Source: Candidatus Electronema halotolerans (lineage in GTDB: Bacteria; Desulfobacterota; Desulfobulbia; Desulfobulbales; Desulfobulbaceae). Taken from it: a stretch of 32,000 nucleotides of DNA. The stretch is from positions 2,070,001-2,102,000 of the forward strand of contig OW818675.1 in assembly GCA_942493095.1 (NCBI GenBank). The letters run 5' to 3'. Position 1 is the stretch's first letter, and every line of letters starts with the position of its first letter. Of this stretch, positions 1 to 32,000 are shown in pieces. The notes below the pieces were generated by a model. It saw only the letters and a program-made list of their open reading frames with translations, did no database searches and was not told the DNA's origin. The position numbers were made by a program, and so were the translations under genes.

Positions 1-65
1 GAATGCAGGCCGCATTACGTCTGTATGTTGAAACACATAAGGCATTCAGTTCCACACGCCCATGA
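1..65 (+). CDS. 3' end of an upstream CDS that runs off the window (possibly pheS)
   Basis: The frame reading ...QAALRLYVETHKAFSSTRP* stops at TGA 63-65 and overlaps the pheT ATG (ATGA coupling). pheS usually precedes pheT, but about 20 residues are too few to confirm this. Confidence 0.3.
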   Translation, partial: MQAALRLYVETHKAFSSTRP

Positions 66-2494
66 AATTCACCCTGATTTGGCTTGGCCAATATATTTCT
101 CTTAACGGCCTGTCCGCAGCACAGCTTGCCGACCGCCTGACCATGCTCGGCTTGGAGGTGGAAGCGGTGCAGAAGCTGTACGCCGGGCTGGAGGCGGTCA
201 AGACCGCAAAAGTTCTGTCCGTGCAGAAGCATCCTAATGCTGACCGGCTGACCTTGTGCGACGTGGAGGTCGGCGGGCAAATCCTGCCTGTTGTCTGCGG
301 CGCGCCCAATGTCCGAGCTGGATTAGTGACCGCCATTGCCCTGCCCGGCGCAAAGCTGCCTGACGGCCTGACGATCAAAAAAGCCAAGGTGCGCGGCCAA
401 GTTTCCGAGGGAATGCTTTGCTCGTGGAAAGAACTGGGCATCAGCGAGGCCAGCTCCGGCATTGTTGAGCTGGATGCCGCCTTGGCATCCGGCCAACCCC
501 TGCGCGAGGCTCTCGGCCTGCACGACACGATGGTCGAAGTTGATCTCACGCCGAATCGGGCCGACTGCGCCAGTGTGCTGGGCATTGCCCGCGAAGTGAG
601 CGGAGTTACAGGCCAGCAGGTCTGCCGTCCTGTAACAACCTTGCCCGATTTGTCTCAACCTGCTGAATTCACGGTTGCTATTGACGAGCCGCAGCTCTGT
701 CCTCGCTATGCGGCCCGCAGACTGACTGACGCGACGATCAAGCCGTCGCCGTGGTGGCTCCAGCGGCTGCTCTTGGCAGTTGGAATGCGTCCGATCAACA
801 ACATTGTTGACATCACCAACTTTGTCATGCTGGAGTATGGCCAGCCGCTTCATGCCTTTGATTATGCGAAGATTGCAGGCAAAGGCATTGTGGTTCGGCA
901 GCCCAAGGCGGATGAGAGCAAGTTCACCACCTTGGACGGCAGCGAGCGCAGTCTTGAGCCGGACATGCTCCTGATTTGTGATCAGGAAAAGCCGGTGGCA
1001 ATGGCCGGGGTCATGGGCGGTCTCAATTCCGAGGTGACAGATGGAACCACGGATATTCTCCTCGAATCGGCCTGCTTTGATCCGGTTTCCATCCGCCGCA
1101 CCGCCCGCCGGCTCAATCTCGCCTCAGAGGCATCCTACCGCTTTGAGCGCGGTGTCAACCCGGACGGCGTGACCGAGGCTCTGGAACGTGCTGCGCAGCT
1201 TATCTGTGAGCTGGCTGGAGCGCAGGCTGCGGACGGCGTTGATTTGTATCCCGGCAAAAAAAAGCTGCTTCAGCTTGAACTGCGGGTGCAGCGGGTCAAC
1301 AACTTGCTCGGCACTGATCTCAGCAGTGGGCAGGTTGCCGCCTGTCTGCGCGGGATTGAATTTGCTGTGGAAGAAGACGGCGAATTGCTGCGCGTGACTG
1401 TGCCAGCCTTCCGCATTGACATTGAACGCGAAGCTGATTTGATCGAGGAAGTGGCCCGCTTGGTCGGCTACAACGAGATTCCGGTCACGCTGCCCAAGAT
1501 GGCAATGGACTGCCCGCAGCCTGCACCGCTCCGCCAACTCCGCAAAAAGATTGCGGCGGCAATGACCGGCCTCGGCTTTTACGAGGCAGTCAATTACTCC
1601 TTTGTCAGCAAAAAGCATAACGACTGGCTCAACTTGGCTGCTGCTGATTCCCGCAGGCAGCAGGTGGAGCTGCTCAATCCTCTCAGTGAAGATCAGGCCG
1701 TGCTGCGCACCATGCTCCTGTCCGGCCTCTTGGACAATGTCCGCCGCAACATCAGCTTTCAGCAGACCGATGTCCGCCTTTTTGAGGTGGGCAAAGTCTT
1801 CGCCTTCACCGCTCCGGGCCAGCAGCCTGTTGAGCGGCACCAGCTCTGCGCCGTGATCAGCGGCAGCCGTTATCCAGAGGCCAGCCCGCTCTATTTTTCC
1901 AGCCAAGAGAGTGATATCTTCGACCTGAAAGGTGCAATGCAGGCTTTGCTTCGGGAACTGCGGCTGGAAGCAGCAGTCAGTTTCGCAGCTTCAGAAGGTC
2001 AGGCAGAGCCTTACGCTGAATCCGGCTGCGCCCTGCGCATCATGGCTGGTGAGCAGCAGCTCGGCCTGATCAGCAAAGTGCCTGCGGCTGTAGCCCGCGC
2101 CTTTGGCATTAAGCAGGAGGTGCATTTCTTGGAACTGGAGCTGGAGCCGCTGAACGTCCTCCCTGCTGCGGCCAAGAGCTTCAGCTCCCTGCCCCGCTAT
2201 CCTTCGGTGCGGCGCGATATCGCCCTGCTGGTGCCGGAACAGATTCCGGCAGGCGATCTCCTGCAAGATATTCTTGACCACAAGATGCAGGATGTGGTAT
2301 ATGCTGATATTTTTGATGTCTATAGCGGCAAGCCGATTGCCGACGGCATGAAAAGCGTGGCCTTGACCGTCACCTACCGTTCTGCGGAAAGGACGCTGGA
2401 TGATGAGACGGTCAACGGCTTTCACGAAAAAATAGTCAGCTCGCTGATCTCCCGCTTTGGCGGGCAGTATCGGGACGGAAAGGATGCAGGATGA
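62..2494 (+). CDS. pheT: phenylalanine--tRNA ligase beta subunit
   Basis: 810-aa ORF. It has an N-terminal tRNA-binding domain (KTAKVLSVQKHPNADRLTLCDVEVG), B3/4 and B5 regions and a C-terminal FDX-ACB-like domain (SLPRYPSVRRDIALLV). Length and order are typical of bacterial PheT. Confidence 0.95.
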   Translation: MKFTLIWLGQYISLNGLSAAQLADRLTMLGLEVEAVQKLYAGLEAVKTAKVLSVQKHPNADRLTLCDVEVGGQILPVVCGAPNVRAGLVTAIALPGAKLPDGLTIKKAKVRGQVSEGMLCSWKELGISEASSGIVELDAALASGQPLREALGLHDTMVEVDLTPNRADCASVLGIAREVSGVTGQQVCRPVTTLPDLSQPAEFTVAIDEPQLCPRYAARRLTDATIKPSPWWLQRLLLAVGMRPINNIVDITNFVMLEYGQPLHAFDYAKIAGKGIVVRQPKADESKFTTLDGSERSLEPDMLLICDQEKPVAMAGVMGGLNSEVTDGTTDILLESACFDPVSIRRTARRLNLASEASYRFERGVNPDGVTEALERAAQLICELAGAQAADGVDLYPGKKKLLQLELRVQRVNNLLGTDLSSGQVAACLRGIEFAVEEDGELLRVTVPAFRIDIEREADLIEEVARLVGYNEIPVTLPKMAMDCPQPAPLRQLRKKIAAAMTGLGFYEAVNYSFVSKKHNDWLNLAAADSRRQQVELLNPLSEDQAVLRTMLLSGLLDNVRRNISFQQTDVRLFEVGKVFAFTAPGQQPVERHQLCAVISGSRYPEASPLYFSSQESDIFDLKGAMQALLRELRLEAAVSFAASEGQAEPYAESGCALRIMAGEQQLGLISKVPAAVARAFGIKQEVHFLELELEPLNVLPAAAKSFSSLPRYPSVRRDIALLVPEQIPAGDLLQDILDHKMQDVVYADIFDVYSGKPIADGMKSVALTVTYRSAERTLDDETVNGFHEKIVSSLISRFGGQYRDGKDAG

Positions 2495-2820
2495 TGAAAG
2501 AAGAGCAAGAACAAGAGGAGCGGCGGCAGGGCAATGTCACCCGCAAGGAGCTGTCGATTTCCATTAACGAGAAATTGGGCATCTCCCAGCGCAATGCCGC
2601 CAAGATGGTGGACACAATTTTTTCAGCCATGAAGGACACGCTGGTGAGCGGCGAATCGCTCAAGCTGGTCCAATTCGGCACCCTGACAGTGCGTGGCAAA
2701 TCGCCCCGCCGGGGCCGCAATCCACGCACTGGCGAGAGCATGACCATCACCAAGCGAAAAATGGTTTCCTTCCGTCCCTCAAAACGGCTGCGTGATCTGC
2801 TCAACACAGACGAAAACTGA
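2491..2820 (+). CDS. ihfA: integration host factor alpha / HU-family DNA-binding protein
   Basis: The ATG overlaps the pheT stop (ATGATGA). It carries the HU/IHF signature GFGTF-like core (LVQFGTLTVRGKSPRRGRNPRTGESMTITKRKMVSFRPSKRL). The pheT-ihfA order is classical. Confidence 0.85.
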   Translation: MMKEEQEQEERRQGNVTRKELSISINEKLGISQRNAAKMVDTIFSAMKDTLVSGESLKLVQFGTLTVRGKSPRRGRNPRTGESMTITKRKMVSFRPSKRLRDLLNTDEN

Positions 2821-2840
2821 GGCGGCTGGCAAAGTAGCTG

Positions 2841-2870
2841 TTGACAGTCCTTGCCGGAAAATGGTACATA
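2841..2870 (+). promoter_or_regulatory. sigma70-type promoter for tRNA-Pro
   Basis: TTGACA (2841-2846), an 18-nt spacer, then TACATA (2865-2870) preceded by TGg (extended -10). It lies about 19 nt upstream of the tRNA 5' end. Confidence 0.5.
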
Positions 2871-2888
2871 AGGGGCAGCATAAGATTT

Positions 2889-2965
2889 CGGAACGTAGCG
2901 CAGTCTGGTAGCGCACCTGAATGGGGTTCAGGGGGCCGGAGGTTCAAATCCTCTCGTTCCGACCA
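2889..2965 (+). tRNA. tRNA-Pro, anticodon GGG
   Basis: Hand-folded 77-nt cloverleaf. Acceptor stem CGGAACG/CGTTCCG; D arm GCGC-AGTCTGGTA-GCGC; anticodon arm CCTGA-ATGGGGT-TCAGG (T33, GGG, G37). T arm GGAGG-TTCAAAT-CCTCT; encoded CCA. Confidence 0.9.
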
Positions 2966-2974
2966 GCAAATACA

Positions 2975-3007
2975 AGGAGTTGAGCGGAGACGCTTAACTC
3001 CTTTTTT
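2975..3007 (+). terminator. rho-independent terminator after tRNA-Pro
   Basis: 12-bp stem AGGAGTTGAGCG / CGCTTAACTCCT (one G-U pair), GAGA loop, then a TTTTT run. Confidence 0.75.
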
Positions 3008-3160
3008 CTTTCAGCTGCCGCCCCCATCCTGCTCCCACTTTTTTGCTCATGAGGTGAAAAAGCCGCCCGCAACATCTCCTTTCATTTCATCCAGACCAAA
3101 AGCAGCGTATATTGTCAGGCCAATGCTAAACATGAAACGAAGACTGCTTATCCTGCCAAG

Positions 3161-4603
3161 ATGATCTACACCAACCTGCTTTCTTTTCTCATTGTTATTT
3201 TTGTCCTCTCCCTTGCCGAGGCTCCTGTCCGGCCTCTGCTTGCGCCGCAGCTTGGCCTGCCGCTCTTTGTCCTGATTCTGCTGCTGTTTCATCGCCTTGC
3301 AGGCAGAGAGCATCGGAACATGCTGCATTTGGGCGGGGCAAAAAGGTATTTTGCCGCAGAAAAGAAACTCACCCTGCTGGCCGTGCTGTTTTTCACCTTC
3401 TCGGTCTTTGCCTTTGATTTGAAATATTATCTTGCGCCGCTCTCCTTGGGCGGCAGGCTGCCGGTGCTGACTGATTCAGGCGGCCTGCTCCTTTTTTTCC
3501 TCTTCCTGCTTGTGATGTGGCTGCAGGCCAGAGCCAACTATTCAGCTCTGTTCGGCGGCGGTTACTCCCCGGCCCGCTTTGCCAGTCTCAACCTGCAGGC
3601 CAGTCTGCCGATCATCCTGCCGTGGCTGCTGCTGTCCCTGTTTTTTGACCTGCTCCTGCTGCTGCCATTCCCTGGACTGCACCGTCTCTTGGATTCAGCA
3701 TGGGGCAATCTGCTCATCGTCCTGCCCGCCCTGCTGCTGGTGCTTGTTTTTCTCCCAGCCTTGGTCTGGCGGCTCTGGAACTGTTCGCCCCTGCCGCCGG
3801 GGCCACAGCGCAGCATGGTCGAAAAGTTCTGCCGCCGCCAGAACTTTGCCGCCAGCATTCTGCGCTGGCCGCTTTATGAAGGCCGGATGCTGACTGCCGC
3901 CGTGATGGGGCTTGCCCCGCGCTTTCGCTATCTGCTCCTGACTCCGGCCCTGCTCGACCTGCTCGATCAGGAGGAGCTGGAATCGGTGCTGGCTCATGAA
4001 ATCGGCCATATCCGACATTGGCATCTGCTGCTTTACCTTTTCCTTCTGCTCGGTTTCAGCCTGCTGGCCGAAACCTTGGCCCAGCAGCTTCTTGTCCTGT
4101 TCTTCAGCAGCAGCTGGTTTTGGCAGCTGGCACTCTGGTCAAATGTTGCCGCAGAGCGGCTGGCTGATGTCTTATCTGGAGCAGCACTGCTCATCCTGCT
4201 GGTGCTTTTTTTTCGCTTCCTGTTCGGCTGGTTCATCCGTAATTTTGAGCGGCAGGCTGATCTGAACGCCTATCGGACGCAGCAGAGCAGCCTGCCGCTG
4301 ATTCGCGCCTTTGAAAAAATTGCGGCCATGAGCGGCAATATTCGCGAGCAGAAAAACTGGCATCATTTCGGCATTGGTGAGCGAATTGACTTTCTGGCCC
4401 GCTGTGAAAGCCGTCCTGCCTTGGCCAAGCAGCATGACCGCAAAGTCCGTCTTGCCCTTGCCGCCTATTTTCTCCTGATTGGCTTGACGGTCTGGCTGGT
4501 GCCTGCGCCAAACCCGGACAGCGTCAACCGCCGCACTCGTGCCGCCCAGCTTGAAGTGCTGCTGCAACAGTCAGGGGAAGACAGCCCAGCGCAGCAGCAC
4601 TGA
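3161..4603 (+). CDS. polytopic membrane M48-family zinc metalloprotease
   Basis: 480-aa ORF with many hydrophobic Leu/Phe-rich segments. It has an HExxH motif (LAHEIGHIRHW) and a downstream Glu ligand context (NFERQADLNAY), as in HtpX/Ste24-type peptidases. The start is the first ATG in frame and has no clear SD. Confidence 0.75.
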   Translation: MIYTNLLSFLIVIFVLSLAEAPVRPLLAPQLGLPLFVLILLLFHRLAGREHRNMLHLGGAKRYFAAEKKLTLLAVLFFTFSVFAFDLKYYLAPLSLGGRLPVLTDSGGLLLFFLFLLVMWLQARANYSALFGGGYSPARFASLNLQASLPIILPWLLLSLFFDLLLLLPFPGLHRLLDSAWGNLLIVLPALLLVLVFLPALVWRLWNCSPLPPGPQRSMVEKFCRRQNFAASILRWPLYEGRMLTAAVMGLAPRFRYLLLTPALLDLLDQEELESVLAHEIGHIRHWHLLLYLFLLLGFSLLAETLAQQLLVLFFSSSWFWQLALWSNVAAERLADVLSGAALLILLVLFFRFLFGWFIRNFERQADLNAYRTQQSSLPLIRAFEKIAAMSGNIREQKNWHHFGIGERIDFLARCESRPALAKQHDRKVRLALAAYFLLIGLTVWLVPAPNPDSVNRRTRAAQLEVLLQQSGEDSPAQQH

Positions 4604-4618
4604 TCAGCAAAAAATGTA

Positions 4619-4647
4619 TTGAATGCAGGACAGTCATGGGCTATGCT
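4619..4647 (+). promoter_or_regulatory. candidate sigma70 promoter upstream of aroB
   Basis: TTGAAT (4619-4624), a 17-nt spacer, then TATGCT (4642-4647). This would give a leader of about 140 nt. Confidence 0.3.
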
Positions 4648-4792
4648 GCGGAGACTGAGTAAAAGCTACAGTGAGCGGTGGCTATCTGGCCACATAGCAG
4701 GCGGATTTGCAGGACATTTTCAGAATCCTGAAAGCACTCAAAACGATTATCAGCAGTTTCATCAGGGACGGGAAACAAGGAGCGGCGGGACA

Positions 4793-5872
4793 ATGACAGA
4801 AACCGTGGTGACAGTCGGGCTTGGTGAACGGAGTTACCCGATTCGGATCAGCTCCGGCCTGCTGGAGCTGATCGGCCCGGATTTGCGCGAACGGCAGATC
4901 GGCAGCAAATACGGCGTGATCAGCGATGACCGGGTGGCAGCCTTGTACGGCGACCGTTTCATGCAGTCCTTGGCTGACGCAGGCATCCGAGCCGAGCTGA
5001 TCACCTTTCCGGCAGGCGAGGCCAGCAAGCATCTTCAGACGATTGCCGCCCTTTCCAGCGAACTGGCCCAGCGCGGCTTTGACCGCAAAGATGCCCTGAT
5101 CGCCCTTGGCGGCGGCGTGACCGGCGACATCACCGGCTTTCTCGCCTCCATCTATCTGCGCGGCATTCCTTTTGTTCAAGTGCCGACCACCCTGCTTTCG
5201 CAGGTTGACAGCTCAGTAGGCGGCAAGACCGGCGTTGACCTGCCGGAAGGCAAGAATCTGATTGGCACCTTTTATCAACCCAAGGCGGTGTATATTGATC
5301 TGGATGTGCTGCAAACCCTGCCAGATGAGGAGCTGCGCGGCGGCTTGGCTGAGGTGATCAAGTACGGGGTGATCAAGGATGCCGAGTTTTTTGCCTTTCT
5401 GGAGGAAAACCGGGAAGCGGCGCTGGCCTTGCAGCCGAAAGTGCTGACCAAGGTCATTGCCCGCTGCTGCGAGATCAAAGCCTGGGTGGTGGAGCAGGAC
5501 GAGCGGGAAGGCGGCCTGCGCCGGATTCTCAACTTTGGCCACACCATCGGCCATGCAGTGGAGGCGGCTTCTGAGTTCCGCCTGATTCATGGCTATGCAG
5601 TGGCAATCGGCATGGTCGCGGCAGCGGAACTGGCCGTGCGCAGCGGCTGTCTTGCCGCCCAAGAAGCGGCGCGAATTCACTCGCTGATTGCCGCCTATGG
5701 CCTGCCGACGGCCATTCCTGCTGATCTTGACCGCAAGGTCATCAAGGCATATCTGCGCAATGATAAAAAGACCGTCGGCGGCAGGGTCTTCTATGTTCTC
5801 CCGGAAGCTGTCGGCAGGGTGAAAATTACTGATCAGGTGCGGGAACAGGCTGTTGATGCGCTGCTGCAATAA
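4793..5872 (+). CDS. aroB: 3-dehydroquinate synthase
   Basis: Glycine-rich NAD site (ALGGGVTGDITGF). VPTTLLSQVDSSVGGKTGV and LNFGHTIGHAVE motifs are present. I chose ATG 4793 (MTETVV...) because AAGGAG lies 11 nt upstream; the ORF-track start at 4619 adds a non-homologous 58-aa extension. Confidence 0.9.
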   Translation: MTETVVTVGLGERSYPIRISSGLLELIGPDLRERQIGSKYGVISDDRVAALYGDRFMQSLADAGIRAELITFPAGEASKHLQTIAALSSELAQRGFDRKDALIALGGGVTGDITGFLASIYLRGIPFVQVPTTLLSQVDSSVGGKTGVDLPEGKNLIGTFYQPKAVYIDLDVLQTLPDEELRGGLAEVIKYGVIKDAEFFAFLEENREAALALQPKVLTKVIARCCEIKAWVVEQDEREGGLRRILNFGHTIGHAVEAASEFRLIHGYAVAIGMVAAAELAVRSGCLAAQEAARIHSLIAAYGLPTAIPADLDRKVIKAYLRNDKKTVGGRVFYVLPEAVGRVKITDQVREQAVDALLQ

Positions 5873-5878
5873 AAAGTT

Positions 5879-5907
5879 TTGTCTTGTCGTTCTTTTTCTG
5901 GTATCTT
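5879..5907 (+). promoter_or_regulatory. candidate sigma70 promoter for the Cys-rich secreted protein gene
   Basis: TTGTCT (5879-5884), a 17-nt spacer, then TATCTT (5902-5907). Confidence 0.3.
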
Positions 5908-5938
5908 GGAAGAAAACTAATCTGTGGAGGATGTCGCT

Positions 5939-7414
5939 ATGAAAAAAATTTTCCTGTTGAGCGCGCTGGCCGCTGCCGCCGCCATGCCGGGAACCGCTTC
6001 TGCCAATCTGCTGCTGGACCTGCCGCCAATTCTGGCGGGGCAACCATGTTGCAATCCTTGTGAAACAACTTGCATCAAACCCTGCACCACCTGCACCACC
6101 TGCTGCGGAACAACCTGCATGGACAGCAGCACAACTTGTTCAATTTGCTGCTATGGCACATGCAGCACCACAACATGTTCTGACCCTAAATGCACAGTAG
6201 ATACAGTAGCGACGGATTGCGGCGGAGCTGACAAATTTTGCTGCGGTGGCCAATGCAGTGACACCGCATGTCAATGCACAGAGGCGACGCAAGAAGCCGA
6301 TTGCGGCACTGGCAACTATTGCTGCGATGGCGTATGCAACGCTACTTCATGTCCTGAATGCGCAGCAAATACTGATTGCACCACTGGGGATTTACAATAT
6401 TGCAGCTCTGGTCGATGCGTTGAATGCACACAGAATTCTCATTGCGATGAGGCCAATGGCGAACAGTGCTTCTCTGGCCAATGTCGTGTTCCAAGTGACA
6501 GTACATTGAACGACACTGGTATAATGTGGTCCGGCAAGACATCAACAGATGGAAATGATGATAATTGCGTTGACACTAATCAAGACTGTGGTATAAAAAA
6601 CGAATTTAGTTTCACTGCATCAGGGGATTGTGTTCAGGACAACGTCACAGGTCTTACTTGGTCACCAGATCAGGGAACTGCTGTTTGGACTGGTATTGCG
6701 AGCAAAGCAACCTCTGCAAAAAACAGCAGCTTATGCGGCAAGACAGACTGGCGTGCCCCAACCCTGAAGGAACTATTGAGCATAGTTTCTTATAACGATA
6801 TGTCTTCCACCCCGCTTGTCGATTCCAGCTTCTCTATAACACTCAAGACTGATAAGCCTTATTGGAGCGGAACATCTACAAGCGATTCAACAAAAGCATG
6901 GGGTGCCAGTTTTTTAAGTGGTTGGTCATCGCAACTCGCGAAAAGCGACAGTTATAATGTGATTCTGGTTTCCGGCGCAACAACTCCCACGCCCAGCTTT
7001 TCAGTTGATGATACAGCAGGAACTGTTACAGACAACAACACCAAGCTGATATGGACAAAATGCTTGGCGGGCTACTCTGGAACCGATTGCGGGACAACAG
7101 GCACCCAAACAACATTTACTTGGGCAGAAGCCTTGACTTACGCTGCCTCTGCTGGCCCTGACTGGCGGCTGCCTAATCTCAAAGAGCTTCAGTCCATTGT
7201 TAAGGAGGATGCTTCAAAGCCTGCAATAGACAGTAAGTTCCCGAACGCTAACCACAGCGTGTGGACATCTTCACCCTCGTCTCTAACAGGCAGTGTCGGC
7301 GGTGTCACGAAATGGAAATCATGGATTATTGACTTTTCATCTGGCAGCATTGGAGATTCCTTCCGGGATAACGCTCTTCGCGTCCGCCTCGTGAAAGATG
7401 CCCCGGCCAACTGA
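5939..7414 (+). CDS. secreted cysteine-rich repeat protein with two DUF1566 (Lcl C-terminal-like) domains
   Basis: GGAGG lies 8 nt upstream of ATG 5939. Signal peptide MKKIFLLSALAAAAAMPGTASA. There are 34 Cys between ORF-track residues 42 and 187, including four DC-x-CC-x-C-x-C type repeats. Two copies of the DUF1566 hallmark are present (TGLTW...DWRAPTLKELLSIV and KLIWTKC...DWRLPNLKELQSIV). Confidence 0.8.
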   Translation: MKKIFLLSALAAAAAMPGTASANLLLDLPPILAGQPCCNPCETTCIKPCTTCTTCCGTTCMDSSTTCSICCYGTCSTTTCSDPKCTVDTVATDCGGADKFCCGGQCSDTACQCTEATQEADCGTGNYCCDGVCNATSCPECAANTDCTTGDLQYCSSGRCVECTQNSHCDEANGEQCFSGQCRVPSDSTLNDTGIMWSGKTSTDGNDDNCVDTNQDCGIKNEFSFTASGDCVQDNVTGLTWSPDQGTAVWTGIASKATSAKNSSLCGKTDWRAPTLKELLSIVSYNDMSSTPLVDSSFSITLKTDKPYWSGTSTSDSTKAWGASFLSGWSSQLAKSDSYNVILVSGATTPTPSFSVDDTAGTVTDNNTKLIWTKCLAGYSGTDCGTTGTQTTFTWAEALTYAASAGPDWRLPNLKELQSIVKEDASKPAIDSKFPNANHSVWTSSPSSLTGSVGGVTKWKSWIIDFSSGSIGDSFRDNALRVRLVKDAPAN

Positions 7415-7471
7415 ACCGAACGTAAGGTAAAACCAGCTCAATCGCATCTGCTGGTTGAGAAAAACAAAAAG

Positions 7472-7503
7472 ATCAGGTATCCTTGCGGATGCCTGATTTT
7501 TTT
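7472..7503 (+). terminator. rho-independent terminator
   Basis: 11-bp stem ATCAGGTATCC / GGATGCCTGAT (one G-U pair), TTGC loop, T-run at 7498-7503. A second hairpin, AACCAGC/GCTGGTT, precedes it at 7431-7456. Confidence 0.7.
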
Positions 7504-7554
7504 GTTCGTGCGGGACAGCACCGCATATCAACAATCTGCAATTAACTGAAATCT

Positions 7555-8052
7555 ATGCCGATCTACGAATTTCTCTGCCCAGACTGCAACACGATCTTCA
7601 ACTTTCTTTCCAACCGGATCAACACCGACAAACGCCCAGACTGCCCCAAGTGCGGCAGAAAGGAGCTGGAGCGGCAGGTTTCTCACTTTGCCGTGATCGG
7701 CAGGGCGAAAGAGGAAAGCGAAGAGGATATGCTGGCCGGGCTGGATGAGACCAAGATGGAACATGCCTTGGAAGGGCTGATGCGCGAGGCTGAGGGCATG
7801 AACGAGGACGATCCCCGCCAGATGGCCCAGCTCATGCGTAAGTTCTCGGATAAAACCGGCATCAGCCTTGGCGAGCCAATGGAGGAGGCCATTGCCCGGA
7901 TGGAGGCTGGCGAAGACCCGGATGCCATTGAAAAGGACATGGGCGACCTGCTTGAATCGGACGATGCTTTTTCCTTGGAAGGGCTGAAGAAAAAAATCCG
8001 TTCTTCCGGCCCCAAGCCGCCGATTCGCGACGAAACTCTGTATCAGCTATAG
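7555..8052 (+). CDS. FmdB-family zinc-ribbon protein (CxxC-CxxC) with an acidic C-terminal tail
   Basis: The N-terminus MPIYEFLCPDCNTIF...RPDCPKCGRKELERQVS matches the FmdB/CxxC_CxxC_SSSS regulatory zinc-ribbon pattern. Confidence 0.75.
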   Translation: MPIYEFLCPDCNTIFNFLSNRINTDKRPDCPKCGRKELERQVSHFAVIGRAKEESEEDMLAGLDETKMEHALEGLMREAEGMNEDDPRQMAQLMRKFSDKTGISLGEPMEEAIARMEAGEDPDAIEKDMGDLLESDDAFSLEGLKKKIRSSGPKPPIRDETLYQL

Positions 8053-8097
8053 TTCCGGCTTCGCTCAGGGTGCCTGTCAGGGCAACCGTATAGGGTT

Positions 8098-8184
8098 CCT
8101 CGAAAAATACTGTTTATTACCAGCGTAACGGAATAATCAGGCAGTTGCAGAGCAATACCTGCCGAACACACCAATTTTTCGAGG
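8098..8184. repeat. 11-bp perfect inverted repeat enclosing about 65 bp in a convergent intergenic region
   Basis: CCTCGAAAAAT (8098-8108) pairs with ATTTTTCGAGG (8174-8184). Both arms abut GGTTCC. An inner GGCAG/CTGCC hairpin is present. Confidence 0.4.
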
Positions 8185-8216
8185 TTCCCCTCAATAGATT
8201 GCAGCAGACGTGACGG

Positions 8217-8825
8217 TCACGAAAAATCCCGCTGATGCAGCAACGTGTAGGTAAACTTGTTGCCAAAGGCCGCTTTCCCAGCCTTGCACTTCAGGATGAA
8301 GTCAGCAAACTGCCGCTGATCTTCAAAGACCTGACAGCCTGCCGAGAACTTCTGCTTCTGCACATACTCATCCGTGGTGCGATGGATGTTAATGCCGAAC
8401 TTGCCGGTTTGGGTGCTGGAGGCGACAAGGTTCAGCTTGTCGTCCCGGTTGTCATCCCGATACACTGTCACTTCGCCCAGCCGCTGGCACAGGGCTAAGT
8501 GGCCGCTCCGCAGGCCCCGGTTGTGAACATCGAGCTTGTACGCGCCCCGATACTGGCCTTCCTTGAGAATCGCCGTGCCGCGCCAGTTGACCGGATGCTT
8601 CAAATAGCTGATGCTGGGATCAGTGGTGATGTGATAATAGTAGATTTCCCAGATGCCGCAGAATCTGTGAAACACGCAGAGGGTGTCATTGAACAGACCC
8701 GGAGTCGGGTCTGAGGAGCGGATGCCGACGATATTGAGATTCCAGTCAATCTCAGGCGTGTCATAGACCTTGCAGCCCTTGGCCTGCATGACCTTGATCA
8801 CTTCTTCGACAGAAGGTCTGAACAT
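8217..8825 (-). CDS. leaderless YkuD-fold (L,D-transpeptidase/L,D-peptidase-like) protein
   Basis: GAGGAG SD lies 17 nt after the upstream stop. The motif GINIHRTTDEYVQKQKFSAGCQVF fits the YkuD catalytic pattern H-x(14-17)-[ST]-x-G-C. NLNIVGIRS and the C-terminal FTYTLL resemble phage/prophage members of this family as I recall them. No signal peptide is visible. Confidence 0.55.
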   Translation of the reverse strand: MFRPSVEEVIKVMQAKGCKVYDTPEIDWNLNIVGIRSSDPTPGLFNDTLCVFHRFCGIWEIYYYHITTDPSISYLKHPVNWRGTAILKEGQYRGAYKLDVHNRGLRSGHLALCQRLGEVTVYRDDNRDDKLNLVASSTQTGKFGINIHRTTDEYVQKQKFSAGCQVFEDQRQFADFILKCKAGKAAFGNKFTYTLLHQRDFS

Positions 8826-8842
8826 GATTGCTTCTCCTCAGC

Positions 8843-10810
8843 TCAAGCGTATTGCTCTTTCAAGCGGGCCAGCAACTTGCCGACATGAATGTCCGGCGGG
8901 TTGAGCGGCCCCCAGTCCACCGTGGTGTGGGCACTGTGATCCGGGTCAATGACATTGCGCAGTCGCTGCTCTTGGTCATACCAACGCCGCTTGTCTGAGC
9001 CGTCCGGGCAGGAGGCAGCCCCTGTGTCGCCCCAGCGCAGCTCAGGGCAATGGTAAGGATCAAAGGAGAGCTTGAAGAGCCTGTCCATGAGGTCGCCTAA
9101 ATTCAGCGTCACCTTTGCGCCAGCGGAATTACTGTAGCGGATTTGCATGCTGGCAGTGCTTGTCTGCCAGATAGCATCGTATTCCCGCACCAAGGTGCTG
9201 ACACTGCCGCTGAACTCGTAAGGATGATTGCCACCAGCAACTGCTGTGACGCTCTGCGTGATCAGGTTGCACAGCCCGCGAATCTGGGCCTTGAGACGCG
9301 CATCCCGGCCCGGCGTGGAATAAGACTCCCACTCGCCGTCTGCGCCGTAAATATTGTAGGGCAGGCTGGACGGATGCGCTTTCCTGTCAATGCCTTGAGC
9401 AATTGCCGCTTCCACTGAGGCCACCCGCTCCTGCAAGGCTTCGTCCAAGGCGGCCAGCTGCTGCCGCAGCTCGTGAACCGGATCAATCCTGCCGCTGCCT
9501 GTGGCCAGCATCCGCTTGACCCATTGATGATAGTTGAGATCAAGGCCGTCAACATGATAGCTGGACTGGCACTGACTCTGGCTGCTGTCAAAAAAGCGTG
9601 AATTGCGGTTCGAGGTCAGAGTGAAGCTGCCGCTGCTGCTCACTTCCTGATGCCGCCACTTGCGGAAGCCGCCGCCCTGCTTGCAATAGCCCCGCGACAG
9701 ATATTCGCCAAAGCGTTTGCTGGTCAGGCTGTTGTCCGGGTGGGCATCAACAAAGCGGACTGCACCGTCAGCCTCCACTTTTGAAACCACCAAGAGATGA
9801 CCGTTGGCATCATAGTAAATAGTGCCGGGAACGATGCTTTCACGATTCACCTGACAGAGGTAGGTGTCGGTCTTCTCCGTGGTCCAGAAGAAACGGAAAA
9901 ATCCGCTGTGGATGCTGTTGGAAATTGCTCTGGCCAAGGAGGCGAAACTGGAATACTGGAGAAAGGAGCTGCGCTTGCCCGGCTTGTTGTTATTGGTATA
10001 GCGCCCGCCGGAAATCGTCACGTTGAAGGAAAATGGCAGCCGTTTTTTATAGCTGAAATAGGCCCGCAGGAGATATGGCAGGTCGGCGCAGTCGCAATAG
10101 ATGGAATTGTTGCGATCTTCGTCCGAATAGAGACTGTTGCCCGCAGGATTGCGCAGACAGGCGGCTAACGAGCCTTTCCGGTCAGCAAAAAGCTGCTCCA
10201 CCCAGCGGGAATATTCCGCTTCATAACTGTCGCTCCACTGATGCCGGGCCGTCCAAGCCGCGCCTGCGCCGCCAACGCTGATTTCCCCGCCGGGATTGCC
10301 CGGAGGCTCAACAGGAGGAGGATTGCCGCCAGGATTGACTGCTGCCGCAGTGAGTTCCCGCCATGTTCTGCCGCCCACGTCAATTCTGCCGTCCGGGCGG
10401 GAGAGAAAGCCCTGCTGAAAATCCTGAATCGCGGCAATCAGTTCGGCGGAAACCTGATCACTGACCGGCAGCGGGCTGCTAATTTTGTTGAACAAGGCAT
10501 AAACAATGCGGACATCCTGCGGACGATTTTGCCCGCCTTCGCCGACAGAGCCAGTGATTTCACTGCCGGAACCTTCTACAGCGGCGGTGAGTTCCCGCCA
10601 CGTTCTGCCGCCCACATCAATTCTGCCGTCCGGGCGGGAGAGAAAGCCCTGCTGAAAATCCCGAATCGCGGCAATCAGTTCGGCGGAAACTTGATCACTG
10701 ACGGCCAGCGGACTGCTGCGAGTCTTGTTGAAGAGCGCATAGACTGTGCGCACATCCTCGGCCCGGTTCTGGCCGCCCTCACCCACTGAACCACTGATGG
10801 AAACTGGCAT
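8843..10810 (-). CDS. leaderless protein: two PG-binding-like modules, a Pro/Gly linker and a ~470-aa uncharacterised region with a possible papain-like Cys/His site
   Basis: AGGAGG SD. Residues 6-76 and 86-155 are near-identical repeats (SVGEGGQNR..DVR.VYALFNK...DFQQGFLSRPDGRIDVGGRTWRELTAA) that resemble PG_binding_1. The linker is NPGGNPPPVEPPGNPGG. Candidate catalytic Cys is in IYCDCADLPYLLRAYF and candidate His in PGTIYYDANGHLLVVSKVEADGAVRFVDAHPD. Confidence 0.7.
   Translation of the reverse strand: MPVSISGSVGEGGQNRAEDVRTVYALFNKTRSSPLAVSDQVSAELIAAIRDFQQGFLSRPDGRIDVGGRTWRELTAAVEGSGSEITGSVGEGGQNRPQDVRIVYALFNKISSPLPVSDQVSAELIAAIQDFQQGFLSRPDGRIDVGGRTWRELTAAAVNPGGNPPPVEPPGNPGGEISVGGAGAAWTARHQWSDSYEAEYSRWVEQLFADRKGSLAACLRNPAGNSLYSDEDRNNSIYCDCADLPYLLRAYFSYKKRLPFSFNVTISGGRYTNNNKPGKRSSFLQYSSFASLARAISNSIHSGFFRFFWTTEKTDTYLCQVNRESIVPGTIYYDANGHLLVVSKVEADGAVRFVDAHPDNSLTSKRFGEYLSRGYCKQGGGFRKWRHQEVSSSGSFTLTSNRNSRFFDSSQSQCQSSYHVDGLDLNYHQWVKRMLATGSGRIDPVHELRQQLAALDEALQERVASVEAAIAQGIDRKAHPSSLPYNIYGADGEWESYSTPGRDARLKAQIRGLCNLITQSVTAVAGGNHPYEFSGSVSTLVREYDAIWQTSTASMQIRYSNSAGAKVTLNLGDLMDRLFKLSFDPYHCPELRWGDTGAASCPDGSDKRRWYDQEQRLRNVIDPDHSAHTTVDWGPLNPPDIHVGKLLARLKEQYA
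10346..10795 (-). repeat. tandem 237-bp (79-codon) duplication encoding the two PG-binding-like modules of the 655-aa protein
   Basis: Hand alignment of 10351-10465 against 10588-10702 gives 111 of 115 identical bases. The N-terminal halves of the modules are more diverged. Confidence 0.85.
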
Positions 10811-10834
10811 GTTCTCCTCCTGTTGATCTGCTTT

Positions 10835-11245
10835 TTATTCGCCAATTCGGCCAAGCTGAAACTGCTGGAGCTGTTCCGTCAACCTGCCCTGTTCATCCCG
10901 GTATTCGACAATCAGCCCAACCAGCTCCTCTGCCCCTGTTTCTGGAACAAGCTCGCGGCAGTCTGAGGAATAATATTCCTGCCCGGCAATGGGCGAATAA
11001 TCCGCCTCGCCGAGCAGCACCTCCACTTCAGCGCGGGCCATGCCTTTGCGCAGATGCTTGACCAGCATGGCAAGACTGGCATAATCTTTTTTGGCCTTGT
11101 AGCTGCTGCTTGCCTCCTGCGGCTCTTGCGCATGACAGGCGCAGGCCGCCAGCAGGAGCATGGCCAGATAAAGCAGGCGCAGCAGCCAGCGGCTATGGTC
11201 TGGCAAAGCTGAATCCCCACTGTTTGAGCTGGTTGATGAAATCAT
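10835..11245 (-). CDS. small lipoprotein with a BamE/SmpA_OmlA-like segment
   Basis: Lipobox LLLAAC preceded by HSRWLLRLLYLAM. The mature part contains LRKGMARAEVEVLLGEADYSP (BamE-like). The start is ambiguous. ATG 11245 overlaps the upstream gene by 53 nt. TTG 11206, preceded by GTGGGGA, would give a classical 22-aa lipoprotein signal. Confidence 0.65.
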   Translation of the reverse strand: MISSTSSNSGDSALPDHSRWLLRLLYLAMLLLAACACHAQEPQEASSSYKAKKDYASLAMLVKHLRKGMARAEVEVLLGEADYSPIAGQEYYSSDCRELVPETGAEELVGLIVEYRDEQGRLTEQLQQFQLGRIGE

Positions 11246-12257
11246 CAAGATCGTCGGCAGTGTCTGGCAGGACGTGTATCAGGACCATGAATTCGCGCTG
11301 ATGCTGTTTCCTCGCAAACTCGCGTTCAACCATGTTCCGTTTGCTGGGGCCGATGCCTTTGGGCGATTTCCAGTCCTCGGTGTCTATGTCCCAATTTTCG
11401 ATGCTCAGGGACAGTTCCGCTGCGACTGCTGCTAATTCAGGATCATAAGGCCGCCAGCCGCCTGCGCCATAAGGCGGACGAATCTTTGTTGGTGTCACTC
11501 CGGCAGCCTTTCTGATGCTTTCCTGCGTTTTCTCCAGCTCCTTCCGCACCGCCGCTTTGGACAAATTGGCCAAATTCGGATGGGTGTAAGAATGATTCTG
11601 CACCTTGTGCCCCTGCTCGGCAATCTCTTTCACCGCTGCCGGATTGCTGTCAACTTCCTGGCCAAGAACGTAAAATTCCGCCTTGATGCCGTGACGGGCC
11701 AAGGTGCTGAGAATGGAGCGCAGGGCATTGGTTGGCGCGGGGCCGTCATCAAAGGAGAGCGTGACAGCCTTGCCGCTTCCTCCTGCCGGAGTTGTCAGCC
11801 GCCGCCATGTGCCGCCGCCCACATCAATTCTGCCGTCAGGATGGGACATGAAGGTTTTCTGCAAATCCCTGATCGCCTGCAGCAGCTCGTCTGAGACCTG
11901 ATCGCTGAATGCCAGCGGTCGTGACAGAATTTTATTGAACAGGGCATAGATCAGCCGCACATCCTGCGGGCGGTTCTGGCCGCCCTGCCCTACTGAGCCG
12001 CTGAGTTCCTCAGTTTCCGGTCGTTCCGCCGCCGCAGTGAGTTCCCGCCACGTCCTGCCGTTGACATCAATCCTGCCGTCAGGATGCGAGAGAAAGCCTT
12101 TCTGGAAATCCAGAATCGCCTGAAGCAGCGCATCAGTGACTTGGCTGCTGACTGGCAGAGCTGTGGATAAAATTTTGTTGAACAGTTCATAAACTGTCCG
12201 CACATCTTCGGCATTGTTGATGCCGCCCTGCCCGACTGAGCCGGTAAGAGATGCCAT
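11193..12257 (-). CDS. leaderless protein: two PG-binding-like modules fused to a CE4/NodB polysaccharide (peptidoglycan) deacetylase domain
   Basis: AAGGAGG SD. Modules occupy residues 4-75 and 86-155. All five CE4 motifs are visible: SFDDGP, HSYTHP, IRPPYG, IDTEDW, VLIHVLPD. No signal peptide or TM segment is visible. Confidence 0.85.
   Translation of the reverse strand: MASLTGSVGQGGINNAEDVRTVYELFNKILSTALPVSSQVTDALLQAILDFQKGFLSHPDGRIDVNGRTWRELTAAAERPETEELSGSVGQGGQNRPQDVRLIYALFNKILSRPLAFSDQVSDELLQAIRDLQKTFMSHPDGRIDVGGGTWRRLTTPAGGSGKAVTLSFDDGPAPTNALRSILSTLARHGIKAEFYVLGQEVDSNPAAVKEIAEQGHKVQNHSYTHPNLANLSKAAVRKELEKTQESIRKAAGVTPTKIRPPYGAGGWRPYDPELAAVAAELSLSIENWDIDTEDWKSPKGIGPSKRNMVEREFARKQHQREFMVLIHVLPDTADDLDDFINQLKQWGFSFARP
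11793..12248 (-). repeat. two diverged copies of the same PG-binding-like module, in the deacetylase gene
   Basis: Protein-level matches to the 655-aa protein modules: GSVGQGG.N..DVR.(V/I)Y.LFNKIL, DFQKGFLSHPDGRIDVNGRTWRELTAA and DLQKTFMSHPDGRIDVGGGTWRRLT. DNA identity is clearly lower than within the 655-aa gene. Confidence 0.8.
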
Positions 12258-12305
12258 TGTCTTCCTCCTTTCCAGATGACAGCTTGCAAATATAGCAAGA
12301 TGGTA

Positions 12306-13352
12306 TCACATCAAGCCTGAATTGCAAGCAAATTTTTCATGGGCAGCGTGTTGTTCCGCCTCGTTCTGCCACAGCCAGCGCACCAGCCGGTTCAATCCCT
12401 CTTCCGTTGAGACCTGTTCTTGGTAGCCAAGCAGGGTTTCCGCCTGCTTGCGGCTGAACCAGTGCGACATGGCGAGCTGTTCAGCAAGGAAACGGGTCAT
12501 TTTCGGCTCACGCTCGATCTTCAAAGCAGCGTATATTTTTTCCAGCAGCCAGCCGACTGCCTTAGCCTTGCCGAGGCTGATTTGCTTGCTCACGGGCGGC
12601 ACGTCCATGCGGGCGAAAAGGTCGTTGATCCACGGCCAGAGCCGCACCGGCTCCTGCTGACCGATGAAAAAGGCTTTGCCTGCGGCAGTGCCGCTGTTGC
12701 GCAGGTTTTTTTCCGCCAGCAGATGGGCATGAACCACGTTGTCAATATAACTAATATCGACTTGGTTGCTGCCCTTGCCGACAATGCGCAGGCTGCCCTC
12801 CCGGCTTCGTGCCAGCAGACGAGGAATCAAGTTGCTGTCGCCCGGCCCCCAGACCAGATGCGGGCGGATGGCCGCTGTGCGCAGGTGGTCATTGCTGGCT
12901 TGCAGCACTTCCTGCTCGGCAATGATTTTGGTGGCGGCGTAATGGCAGAGCGGCTTGGAGGAATAGGGCAAAGACTCGTCCGCGCCTTCGAGATCATGGC
13001 CGTCAAAGACTACGGAAGGCGTGGAGGTATAGACCAAGACCGGCACCTGCTGCGCAGCACAGGCAGAGAGAACGTTGCGGGTGCCAAGGACATTGATGCC
13101 GTGATATTCAGCCAGCCCACCCCAGATTCCGGCTTTGGCCGCGACATGAAAGACAGTTTCGCAGCCTGCCGCCGCCCTGCTGACTGCCGCCTCGTCGCGG
13201 ATGTCGCCTTGCACGCAGACTGCGCCGACCTCTTCAGCAGCAGGATAGCGGTTTCTGCCGAAAACGCGGACTTCCCGGCCTTGGCGGCGCAGTTCACGCA
13301 CTAAGGCCAGGCCGATGAAGCCGCCGCCGCCCGTGACTAAAATTTTGTTCAT
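12306..13352 (-). CDS. NAD-dependent epimerase/dehydratase (3-beta-hydroxysteroid dehydrogenase/isomerase family, extended SDR)
   Basis: N-terminal Rossmann motif MNKILVTGGGGFIGLALVREL. The YxxxK motif is present in LCHYAATKIIAE. I prefer ATG 13352; the ORF-track start at 13409 is a TTG that adds 19 residues before the Rossmann motif. Confidence 0.8.
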   Translation of the reverse strand: MNKILVTGGGGFIGLALVRELRRQGREVRVFGRNRYPAAEEVGAVCVQGDIRDEAAVSRAAAGCETVFHVAAKAGIWGGLAEYHGINVLGTRNVLSACAAQQVPVLVYTSTPSVVFDGHDLEGADESLPYSSKPLCHYAATKIIAEQEVLQASNDHLRTAAIRPHLVWGPGDSNLIPRLLARSREGSLRIVGKGSNQVDISYIDNVVHAHLLAEKNLRNSGTAAGKAFFIGQQEPVRLWPWINDLFARMDVPPVSKQISLGKAKAVGWLLEKIYAALKIEREPKMTRFLAEQLAMSHWFSRKQAETLLGYQEQVSTEEGLNRLVRWLWQNEAEQHAAHEKFACNSGLM

Positions 13353-13469
13353 CTCAGAGCGGGCTTGTTCTGTGTTGATGGCAAGGGCGAGCGGGACATT
13401 TCGCGCCAAGGTTGCGGCAAGACAGAGGCCTGCACTTGGAACTTGAATTCACCTTGACTGTATTGATCG

Positions 13470-14483
13470 TCATTTTAAATGATAACGATCACATATGGCT
13501 GCTTCATTTGAATTACATGCTTTTTTGTATGTTTTACAAAATATACTATAGTCAGTCAAAAAATTATTTCTATTTACAGCATGATAACGACAAAGATAGC
13601 AGTTTCTAATAGGAACGAGTTTCTGCTGGGCGATATGTACTTGCTCAATAAACAAAGAACCTCGTACTAAACCATTAATCTCTAAGTAATCATCATGATG
13701 GTGATCTCTGATTAGATTAACGTAGACAATTTTTTTGTCATTTTTTTGAATATAAGTATGAATACTACTCAATGTTCCATGATCAAGGTATGCCTTTCCT
13801 GAAACATAAACGTAAAACGCAAAATACATCTTTTTTGCACATCGACACTGGCTATCCGGCACCGCTTTTACCTGCGGAGAAAATCCTATGAACTTAGAAT
13901 GTTTACTGCTTATTTTTGCGGATTTTATCTCTTCCACATCCTCATCTTTTTCTATGGAAATTTCTATTATCCTTTTTCCTGAATGGATTTTTTTCTCAGA
14001 AAGAAAATGAGATACGGCTACTTCAATGTATATAACATCACCGGGTCTCGTTACACTATGTAACGAAATATCTGGAATAAATTGACCGTCTCGACTCTCA
14101 ATATTTATTTCTGTATAATATTTAGTTAAGTCGTATCTTTGGGTATATTCCCCAATGTTGCATGTTCGGCAAGTTATCTTTTTATATTTATCACAAATTT
14201 TCGGCTCATTTAATTCTATTAAAAAAGGATTTCCATTTTTTAGGCATTCTTCATAAGTTTCCTTAAAAACCTGCTTGGCAAGACGATGCAGATAGGTTTC
14301 ACCATTACATTCAACCTGCGCTTTATGACTGAAATGAGGCTGTCGTATCTCACCATTCACACGAGCAATAAGCAACTGTCCGCATGATAAACAGGTATAT
14401 TTGTCAGCAATCTTTTCCCCAGCTAAAGATTCTGCTGTCACTACTTCACCTGAAGAATTCAGGGCATACCTATAACGAATCAT
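13470..14483 (-). CDS. CoiA-like protein: N-terminal zinc ribbon, PD-(D/E)xK-type nuclease core and a Cys-rich C-terminal extension
   Basis: YALNSSGEVV...YTCLSCGQLLIARVNGEIRQPHFSHKAQVEC..ETYLHRLAKQ follows the CoiA N-terminal pattern (CxxC ... HFxH ... H..K). FIPDISL...VIYIEVAVSH is a candidate D...E-x-x nuclease motif. The C-terminus holds CYLCRYH...CKTYKKACNSNEAAICDRY. The gene is strikingly AT-rich; for example 13501-13560 has 15 G+C in 60 nt. Confidence 0.45.
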   Translation of the reverse strand: MIRYRYALNSSGEVVTAESLAGEKIADKYTCLSCGQLLIARVNGEIRQPHFSHKAQVECNGETYLHRLAKQVFKETYEECLKNGNPFLIELNEPKICDKYKKITCRTCNIGEYTQRYDLTKYYTEINIESRDGQFIPDISLHSVTRPGDVIYIEVAVSHFLSEKKIHSGKRIIEISIEKDEDVEEIKSAKISSKHSKFIGFSPQVKAVPDSQCRCAKKMYFAFYVYVSGKAYLDHGTLSSIHTYIQKNDKKIVYVNLIRDHHHDDYLEINGLVRGSLFIEQVHIAQQKLVPIRNCYLCRYHAVNRNNFLTDYSIFCKTYKKACNSNEAAICDRYHLK

Positions 14484-14603
14484 ATTAACTGAGTCATGTA
14501 AAGTACGGCATCCCGCACCAGAAAAAGATGGAATGCACCCTGCCGGTCAGGCCGCTTTAGGATAGCATATCAAAACAAAGAACATCCCGCACTCATTTTT
14601 TGC

Positions 14604-14873
14604 TTACGCCATCCTCTGCGAATCCACATACCGCTGAAGAATATCGTTCAGCTTGTCCTGCCAGCCTTTGCCGCAGCTTCTGAAGAACGAAACAACTTCA
14701 TGATTAAGACTGAGCGTGACGCGCTCCCGGCTCGGCATCTCTTGCCCTGCCGGACGCATCCTGCTGATTTCCTCTTCCTCCAAGGGAGGATTGTCTGGAT
14801 CAGACAAGGCGGCATTGGTCAGCTCCTCATCAGTCATGGCATCAACTTTATCCCAATCTGTTGCTGAACGCAT
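14604..14873 (-). CDS. BrnA-like (CopG/RHH-type) antitoxin with no adjacent toxin gene
   Basis: MRSATDWDKVDAMTDEELTNAALSDPDNPP...RVTLSLNHEVVSFFRSCGKGWQDKLNDILQRYV matches the BrnA pattern (TDW..vDamtDee ... v.l.ld.dv..wf...G.gyq..iN..Lr.yv). An alternative GTG start is at 14903. Confidence 0.7.
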   Translation of the reverse strand: MRSATDWDKVDAMTDEELTNAALSDPDNPPLEEEEISRMRPAGQEMPSRERVTLSLNHEVVSFFRSCGKGWQDKLNDILQRYVDSQRMA

Positions 14874-14906
14874 TTTCTTCAATTCATCCGCAGTGCAGGT
14901 CACAGT

Positions 14907-14920
14907 GTGTAATTTTACAC
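14907..14920. promoter_or_regulatory. palindromic candidate operator with an embedded -10 upstream of the BrnA-like gene
   Basis: GTGTAA-TT-TTACAC forms perfect 6-bp arms. On the minus strand it reads GTGTAAAATTACAC and contains TAAAAT, 34-47 nt upstream of ATG 14873. Confidence 0.35.
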
Positions 14921-14989
14921 GTTTCTGCCGTCTTTCTCACGTCCAATATTGGAACTCTGGAACAGCAGAGCGGAAGAACTGCATCAACC

Positions 14990-15017
14990 GCACGGGCAGA
15001 CCCTTGCCTGCCCGTGC
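14990..15017 (-). terminator. hairpin downstream of serC
   Basis: 10-bp perfect stem GCACGGGCAG / CTGCCCGTGC with an 8-nt loop. No clear U-run follows on the minus strand. Confidence 0.3.
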
Positions 15018-15024
15018 CGCATCC

Positions 15025-16107
15025 TCAGCCGTTCTGCTTGGCGAAATCCGCCATGAACGCAACTAACTTCTCCACACCCTCCAGCGGGAAGGCATTGTAG
15101 ATCGAAGCCCGGCAGCCGCCCACAGAACGATGGCCCTTCAGGCCGTCCAAGCCGACCGCAGCTGCCTCTTTGACAAACTTGGCCTCCAGCTCGGCAGTCG
15201 GCAGATTGAAAGCAATATTCATCAGCGAGCGGCAGTCCTTCTCCGCATGACCCCGGTAAAAATCGGTCGCGTCAATCGCCTGATAAACCAAGGCCGCCTT
15301 TTCCTCATTGCGCCGCTCCATTGCCGCCAAACCACCTTGTTCTTTCAGCCAGCGCATGACCAAGCCAACACAGTAAATCGGAAAAGTCGGCGGCGTGTTG
15401 AACATGGAACCCTTGTCCGCATGGGTTTTGTAGCGCAGCATTGACGGCACATTGGCCGGGCAGCGGTCCAGCAGGTCCTCGCGGATGATGACAATGGTCA
15501 CGCCTGCTGGCCCCATGTTCTTCTGCGCTCCGGCGTAAATGATGCCGAACTTGGAGACATCCACAGGCCGCGACATGATATCTGAGGACATGTCGCTGAC
15601 CAGCATGCAGCTCTTGTCTGGGAACTTGGGAAAGCGGGTGCCGTAAATGGTGTTGTTCGAGCAGAAGTGCAAATACTCGGAATCAGCAGCGACCTCGTAC
15701 TCATCCTCTGTCGGCACATGCTTAAACAGATTCGGCTCATCTGTGTAAGCCACCTCAATCTGGCCGAAGAGCTTGGCCTCTTTGATCGCCTTCTTTGCCC
15801 AGACACCGGTGTTCAGATAGGTTGCTTTCTTGCCCGGCCCCAGCAGGTTCATCGGCGCCATGAAAAATTGGGATGAAGCCCCGCCTTGGAGAAAGAGCAC
15901 CTTGTAGTTGTCCGGCACGGCCAGCAGCTCGCGGATCAGGGCCTCGGCCTCATCGGTCACAGCCATGAAGTCCTTGGACCGATGGCTCGTCTCGATCAGG
16001 CCCATGCCCTTGTCCTTGAAATTGACAATGTCACGGGCCGCCTGCTCCAGCACGGGATAGGGCAGCACGGCTGGGCCGGGGCTGAAGTTGAAGATTCTTT
16101 CTGGCAT
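15025..16107 (-). CDS. serC: phosphoserine aminotransferase
   Basis: 360 aa. IFNFSPGPAVLP...ETSHRSKDF at the N-terminus, plus YAGAQKNMGPAGVT (PLP-lysine region). GAGGAGAA SD. Confidence 0.93.
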   Translation of the reverse strand: MPERIFNFSPGPAVLPYPVLEQAARDIVNFKDKGMGLIETSHRSKDFMAVTDEAEALIRELLAVPDNYKVLFLQGGASSQFFMAPMNLLGPGKKATYLNTGVWAKKAIKEAKLFGQIEVAYTDEPNLFKHVPTEDEYEVAADSEYLHFCSNNTIYGTRFPKFPDKSCMLVSDMSSDIMSRPVDVSKFGIIYAGAQKNMGPAGVTIVIIREDLLDRCPANVPSMLRYKTHADKGSMFNTPPTFPIYCVGLVMRWLKEQGGLAAMERRNEEKAALVYQAIDATDFYRGHAEKDCRSLMNIAFNLPTAELEAKFVKEAAAVGLDGLKGHRSVGGCRASIYNAFPLEGVEKLVAFMADFAKQNG

Positions 16108-16197
16108 GTTGATATGATTCTCCTCTGAGAAAGAAAGGATTTGATGCGGACAGAGGCGAAAGAATTTCGATTCTGCCGCAATATCTTTGCAAATGAA

Positions 16198-16674
16198 TCA
16201 GATGCCGCTGTTTTGCTGCCGCAACGCCTCATACAGCACGATTCCGGCACTCATGGCCAGATTGAGGCTGCGGATGTACGGATTGGTCATCGGAATGGTA
16301 TAACAGCGGTCGCTGTGCAGCGCAAGCATTTCTTCTGGCAGTCCCTTGGTTTCCCGACCGAAAATAAGAAAGTCGCCCGACTGGAAGGCCGCCTGCCAGT
16401 AGGGCCGCTCAACTTTGGTGGTGAAAAGGAAGAGCCTGCGCTTGTTCTGCTCGGCAAGGAAGGCGGCCAAGTTTGGCCAGTGCTGGATGCGCACCTGCGG
16501 CCAGTAGTCCAGCCCGGCCCGCTTCAGGTGCTTGTCATCGGTGCTGAAACCGAGCGGATGAACAAGATGCAGCACTGAGTCTGTGGCGCCGCAGAGCCGG
16601 GCCACTGAGCCGGTGTTGGGCGGAATCTCCGGCTCAATCAGAACAATGTTGAAAGGAAGTGCGGACATAATCAT
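16198..16674 (-). CDS. trmL: tRNA (cytidine/uridine-2'-O-)-methyltransferase TrmL (SpoU family)
   Basis: FNIVLIEPEIPPNTGSVARLCGATDSVLHLVHPLGF and C-terminal SLNLAMSAGIVLYEALRQ. I prefer ATG 16674, which overlaps the upstream stop (ATGA). Confidence 0.85.
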   Translation of the reverse strand: MIMSALPFNIVLIEPEIPPNTGSVARLCGATDSVLHLVHPLGFSTDDKHLKRAGLDYWPQVRIQHWPNLAAFLAEQNKRRLFLFTTKVERPYWQAAFQSGDFLIFGRETKGLPEEMLALHSDRCYTIPMTNPYIRSLNLAMSAGIVLYEALRQQNSGI

Positions 16675-17162
16675 TGCCTTCTGCTGCGGTGCATCTTCTG
16701 CCATAAGCGGAACAAGGCCTGCCTGGCCTCCACGTCTTCCACTCCCTCAGTCAATTCCTTAAAAGCCTGTTCCGCTTCAGGATCAATACTGACCGGCGGC
16801 AACGGTGGCGGCTTCTCTGGCGGCGGGCTGGGAAAATCCGCAGGCTGGAGCATCCAGCGCAGGTCCCCAACCCTCGGCCCGTTATATTGTTCCAGAAATT
16901 CATTGATCTTGGCCAGCAGCTTCAGCTTGGCAAACTGCATCTGCTGAATCCAGATGGCATGTTTGCTGTAGATCCACAGTTCATCCCGGCGGAAAAAGGC
17001 TGGCAGGCTGTGATTGGCATAGACGCTGCCGACCAAGTCCGGCCAGCGGCGGGTCAGGCCGGGCAGATACCGCTGCCGTCCCCATTCCGCCGGGTCAAGG
17101 GCTGACTTCATGCTCTCAGCCAGCGGCTTGAGCCTGCTGCCGTCGTTCCCGTGCCCCGGCAT
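16671..17162 (-). CDS. DUF721 / DciA-like protein
   Basis: WPDLVGSVYANHSLPAFFRRDELWIYSKHAIWIQQMQFAKLKLLAKINEFL fits the DUF721 pattern (W..ivG...a.hs.p......L.v.v.s..w.qel.f.k..ll.kin). ATG 17162 follows the rnr stop directly (TGAAATG). Confidence 0.65.
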   Translation of the reverse strand: MPGHGNDGSRLKPLAESMKSALDPAEWGRQRYLPGLTRRWPDLVGSVYANHSLPAFFRRDELWIYSKHAIWIQQMQFAKLKLLAKINEFLEQYNGPRVGDLRWMLQPADFPSPPPEKPPPLPPVSIDPEAEQAFKELTEGVEDVEARQALFRLWQKMHRSRRQ

Positions 17163-17163
17163 T

Positions 17164-19341
17164 TCAGGCGGCAATGGCAAAGGTCAGGCGGCGGCTGAAC
17201 ATGTCAACCTGCACCAAGCGCACCCGGATCAAGTTGCCGAGCCGGTAGATGCGGCCTGTCCGTTCGCCGACTAACTGGTGGCCGGTGTTGTCGTGACGAT
17301 AAAAATCATCCTGCATGTCCCTGACCGGCACAGCTCCGCTGATCAGGCAGTCAACCAGCTCCACAAAGAGGCCGAACGAGGTCACGCCGGAGATCACAGC
17401 CTCAAACTCCTCTGTCACCCGCTCACGGAGATACAGGGCTGCCAGCCGGGCCTGCGCATCGCGTTCCGCCTCCACTGCCACCCGCTCTCTGCTGGAGAGA
17501 AAGCCGCCCGCTGTTTCCAGCGTCTCGCCAGCCGGAAGAACCGGGGCGGTCTTGTTCTTGGTGAGCAGATTCTGCAAAACTCGGTGCGCCACCAAATCAG
17601 GATAGCGGCGGATGGGCGAGGTGAAATGCAGATAATATTCAGCAGCAAGGCCGAAATGACCAAGGTTTTCAGGCGTGTATCTGGCCCGCTGCATGGTGCG
17701 GAGGAGCAGGTTGTTGACCACGTACTCTGCCGGGCTGTTCTTGGTCATGGCCAAGACTTCGGCAAACCAAGCCGGACCAATGGAATGCTGGGGCAGCTTT
17801 AGCCCCATTGAGGCACCAGTCTCAATAAAATCCCTGACCTTGTCCTGATCAGGATTTTCATGCACCCGGAACAGCACTGGTATTTCCGCCTTGTCCAAAG
17901 TTTCGGCCACAGCTTCGTTGGCTGCGAGCATGAACTCCTCGATCAGCAGATGGGCCTGATTGCGCTTCAGGCGGCTGACAGAAGCAATTTTCCCGTGCTC
18001 CAAGCAGATGTCCGCCTCCGGGATGCTGAAGCCGAGCGAGCCGCGCCGGGTGCGCTGTTCAGCCACCAAGGCGGCCAGCTCCTTGGCCTTCTCCAGCATG
18101 GGCAGCAGGGACTTGTGCATCTGCCGAATTTTTGGCTCGCGCAAATAAATCAGGCGGTGGACCGTGTTGTAGGTCAGGCGGGCATGGCTGCGGATCAGAC
18201 TCTTGCTGTATTTCGCTCCGATGCGGCGGCCTGCCTGATCAAAATCAAGAATGGCAGTGAAGGCGGGCCGGTCTTGGTCCGGGACCAAGGAGCAGAGATC
18301 GTTGGAGAGCCGCTCCGGCAGCATGGGCAGGACCATATCCGGCAGATAAACGCTGGTGCCGCGCTGATAAGCTTCCTGATCAAGGGCAGTGCCGGGCCGG
18401 ACATAATGGCTGACATCAGCAATCGAAACAAAGAGGCGGAAGCCCTGCTTGGTCTTCTGGACACAGATTGCGTCGTCAAAATCCTTGGCAGTTGGCCCGT
18501 CAATGGTGACATGGCGGAGATAGCGCAGATCGCGCCGCCCGGCCTCAGCCTCGGTGAGCGGCTCCAAGGCCTCAGCCTCAGCCTCCACGTCCGCCGGGAA
18601 GGTGCGGGGCAGATCAAACTGCTGCACTGCCATTTTGAGCTGGACCTGCGGCGTGTCCGGCAGCCCCAGAATCTCTGTCACCCGCCCCAGCGGCTGCCGC
18701 TGCGGGCTGCCATAGTCAAGCATTTCCACCAGCACGGCCATGCCGTCTGCCGCGTTCATGGATTCGCTCCGCTTGACCCGGATGGTGAAGGGCAGCTTGC
18801 CATTGTCCGGGGTGACAGCACCCATGTTGCGCCCGCCGATATAGGTGCCGCAGAGATGGGTGCAGGCCCGTTTCTCCACCTCAACCACTTCCCCTTCAGG
18901 CCGCCGGGAGTCAGGGCGGCTGGTCATGCGGATGAGCACCGTGTCGCCGTGACTGGCACCGTTCAGAGCAGGAGCGGGAATGAAAACATCCTTCTGCTGC
19001 TTGGCGACATTGCCTTCGAGCACGGCAAAGCCAAAGCCCTTGGCTGTCAGGGAGAGCTTGGCCCGCAGGCCGTCCTGCTGCTTGGCAAGCTGCCAGCACT
19101 GGCGGACCCGGCTGACCTTGCCAGCTTTCTCCAGCACGAGCAGGACTTCCTTGATCACATTCCGCTCCTGCTCAGGCAGGCCCAAGCTGCTGCAAACAGC
19201 AGTCAGCGACAGCGGCTCCTTCTGCCGACTGAGCACGGCGAGCAGCTGCTCACTCAAGGGGATTTCCGGCTCATGGCGGCGTTTTTTGCGACTGGGCCGA
19301 TAAGGCCGTCGTTTCTTCTCTTTATAACGTTTTTGTGACAT
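17164..19341 (-). CDS. rnr: ribonuclease R
   Basis: 725 aa with a basic N-terminus. The RNB domain is present (HVTIDGPTAKDFDDAI..., HFGLAAEYYLHFTSPIRRYPDLVAHR). A C-terminal S1 domain is present (ISGVTSFGLFVEL). Confidence 0.93.
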   Translation of the reverse strand: MSQKRYKEKKRRPYRPSRKKRRHEPEIPLSEQLLAVLSRQKEPLSLTAVCSSLGLPEQERNVIKEVLLVLEKAGKVSRVRQCWQLAKQQDGLRAKLSLTAKGFGFAVLEGNVAKQQKDVFIPAPALNGASHGDTVLIRMTSRPDSRRPEGEVVEVEKRACTHLCGTYIGGRNMGAVTPDNGKLPFTIRVKRSESMNAADGMAVLVEMLDYGSPQRQPLGRVTEILGLPDTPQVQLKMAVQQFDLPRTFPADVEAEAEALEPLTEAEAGRRDLRYLRHVTIDGPTAKDFDDAICVQKTKQGFRLFVSIADVSHYVRPGTALDQEAYQRGTSVYLPDMVLPMLPERLSNDLCSLVPDQDRPAFTAILDFDQAGRRIGAKYSKSLIRSHARLTYNTVHRLIYLREPKIRQMHKSLLPMLEKAKELAALVAEQRTRRGSLGFSIPEADICLEHGKIASVSRLKRNQAHLLIEEFMLAANEAVAETLDKAEIPVLFRVHENPDQDKVRDFIETGASMGLKLPQHSIGPAWFAEVLAMTKNSPAEYVVNNLLLRTMQRARYTPENLGHFGLAAEYYLHFTSPIRRYPDLVAHRVLQNLLTKNKTAPVLPAGETLETAGGFLSSRERVAVEAERDAQARLAALYLRERVTEEFEAVISGVTSFGLFVELVDCLISGAVPVRDMQDDFYRHDNTGHQLVGERTGRIYRLGNLIRVRLVQVDMFSRRLTFAIAA

Positions 19342-19410
19342 GCGTCTCCTGTGCGTTTACAACGGGGTGAAACAGTTTTTTCCTGTTCCCTGTTTGCTTC
19401 TCAGTCTCTC

Positions 19411-19422
19411 CAGTGTACACTG
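19411..19422. promoter_or_regulatory. perfect 12-bp palindrome in the divergent rnr / rel intergenic region
   Basis: CAGTGTACACTG lies 49 nt upstream of the rel ATG and 70 nt upstream of the rnr ATG. Confidence 0.25.
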
Positions 19423-19470
19423 CAATCTGGCAAAGATAAAGCAGCACCTTGCGCAAAGGACAGGGAGAAC

Positions 19471-21582
19471 ATGGAGATGAAAAATTTTGCTCTGGAACAG
19501 TACCGCCGCGAGATGGAGGCACTGGTTGGTTCCGGCCCGGCCATGCGGCTTTTTTACGAGGCTCTTGACTTTGCTGCTGATGCGCATGAGGGTCAGTTCC
19601 GCCGCTCCGGTGATCCCTATATTATTCATCCCTGCGCCACGGCCCGCATTCTGGCCAAGGAGCTGGAAATCCATAACCCGGAAATTCTCGCCGCCGGGCT
19701 GCTGCACGACACCATCGAGGATGTGGAGGAAATTGTCCCGGCAGTGATTCGAGAAAAATTCGGGGCCAATGTTGAGGCCATTGTGGTTGGCTGCACCAAG
19801 GTCAAGCACCACAGCGGCGACAAGCAGGCTCTGAAAAAACTCATTCACCGCCAGCTCTTCACCGGCGCGGCAGCCCGGCCTGAAGTGATGATCGTCAAAA
19901 TCGCGGACCGGCTCCACAACCTGCGCACCTTGGATGCCATGCCCCGCCACAAGCGGCAGCGCATTGCCGACGAGACCCTTGATTTCTACGCGCCCTTGGC
20001 CACCATCCTTGGTCTCTTCGCAGTCAAACGGGAGCTGTACAACCGCGCCCTTGCCAATAAATTTCCCAAACAGGGGCATCGCCTCCAGCAGCAGATTGAC
20101 CGTTTGGAGAGCAATCCTGCGCTTGCCACTCTGACGGTGGAAATTCAAGAAGCATTGCGGACTGTCAATATTAAGGCTGAAGTGACTGTCCGCACCAAAG
20201 GGCTGTGGGGCTATTATGACGCAAAAAATCGGGTTCTACGCAAGGAAATTGAAATACCGCAGGAAGTGCTGATCACTATGAACGAGAAGATTAGCTGCTA
20301 TCAGGTGCTCGGTCTGATCAACGAGCTGCATCCGCCCGTGCCGCGCACAGTGCGCGACTTCATTGCCAATCCCAAGCCGACCGGCTATCAGGGCCTTCAT
20401 GCCAAAGCCATCATCGAAGGGAACAAGTATCTGTTCAAAATCCGCACCGAGGAAATGGCCCGCAGCGCTCAGTGCGGGCTGGTCAAGAACTGGAACCCCA
20501 GCGACCGGAAATTAGACCGCTTCCTGACCGAATTGCAGGAGATGTTTGACATTCTCGGCAGCAATGAGGCCGTCTCCTACCGGGACATGATTGCGGCGGG
20601 CGGGCGCAAGGAAATCTACACCTACACCCCGGACGGCGACCTGATCTGCCTGCCTGTTCATGCCGCAGTCTTGGACTTTGCCTTTCATATTCACACCGAG
20701 ATCGGCCACCGCTGCACTGGGGCCATGATCGGCAACTGCAAGGTCGGGCCAGGCGACATGCTCCAAGACGGCAGCGTGGTCCGCATCCTCAAGCAGGATG
20801 AACAGGTTGATTTTGATCTGGAAATGCAGGCCAAATGCCAGACTCCCCGCGCCCGCAGCGAGCTGGCCAAGGCCTTCCGCGAGCGGATCAAGCATGTCTC
20901 GATCAGCACAGGCCGGGCGGTTTTGGAACAGGAGATGCGCCGCTACGGCCTCTCCTTTGACCTGATCGAGCATCCGAGCATGGAGCATATTCTTTTTTAT
21001 TTCAACATTTCCTCCAAAGATGAGTTGTTTCAGCGGGTCGGTGAAGGCAAAGTGAAGATGCGGGAGCTGATCTATGAGATACACAGCGGCCTGCTCGAAC
21101 AGCGCGAGATATTGCTGCATCAGCCGACCGGTATTCTCAACCGGATTGAGCTGACCACGGTTGATCCGGTGGTGGTCAAGTCCTCAGCCTGCTGCCATCC
21201 CACGCCTTTGGACCGAGGCTTGGTCGGCCTGCTCAGTCTGCGGGGCATCTCTCTGCACAGTAAGGACTGCTTTCAGTTGAAAAAACTGAAATTTCAGCGT
21301 GAGGACGCAGTGGAGGTGCGCTGGCGGCTCAGGGCCACGCCTGTGCCCAAGCCGCAGAAATTTGTGGTCGCCGATGTGACAGCCAAGTATTTGTTCAGCA
21401 GGCTGGCGGAAGCACCGGAGAATATGCGGATTCTGGAGGTTGTCGAAAGCGGCGGCAATCCGGGCGCGGCTTTCCGCACCTGGGAGGTGCATTTCACAGT
21501 CGCCAATCTCCTTGATCTGAAACGGGTGATCCGTCATCTTGACCGCTCGTTTTTGGTGTATAAGTTTGCTTTTCGGCAGTAA
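19471..21582 (+). CDS. RelA/SpoT-family (p)ppGpp synthetase/hydrolase
   Basis: HD hydrolase domain (AHEGQFRRSGDPYIIHP...LLHDTIEDV). Synthetase region (PKPTGYQGLHAKAI...FKIRTEEM). TGS domain (IYTYTPDGDLICLPVHAAVLDFAFHIH) and a C-terminal ACT-like region. ATG 19471 is preceded by AGGGAG. Confidence 0.88.
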   Translation: MEMKNFALEQYRREMEALVGSGPAMRLFYEALDFAADAHEGQFRRSGDPYIIHPCATARILAKELEIHNPEILAAGLLHDTIEDVEEIVPAVIREKFGANVEAIVVGCTKVKHHSGDKQALKKLIHRQLFTGAAARPEVMIVKIADRLHNLRTLDAMPRHKRQRIADETLDFYAPLATILGLFAVKRELYNRALANKFPKQGHRLQQQIDRLESNPALATLTVEIQEALRTVNIKAEVTVRTKGLWGYYDAKNRVLRKEIEIPQEVLITMNEKISCYQVLGLINELHPPVPRTVRDFIANPKPTGYQGLHAKAIIEGNKYLFKIRTEEMARSAQCGLVKNWNPSDRKLDRFLTELQEMFDILGSNEAVSYRDMIAAGGRKEIYTYTPDGDLICLPVHAAVLDFAFHIHTEIGHRCTGAMIGNCKVGPGDMLQDGSVVRILKQDEQVDFDLEMQAKCQTPRARSELAKAFRERIKHVSISTGRAVLEQEMRRYGLSFDLIEHPSMEHILFYFNISSKDELFQRVGEGKVKMRELIYEIHSGLLEQREILLHQPTGILNRIELTTVDPVVVKSSACCHPTPLDRGLVGLLSLRGISLHSKDCFQLKKLKFQREDAVEVRWRLRATPVPKPQKFVVADVTAKYLFSRLAEAPENMRILEVVESGGNPGAAFRTWEVHFTVANLLDLKRVIRHLDRSFLVYKFAFRQ

Positions 21583-21597
21583 AACACACACAGACCC

Positions 21598-22770
21598 ATG
21601 AAACAAGTCATCTCTTCAGAACAGAAGCCCATCAAGCTCTGGTTGGACGACATGGAAGCCAGCGCGCTGGCGCAGGCCCGCAATCTGGCCAATCATCCGT
21701 TCACCTTCCGCCATGTGGCCATCATGCCCGATGCTCATGCAGGCTATGGAATGCCGATTGGCGGGGTGCTGGCCTGTGACGGAGCGGTGATTTGCAATTC
21801 TGTCGGCGTTGACATAGGCTGCGGCGTATGCGCGGTACAGACTTCTCTGCCCAGCCTTGACCGTGACACCTTGAAACACATTCTCGGCCTGATCCGGGAA
21901 ACTGTACCGGTCGGCTTCAAGCATCACAAACGGCAGCAGGAACGCAGTCTGCTGCCTGATCTCGCCCGGCTGGACGCGGTGGAAAAATCCATTGTCCGCC
22001 AGCAGTTCGAGGCTGGCTGCAAGCAGATCGGCACCTTGGGCGGCGGCAATCATTTCATTGAAATCCAGCAGGGCGATGACGGCCATGTCTGGCTGATGAT
22101 TCATTCCGGCAGCCGCAACATTGGCCTGAAAGTGGCTGAACACTACAACCGGCTGGCTGTCGCCCTGAATGAGCAATGGCGGAGCGCAGTGCCCAAGGAG
22201 TGGCAGCTTGCCTTCCTGCCCTTGGCAACACAGGAAGCGCAGGATTACTTGGCGGAAATGAGCTGGTGCGTTGACTTCGCCTTAGCCAACCGGAAGCTGA
22301 TGATGGAACGGGTCAAGGCGGCAGTGCAGGAAATCGCCGGTGAGGTTGATTTTTTGAATTTCATCAACATTGCCCATAACTACGCGACAATGGAAGAGCA
22401 TTTTGGCAAGGAGCTGCTCATCCACCGCAAAGGGGCCACCCGCGCCTTTGCCGGGGAATACGGCATCATTCCTGGCTCGCAGGGCAGCCGCAGTTATATT
22501 GTGGTCGGCAAGGGCAACCAAGAGAGCTTTTGTTCCTGCTCGCATGGCGCGGGCCGGAAGATGGGGCGCAAGCAGGCCCAGCGCGAATTAGATTTAACTG
22601 CGGAAGTGGAGCGGCTCAACGCGCTCGGCGTGGTGCATGGCATCCGCCATCAGAAGGATTTGGACGAGGCTGCCGGGGCGTACAAGGATATTGAAACAGT
22701 GATGGGAAACCAAAGCGATCTGGTTGACATTGCAGTCAGCCTGTTGCCGCTGGCGGTGATTAAGGGGTAA
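21598..22770 (+). CDS. rtcB: RNA ligase RtcB
   Basis: 390 aa with MPDAHAGYGMPIGGV, GGGNHFIEIQ, HSGSRNIG, IAHNY and SCSHGAGR motifs typical of RtcB. Confidence 0.92.
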   Translation: MKQVISSEQKPIKLWLDDMEASALAQARNLANHPFTFRHVAIMPDAHAGYGMPIGGVLACDGAVICNSVGVDIGCGVCAVQTSLPSLDRDTLKHILGLIRETVPVGFKHHKRQQERSLLPDLARLDAVEKSIVRQQFEAGCKQIGTLGGGNHFIEIQQGDDGHVWLMIHSGSRNIGLKVAEHYNRLAVALNEQWRSAVPKEWQLAFLPLATQEAQDYLAEMSWCVDFALANRKLMMERVKAAVQEIAGEVDFLNFINIAHNYATMEEHFGKELLIHRKGATRAFAGEYGIIPGSQGSRSYIVVGKGNQESFCSCSHGAGRKMGRKQAQRELDLTAEVERLNALGVVHGIRHQKDLDEAAGAYKDIETVMGNQSDLVDIAVSLLPLAVIKG

Positions 22771-22809
22771 GTTTGGCAGAAAATGCTTGCGGTTTACTGA
22801 GGAGTGTGT

Positions 22810-22829
22810 TTACTCTGAACACAGAGTAA
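22810..22829 (+). terminator. short hairpin after rtcB
   Basis: 8-bp stem TTACTCTG / CAGAGTAA with an AACA loop. No T-run follows. Confidence 0.25.
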
Positions 22830-22883
22830 TTCGCCATAGCTGATCCCGCTGACCGACAAAATTTATTATTTCTAGTAATTTTC

Positions 22884-23033
22884 ATGACAGTAGCTGAGAT
22901 GTTTGCAGATTTCCTTGATAATCTAAAAGTAGATAATGCAGATAAAATCAGCCTGCGTTATGGAGAGATTACTGCCAGCTTGAACAAAAAATTCAGAGAG
23001 TCTGAATCCACATTCTTAAAACGAGGGCTTTTC
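22884..23033 (+). pseudogene. possible 5' remnant of a nucleotidyltransferase (SMODS/CD-NTase-like N-terminal helix), open in frame into vapB
   Basis: MTVAEMFADFLDNLKVDNADKISLRYGEITASLNKKFRESES resembles the F..F...i.l......i..ry..it..Ln pattern at the start of these NTases. It ends before any GS/DxD catalytic motif. No SD is present and the region is AT-rich. Confidence 0.3.
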
Positions 23034-23324
23034 ATGAATATCACATTAACGCCAGACATTGAGCAGGTGCTGCGCCAAGCAGCAATAAAACAGGGGGCAA
23101 CTGTTGAATCAATCGTCCTGAAAACACTTCGAGAGTGTTTTTTCCAAAAGGAGAGTAAACAACAGAATTGTTCCAAGATGAACAGTTTGGCTGACATGCT
23201 GGAAGGATATATCGGCACAATTGACAGCGGAGAAATTATTCAAGGCGGTGCGCAGATGTCCAAAAACAGCGGGAAAAAATTTGCCGACATCCTTGCGGAA
23301 AAATACCGGCAGGGAAAAATATGA
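23034..23324 (+). CDS. VapB-like antitoxin
   Basis: GAGGG SD lies 8 nt upstream of ATG 23034. It has an MNITLTPDIEQVLRQAAIKQGATVESIVLKTL RHH-like N-terminus and overlaps the downstream PIN gene by 4 nt (ATGA). Confidence 0.6.
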   Translation: MNITLTPDIEQVLRQAAIKQGATVESIVLKTLRECFFQKESKQQNCSKMNSLADMLEGYIGTIDSGEIIQGGAQMSKNSGKKFADILAEKYRQGKI

Positions 23325-23731
23325 TATTGACCGATACCGGGCCGCTGATTGCCTTGCTTGATAAGAGGGATAATCAGCATAGACGTTGTCTTGATGTCAT
23401 CAGCACCCTGCCTGCTGAACCCATGCTGACAACATGGCCGTGCTTTACCGAAGCCATGCTTATTCTCGGAGCAGTAGGCGGGTATCGTTATCAGGATGTT
23501 CTTTGGCAATTGGTGTAGGAAATGAAACTGGATATCCATGATTCATCCCTTGCAGAAATTAAGATAATGCGTAATTTGATGAAAAAATATCAGGATACGC
23601 CGATGGATCTGGCTGATGCCTCCTTGGTCGCTTTGGCAGAGCATGGAAAAATGAAACGAATTTTTACAGTTGACAGTGATTTCTATATCTATCGCCTTTC
23701 GGACGGTTCAGCACTTGAGGTCATTCCATGA
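23321..23731 (+). pseudogene. vapC: VapC-type PIN-domain toxin interrupted by an in-frame TAG
   Basis: ORFs 23321-23518 and 23522-23731 are in the same frame, separated only by TAG (23516-23518) and GAA. Together they read as one about 136-aa PIN domain (ILTDTGPLIALLDKRD ... PMDLADASLVALAE ... IFTVDSDFYIYR). Confidence 0.75.
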
Positions 23732-23736
23732 CAGCC

Positions 23737-23890
23737 CGACAGGAAGTGAACACCCCGCCGTCAAAGCAGAACTTGGCGGCGGGGGAAATAACCGCTGCCA
23801 CAGCCTTGCGGCTTGCCAGATACTTTGATATGTCGCCGCAATTTTGGCTCGGCCTGCAAATGGACTTTGAACTTGATCCCACAAAAAAAG
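23737..23890 (+). pseudogene. C-terminal fragment of a HigA-type HTH antitoxin
   Basis: GEITAATALRLARYFDMSPQFWLGLQMDFELD matches the conserved end of HigA/XRE antidotes (it...A.rLa..fg.sp.fWl.lQ..ydL). The N-terminal HTH helices and a proper stop are missing, and the frame runs into the groEL antisense. Confidence 0.6.
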
Positions 23891-23926
23891 CGGCAGCTCC
23901 CGCAACCGGGAGTCTGCCGCTTTTTT
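23883..23926. terminator. bidirectional rho-independent terminator (groEL and the TA patch)
   Basis: A7, then GCGGCAGCTCCCG, a caac loop, then CGGGAGTCTGCCGC, then T6. The stem is 13 bp with one bulged T. Confidence 0.8.
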
Positions 23927-23945
23927 GTTCAGAAGCAGCTTGGGC

Positions 23946-25610
<1,665 letters not shown>

Positions 25611-25669
25611 TTAACTCCTTTATAGCTTGTGTTGATGAAAACAGGATGATTGACAGACAGGGCAGGCTT

Positions 25670-25960
25670 TCAGCCTTCAATGATGCCGAGGATGTCGTCC
25701 TCGCGCATGATGAGATACTTCTCGCCATCGACTTTCACGTCAGTGCCGCCGTATTTGGAGAACAGCACCCGGTCACCTTCTTTGACATCCATAGCGATCC
25801 GCTCGCCTGCGTCATTCCGCTTGCCTGCGCCGACAGCAACAACTTTGCCCTCAGCAGGCTTTTCTTTGGCGGAATCAGGGATGATGATGCCGCCTGCGGT
25901 TTTTTCCTCTTCCTCCACTCTTTGGACCAGAATGCGGTCATTCAAGGGACGAATCTTCAT
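25670..25960 (-). CDS. groES: co-chaperonin GroES
   Basis: 96 aa: [43 protein letters not shown]. Confidence 0.97.
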
Positions 25961-26094
25961 GGACGTAATCCTCCTGTTGCACAGATTTGTTTATTGTTTG
26001 TATCGGAAAATACAAGCCGGGCATGCTGCCTTTCCGGCTGATTCACGTGTTTGGCGACAGGCGCAGCAGCGTCCTGTCATCTGACTTGGCCAAA

Positions 26095-26124
26095 CAATAG
26101 GGACGGATGGGGGAAAATCAAGGG
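26095..26124 (-). promoter_or_regulatory. candidate sigma32-type heat-shock promoter for groES-groEL
   Basis: The minus strand reads CCCTTGATT, 13 nt, then CCCTATTG (compare CCCTTGAA-N13-15-CCCCATNT). I found no CIRCE inverted repeat (TTAGCACTC-N9-GAGTGCTAA) in 25961-26190. Confidence 0.35.
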
Positions 26125-26190
26125 GCGGGGCAGAAAAAAATTTCTTCCTGAAATAGGATTAAAAATCAAAAAGAAGGAAGACAGGGAGCT

Positions 26191-26388
26191 TCAGTCCGCT
26201 GGCTGCCGGGCAAAAAAATGACGGCGGAGGAACTCGCATTCCGCAGGCGTGAGGTCAAAGCGCAGCTCGGCGGCGGCTGTCACCTTGGCCCGCTGCTTGT
26301 CCGGGTGCTGCTGCATGGTCCCGCTGATCCATGCGACAGCCTTTTGCAGATTGGTGGAAGCAGTGAGAAGCTCAGTGGCGGCAGACAT
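26191..26388 (-). CDS. small hypothetical protein (65 aa)
   Basis: The ORF starts 17 nt after the hsdR stop on the same strand. I do not recognise a family (…AELRFDLTPAECEFLRRHFF…). Confidence 0.4.
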   Translation of the reverse strand: MSAATELLTASTNLQKAVAWISGTMQQHPDKQRAKVTAAAELRFDLTPAECEFLRRHFFARQPAD

Positions 26389-26405
26389 GCCGTCCTCCTT
26401 GGCAG

Positions 26406-29400
26406 TCAGTCGGGCAATGCCGCTCTGCTCTGGTATTGTTTGAAATTCTCCGCCTGCTCAAAAATTTCCTTATACACCTCATCCCGGTCAACCGGCGGAT
26501 AGTCGTTCTCAGCCAGCAGGATGATCAAATCTGCTTTCAATTCAGCTTTCACATCCTCACGCTGGCTCCAGTCGGTATATTTGCTCTTGTCGTCAACAAC
26601 AACTTTGACTTCCTTGGCCAACAGGAGGAGCTTGTCTTCCGGGTAGGCAAAATCATATTTATGGGCCAAGGCCTTGAGAATATCATAAAACGCCTTTTCT
26701 TCAAGGTCGATGCCCAAATCTCCATAAGATTCCTTTTCCTTTTTCAGCGCGGCAATTAGATCGTAAATCTCATCAGTGAAGTCTTCCAGCACTTCGCTTC
26801 TCAATATATCATCTTCCTTGCGCTCATTGTACCGCTCCACCAAGTCTTTAAACTTTTTTGAAAAATCAACACCCTTAATTTTATTGACCTTCTTGAAATC
26901 TTCAATTGCCTTGGCCAAAAGCTGCTGGAGAATTTTCAGTTTCGTGTTGGGCAGTTTGATCTTGTCAATTTTGGCCAAATAGTCATCATCAAAAAGGTCA
27001 TGCTCCTTGCCGCCGTCCTCGCCCATTTTGAAAATTTCTTCCACACCGTCGCTGGCAAGGGCATCCTTGATCATCTCCCGCACCTTAGCATTCATCTGGG
27101 CAAGATCAGGAGCTGTTCCCTTGGTCAGTTTGAAGATAATCGAACGCACAGCCAGATACAAATGAATATGGTCGCGCTCATTCTGGCTGAACCTGTCGGT
27201 ACCGCAGCAGATATCATAAGCAGCCTTGAGCCGTTTCACTAACGCTATGAAGCGTTTTTCCTGCGCATCAGTGATCATGGCAAATTCTGCCGCTCTGTTG
27301 AGACAGCATAGCTGTTCATTGGGAGTGCCAGTAAAATACAGAGAAGTATCAAACGGATAAAAGAGTTTACCTAACAAGTCCAGATGATCTTTAACGACTG
27401 TAATGGACTGACTGATTTCCTCAAAGTTGGTGCTGTCCATTTTTGAGTATTGCGCCAGAGCCTGATTCATCTGCCCTTTGATGCCGATATAATCAACCAC
27501 CAGCCCCTTTTCTTTGCCCTCAAACCTGCGGTTGACGCGGGAAATGGTCTGAATCAACGTGTGCCGCTGCACTGGCTTGTCAATATACATGGTGTCAAGA
27601 AAGGGCACGTCAAAGCCGGTCAGCCACATATCCACGACAATGGCGATCTTGAAATTGGATTTGCCGCTTTTGAACTGCCGGTCCAGTTCCTTGCGCCAGT
27701 CCTTGCTGCCGAGCAGGTCATACAGCTCTTTGGGATCATCTTGGCTGCGGGTCATGATCATCTTGAGCCGCTCCATCGGCATGATCTCTTTGCGCTCGTT
27801 TTCCGTCAGTTCTGCCCCTTCCTCGCAGACCTTGACCTCAGCCCATGCAGGACACAGGGCAATGATTTCTTTGTACAAATTCCAAGCAATCTTGCGGCTG
27901 GAGCAGACAAACACAGCCTTGCCTTTGACCGTCGCGCCTTCCTTCACCCGCGCCTCGTAATGCCTGACAAAATCATCAGCCAAGGCGCGAATCCGATCCG
28001 GGTCGCCGAGAATAGCGTTCATTTTGGCAGTGGCCTTTTTGCTCTCCTCAATCTGGTATTCGCCCGCCCCTTGTTCAGCGCATTGGGCGTAATAGTCCTC
28101 AATTTCCTCCAGCTTGGCATTGTCAAGCAGCACCTTGGCGGCCCGGCCTTCATAGACAATGCGCACCGTGATCTCATCCTTGACCGATTCTGTCATGGTG
28201 TAGGCATCCACCACTGGGCCGAACACATCCAAGGTCGCGTCAATGGGCGTGCCAGTGAAGCCAATGTATGTGGCATTGGGCAGAGAATCATGGAGATACT
28301 TGGCAAAGCCGTAGCTGCGCCGCAGCCCTTGTTCCGTGACCCGCACCTTTTGCTCCAGATTGAGCTGGCTGCGGTGCGCCTCGTCGGAAATGCAGATCAC
28401 ATTGTTGCGCTCAGTGAGCAAGTCCGTGTCTTCAGTAAACTTGTGAATGGTGGTCAGGAACACGCCGCCGCTGTTCCGGCCTTGCAAGAGTTCCCGGAGC
28501 TGGACCCGGCTGGCAACGCTGATCACAGCCTCGTCGCCGATATAGCCCTTGGCCGCCACAAACTGGGCTGAAAGCTGGTCGTCAAGATCAGTGCGGTCGG
28601 TGATCAAAACAATGGTGGGACTGGCGAATTCCACGCTTTTCATCAGCAGGCGGGTGAGAAAGAGCATGGTGAAGCTCTTGCCGCAGCCAGTGGCTCCGAA
28701 ATAGGTGCCGCCTTTGCCGTCTCCGTGCGGGCGGCGATGCGCCTTGATATTTTGAAAGAGTTTCTTGGCGGCGTAATACTGGGGATAGCGGCAGAGGATT
28801 TTCTCGTCTTTCTTGGAACTGTCTGGAAAATAAATAAAATTGCGGATAATGTCGCGCAGCCGGTCTTGGTTGAACAAGCCCTTGATCATGGTGAAGAGCG
28901 AGTCAATGCCGTCCTTGTCCTTCAGCTCGCTGCCGTCTGTTTTCCGCCAAGCGTAAAAGAACTCGTACTGGGCAAAAAAAGAACCAGCCTTGTTGTTCAC
29001 CCCGTCGCTGATCACGCAAAAGGCGTTGTATTTGAACAGTTCCGGGATGTCGCGGCGATAGCGTGTTGTAAGCTGGACATACGCATCATGGATGGTCGCC
29101 TCTTCGCGGATTGCGCTTTTGAATTCAAAGACCACCAAGGGCAGGCCGTTGATGTAAAGAATCGCGTCCGGGATGCGCTTCTCATAGCCCGTGATTTCCA
29201 ACTGGCTGACGAGTTTGAAGATGTTCTGGCCGCTGCCGTAGCGGGCAGGTGCTTCAGCAGTCACGGCAATCAGCTCGGACGCAGCCGGGGCGCGGAACTC
29301 GCCCAAGTCGGAAGAGTCAATGAGCTGGATATAAATATCTTTTTGGCTGCGGTCTTCCCGTTTGAGCAGGAAGCCGTCGGCAACCATTTTCATGATCGCC

Positions 29401-29636
29401 TTGTTGGATTCGTAGAGATCAGAGGCGGGGAAGGTTTCTAAGCGGCGGATGATGGAAGCAATTTCGCTGGGAGTGATCTTTTGTTCCGCATAGCGGCGGG
29501 CAAGGTATTGGCTCAGATCGTCTTTGAGCAGTACATCGCCGGGATCGCGGCTGATTTTTTCACCTGGAAGATGAAGATAGCCTTGCTTGTCCAGCAATTC
29601 GATGATGGCTTGTTCGAGCCGCGCTTCGGTGAACAT
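26406..29636 (-). CDS. hsdR: Type I restriction enzyme R subunit
   Basis: 1076 aa. HsdR N-terminal nuclease region (IPDAILYINGLPLVVFEFK). Walker A in FGATGCGKSFT and a DEAH box (ISDEAHRSQ). Helicase C motifs are present (TGFDVP, QTISRVNR). Confidence 0.93.
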   Translation of the reverse strand: MFTEARLEQAIIELLDKQGYLHLPGEKISRDPGDVLLKDDLSQYLARRYAEQKITPSEIASIIRRLETFPASDLYESNKAIMKMVADGFLLKREDRSQKDIYIQLIDSSDLGEFRAPAASELIAVTAEAPARYGSGQNIFKLVSQLEITGYEKRIPDAILYINGLPLVVFEFKSAIREEATIHDAYVQLTTRYRRDIPELFKYNAFCVISDGVNNKAGSFFAQYEFFYAWRKTDGSELKDKDGIDSLFTMIKGLFNQDRLRDIIRNFIYFPDSSKKDEKILCRYPQYYAAKKLFQNIKAHRRPHGDGKGGTYFGATGCGKSFTMLFLTRLLMKSVEFASPTIVLITDRTDLDDQLSAQFVAAKGYIGDEAVISVASRVQLRELLQGRNSGGVFLTTIHKFTEDTDLLTERNNVICISDEAHRSQLNLEQKVRVTEQGLRRSYGFAKYLHDSLPNATYIGFTGTPIDATLDVFGPVVDAYTMTESVKDEITVRIVYEGRAAKVLLDNAKLEEIEDYYAQCAEQGAGEYQIEESKKATAKMNAILGDPDRIRALADDFVRHYEARVKEGATVKGKAVFVCSSRKIAWNLYKEIIALCPAWAEVKVCEEGAELTENERKEIMPMERLKMIMTRSQDDPKELYDLLGSKDWRKELDRQFKSGKSNFKIAIVVDMWLTGFDVPFLDTMYIDKPVQRHTLIQTISRVNRRFEGKEKGLVVDYIGIKGQMNQALAQYSKMDSTNFEEISQSITVVKDHLDLLGKLFYPFDTSLYFTGTPNEQLCCLNRAAEFAMITDAQEKRFIALVKRLKAAYDICCGTDRFSQNERDHIHLYLAVRSIIFKLTKGTAPDLAQMNAKVREMIKDALASDGVEEIFKMGEDGGKEHDLFDDDYLAKIDKIKLPNTKLKILQQLLAKAIEDFKKVNKIKGVDFSKKFKDLVERYNERKEDDILRSEVLEDFTDEIYDLIAALKKEKESYGDLGIDLEEKAFYDILKALAHKYDFAYPEDKLLLLAKEVKVVVDDKSKYTDWSQREDVKAELKADLIILLAENDYPPVDRDEVYKEIFEQAENFKQYQSRAALPD

Positions 29637-29696
29637 GGGGGAAGGGGGGAAAGGGTGAAGGGGAAAGGGTGAAGAAAAAAGGGTGAAGGGTGAAGT
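29637..29696. repeat. purine-rich block on the plus strand with four GGGTGAAG copies
   Basis: GGGTGAAG occurs at 29653, 29667, 29681 and 29688. GTGAAGGGTGAAG (29683-29695) is the exact reverse complement of 30070-30082. Confidence 0.85.
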
Positions 29697-30053
29697 TTAT
29701 TTTCTTTTTTCTTTCAGTTTTCTGCATATTGTTGTGAGAATGGCGGCCAATTCATTGCATTCTTGTTTTAATCCGTCGAGGCGTGCTGATTCTATCAGTT
29801 CGGCTTCTTCAATCAGTTCGAGCCAGTACAGGCTTTCGTGTGCTTCTTTCACAGCGATGCTGTATTTGGTCAGAAAGTCGGCCTCGCTTTGTGCGCCTTC
29901 TCCTTCGGCGATATTTGCTCCGATTGATGTTCCAGAGCGAAGCAGTTGTCTGCTAAGTGTTTTGTTGATTCCCGGTTTTTGATCAAGGACTTGACAGAGT
30001 TTTACAATTCGCAGGGCAAATTTCTTTGATCGGTCTGGCAAATCACGTTTCAT
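29697..30053 (-). CDS. four-helix-bundle protein (23S rRNA intervening-sequence protein family)
   Basis: 118 aa. QLLRSGTSIGANIAEGEGAQSEADFLTKYSIAVKEAHESLYWLELI is the family signature (Ql.RsatSIgaNIaEG ... dF..k..ia..E..Et.yWL.l). Confidence 0.85.
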   Translation of the reverse strand: MKRDLPDRSKKFALRIVKLCQVLDQKPGINKTLSRQLLRSGTSIGANIAEGEGAQSEADFLTKYSIAVKEAHESLYWLELIEEAELIESARLDGLKQECNELAAILTTICRKLKEKRK

Positions 30054-30113
30054 AATTTCACCATTTATTCTTCACCCTTCACACTTTACCCTTCACACTT
30101 TACCCTTCACCTT
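30054..30113. repeat. pyrimidine-rich block on the plus strand (CTTCACCC-type), inverted partner of 29637-29696
   Basis: CTTCACCCTTCAC lies at 30070-30082. The tandem 14-mer ACACTTTACCCTTC occurs twice (30081-30108). Confidence 0.85.
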
Positions 30114-31418
30114 TCAAACTTCCCCTTTTGGAATGCGCAGTTCGCCGGAGAGGAGTTTTGGGAGCAGGGTGTCGCGGAGGGTTGCAAGTGTTTTGTTTGA
30201 GAAGCAATTTAATGAAATTTTATCAAAGTAACTTGTCCCGATCTGCAAAAAGCAATTCATAATTTTTTGTGAAGGCAGCAATATACTTGCCTCATTGACA
30301 TTTCCTTTATTGATATGCTGTTGCGCTCCGCCAGTTTGAGATGAAATAATTCCCTCTATATTGTTTGTTATCCAAAGATAGACGAACTCATTTGGAAGTT
30401 CTTCTTTTCCAAGAATTCCAACAACTGATTGATTAGCACAACATTCAATCTCGTTCAGACTAACCTGACCGAGAGTTGCTCCTGTTATGGCCAGAAGAGT
30501 TGTTCTTTTTGGTAAAAGTTTTGTCGCAGATTTTCGGACTGCTTCCTCAGTAATCAATTCTGAAGGTTCAATAACTCTAAATTCATTAACCTTACCTGAA
30601 TTTATCCAAGGAATGCTTCCATTATTCCAAAACTCCTTATTTTTACGTGCAGGAGTTCCACCAAGGATAGTTTCTAATTCATCACCAATTTTTGTAACCT
30701 CCCACCCCTTGGGAATCCAGCCCATTTCATCGATGTACACAAACTCATCAGGGAAAAGAGCACGGATTTCAGCAGGCAGCGGCTTGCGTTTGTCGCCCAA
30801 TGCAGCACGAACGGCAGCACGTTCAGCAAGCTCCTCCGGCACTTCCTTGCCGCCAGCAAGGGCATTGTCAATCACCGGGTCAAAATCAACAAACCAGCTC
30901 TTGAACAACGCCTGCGCCATCGCTTCCAATGTTTCATTCATCCGCCGATTCAATTCGATTCGGTCATCAAGAGAACCAAGAATATTGGCAATTGCTTGTT
31001 GAGTGGACCGTTCAGGAGCAAATACAAGTATCCGCTTCATATCGCCCTGTGTTAGTTTAGGACGAGTGGAACCTGATAAATAACTATTTACATCAGATAC
31101 TTGGAGTGCATAACATAGAAACCTTGTATTTGAGCTACTGTTTGCCTGCAAAATATGAGCGTGGTTATTGACCCAGAACTTTCCAGAAGCAAGAAATGCT
31201 ATAGGAGTATTGCGGCTTTTAAGATTTTCTCCGTCTTCTGCAAGCAATATATATTCTCCATCAAAAATATACGAATCTACATAATCAGCTATTCCAGAAG
31301 CTCCGTAATATGGATAAGGGCCAGACTTGCGATCCGTCTTTTTTACAGGAACTCTCATAGAATCATAAATCTCTACCAATTCTACAAGCGGTCGCTGCTC
31401 GTATAAATCATTCTCCAT
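30114..31418 (-). CDS. hsdS: Type I restriction-modification specificity subunit
   Basis: 434 aa with two target-recognition halves. These are separated by the conserved helix [18 protein letters not shown] and end in [17 protein letters not shown]. The gene is AT-rich and its start overlaps the hsdM stop. Confidence 0.9.
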
Positions 31419-32000
31419 AACCCAAGACCTCCAAATTCTTCCGAATCACCGCATCCAATTCCGCAGCTTCCCGCATCTGCTCAAACAAGGCCGCAGTCAG
31501 CTCGGACATCTTCTCCTCAAACGGCACGCCGTCATCCTCAATCTCTGCCGCGCCCACATAACGCCCCGGCGTGAGCACATAATTATGCCCCCTGATTTCC
31601 TCCAAACTCGCTGACTTGCAAAACCCGGCCCGATCTTCATACTTCACCCTTCCCTCTTCACCATTCCCCCTTCCCCCTTCCCCCTTCCAACAATGATACG
31701 TTCCCGCAATTGCAGCAATTTCCTCCTCCGAAAGATCCCGATGCACCCGGTCAACCAAACTGCCCATCTTACGGGCATCAATGAACAAAGTCTCGCCGCT
31801 GCGGTCGCGGAAACCGCGTGCAGCATCCGCTTTTTTGTTTTTGCTCAAAAACCAAAGACAAACCGGAATCTGGGTGGTGTAGAAAAGCTGGCCAGGCAGG
31901 GCGATCATGCAATCCACCAGATCGTTTTCAATGATCTTTTTCCTGATCGCGCCTTCCGTGCCAGTGGCAGTGCTCATCGAGCCGTTGGCCAGAACAAAAC
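31408..32000 (-). CDS. hsdM: Type I restriction-modification methylase subunit, C-terminal part (5' end beyond the window)
   Basis: The frame stays open to the window edge (...[49 protein letters not shown]..., [13 protein letters not shown]). Confidence 0.9.
31641..31688. repeat. CTTCACCC / CCCCCTT tract inside hsdM, related to the cassette flanks
   Basis: ACTTCACCCTTCCCTCTTCACCATTCCCCCTTCCCCCTTCCCCCTTCC. The 11-mer CTTCACCCTTC (31642-31652) is identical to 30070-30080. The tract encodes [14 protein letters not shown] on the minus strand. Confidence 0.8.

Follow-up and report, generated by a model that had tools for sequence, protein, structure and literature searches.

A conserved gene cassette of cable bacteria predicted to encode signal-less, endolysin-like cell-wall enzymes together with a small lipoprotein

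Modular endolysins of Gram-negative phages, e.g., those of the KZ144/EL188 type, consist of an N-terminal PG_binding_1 module followed by a C-terminal catalytic domain. Bdellovibrio employs exported CE4 deacetylases that act on the prey wall, together with a deacetylation-specific lysozyme. Murein effector/immunity pairs are represented by X-Tfe/X-Tfi of the X-T4SS (PMC6536674) and by Tae/Tai and Tlde1/Tldi1 of the T6SS (PMC9638812), and a lipoprotein conferring immunity beside signal-less murein effectors is a documented X-T4SS pattern (PMC6536674). [quoted passage not shown] Here, we analysed a four-gene cassette (g1 to g4) of a cable bacterium (Electrothrix/Electronema), located in a window of 32 kb, by which we mean the whole stretch of DNA under study. 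A preliminary description had stated that this cassette fits no described delivery or lysis system. This was too strong, as the architecture and logic of the cassette match endolysins, X-T4SS/T6SS pairs and T10SS-type cassettes; what stands is that the defining delivery component of each of these systems is missing.

The four ORFs are tightly packed on the minus strand and span positions 8217-12257. Their arrangement is exactly as first described, with gaps of 24 nt between g2 and g3 and 17 nt between g3 and g4, and with one overlap, which amounts to 14 nt between g1 and g2 if g2 starts at TTG 11206. Strong Shine-Dalgarno sequences had been noted; we find them for g1 (AAGGAGG at 12264-12270, minus strand, 6 nt before the ATG), g3 (AGGAGG, spacing 5 nt) and g4 (GAGGAG, spacing 8 nt), but g2 has only a weak one, GGGGA. 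The proposed four-gene operon is likewise accurate as to the tight gene order, but its core is the triad g1-g2-g3, which is conserved in about 12 cable-bacterial loci, whereas g4 is accessory, being present in 4 cassette loci and missing from at least 5.

The first gene, g1 (11193-12257, minus strand), encodes a signal-less protein of 354 aa with two PG_binding_1-type modules and a CE4/NodB peptidoglycan deacetylase domain. The match to Pfam Polysacc_deac_1 (PF01522) is far above the cut-off (E=1.7e-33, 115.7 bits, cut-off 23.1), and all five CE4 motifs announced for this gene were found in order (SFDDG, HSYTHP, RPPYG, DTEDW and LIH), including the Asp-His-His metal triad. Its closest solved relatives in the PDB are peptidoglycan GlcNAc/MurNAc deacetylases of the PgdA/PdaC type (E about 1e-27 to 1e-25). 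With a domain above the curated threshold and the complete motif set, g1 is a predicted member of the CE4/NodB family. Such an activity is not usual among endolysins, and in this respect the cassette differs from them.

The N-terminal module occurs twice in g1 (copy 1, 12030-12251; copy 2, 11793-12005; minus strand) and twice in g3 (copy 1, 10577-10804; copy 2, 10343-10558; minus strand). Pairwise identities among the four copies are 63-84%, far beyond chance; g1 copy 1 is 63-69% identical to the others, and the two g3 copies are 84% identical to each other. The signature SVGxGGxN...DV...FQ...PDGRIDxxGxTW characterises the module as a probable PG_binding_1 subtype. Two copies of the window score under the Pfam cut-off of 23 (14.5 bits for g1 copy 2 and 20.7 bits for g3 copy 1), but of 95 diverse proteins retrieved by the module profile, 86 pass PF01471, which supports the earlier view of the duplicated module as PG-binding-like and a relation to PG_binding_1. 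Stand-alone relatives, about 50% identical, likewise bear PF01471. In the AF2 model, each g3 copy forms three helices (H17-31/H39-57/H71-78 and H97-108/H118-136/H150-158), with a pLDDT of only 24-66. The module family comprises at least 1,537 protein clusters, in which the module is fused to muramidase, M15, SLT, M23, CHAP, VanY, CE4, GH108, pesticin, Tae4, phage lysozyme and M74 domains. A signal-peptide-like N-terminus was detected in 4 of 144 module-bearing proteins, and 97% are devoid of it. We rejected the possibility that the module is a phage endolysin domain, as it was found in only 4 viral loci, compared with at least 564 for the g4 family; in these rare viral contigs it is placed on an M23-type endolysin. 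A metagenome scan with a narrow module alignment recovered cable-bacterial cassettes alone, and a search of the neighbourhoods of six distant module proteins for holin, spanin, T6SS, T4SS, eCIS and phage structural genes was negative.

The largest gene, g3 (8843-10810, minus strand), encodes a signal-less protein of 655 aa, in which the two modules are followed by a Pro/Gly-rich linker (AAVNPGGNPPPVEPPGNPGGEISVGGAGA, residues about 157-185, 10256-10342, minus strand, pLDDT below 50) and by a 470-aa domain with a helical C-terminal extension (catalytic region, 8846-10255, minus strand). The AF2 model of residues about 185-655 has a pLDDT above 90. The candidate papain-like Cys/His pair pointed out in the preliminary description is supported, as Cys241 (codon 10088-10090), His338 and His357/Asp359 are invariant in 56 sequences. 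In the model, Cys241 is located at the N-terminus of a helix (243-256) and His338 on a β-strand (338-345, with a further strand at 351-356); together with His357/Asp359 as the third polar position, this would be a papain-like catalytic core of the CHAP/NlpC-P60 kind. CHAP is the most frequent Pfam match, although weak (26 of 56 family members, best E 0.0065, below the gathering score), and these matches align to profile positions 50-79, on the His strand. Searches of PDB sequences with g3 and with its family profile gave no match, and the top Foldseek hits, the CHAP amidase 5t1q and the phage Andhra tail tip, were not significant (E=0.4 over 66 residues). The domain is predicted to be a divergent CHAP-like cysteine peptidase.

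Orthologues of g3 in cable bacteria share 65-98% identity. The domain family is unnamed, occurs in at least 592 species genomes, and is abundant in predatory lineages; none was found in viral contigs. Outside cable bacteria, a g3-domain gene neighbours a CE4 gene in 9 of 80 loci, including several in Alphaproteobacteria, and in three Bdellovibrionales loci the two are operonic (gaps of 7-80 nt). This resembles the Bdellovibrio-type pairing described above. However, the Bdellovibrionales proteins both bear signal peptides, and no module, g2 or g4 is encoded nearby.

Between the two module-bearing enzymes lies g2 (10835-11206, minus strand), which encodes a lipoprotein of 123 aa. The longest ORF extends over 10835-11248, and the start at TTG 11206 yields a normal lipoprotein signal, with the lipobox LAAC at residues 19-22 following a hydrophobic h-region. 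The lipobox-type Cys is kept in 12 orthologues, so that g2 is, as first proposed and as far as signal peptide and lipobox tell, a predicted bacterial lipoprotein. Its mature domain is BamE/OsmE-like, with weak profile matches to OsmE, BamE and DUF3192; it is globular, and neither a C-terminal TM segment nor spanin features were found. The best PDB match, which is marginal (E=0.044) and extends over a generic BamE-like motif, is BtiO, a periplasmic T6SS immunity protein (PMC12541434). In about 12 loci g2 is always positioned between g1 and g3, and the overlap with the CE4 gene is also present in E. scaldis (locus L001) and in a metagenome locus (L178). It evolves faster than the cassette enzymes (48-81% identity vs 62-92%). 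On position and localisation only, we regard g2 as a candidate immunity protein.

The last gene, g4 (8217-8825, minus strand), encodes a signal-less protein of 202 aa and had been described as a YkuD-fold protein. The underlying His...SAGCQV motif is present and conserved in the family (H101, H148 and S161-A-G-C164-Q-V, i.e., H148-x12-SAGC164QV), but the fold was not confirmed. YkuD (PF03734) was matched by 0 of 44 family members, even at E<=1, the family profile retrieved no YkuD chain from the PDB at E<=10, and sequence searches of the PDB with g4 and with its family profile gave no match. Comparison with E. coli LdtA-D/DpaA by hhalign returned a probability of 0.14% (E=0.43), and this sole alignment placed the SAGC of g4 in register on the YkuD SxGC motif. 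The best Foldseek match of g4 in the PDB was the YkuD-domain carboxypeptidase Csd6 (E=0.048, TM 0.37), while entries of LdtMt2, YcbB and Tlde1a were absent among the 50 PDB fold matches listed. The YkuD assignment is therefore unsupported beyond the motif by Pfam, PDB profile, Foldseek and hhalign, and membership in a phage lysin family describes g4 better. It matches phrog_3000 (5e-26) and phrog_33083, 'endolysin' (1.3e-10), and fold matches of its AF2 model (pLDDT 94.8) in BFVD include 'Lysin' (E=6.5e-15, TM 0.78). We found 7,385 homologues, among them proteins of 24 GenBank phages and at least 564 IMG/VR viral loci. In phage loci, a small TM protein lies directly beside the g4 homologue in 43 of 66 cases (65%) vs 210 of 692 (30%) for other genes (odds ratio 4.3), and a u-spanin-like architecture was found among the neighbours in 6 phage loci. 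By these phage-genome homologues within lysis cassettes, the g4 family is assigned as a putative phage endolysin family. Neither holin nor phage genes adjoin g4 in the window or in related loci.

The affiliation of g4 raises an alternative in which the three enzymes are the endolysins of a domesticated system for programmed lysis or for holin-dependent, T10SS-like secretion, with the holin encoded elsewhere and g2 acting as an outer-membrane accessory, not an immunity protein; its purpose might be autolysis, filament severing, vesicle formation or content release. Besides g4 and its lysis-cassette relatives, this is suggested by the layout of g1 and g3, which is that of modular Gram-negative endolysins without a signal peptide, by the M23-type endolysins bearing the module in rare viral contigs, and by the descent of T10SSs from phage lysis cassettes on chromosomes (PMC13284979, PMC10847048). 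Like T10SSs, the cassette is chromosomal, domesticated, and combines signal-less peptidoglycan hydrolases with a lipoprotein. However, it differs from T10SSs in lacking a holin, a spanin pair and linked cargo, and from endolysin loci in being a conserved chromosomal unit devoid of holin, spanin and phage genes and including a globular lipoprotein. No holin or spanin was found in or near the cassette at ten loci, g2 is not spanin-like, viral contigs hardly ever carry the module and never the g3 domain, and no cargo gene linked to the cassette was found. We consider this explanation unlikely.

The three predicted enzymes had been reported to have no Sec, Tat or lipoprotein signal, and our data agree: g1, g3 and g4 are free of hydrophobic stretches over their whole length (maximum KD19 below 1.0) and of twin-arginine motifs. 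Upstream alternative starts as a source of signal peptides, a possibility raised in the preliminary description, were rejected: every cassette ORF begins at the first start codon past an in-frame stop, and therefore no upstream canonical start can add a signal peptide. A signal peptide was found in 0 of 34 cable-bacterial g3 orthologues vs 69 of 86 (80%) homologues in other phyla. Thus, the export signal was replaced by zero to two modules, with the protein staying conserved. Judged by their sequences, the cassette enzymes appear to be built like endolysins or anti-bacterial murein effectors, i.e., signal-less, with a peptidoglycan-binding module before the catalytic domain.

Absent signals would be natural for enzymes of cytoplasmic muropeptide recycling, which in E. 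coli proceeds through AmpD, LdcA and NagA. Under such an explanation, g3 would be an amidase like AmpD, g4 would resemble the L,D-carboxypeptidase LdcA, and g1 would deacetylate recycled sugars; the modules would bind muropeptides in solution. This trio of activities bears a loose resemblance to the E. coli steps, and the best PDB fold match of g4, although weak, is an L,D-carboxypeptidase (Csd6). We find this very improbable, since all three catalytic families are extracytoplasmic elsewhere (80% of the g3-domain homologues are exported by Sec, g4 relatives belong to phage lysis cassettes, and the CE4 relatives are wall deacetylases), muramidase, SLT and M23 domains, all of which require polymeric murein, occur in the module family, and the exported lipoprotein g2 is left unexplained.

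The homologues are syntenic across cable bacteria. The cassette is specific to cable bacteria, conserved across Electrothrix and Electronema and vertically inherited within them; in E. aureum GS, g1 and g2 are missing at the locus. Recent horizontal acquisition was rejected because the G+C content of the cassette (0.55-0.58) equals that of its flanks. Such vertical conservation and matching G+C content favour a housekeeping role in lineage-specific wall remodelling, e.g., at periplasmic conductive fibres or cell junctions, with non-classical export of the enzymes and with g2 activating or scaffolding them from the outer membrane. The unusual envelope of cable bacteria (PMC7873302) and the resemblance of the g3 domain and its CE4 neighbour to ordinary exported enzymes in other phyla point in the same direction. 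However, a constitutive periplasmic enzyme would have no reason to drop its Sec signal, which none of the 34 orthologues has retained; the whole module family is signal-less, including members with toxin-type domains (Tae4, pesticin); g4 is related to phage lysins; and E. aureum GS dispenses with g1 and g2 at the locus. A role of this kind is in our opinion improbable.

The surroundings of the cassette consist of housekeeping genes (pheT, an aroB-like gene, RNase R, relA/spoT, rtcB and groEL) and a type I R-M system, and a prophage or T6SS/eCIS context was rejected. The earlier statement that T6SS, eCIS, holin and phage genes are absent from the window is confirmed: within the 32 kb we found neither lysis genes (holin, spanin) nor genes of a T6SS, T4SS, eCIS or phage structure, and the same holds beside the cassette in ten cable-bacterial loci, where no small TM protein was found in or beside it either. 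A known anti-phage defence system was also rejected, as PADLOC gave no match for g1-g4 or their neighbours. We found no mention of the cassette in the cable-bacteria literature, and no report of T6SS or contractile systems. Compared with X-T4SS/T6SS pairs, the cassette shares signal-less murein hydrolases with an adjacent periplasmic lipoprotein, the swapping of catalytic domains on a common scaffold, and the Tae4- and pesticin-type domains among the module fusions. In contrast to such pairs, no trafficking domain (XVIPCD, MIX, PAAR, Rhs or VgrG fusion) was detected in g1, g3 or g4 by Pfam scans at E<=1, apparatus genes are lacking nearby, one lipoprotein accompanies several enzymes, and inheritance of the cassette is vertical and confined to one clade.

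We tentatively favour an explanation which seems plausible to us, though far from assured: the producing cell keeps the enzymes in its cytoplasm, they gain access to the wall independently of Sec, and an immunity-like lipoprotein in the periplasm counters them. The deacetylase g1, the CHAP-like cysteine peptidase or amidase g3 and, where present, the phage-type lysin g4 would be made in the cytoplasm, with the sacculus out of reach. Access to murein would be provided solely by a Sec- and Tat-independent event, i.e., a membrane lesion or lysis of the producer cell, or a translocator encoded elsewhere. The PG_binding_1-type modules would then tether g1 and g3 to the wall, where deacetylase and peptidase may work as a functional pair. 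In turn, g2, presumably translationally coupled to g1 and exported via the Sec/Lol route, would be a protective (immunity-like) or controlling partner in the periplasm, a role that would count most in a filament with a periplasm common to its cells.

Several observations argue for cytoplasm-held enzymes of this kind. The same module sits on g3 and on its CE4 partner; cable-bacterial g3 has lost the export signal common elsewhere; CE4 and g3-domain genes are neighbours outside cable bacteria too; the large module family swaps murein hydrolase domains and is almost entirely signal-less; g4 falls into a family of phage lysins, the genes of which have lysis-cassette neighbours; and the X-T4SS shows the same pattern of lipoprotein and signal-less effectors. 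The immunity-like function of g2 is suggested by its fixed position between g1 and g3, the overlap with the CE4 gene, the kept lipobox, the faster evolution and the match to BtiO. On the other hand, delivery or phage genes are lacking in the window, in the ten cable-bacterial loci and at the six distant module loci, and two or three enzymes share a single lipoprotein, while effectors are usually each paired with their own immunity gene. To our knowledge, peptidoglycan deacetylation in itself is not toxic. Conservation over two genera, not patchy, is unusual for weapons, and the BtiO match is marginal and covers a generic motif.

There is a small chance that the module subtype marks a large undescribed class of murein hydrolases reaching the wall without Sec or Tat, and that the cable-bacterial cassette is linked to multicellularity. 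Stored enzymes could then be released into the shared periplasm of the filament, with g2 protecting neighbouring cells, and could serve for removing damaged cells, severing filaments or attacking attached bacteria. If true, the logic of delivery or lysis would be new, and no variant of T6SS, T4SS or phage lysis. If the favoured explanation of cytoplasm-held enzymes is right, cable bacteria have turned two normally exported wall enzymes into cytoplasm-held, wall-tethering ones paired with a periplasmic partner, which would be a clean evolutionary case of a housekeeping enzyme pair becoming a lysin or a weapon. The cassette also exposes three uncharacterised families, i.e., a CHAP-like one known from at least 592 species, a family of phage lysins with more than 7,000 members and no solved fold relative, and the signal-less, domain-swapping peptidoglycan-binding hydrolases of at least 1,537 clusters, and it provides an entry point to envelope turnover, to the fragmentation of filaments and to the interactions of cable bacteria with other bacteria.

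Terminator-like sites, the number of which is not above the shuffled expectation, include a hairpin with a trailing T-run at the 3' end of g4 (8229-8245, minus strand; consensus match only), which marks a possible end of the operon.

The four genes of the cassette (g1 to g4, positions 8217-12257 of the window) follow one another in the same orientation on the minus strand. The first, g1 (11193-12257, 354 aa), encodes two copies of a module followed by a CE4 deacetylase domain, g2 a lipoprotein, g3 (8843-10810, 655 aa) two more module copies, a linker and a 470-aa domain, and g4 (8217-8825) a protein of 202 aa. The spacing read from the DNA is 24 nt between g2 and g3 and 17 nt between g3 and g4, and Shine-Dalgarno sites (AAGGAGG for g1, AGGAGG for g3, GAGGAG for g4) are placed 5-8 nt before the respective start codons. 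The longest ORF of g2 covers 10835-11248; most plausibly, the gene starts at the TTG at 11206, which is preceded by a weak GGGGA; read from there, the product has 123 aa and a normal lipoprotein signal, and the gene overlaps g1 by 14 nt. A consensus scan found no convincing promoter for the cassette; all it detected was a weak hairpin, resembling a terminator, where g4 ends. An NAD-dependent epimerase/3-beta-HSD gene on the same strand ends 48 nt upstream of g1; such a gene is the upstream neighbour in Electronema sp. KV as well, and not in other relatives. The G+C content of the cassette equals that of its surroundings.

The preliminary description had presented these genes as an operon of cell-wall enzymes devoid of export signals, with a lipoprotein among them. 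This holds: g1, g3 and g4 have no hydrophobic stretch (maximum 19-residue hydropathy <1.0), no twin-arginine motif and no lipobox, while g2 carries an h-region and the lipobox LAAC. In none of the four ORFs does an earlier start codon follow the preceding in-frame stop, so a leader supplied from an upstream canonical start is impossible. Enzymes without a signal could serve in cytoplasmic muropeptide recycling, and the lipoprotein that accompanies them here is predicted to be periplasmic; we regard such a role as very improbable.

Here, we compared about 20 loci from cable bacteria (Candidatus Electrothrix and Electronema), the only source of full-length g3 homologues (65-98% identity). Wherever a locus is long enough for a judgement (the window, E. 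scaldis, E. laxa, Electronema KV and eight metagenome contigs), it shows one order: one or two modules with CE4, then g2, then one or two modules with the g3 domain. The g4 gene follows g3 in four cable-bacterial loci and is missing from at least five. Electronema sp. KV has a fifth gene, coding for one N-terminal module and a Pfam-less 333-aa domain (P0277); it lies between the epimerase and CE4 genes (L176 4845-6101, JAPEVH010000031.1), thus the enzyme content of the cassette differs among cable bacteria. E. aureum GS retains only g4 and a module-less, still signal-less g3, and the module is therefore not the sole export determinant. Flanking genes vary by species; in E. scaldis (CP138355, L001 10268-12319), where the cassette lacks g4, a TacA/acetyltransferase-type toxin-antitoxin pair comes next, with tatA/B and tatC behind it. 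The lipobox-type Cys is retained in all 12 g2 orthologues, and g2 evolves faster than the enzymes (48-81% against 62-92% identity).

The CE4/NodB domain of g1 was recognized by Pfam (E=1.7e-33), all five catalytic motifs noted earlier were found in order, and the proteins of solved structure most closely related to it deacetylate GlcNAc and MurNAc in peptidoglycan. The four module copies of g1 and g3 share 63-84% identity with one another. With 14.5 and 20.7 bits, those in the window narrowly miss the PG_binding_1 gathering score of 23. Since a profile built from the four copies retrieves, at about 50% identity, PG_binding_1 proteins that stand alone, and since PF01471 is passed by 86 of 95 diverse proteins retrieved in this way, the module, proposed at first sight to be PG-binding-like, is by profile evidence most likely a PG_binding_1 subtype with the signature SVGxGGxN...DV..VQ.LLN...FQ...PDGRIDxGGxTW. 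An exhaustive profile search placed it in at least 1,537 representative clusters, often as 2-4 tandem copies. Its partner domains are interchangeable and nearly all murein-directed, including muramidase PF11860, M15 variants, SLT, M23, CHAP and VanY as well as CE4, GH108, pesticin, Tae4, phage lysozyme and M74. A signal-peptide-like N-terminus was present in only 4 of 144 module-bearing proteins; to our knowledge, this signal-less family has not been described before as a class. In 30 of these proteins the module itself forms the N-terminus, as in g1 and g3, and many others begin with recurrent helical leaders, which may be trafficking or partner-binding regions. Among the module-bearing representatives P0262-P0405, the leaders of signal-less proteins include LHNNPxDTS in 13 proteins, DGxIDxxE in 16, LAxxYKxI in 7 and PPLQL in 5. 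Six sampled loci of module proteins are orphan positions amid housekeeping genes, and on viral contigs the module is very rare (4 loci; of two inspected, one has an M23 endolysin-like protein). At another locus (L090 6867-12154) two paralogous genes for module plus muramidase (PF11860) are neighbours; the gene that separates them lies on the other strand, codes for 297 aa with no Pfam match and could be a candidate immunity gene.

The 470-aa region of g3, which follows a Pro/Gly linker, has no sequence match in Pfam, NCBIfam, PHROG or PDB. Its AlphaFold2 model is confident (pLDDT >90), and the family alignment shows as invariant Cys241, in the motif DCADLP at a helix N-terminus, His338 on a strand, and His357/Asp359. 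Among the weak Pfam matches CHAP is the commonest, with 26 of 56 family members and a best E of 0.0065, and it aligns to the His-strand part of the profile. The papain-like Cys/His pair suggested in the preliminary description is supported by the invariant residues. The CHAP match is weak, and the best Foldseek matches, which are CHAP-type enzymes, are not significant. From the alignment and the model, g3 is in our reading a murein peptidase or amidase of divergent papain-like type (CHAP/NlpC-P60) to which a helical extension is attached. This unnamed, Pfam-less domain (window 8846-10255; loci L013-L089) occurs in at least 592 species-representative genomes, among Myxococcota, Bdellovibrionota, Riflebacteria, Alphaproteobacteria and Flavobacteriaceae. 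Outside cable bacteria, 69 of 86 homologues (~80%) have a Sec-type N-terminus, compared with 0 of 34 within them. Nine of 80 non-cable loci (~11%) have a CE4 gene no more than about 2 kb away, and in three Bdellovibrionales loci the two genes are operonic, with gaps of 7-80 nt and a signal peptide or lipobox on the CE4 protein. From these neighbours we infer that the pairing of deacetylase and peptidase is older than cable bacteria, in which both partners carry the same module where relatives elsewhere have an export signal.

The g4 protein was originally called a YkuD-fold protein, a label that our tests did not bear out. None of 44 family members matches the YkuD Pfam model, no YkuD chain is among the PDB matches of the family profile, and when E. 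coli LdtA-D and DpaA were compared profile to profile the probability was 0.14%, although the one short alignment obtained sets SAGC on the YkuD SxGC motif. Neither Pfam nor NCBIfam matches g4, while PHROG does (phrog_3000, 5e-26; an 'endolysin' PHROG, 1.3e-10). Its predicted model is very confident (pLDDT 94.8) and has no real PDB neighbour, the best being the YkuD-domain carboxypeptidase Csd6 (E=0.048, TM 0.37); phage proteins match it strongly (E 5e-22 to 2e-10, TM 0.73-0.85), one of them named 'Lysin'. The family counts 7,385 homologues and at least 564 viral loci, the phage members being stand-alone proteins of 190-215 aa. In 65% of phage loci the gene immediately beside the g4 homologue encodes a small membrane protein, compared with 30% for other genes there (odds ratio 4.3); since the loci are not independent, the p-value errs on the optimistic side. 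Some neighbours show the u-spanin layout of a lipobox and a C-terminal TM segment. Judged by these neighbours, the phage context is a lysis cassette, and g4 probably represents a structurally undescribed phage lysin family (window 8217-8825; loci L092-L171). In the P2-like Pseudoalteromonas phage ACA1 the homologue gp35 (L007 4965-5585) is annotated as hypothetical; placed between the genes for tail tube and tail chaperone, it may be a lysin that has gone unrecognised in this phage. Neither the g3 domain nor the g4 family has a Pfam model or a solved relative; the component families are poorly known.

With a predicted phage lysin among its products, the cable-bacterial cassette could itself be a lysis or T10SS-like one whose holin is encoded elsewhere, which we consider unlikely. 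For the window, the first reading had stated that T6SS, eCIS, holin and phage genes are missing; these, and spanin and T4SS genes as well, were not found in the window or next to the cassette in related loci, and no small membrane protein gene is among its flanking genes in the cable-bacterial loci compared. Lacking holin and spanin, it does not qualify as a phage lysis cassette or T10SS; without a recognised trafficking domain or apparatus genes its products are not classed as T6SS or X-T4SS effectors; and without a PADLOC match it is not a known defence system. The literature search yielded nothing on the cassette in cable bacteria. The earlier claim that it fits no described delivery or lysis system is too strong: in its working the cassette resembles both modular Gram-negative endolysins and murein effector/immunity pairs, although it lacks the features that define each of them.

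Functional statements on the cassette are drawn from sequence, predicted structure and gene context. We tentatively favour, at slightly less than an even chance, murein-attacking enzymes held in the cytoplasm and released independently of Sec, together with an immunity-like lipoprotein. The products of g1, g3 and g4 would be deliberately kept from the producer's own periplasm, because the Sec signal was lost while the sequence stayed conserved, because the whole module family is signal-less and includes toxin-type and lysin-type domains, and because g4 appears to be a phage lysin. Their release would take a Sec-independent route, and g2, translationally coupled to g1 and always between two module-bearing enzymes, would act as an immunity-like periplasmic lipoprotein. 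A lipoprotein beside signal-less murein effectors is the immunity position in X-T4SS and T6SS (PMC6536674, PMC9638812), which by analogy fits the place and predicted localisation of g2. Its best, marginal PDB match (E=0.044) is BtiO, a periplasmic T6SS immunity protein (PMC12541434). Against the favoured reading, a single lipoprotein would have to serve two or three enzymes. Peptidoglycan deacetylation alone is not toxic, which weakens it further, and a weapon would not typically be conserved in two genera. Housekeeping wall remodelling with non-classical export seems to us improbable.

Several other features of the window were recorded. A low-G+C island (13400-15000, 0.43-0.45 against ~0.57), encoding a 337-aa protein with CoiA_N and DUF7828 domains (13470-14483), is probably an insertion between the epimerase and aminotransferase genes. 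A 146-aa ORF (22884-23324), whose match to the SMODS nucleotidyltransferase domain is confined to the domain's first 45 residues, may be what is left of a CBASS-like defence gene. A type I restriction-modification system (26406-31977) comprises hsdR, hsdS and a partial hsdM; hsdR and hsdS are separated by an inserted gene (29697-30053) for a 23S rRNA intervening-sequence protein. Two genes away from the cassette, on the opposite strand, a gene at 5924-7414 encodes a 496-aa secreted protein whose N-terminal part is long and rich in Cys and which has two Lcl_C (DUF1566) domains.
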